Positions 1 to 10,115 of a stretch of DNA of 10,115 bases are shown here, in pieces. A model generated the notes under the pieces. That model ran no database searches. It was not told the origin of the DNA and saw only the letters and a program-made list of their open reading frames with translations. The translations under genes were made by a program, and so were the position numbers. The DNA is taken from assembly GCF_000143415.4 (NCBI RefSeq), contig NW_003314599.1, positions 1 to 10,115 of the forward strand, written 5' to 3'. This DNA comes from Selaginella moellendorffii (Eukaryota; Plantae; Lycopodiophyta). Every line of letters begins with the position of its first letter. The stretch's first letter is position 1.

Positions 1-1040
1 CAGCCATACTTACTTCTGCCACTGCTTCCTGGCAAGATAAATGTTTTGGATGTGGACTGGAAATGCGTTCAGTCTCTCACACCTCCATCAATAGTCTCAG
101 ACAACGATGACGAAAGTGTTCTACATTTTGCAAATTATTCATTGCGAGCTACAGATATCAAAGCAGGACTGATTCTTACAAAGCACACCAGGAAACCGTT
201 ATTTTATTCTCATCTGGGTGTTCTCGAAGAAATGACGGCGCAGAGCTCGTTTTTCAATCACAACTATAATACGTATTCCGACTACTTTCTGGAAGTGTAA
301 GACTTGTTAGTTTCTTCTTCGCTCTGATTGGAACACGCGACTTACAGACATAATGTCAAACTGCAATATCCAGCCCAACCACTTCTAAAAGTGAACAACT
401 TGCCTGGCAATGTGCACAACTATTTACTGCCCCGTTCAACAGACTTGCCAAGCGCGTCGAATGGCATATCGACTAACAAGCTGCCACCCGAACTTTGCAT
501 TCTCTTACAACCAGAAGTTGACTACTCCATTGTGGTGTCTGTGATGGTCCTGCCTTCAGTCATCTACCGGTTACAATGTCTAAGTTCTGCTGCACAGCTA
601 ACGAAACTCGTGGGGATCCACATATCTACAACCACGGTAAAAAGTTCGTTTTATTATTTTCATTGTTTGTTTGTTTGTTTTTTTCTGCAGATGTTGATGG
701 CACTGACTGCTGCGAGCTGTAATGAAGGCTTTTCTCTTGAGAGACTCGAGCTTTTAGGCGACTCATTCCTCAAATTTGCACTGAGCTTCCACTTGGTCTC
801 TGAATTTCCAGAAGAACGAGAAGGCTTTCTTTCACAAAAGCGTCAAGAGCAGATCTCTAACAGCAATTTGCACAGGCTTGGTGTACAAAGAAGATTGGTG
901 GTAAGCATGCAATAATATGTTTCTAGTCTCTTCAACAGAACTTACAGACGTACATCAGAGATGGGCAGTTTGAGCCAACGGATTGGATTGCACCGGTCCC
1001 TTGCTCTTCTTTGGCAAGTCACGAAAAGATTTTAGGACGG
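1..1040 (+). repeat. Direct duplication: 1-~1040 matches 9058-~10112 (initial offset 9057 bp), introns included
   Basis: Near-identical sequence by direct comparison; intron 297-347 is identical to 9354-9404. Confidence 0.97.
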
Positions 1041-2811
1041 AAGTTATGTGACAAAGGTCATCGTTGGCTGCGAAGAAAATCTGTTGCAGATGTAATGGAG
1101 GCCATCATCGGTGCATACATTACTGACAACTCCGCTGATGCTGCCTATCACTTCATGACCTGGGCAGGATTTAAGCTGGTTGACAGGTGTTTAGTACCTG
1201 TGTTCTCATGCCAAGCTTCTGAAGTTGACGATATCTGCAATCTAGAAAAGATAATCGGCTATACCTTTCGGAACAAATGCTTCCTTGTTGAAGCGTTCAC
1301 TCATGCTTCTTCCAGCGTTCGATCATATCAGGTAGACGAGTAAGTTTTGGAGCTGGACTAACACTGGTTAGTTGTCAGCGGCTGGAGTATTTAGGCGATG
1401 CTGTCCTGGATTACCTTATCGTTCTTCATCTTTATGCGAGCTATCCCAACTTGCAACCGGGACTTCTCAGTGATCTCAAGGCTGCTACAGTAAACAACGT
1501 TTGGTTCGCTTTCGTTGCTGTGCGCCACAACTTTCACAAGTATCTGCGTCACAACCATAAGAAAGAGATTGACGAGTATCTCCTGAACAAAAATGTGCAA
1601 TGTTTCGAGGACTGGAAGCTTGAGCAACCGCCAAAGGTCAGTCTCTGAGCTTTTAAAGTTTGTCCTCCTCCTGACGCTTGTCTCTTTTTCTTTTGCAGTG
1701 TCTCAGTGATTTAGTGGAATCTCTCGCGGGAGCTTTGTTATTTGATACGGGTGGTAATCTGGAAATAGTGTGGAGCATATTGGAGCCCCTTCTTCGCCCG
1801 ATAGCCAGTCTCGAGAGCTTGGCACTTCACCCAGTCCAAGAGCTTCAGGAGCTATGCCAGCTGAAAGAAATTTCAGCTCCAAGCTACAACGTTGGAACTT
1901 GCTCGGTGACATTGGCAGACGGAGGCTTAGTCACAGGACAAGGCTCCGGAGGAGCAAACAAAAAGCTTCTCAAGAAGCAGTCTTCTGCCGATGCCTTGGA
2001 AAAACTGAAGGTAATAACAAGTTATGCTCCGAAAACGTTAGAGTTTTTCTTTTTATATTCAGGCTTTGGGATTTCAACACCCACGGCACGAACTCCTTCA
2101 TGCTATTCAGGCCGAGACACACATAGAGGCCTCAAAGGTCATCATAAACAACGGTTTGAACTTCAGTGTCCCCGTCGTTACACAGTGCATTGCATCCTTC
2201 GTACCACCAATGTCGAGCTCGAGTTCTTCTACAGAATCGGATCTATTTCGGCAGGAAAGTCTTCCTCCAGACCATGACTTGCCTTCCGATTTAGAACTTG
2301 TCGACACTGAACACGAGTCAGATGTTCTAGCAGCATCACTTGCGGAAGAGTTAGGTCTCGACGATGATCTCCTCGAGAAGCTTTGCAGTGCTACAGCTTC
2401 GTCTACTGTTCCTCCTAGACACGGTAAAAGCTATTTCATGTTTCTATCCTTAAGATTTGTGTTTTCTTTCCAGAAGGTGGTGGCAGTGATTCTTTTGTTG
2501 CTGGAGCTCCACGAGCAGAGCTTCAAATTCTCTGCCAAAAGAGACGGTGGCCGGATCCCGAGTACATTATTTGCGAGGAGAGTGGTCCTCCTCACATGAA
2601 ACAGTAAGAAAAGAAAAGAAAAGAATGAAACTCCTAATCCTGCTGATTGTTGTTTTTTTTTTCATCTTGTAGTTTTGCTTTGGCTGTGACAATCAGTTTT
2701 CCAATCGATGGACCCGTGACATTTTATGGAGAGCCCCAGCGAGACATGAAGCGGGCCAAAGACTCAGCAGCCAACGCTGCCATCGCTTATTTGAAAAAGC
2801 TCCTTTCATGA
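1..2811 (+). CDS. DCL: Dicer-like endoribonuclease, DCL2/DCL4-like, copy A; 5'-partial and spliced. Exons <1-296, 348-636, 691-900, 948-1331, 1379-1636, 1699-2010, 2063-2423, 2474-2603, 2673-2811 (TGA)
   Basis: Manual splicing at GT-AG sites keeps one open frame through all 8 introns. Motifs: PAZ (TYSDYFLEV|HNVKLQYPAQPLLKV); connector helix (LPPELC..LPSVIYRL); RNase IIIa (SLERLELLGDSFLKF..ADVMEAIIGA); RNase IIIb (EAFTHAS..YQ|RLEYLGDAVLDYL..PK|CLSDLVESLAGA); dsRBD1 (HPVQELQELCQ..NKKLLKKQSSADALEKL); dsRBD2 (PRAELQILCQKRRWPDPEY..GPPHMKH..KRAKDSAANAAIAYL). All four acidic catalytic residues are present in each RNase III domain. DCL2 versus DCL4 is not resolved. Confidence 0.95.
297..2672 (+). other. 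Eight short spliceosomal introns of copy A: 297-347, 637-690, 901-947, 1332-1378, 1637-1698, 2011-2062, 2424-2473, 2604-2672
   Basis: GT donors and YAG acceptors; lengths 51, 54, 47, 47, 62, 52, 50 and 69 bp; each junction restores a conserved Dicer motif in frame. Confidence 0.85.
663..684 (+). repeat. (TTTG)n microsatellite in intron 2, with length variants at ~4592-4626 (reverse strand) and ~9720-9747
   Basis: Visible tandem TTTG/CAAA units; the intron is 54, 66 and 69 bp in copies A, B and C. Confidence 0.85.
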
Positions 2812-2819
2812 TTTCTTGC

Positions 2820-3505
2820 GGCATCATCCAGTGGCTACAAGGTGAGACGAGAATACTTCTAGATGACTATATGGCTGATTTTTCTCTTCTTCTTTCTCCC
2901 TTGGAGCCTCATTTGATACAATCTAGTGATCACTTCCTCCGGTAAGCTAAGCTTTCATCGCAATGAGTTTAATGAGTTACGTGACAATAGTTTGATCTTT
3001 CGTGAGCAATGGCGTGCATTGAGGTGGCGCCAGCTGCCGCGAGCGATCCATTCTCTTGCAAAGACGAAGGTGCCACTGCTGTTGCTACAAATCTTCTTCC
3101 CCTGCCTCCGGAGTTCGTGGATTTTCTTCTCGGGCAGATTGTTCTACCACGCGGCTCAAATGCTGCGTTACTTCAGGTACTAGAACTCGGGATTCCTTTT
3201 CTTTGTTTGATTGGATTGCCAGAGTAAAGCCGTGGGGAGTTAGTGAAAGAACTTGAGATCAAAGTCGAGCCTGTTTCTTGGCTATGTTTCCAGTGTTCTC
3301 ACTGGCATCGTCCAGTGCCTACAAGTCTGGAAAGGTGAGAAAATATGAAAAAAAAAATAAAAAATCGAGAACTCTTGTTTGTTTCATTTTCTCGACAGAT
3401 TTACGGTATGGATGCGGCCTCCGGGGCTGCTGTTGCAGCACCTGATATACAATCCGGTGATCACATGTGCAGCTCCTGGTAAGCGAAGCTTTCATTGCAG
3501 TTTAT
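2820..3505 (+). repeat. Diverged direct duplication downstream of the copy A stop (2820-2970 vs 3304-3505), with splice-site-like signals
   Basis: ggcatcatccagtggctacaag..gtgaga (2820-2847) vs ggcatcgtccagtgcctacaag..gtgaga (3304-3340); gtgatcac..ggtaagctaagctttcatcgca (2926-2962) vs gtgatcac..ggtaagcgaagctttcattgca (3457-3499). Confidence 0.7.
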
Positions 3506-3693
3506 GGGAGTTCTTTCAACTTGTATGCAGAGGTTTTGGTGTGGGGGCTGGAACACTAACATGAGTTGATATTTCTCGCTATCGCCTAGCATCCTGTCAG
3601 ACCATGCTCCAAAAGTATGGGTTTGGTAGTCGAGTGAGGCTTTTTTTTGCCAATGGGACAATGGTTTCCATCTTGCCAGCATAAAAAACAACT

Positions 3694-3809
3694 CTTTCTC
3701 GGGTTTATCTCGGATTTTCTCTCGGACTGCATCTCAAACTCTTTTTCGAGTCCATCTTGGACTCTTTCTTGAATATATCTCAAATTCCTTCTTAAACTCT
3801 ATTTTAACA
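3694..3809. repeat. Degenerate ~23-bp minisatellite, about 5 units
   Basis: Units: ctttctcgggtttatctcggatt / ttctctcggactgcatctcaaact / ctttttcgagtccatcttggact / ctttcttgaatatatctcaaatt / ccttcttaaactctattttaac. Confidence 0.6.
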
Positions 3810-4181
3810 ATTTTATATGTCATGTGTTAGTCCTCTTGTGTCTATTTTTTAGAGACTCATTTACAACTTGCTTTGTGCTCGTTCCTTAAGCATTTTATTG
3901 GGAATTCCATTCATACTCTCAACTATCCAAGTCAGAGTTTTAGTTGAAACATATTACACTCATTTGGCTTCAATTTCAACCATTATTATGTGGCACACTT
4001 TTGACTTTACTTTAGGGGTTAGGGATTTGTGTTTCACATGACATACATGATAAATTATTATCTATCAAATATTGAGGGACTAAACTTAATATCATGGGGG
4101 TTATTGTCAATCTAGTGTAAAACAAAGCAAAAGAAAATTAAAAACTATGCTTAATAAGAAACACATATGAGTTCTTATAAC

Positions 4182-5272
4182 TTCCATTACATCTATAACC
4201 AATTTTCTACAATAACCTTTATCACATAACTTCCATCCTAAAATCTTTTTGTGACTGGCCAAAGAAGAGCAAAGGACCAGTGCAATCCAATCTGTTGGCT
4301 CAAACTGCCCATCTCTAATGTACATTTGTAAGTTCTGTTGAAGAAATTAGAAACATATTATTGCATGCTTACCACCAATCCTCTTTGTACACCAAGCCTG
4401 TGCAAATTGGTGTTAGAGATCTGCTCTTGATGCTTTTATGAAAGAAATCATTCTTTCACAAAAAGAATGAAATTCAGAGACCAAGTGGAAGCTCAGTGCA
4501 AATTTGAGGAATGAATCACCTAAAAGCTCGAGTCTCTTGAGAGAAAAGCCTTCATTACAGCTCGCAGCAGTCAGTGCCATCAACATCTGCAGAAAAACAA
4601 AAACAAACAAACAAACAAACAAACAATGAAAATAATAAAACGAACTTTTTACTGTGGTTGTAGATATGTGGATGCCCATGAGTTTCATCAGCTGTGCAGC
4701 AGAACTTAGACATTGTAGCCGGTAGATGACTGAAGGCAGGACCATCACANNNNNNNNNNNNNNNNNNNNNNNNNNNNNNNNNNNNNNNNNNNNNNNNNNN
4801 NNNNNNNNNNNNNNNNNNNNNNNNNNNNNNNNNNNNNNNNNNNNNNNNNNNNNNNNNNNNNNNNNNNNNNNNNNNNNNNNNNNNNNNNNNNNNNNNNNNN
4901 NNNNNNNNNNNNNNNNNNNNNNNNNNNNNNNNNNNNNNNNNNNNNNNNNNNNNNNNNNNNNNNNNNNNNNNNNNNNNNNNNNNNNNNNNNNNNNNNNNNN
5001 NNNNNNNNNNNNNNNNNNNNNNNNNNNNNNNNNNNNNNNNNNNNNNNNNNNNNNNNNNNNNNNNNNNNNNNNNNNNNNNNGGCAGAAGTAAGTATGCCTG
5101 GAGATGTGACCATCGTCACCACGGAGCCGCTGTCCTCCATGGATGATTGAGAACTTCCCTGATCCAAGAGATAAGTTCGCCATCTTCAACTAGTCATAGA
5201 TACTTGCTTTGATGGTTTGTCTCTCTGGGCCTCAGCAGTGACCATAATGGGCTTGAGATTGCCGAATTAGAT
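4182..5272 (-). pseudogene. Inverted DCL pseudogene fragment (copy B)
   Basis: Reverse complement of 4182-4749 matches A ~540-1100 (exon 2 end, intron, exon 3, intron, exon 4 start). Reverse complement of 5081-5272 matches C 8114-8240 joined to C 9028-9077. Lesions: +4 frameshift near 4448-4468, intron-3 acceptor CAG>CAA, 3' truncation and many CG>TG/CA changes. Confidence 0.93.
4750..5080. other. Assembly gap (331 N) inside copy B
   Basis: Run of N. The flanks map to A positions 540 and 20, so about 519 bp of PAZ-region sequence would be expected if B is colinear. Confidence 0.99.
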
Positions 5273-5559
5273 TGCAACTTCGCAAAATCCCTCTAAAGAA
5301 GCATATGGCAAGGATTTCAGAAGTGGATAATGCTCAGTAATTATGCGGAAAGCACCAATGGATCATAGAAAGTACCAAGTGGAGGATGAAACATGGATCA
5401 TGGAGGAGATCATCTGGAGTTTTGCTATAGAGAAATGAAGTGTAAATTTTTTTTACCTCCTTGTTAGTGTTGATGGAGCATTTCATGGTACTCTACAGAA
5501 GTGTTGAGGGCTGTATTGTCCCCAAATAATTGGTGTTAGACTCTCTTCTCACATGGCAT

Positions 5560-6569
5560 GTATCTCTGTAGGTGCAACTCTGGATGTAGTTGCCAACAAC
5601 GAGCTATACTGTGTGACTAAACCTTGCACTCCTCACATCAACAAAGCTGTCATTGAAAGTAGTCCTATGCAACCATTTTCAGTGCTCAGAGTTTCTCCAT
5701 GAGCTTACTTTGTTGCTTTTACAGTTGTTGAAAGATCACTCTGTACTCCTTGAACTCAGCTAAGGTGGACTCAATTGTGGCAAGAATTTTCTTGGTGACT
5801 AGCTCAGTGAAAAGGGACTAGGAAGGGTCCTTGAACAAGCTTCTTAATGAATGAGATATCAAGCTTATGGAACATCTCTAACTCAAGCTCCACAGCATAT
5901 GTGTAGGCATCATAGCATCATTAGTGGCAATGTTTGGTGACTTTCCTTTAGAGCCTAGGCTTGAAGCCTTATACAAAAGTTGACACTCCGATGGACTCTT
6001 CCTGTGTCACTCTTTTATCAAAGCAGATCTCTCGAAATGCTTGTGTGTTGTATAGTCAAAGGTAAACTCATTTGCATTTTGCCAAAATTAGAACAAGTCT
6101 TGGAGTTGTTATATGGGAACTTCTTGAGAGAATGTGCTTTTGAATGTATGGAAGAGAGTGTCAAAGTCCCACTTCTCCTTAGCCTCCAGTGCAAGTACCC
6201 ATTGCCATACATGTCTATGTATTGAACACCTCATACTTTGTCACATCGTCCATAATTTGATTGTTGGCACAATAAGAAGAAAATGTTGCAAAATGATCCT
6301 CCACTAAAATGCCTATCCTTAGCTCAAAAAAAGGGACCGTGCTAAAGCAAATGCACCATTGGCATGGGTGGCAAAGGTGGTAGAGATTGCTGAGCCATTC
6401 TTAGTTGATTTGTAATGACTGGTTGGTACTTAGGATCTTTAGGGATATCTCTTGGCTTTGCTAGAGGTGGTGGATCTACAGCTTGATAAAAAATTTGAGG
6501 TAGGGAGGCACCATATGAATCTATTAACTTGGTATCTGCATCAAATGGTAAATCCTCACTCTCTAACAA
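5560..6569 (-). mobile_element. Degenerate LTR-retrotransposon gag remnant (probably Ty3/gypsy-type); boundaries approximate
   Basis: Minus-strand translation gives VWQWVLALEAKEKWDFDTLFHTFKSTFSQEVPI*QLQDLF*FWQNANEFTFDY (~6210-6052; retrotransposon Gag pattern), then TFV*GFKPRL*RKV..DAYTYAVELE, then a CX2CX4HX4C knuckle CEECKV*SHSIARCWQLHP at 5637-5581. Multiple stops and CpG depletion. No pol or paired LTRs found. Confidence 0.75.
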
Positions 6570-7638
6570 AGTAGTATGATAGTCCAGCTCTCATTAAAGC
6601 TAGAGAAATTTCCATGTACATAGGGAGTTGAGAGAGAACTAAGAAGTAAACACTTGTTTATACTCCTTGTATGCACGGGCATGATATATGCAAGTTACAA
6701 CAAATGCCCAGTCACGGAATAAGTCTGGAGGTAACCCCAAGCAAAAAATAAACTGCTTGTGACAGTAAAACACTTGCCACATGGTCTAAAATGCACAAGA
6801 AAATGCCCAAAAATGCCTCAGCACTCACTCCATAATTAAGAATTTGAAAAAATGACCTCCTTCTAATTAAATGTTGCTCAAACAAAGGAAAAACAAAATA
6901 ATTATAAAGGGTATTCACTCACAAGCACTCTTCTAAGGTTTGAAACAAAATTTATGATAAAAAATTTGTGGCAAAATCAAAGAAAAAATAAAACCCTTCC
7001 TCACAACCTAAACAAAAAAATACCTTGGCAAAAAAACATGTTCAAACTCACTACCTAGAGTATAAGAATTGATGAGAGTAGATGCAAAGGAAGCCTAGTA
7101 CTATGTGGAAACTTTTTCTAAAAGTAACTTTAACAAAACACTTGAAGAAATTAACTCAATTCTCTCGATCATGGCAAGTGCTTACATCAATAGAAAAACA
7201 CAGCAAATCTTGAAGCATAAATATTGCAAATGTGATTGCAGATATCAAAAATTATATGTTAACAAGTCTTTTTAGATATTCTTTATTTACTACTATGATT
7301 GATATTGTTAGTTCTCTTTTTAATCCCTTTTGCTTAAATATTAATAAATTAGGCTTAACATCTATACTTAACCAAATGAACATAAGGACTTCTTTTGCTT
7401 CCTTTCTTGTGATTTGACACTGGGGCTATGTGTAGAGGTCAGAGAGATAAGTCTGCCAAGTCCTGGCCATGCACAAAGACCGGCTTGTGCTTGTGTGTTT
7501 CGCCAGTTTGTCGCTAAAATCACCAAGAAACGAATGCCAAACGAACAAATCTTATAATCACAGTTCTCTACCTTCGCGAGACTCCCAAGGTTCTATCGTT
7601 CTAGCTTTAGCATTATCACCATTGGATGTACTGTGCAG

Positions 7639-8445
7639 TGCTCTCCAAAATGGACACTAAAGCCCGAGCATTTCGTGGAAGGAACACTCTTCAAGAAAGA
7701 AGAAAATTATGAGTATGGTTTTTTATCCACTGCTAATATGAAGGTCAGCTTTGATAATTGTCGTTTCACAATGTCAGGGTGGTGTGGTGTATTCTCGTCG
7801 TTTGCATTTTCACGAGCTTTCCGGTTGATCTAGGAGACACCTTACAGCGTCAATGAACCCCAAACAGGCGTGAAAAGTTTTAAGAACCTTGATCGAACTT
7901 TTGATCAGCAGATGCTGTTGCGAAGTTGACAGCTATGGCTGGAGAGAACCTCTCCACTTGTTGCTTGAGATGGTTGAACCAGAAAGAGCGTATCAATCGG
8001 TGCTGGATGCAGCCACAGATGATGAGTCTGTGTTCTCTATCATAAGAGAGGCCATGCACGCTAAAGTGATAGTGGATCCAACTAAAGCGGTCCTCGACAC
8101 CTACGAATCCACTATCTGATTCGGCAATCTTGAGCCCATTGTGATCACTGCTGAGGCCCGGAGAGACAAACCATCAAAGCAAGTACCTGTGACGAGTTGA
8201 AGATGGCGAACTTATCTGGCGGACAGCGGCTCCGTGGCGAAGAAGTCTTCACAAAGAATGTCCACAGGTAGGCTGATGCTCTCTCCAGTGCCGGATGAAT
8301 TTAATAAGGAAAGATGAAAACGGTTTTCATACGCAGCTTCGATCTGTCAGAATCTACGACGTTAGCGTCCTAGGGTTTCACTGTTCGTCCAGCAATCGGC
8401 TCAGTTCAATCGACTCAAGCTCCAATCGTAGCTGAATCTGCGCAG
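7639..8445 (+). other. Non-Dicer, exon-like fragments of unknown origin upstream of copy C
   Basis: CpG-retaining sequence with plausible GT-AG introns (7744-7833, 8268-8336, 8446-8492) and short ORFs (7633-7833, 7889-8119). No DExD/H helicase motifs; in-frame stops; 8114-8240 is shared with copy B. Confidence 0.4.
8371..8378. promoter_or_regulatory. Possible telo-box (TAGGGTTT, reverse complement AAACCCTA)
   Basis: Exact 8-mer about 300 bp upstream of ATG 8675. Plant telo-boxes occur near TSS/5'UTRs, but a single 8-mer may be chance. Confidence 0.25.
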
Positions 8446-8514
8446 GTAACGAAGATCGGTTTTCTAGAGTTAATGTAGCCTGAAAATCTTAGCTATCATA
8501 CATTTCTATTCGAG

Positions 8515-10115
8515 AAAATTGCTTGCCTGGAAGCTTGTCGAAAGCTACACACTACTGGGCTTCTATCAGATAAATTGCATCCAGTTCCTGCTACTAGGAT
8601 CTCCAATACTGCCTCAATGACTTCAGGTGTGTTGAATCCACTAACGTTTTCTTGAAGTAATCACGTTATATTAGATGGATATGTACGAGACCATCATACC
8701 TGATGTTTTCCAAGGACTGGTTTCTGAAAATCTGACCTTCCACACCTACGTACTTTCTTTTAGCGCCAGTGACGACAGGTTCTCCTATCGTAACCTTGCG
8801 CTGTTCTTGCCATCAAAGTTGGATGCCTCCCTCAAAAATGGAAGCTTCGAACTGGATTTGGGACGTGGAAGAAATGCTGTGGTTCGGCTTGGCTCGATGC
8901 AAAATATCAGCTTAGACAGTGATAAGGTAAGGATTTTGTCGCTTTTGTGGATAATGTTTTGACTTATGCTCTGCTTTTCAAGGTTGCTGCCGGAAATCAG
9001 TTCTACGAGAAACTTTTTTCTACTTTATGGCGACGACGGCTACCTCCAATCCATCTCCAGCCATACTTACTTCTGCCACTGCTTCCTGGCAAGATAAATG
9101 TTTTGGATGTGGACTGGAAATGCGTTCAGTCTCTCACACCTCCATCAATAGTCTCAGACAACGATGACGAAAGTGTTCTACATTTTGCAAATTATTCATT
9201 GCGAGCTACAGATATCAAAGCAGGACTGATTCTTACAAAGCACACCAGGAAACCGTTATTTTATTCTCATCTGGGTGTTCTTGAAGAAATGACGGCGCAG
9301 AGCTCGTTTTTCAATCGCAACTATAATACGTATTCCGACTACTTTCTGGAAGTGTAAGACTTGTTAGTTTCTTCTTCGCTCTGATTGGAACACGCGACTT
9401 ACAGACATAATGTCAAACTGCAATATCCAGCCCAACCACTTCTAAAAGTGAGCAACTTGCCTGGCAATGTGCACAACTATTTACTGCCCCGTTCAACAGA
9501 CTTGTCAAGCGCGTCGAATGGCATATCGACTAACAAGCTGCCACCCGAACTTTGCATTCTCTTACAACCAGAAGTTGACTGCTCCATTGTGGTGTCTGTG
9601 ATGGTCCTGCCTTCAGTCATCTACCGGCTACAATGTCTAAGTACTGCTGCGCAGCTGACGAAACTCGTGGGCATCCACATATCTACAACCACGGTAAAAA
9701 GTTCGTTTTATTATTTTCATTGTTTGTTTGTTTGTTTGTTTGTTTTTCTTTTTTCCCTGCAGATGTTGATGGCACTGACTTCTGCAAGCTGTAATGAAGG
9801 CTTTTCTCTCGAGAGACTCGAGCTTTTAGGCGATGCATTCCTCAAATTTGCACTGAGCTTGCACTTGGTCTCTGAATATCCGGAACAACAAGAAGGCTTT
9901 CTTAGTCAAAATCGTCAAGAGCAGATCTCTAACAGCAATTTGCACAGGCTTGGTGTACAAACAGGATTGGTGGTAAGCATGCAATAATATGTTTCTAGTC
10001 TCTTAAACAGAACTTACAGACGTACATCAGAGACGGGCAGTTTGAGCCAAAGGATTGGATTGCACCGGTCCCTTGCTCTTCTTTGGTCAGTCACGCAAAA
10101 ATTATAGACGGTACC
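8515..10115 (+). CDS. DCL: Dicer-like copy C: end of DUF283, platform, PAZ and start of RNase IIIa; apparently 5'-truncated and runs off the window; may be a pseudogene. Exons ~8515-8626/8628, 8675-8926, 8983-9353, 9405-9693, 9763-9972, 10020->10115
   Basis: KIACLEACRKLHTTGLLSDKLHP (DUF283 C-terminal helix); MDMYETIIPDVF..FELDLGRGRNAVVRL..FYEKLFSTL..YLLLPL (platform); PAZ almost identical to A; SLERLELLGDAFLKF. The frame is open from ATG 8675 to the window end after splicing 8927-8982, 9354-9404, 9694-9762 and 9973-10019. Confidence 0.85.

Follow-up and report, generated by a model that had tools for sequence, protein, structure and literature searches.

Endogenous inverted repeats of protein-coding genes that silence their paralogs are known from the PAI1–PAI4 locus of Arabidopsis (Ws) and the CHS I locus of soybean, where methylation or silencing extends to both arms as well as to the unlinked copies, and small RNAs have been documented. 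In the 2004 model of Allen et al., MIRNA and hairpin-siRNA loci are said to arise by inverted duplication of target-gene sequence. Feedback control of a silencing gene is exemplified by miR168–AGO1. The miR162–DCL1 pair likewise places a silencing gene under feedback control (PMC4429486). A survey in rice described duplicated (non-processed) pseudogene fragments, some of which yield small RNAs (PMC2708354). The lycophyte Selaginella moellendorffii carries thousands of tandem duplicates (PMC5750206) and shows no 24-nt small-RNA peak (PMC5569507); Selaginella is without gene-body methylation, its CG and CHG methylation being restricted to repeat blocks (PMC5750206, PMC5410703).

Here, we analyzed an orphan scaffold of S. 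moellendorffii in its entirety (the window, 10,115 bp), which consists of two contigs joined across 331 N and both ends of which fall within a repeated Dicer-like gene. Two Dicer-like paralogs, A and C, form a tandem pair on this scaffold, and a sequence in the opposite orientation, B, lies between them (Table 1). B is probably a dead, partial, inverted DNA duplicate of the adjacent gene A: an ordinary duplication scar, decaying in a presumably methylated block.

Table 1. Features of the 10,115-bp window.
Feature	Position	Strand	Remarks
Gene A, Dicer-like, 3' two thirds present	1..2811	+	5' end cut by scaffold start
Gene A exons	1-296, 348-636, 691-900, 948-1331, 1379-1636, 1699-2010, 2063-2423, 2474-2603, 2673-2811	+	splice sites read from sequence
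Arm A	540..1099	+	PAZ-RNase IIIa connector, first half of RNase IIIa, introns 637-690 and 901-947
3' flank of A	2812..3900	+	normal CpG (o/e 0.6-0.85); 3'UTR or unrecognised small gene
AT-rich, CpG-depleted block	3900..7500 (approx.)	.	sharp edges; CpG o/e 0.00-0.20 outside B
B, 3' part, inverted pseudogene fragment	4183..4749	-	equivalent to A 540-1099, both introns kept
Scaffold gap within B	4750..5080	.	331 N in place of A 21-539 (expected length 519 nt)
B, 5' part, three collinear patches	5081..5272	-	5081-5106 = C 9052-9077 (A 1-20); 5113-5139 = C 8217-8243; 5169-5272 = C 8114-8217 (91%)
Gene C, tandem paralog of A	8675..10115	+	start likely; 3' end cut by scaffold end
C arm homologous to B	9597-10111	+	upstream homology to B begins at 8114

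We characterized the two genes by searches run exon by exon, with the annotated NCBI protein P0157 (610 aa, S. moellendorffii) used in place of a spliced model; joined exons served only to count codons and to match k-mers. Gene A contains the end of a PAZ domain, RNase IIIa, RNase IIIb, and two dsRBDs. By tblastn, P0157 mapped to 544–2808, in agreement with the stop codon that splice-site reading places at 2809–2811, and its precomputed domains are PF00636, PF14622, PF14709, and PF00035. Pfam searches of the exon ORFs returned Ribonuclease_3 above the cut-off and a weak PAZ match below it. The best solved relative of gene A is Arabidopsis DCL3 (7vg2), the other PDB matches being DCL4, DCL1, and human Dicer. 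Both A and C have the domain set of a Dicer-like protein, namely PAZ, two RNase III domains, and C-terminal dsRBD(s). Gene C likely starts at the ATG at 8675, as judged from the helicase-less paralog P0004; no helicase was found upstream of C within the window, and the 5' end of A lies off the scaffold.

Alignment of the window against itself by blastn demonstrated three relationships: A 540–1099 (+) matched B 4749–4183 (−) at 88.2% identity over 578 columns, 29 of them gap columns; B 4238–4749 matched C 10107–9597 in inverted orientation at 89.0% identity; and A 1–1040 matched C 9058–10111 in direct orientation at 95.2% identity, with a period of 9,057. The same arms were recovered piecewise by a separate repeat search (I1, I4, and I6). 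Arms A and B are 3,083 nt apart, and B starts 1,371 nt past the stop codon of A. These values bear out the sequence-only reading of this DNA, which had described A and B as convergent inverted arms of ~560 bp lying ~3.1 kb apart, with B beginning ~1.4 kb after the A stop and inverted relative to C. A and B thus provide the two arms of a plant hairpin siRNA locus, being inverted, highly complementary, and carried on one DNA molecule. Perfect runs of up to 58 bases are still common to the arms and many 21-mers of B match A and C, an observation that sits uneasily with a simple scar: even accidental read-through would be expected from these matches to give active siRNAs.

The structure of B is that of a broken gene fragment. 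It is truncated at both ends, one of which falls mid-exon at A 1099. The edge at 4749 is not biological, as it adjoins the run of 331 N; the earlier suggestion that B probably continues through the gap proved correct, with homology resuming, strand and order unchanged, at 5081–5272 and weak similarity persisting beyond 5272 up to ~5308. The accompanying description of B as an inverted copy of the Dicer gene was right about the inversion and wrong about the extent, since B is a fragment without an equivalent of C 8244–9051 (~808 nt), the stretch containing the likely start-codon exon. The surviving sequence carries a frameshift, a 4-nt insertion beside 17 scrambled nucleotides in a local palindrome (4433–4465), two in-frame stops in the frame of A, a 9-nt deletion, and a change of the intron-2 acceptor from AG to AA (4326–4327). 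Homology to the parent that includes introns, disabling lesions, and private changes spread over codon positions 1/2/3 as 7/9/7, compared with 2/1/5 in A (small numbers), are the properties of a duplicated pseudogene fragment. Judged from these sequence features, B is dead and copies part of A; the copying took place at the DNA level, because both introns are retained; a retrocopy origin is ruled out on the same grounds. A further candidate, that a functional gene on the minus strand ends in B, is ruled out by the stops, the frameshift, and the absence of a coding match upstream.

The substitutions private to B are of a distinct kind. Outside the scrambled stretch, 17 of 18 are C>T or G>A, whereas for the C side the figure is 3 of 22 (Fisher 4e-7). 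Ten of 14 ancestral CpGs have been lost from B (four kept), compared with one from A (13 kept) and two from C (12 kept), counts that are small throughout at 14 CpGs and ~20 substitutions per lineage. Most of those CpG sites in the A and C arms have a silent decay route, and their retention, taken as a proxy, speaks against A and C having been methylated over the long term, with no bearing on post-transcriptional silencing. The non-CpG C>T changes of B comprise seven at CHH and four at CHG sites. This CHH share does not fit comfortably with a simple scar; CHH methylation in flowering plants is often siRNA-guided.

The surroundings of B show the same depletion. CpG o/e is 0.20 in B and 0.6–0.9 in genes A and C, and B lies ~280 nt or more inside the CpG-depleted block. 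From CpG depletion alone, the block at ~3900–7500 can be read as a long-term methylated repeat or heterochromatin, and the mutation pattern of B suggests that B is methylated like its surroundings. No TE protein domain was detected in the block and no terminal inverted repeats were found around B; capture of B by a transposon is unsupported. A recognisable transposon feature is absent around B, which tells somewhat against a methylated repeat block. The 3' flank of A contains weak direct repeats with GT splice-like motifs (2820–2841/3304–3325 and 2916–2962/3447–3499) and an ATG ORF at 3009–3227, for which neither a Pfam family nor a homologue was found.

For the duplication scar, the proposed course of events is as follows. 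Within the fast-duplicating Dicer-like cluster of S. moellendorffii, genomic DNA of the A lineage, introns included, would have been copied in reverse orientation into intergenic DNA, AT-rich and already methylated, ~1.4 kb downstream of the stop codon of A. As a putative mechanism, a template switch or the insertion of templated filler DNA where the DNA broke would fit the patchwork of the 5' part of B and the small template-switch palindrome. B would then have decayed neutrally, chiefly via deamination of methylated cytosines.

The sequence-only reading had proposed a function for this arrangement: plus-strand read-through from A would carry sense A and antisense B, and the foldback would be diced into siRNAs reducing the levels of A, C, and possibly further Dicer-like paralogs. 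We regard this as unlikely, although it is the most probable of the alternatives. The convergent arms are carried by a single contig, uninterrupted between A and B, and CpG-normal, possibly transcribed DNA extends from A to ~3900, ~280 nt short of B. Cofolding of the two arms gave a gain of −633 kcal/mol with 506 of 560 nt paired, whereas shuffled arms gained −10 to −28; on this prediction, a read-through transcript of A would fold into a very stable, imperfect duplex of ~0.5–1.1 kb. Of the 547 21-mers of B, 84 have a perfect match in the spliced A mRNA and 318 a match with two or fewer mismatches, and the PAI and CHS repeats provide precedents for silencing of paralogs.

Several features of the DNA weigh on the other side. 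The neutral, fast decay of B indicates that complementarity is not maintained, and B sits within the CpG-depleted, presumably silenced block. Any small RNAs cut from an A–B hairpin would be complementary to either arm, and RNA-directed methylation acting over a long time should therefore have left its mark on A too; methylation-type decay is nevertheless absent from the A and C arms. Decay on one side only speaks against both a maintained hairpin and methylation of A in trans, although purely post-transcriptional silencing would leave no trace in the DNA. Splicing of A would leave the two introns interrupting the duplex, the pairing nonetheless being strong. An Rfam scan of the whole window returned no known MIRNA or other RNA family. 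In the literature searched, which included a small-RNA atlas of 47 plants, there was no report on the A–B locus, Selaginella small-RNA data being given as genome-wide size profiles. T and A variants private to B distinguish it from A and C. A weaker form of the proposal is a long shot: occasional read-through from A might generate 21–22-nt siRNAs that trim the transcripts of the young paralogs A, C, and perhaps P0004 and P0156; the cluster would then limit its own Dicer output and represent the earliest step in the birth of a hairpin locus, in a plant with no 24-nt siRNA peak.

A different origin, with no bearing on function, would have A, B, and C born in one complex duplication with an inverted middle copy, so that B would be as old as the A/C split. 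The +/−/+ layout invites this interpretation, and the synonymous distances over the region of A 540–1034 are superficially alike (A–C 0.142, A–B 0.139, and B–C 0.106). We consider it improbable: CpG decay inflates the distance of B, which has only one other private change outside the scramble, and rooting joins B to A. An exhaustive search with the A exon ORF led to the Selaginella paralogs; with three paralogs elsewhere in the genome as the root, five derived amino-acid states are common to A and B, compared with one and zero for the other pairings. Judged from these sites, B is a copy of the A lineage made after A and C diverged, and not a copy of equal age.

Least probable is that the inversion is an assembly artefact of an orphan, repeat-ended scaffold, B being a genuine third copy whose true place or orientation is different: the 331-N join inside B, the scaffold ends within a repeated gene, and the identity of A to C (99–100% over A 1–500 and 90–97% over the next 500 nt, which could reflect reads recruited between copies at a contig end) would allow it, but A, the 3.1-kb unique flank, and the 3' part of B form one uninterrupted contig (1–4749), the 5' part of B and C form another (5081–10115), the two parts of B on either side of the gap agree in strand and follow the correct order, and B has its own mutation pattern, unlike a mis-assembled mix of A and C reads.

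As a dead, inverted duplicate of A, the locus records how members of a Selaginella-specific Dicer-like cluster continue to arise and die. A dead copy in a presumed methylated block gains a clean cytosine-deamination signature and its active parent 3 kb away does not; this contrast in decay between B and A offers a usable sequence-only test for telling silenced from active inverted-repeat arms in this genome. Were a hairpin made, the locus would be a natural case of a Dicer gene feeding its own substrate and a snapshot of the birth of a hairpin-siRNA or microRNA locus in a lycophyte with atypical small-RNA pathways.

Compared with described systems, B most resembles duplicated pseudogene fragments near their parent: it has introns, truncation, a frameshift, and neutral evolution, and lies near and inverted to its parent. 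It differs from the loci of the rice survey in its unusually clean methyl-cytosine decay signature and CpG-depleted setting, and it is known here from DNA sequence alone. Within S. moellendorffii, the closest counterpart is the locus of the full-length Dicer-like protein P0156 (1510 aa) and the adjacent, helicase-less P0004 (911 aa), which belong to the same young lycophyte clade (A is 78–95% identical per exon) and likewise reflect a tendency to duplicate locally and shed parts; a 1.45-Mb scaffold carries the P0156/P0004 locus, unlike the A/B/C scaffold. With PAI1–PAI4 and CHS I, the A/B pair shares tail-to-tail arms of a protein-coding gene, from which read-through could in principle give dsRNA acting on paralogs, but methylation-type decay at A/B is confined to the dead arm B and spares the parent arms. 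As an inverted duplicate of a potential target gene with long, near-perfect arms, A/B also corresponds to the first stage of the model of Allen et al.; it departs from that model in that one arm is the working gene A, with no free-standing foldback, a 3.1-kb loop, and no dedicated foldback promoter. A Dicer-like target at A/B would imply negative feedback on the silencing machinery, as in miR162–DCL1 and miR168–AGO1, whereas those two systems use conserved microRNAs with defined target sites.

Comparison of the window with itself identified three related segments: A, a plus-strand Dicer-like gene whose 5′ end is cut by the scaffold start; B, an inverted partial copy; and C, a plus-strand tandem paralog of A whose 3′ end is cut by the scaffold end. 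The inverted A–B repeat is thereby confirmed and extended. The sequence-only reading had placed the inverted arms correctly, had recognized that B is also inverted relative to C, and had put the onset of B about 1.4 kb after the A stop codon, the measured distance being 1,371 nt from 2809–2811. The two arms are convergent, with a spacing of 3,083 nt. At its outer end (4749), B simply runs into a scaffold gap of 331 N (4750–5080). As had been suspected, B continues through this gap: three patches resume on the far side in the same strand and order, demonstrating that B is collinear with its parent from the equivalent of C 8114 to A 1099. The equivalent of C 8244–9051 (~808 nt) is missing from B, and about 519 nt equal to A 21–539 should lie inside the gap. 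A (GTTT)n microsatellite in intron 1 (661–680, 4596–4626 and 9718–9745) varies in length, with both B and C carrying longer tracts than A.

Repeated segments in the window and their counterparts
Feature	Position	Orientation	Counterpart	Identity and remarks
A/C direct repeats	A 1–1040	both plus	C 9058–10111	95.2%; period 9,057
A/B inverted repeat	B 4183–4749	inverted	A 540–1099	88.2% over 578 columns, 29 gap columns
B/C inverted repeat	B 4238–4749	inverted	C 9597–10107	89.0%
B patch beyond gap	5081–5106	minus	C 9052–9077 (A 1–20)	
B patch beyond gap	5113–5139	minus	C 8217–8243	
B patch beyond gap	5169–5272	minus	C 8114–8217	

Homology searches were run exon by exon, with the database protein P0157 as a stand-in for the spliced A product. 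An exhaustive protein search, using the exon ORF of A as query, retrieved one close relative, the S. moellendorffii Dicer homolog P0004, and a word search with P0004 yielded P0157 (610 aa, "Dicer homolog 3b-like", Selaginella moellendorffii). P0157 aligned to A 544–2808 by tblastn, confirming the nine exons and the stop codon read from the sequence. A encodes the end of a PAZ domain, RNase IIIa, RNase IIIb and two dsRBDs. Among the close paralogs, full-length P0156 (Dicer-like, 1510 aa) and helicase-less P0004 (911 aa) share a 1.45-Mb scaffold, and P0155 lies on a 3.9-Mb scaffold. C aligned to P0004 starting at ATG 8675, and no helicase coding was found upstream of C in the window; since nothing between 5081 and 8515 resembles the P0156 helicase (residues 1–570), C is a helicase-less copy like P0004. 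Upstream of this likely start, C 8515–8637 resembles P0156 residues 570–610.

Per-exon identities between A and its paralogs form a mosaic: for example, 2057–2422 is 90% identical to P0156 and 78% to P0004, and for 1352–1636 the values are 90.5% (P0004) and 86% (P0156). Such a pattern suggests gene conversion within a young Dicer-like cluster. Between A and C, identity is uneven at the left end of the window: A 1–500 is 99–100% identical to C 9058–9557 (dS 0.009) and A 540–1034 is 90–97% identical to C 9597–10105 (dS 0.14). The step, near position 500–540, may mark a tract of recent gene conversion between these tandem paralogs, or else C reads may have been recruited at the contig end; the anomaly stays outside the arm. 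Downstream of the A stop, 2812–3600 contains weak direct repeats (2820–2841/3304–3325 and 2916–2962/3447–3499), each ending in GT splice-like motifs, and an ATG ORF (3009–3227) of coding-like composition for which no Pfam family or homologue was found. This stretch could be a spliced 3′UTR or an unannotated small gene.

We then rooted A, B and C with three paralogs from other scaffolds. Derived amino-acid states common to A and B occurred at five sites, against one and none for the other pairings, which places the copying of B in the A lineage, later than the divergence of A and C over this segment; the description of B as an inverted copy of A itself was therefore apt. Both arm-region introns are retained in B, demonstrating a DNA-level copy, and a retrocopy was rejected. 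B breaks off mid-exon at A 1099, is missing the exon that probably contains the start codon, and carries a 4-nt insertion adjoining a scrambled 17-nt stretch, two stops in the A frame, a 9-nt deletion and an AG-to-AA change at the intron-2 acceptor, and so cannot encode a Dicer. The scramble is an inverted copy of the next 15 nt, forming a small palindrome at 4433–4465 (minus-strand gene sense) that looks like the product of a template-switch (quasi-palindrome) mutation. B displayed every feature tested of a duplicated pseudogene fragment.

The mutation pattern of B is the most informative result of this analysis. Across A 540–1034, B has 27 private substitutions, nine of them inside the scramble; of the 18 others, 17 are C>T or G>A changes, with ten of these at CpG, compared with only 3 of 22 on the C side (Fisher 4e-7). 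Ten of 14 ancestral CpGs were lost in B, one in A and two in C. Because silent decay routes are available at most CpGs retained in A and C, protein-level selection does not account for their retention. B-private changes are spread evenly over codon positions (7/9/7). C>T occurs as often as G>A, in keeping with methylation of both strands. A 300-nt CpG profile revealed CpG-normal domains at 1–3900 and 7500–10115 (o/e about 0.6–0.9) and, from ~3900 to ~7500, a CpG-depleted, AT-rich 3.6-kb block (o/e 0.00–0.20, G+C 30–41%). Its borders are very sharp, and neither a transposon domain nor terminal repeats could be recognised in it. B sits within this block and is slightly less depleted than its surroundings, which fits a later arrival into already methylated DNA. 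These domains match published Selaginella methylomes, in which gene-body methylation is absent and CG and CHG methylation is limited to repeat-dense blocks adjoining unmethylated gene-rich tracts (PMC5750206, PMC5410703). The sequence evidence speaks for an ordinary duplication scar, one that is methylated and decaying.

The sequence-only reading had instead proposed that read-through from A, or convergent transcription of B, would form dsRNA and give siRNAs against the DCL paralogs. In its favour, the predicted pairing gain of the two arms as RNA was −633 kcal/mol with 506 of 560 nt paired, far beyond shuffled controls (−10 to −28 kcal/mol); spliced A against B still gave a predicted −497 kcal/mol. 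Perfect runs reach 58 nt, and 84 of 547 B 21-mers match spliced A mRNA exactly. As modelled, the arms are physically able to form a foldback. Against this, B has decayed fast and neutrally in silent-looking DNA, the parent arms are free of methylation-type decay although siRNAs from the foldback would match these arms and B alike, and S. moellendorffii has no 24-nt small-RNA peak (PMC5569507). The literature searched contained nothing on this locus. The evidence leans against a maintained hairpin device: occasional read-through with detectable arm siRNAs and a purely post-transcriptional effect appears unlikely, and a real regulatory loop very unlikely.

It is very unlikely that B is wrongly oriented or placed by assembly: the window is an entire orphan scaffold of two contigs, small, repeat-ended and with its sole gap inside B, but one contig joins A, a unique 3.1-kb spacer and the 3′ part of B, the second joins the 5′ part of B to C, the two halves agree in strand and order, and B has a mutation signature of its own.

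Hairpin-locus systems are defined by a transcript that crosses both arms, small RNAs arising from the arms, and silencing of the targets; CpG decay, taken as a proxy for target methylation, suggests that A and C have not been methylated over the long term. The A–B arrangement resembles the gene inverted repeats of Arabidopsis PAI1–PAI4 and the soybean CHS I locus, and is akin to the opening stage that the inverted-duplication model proposes for new hairpin loci.
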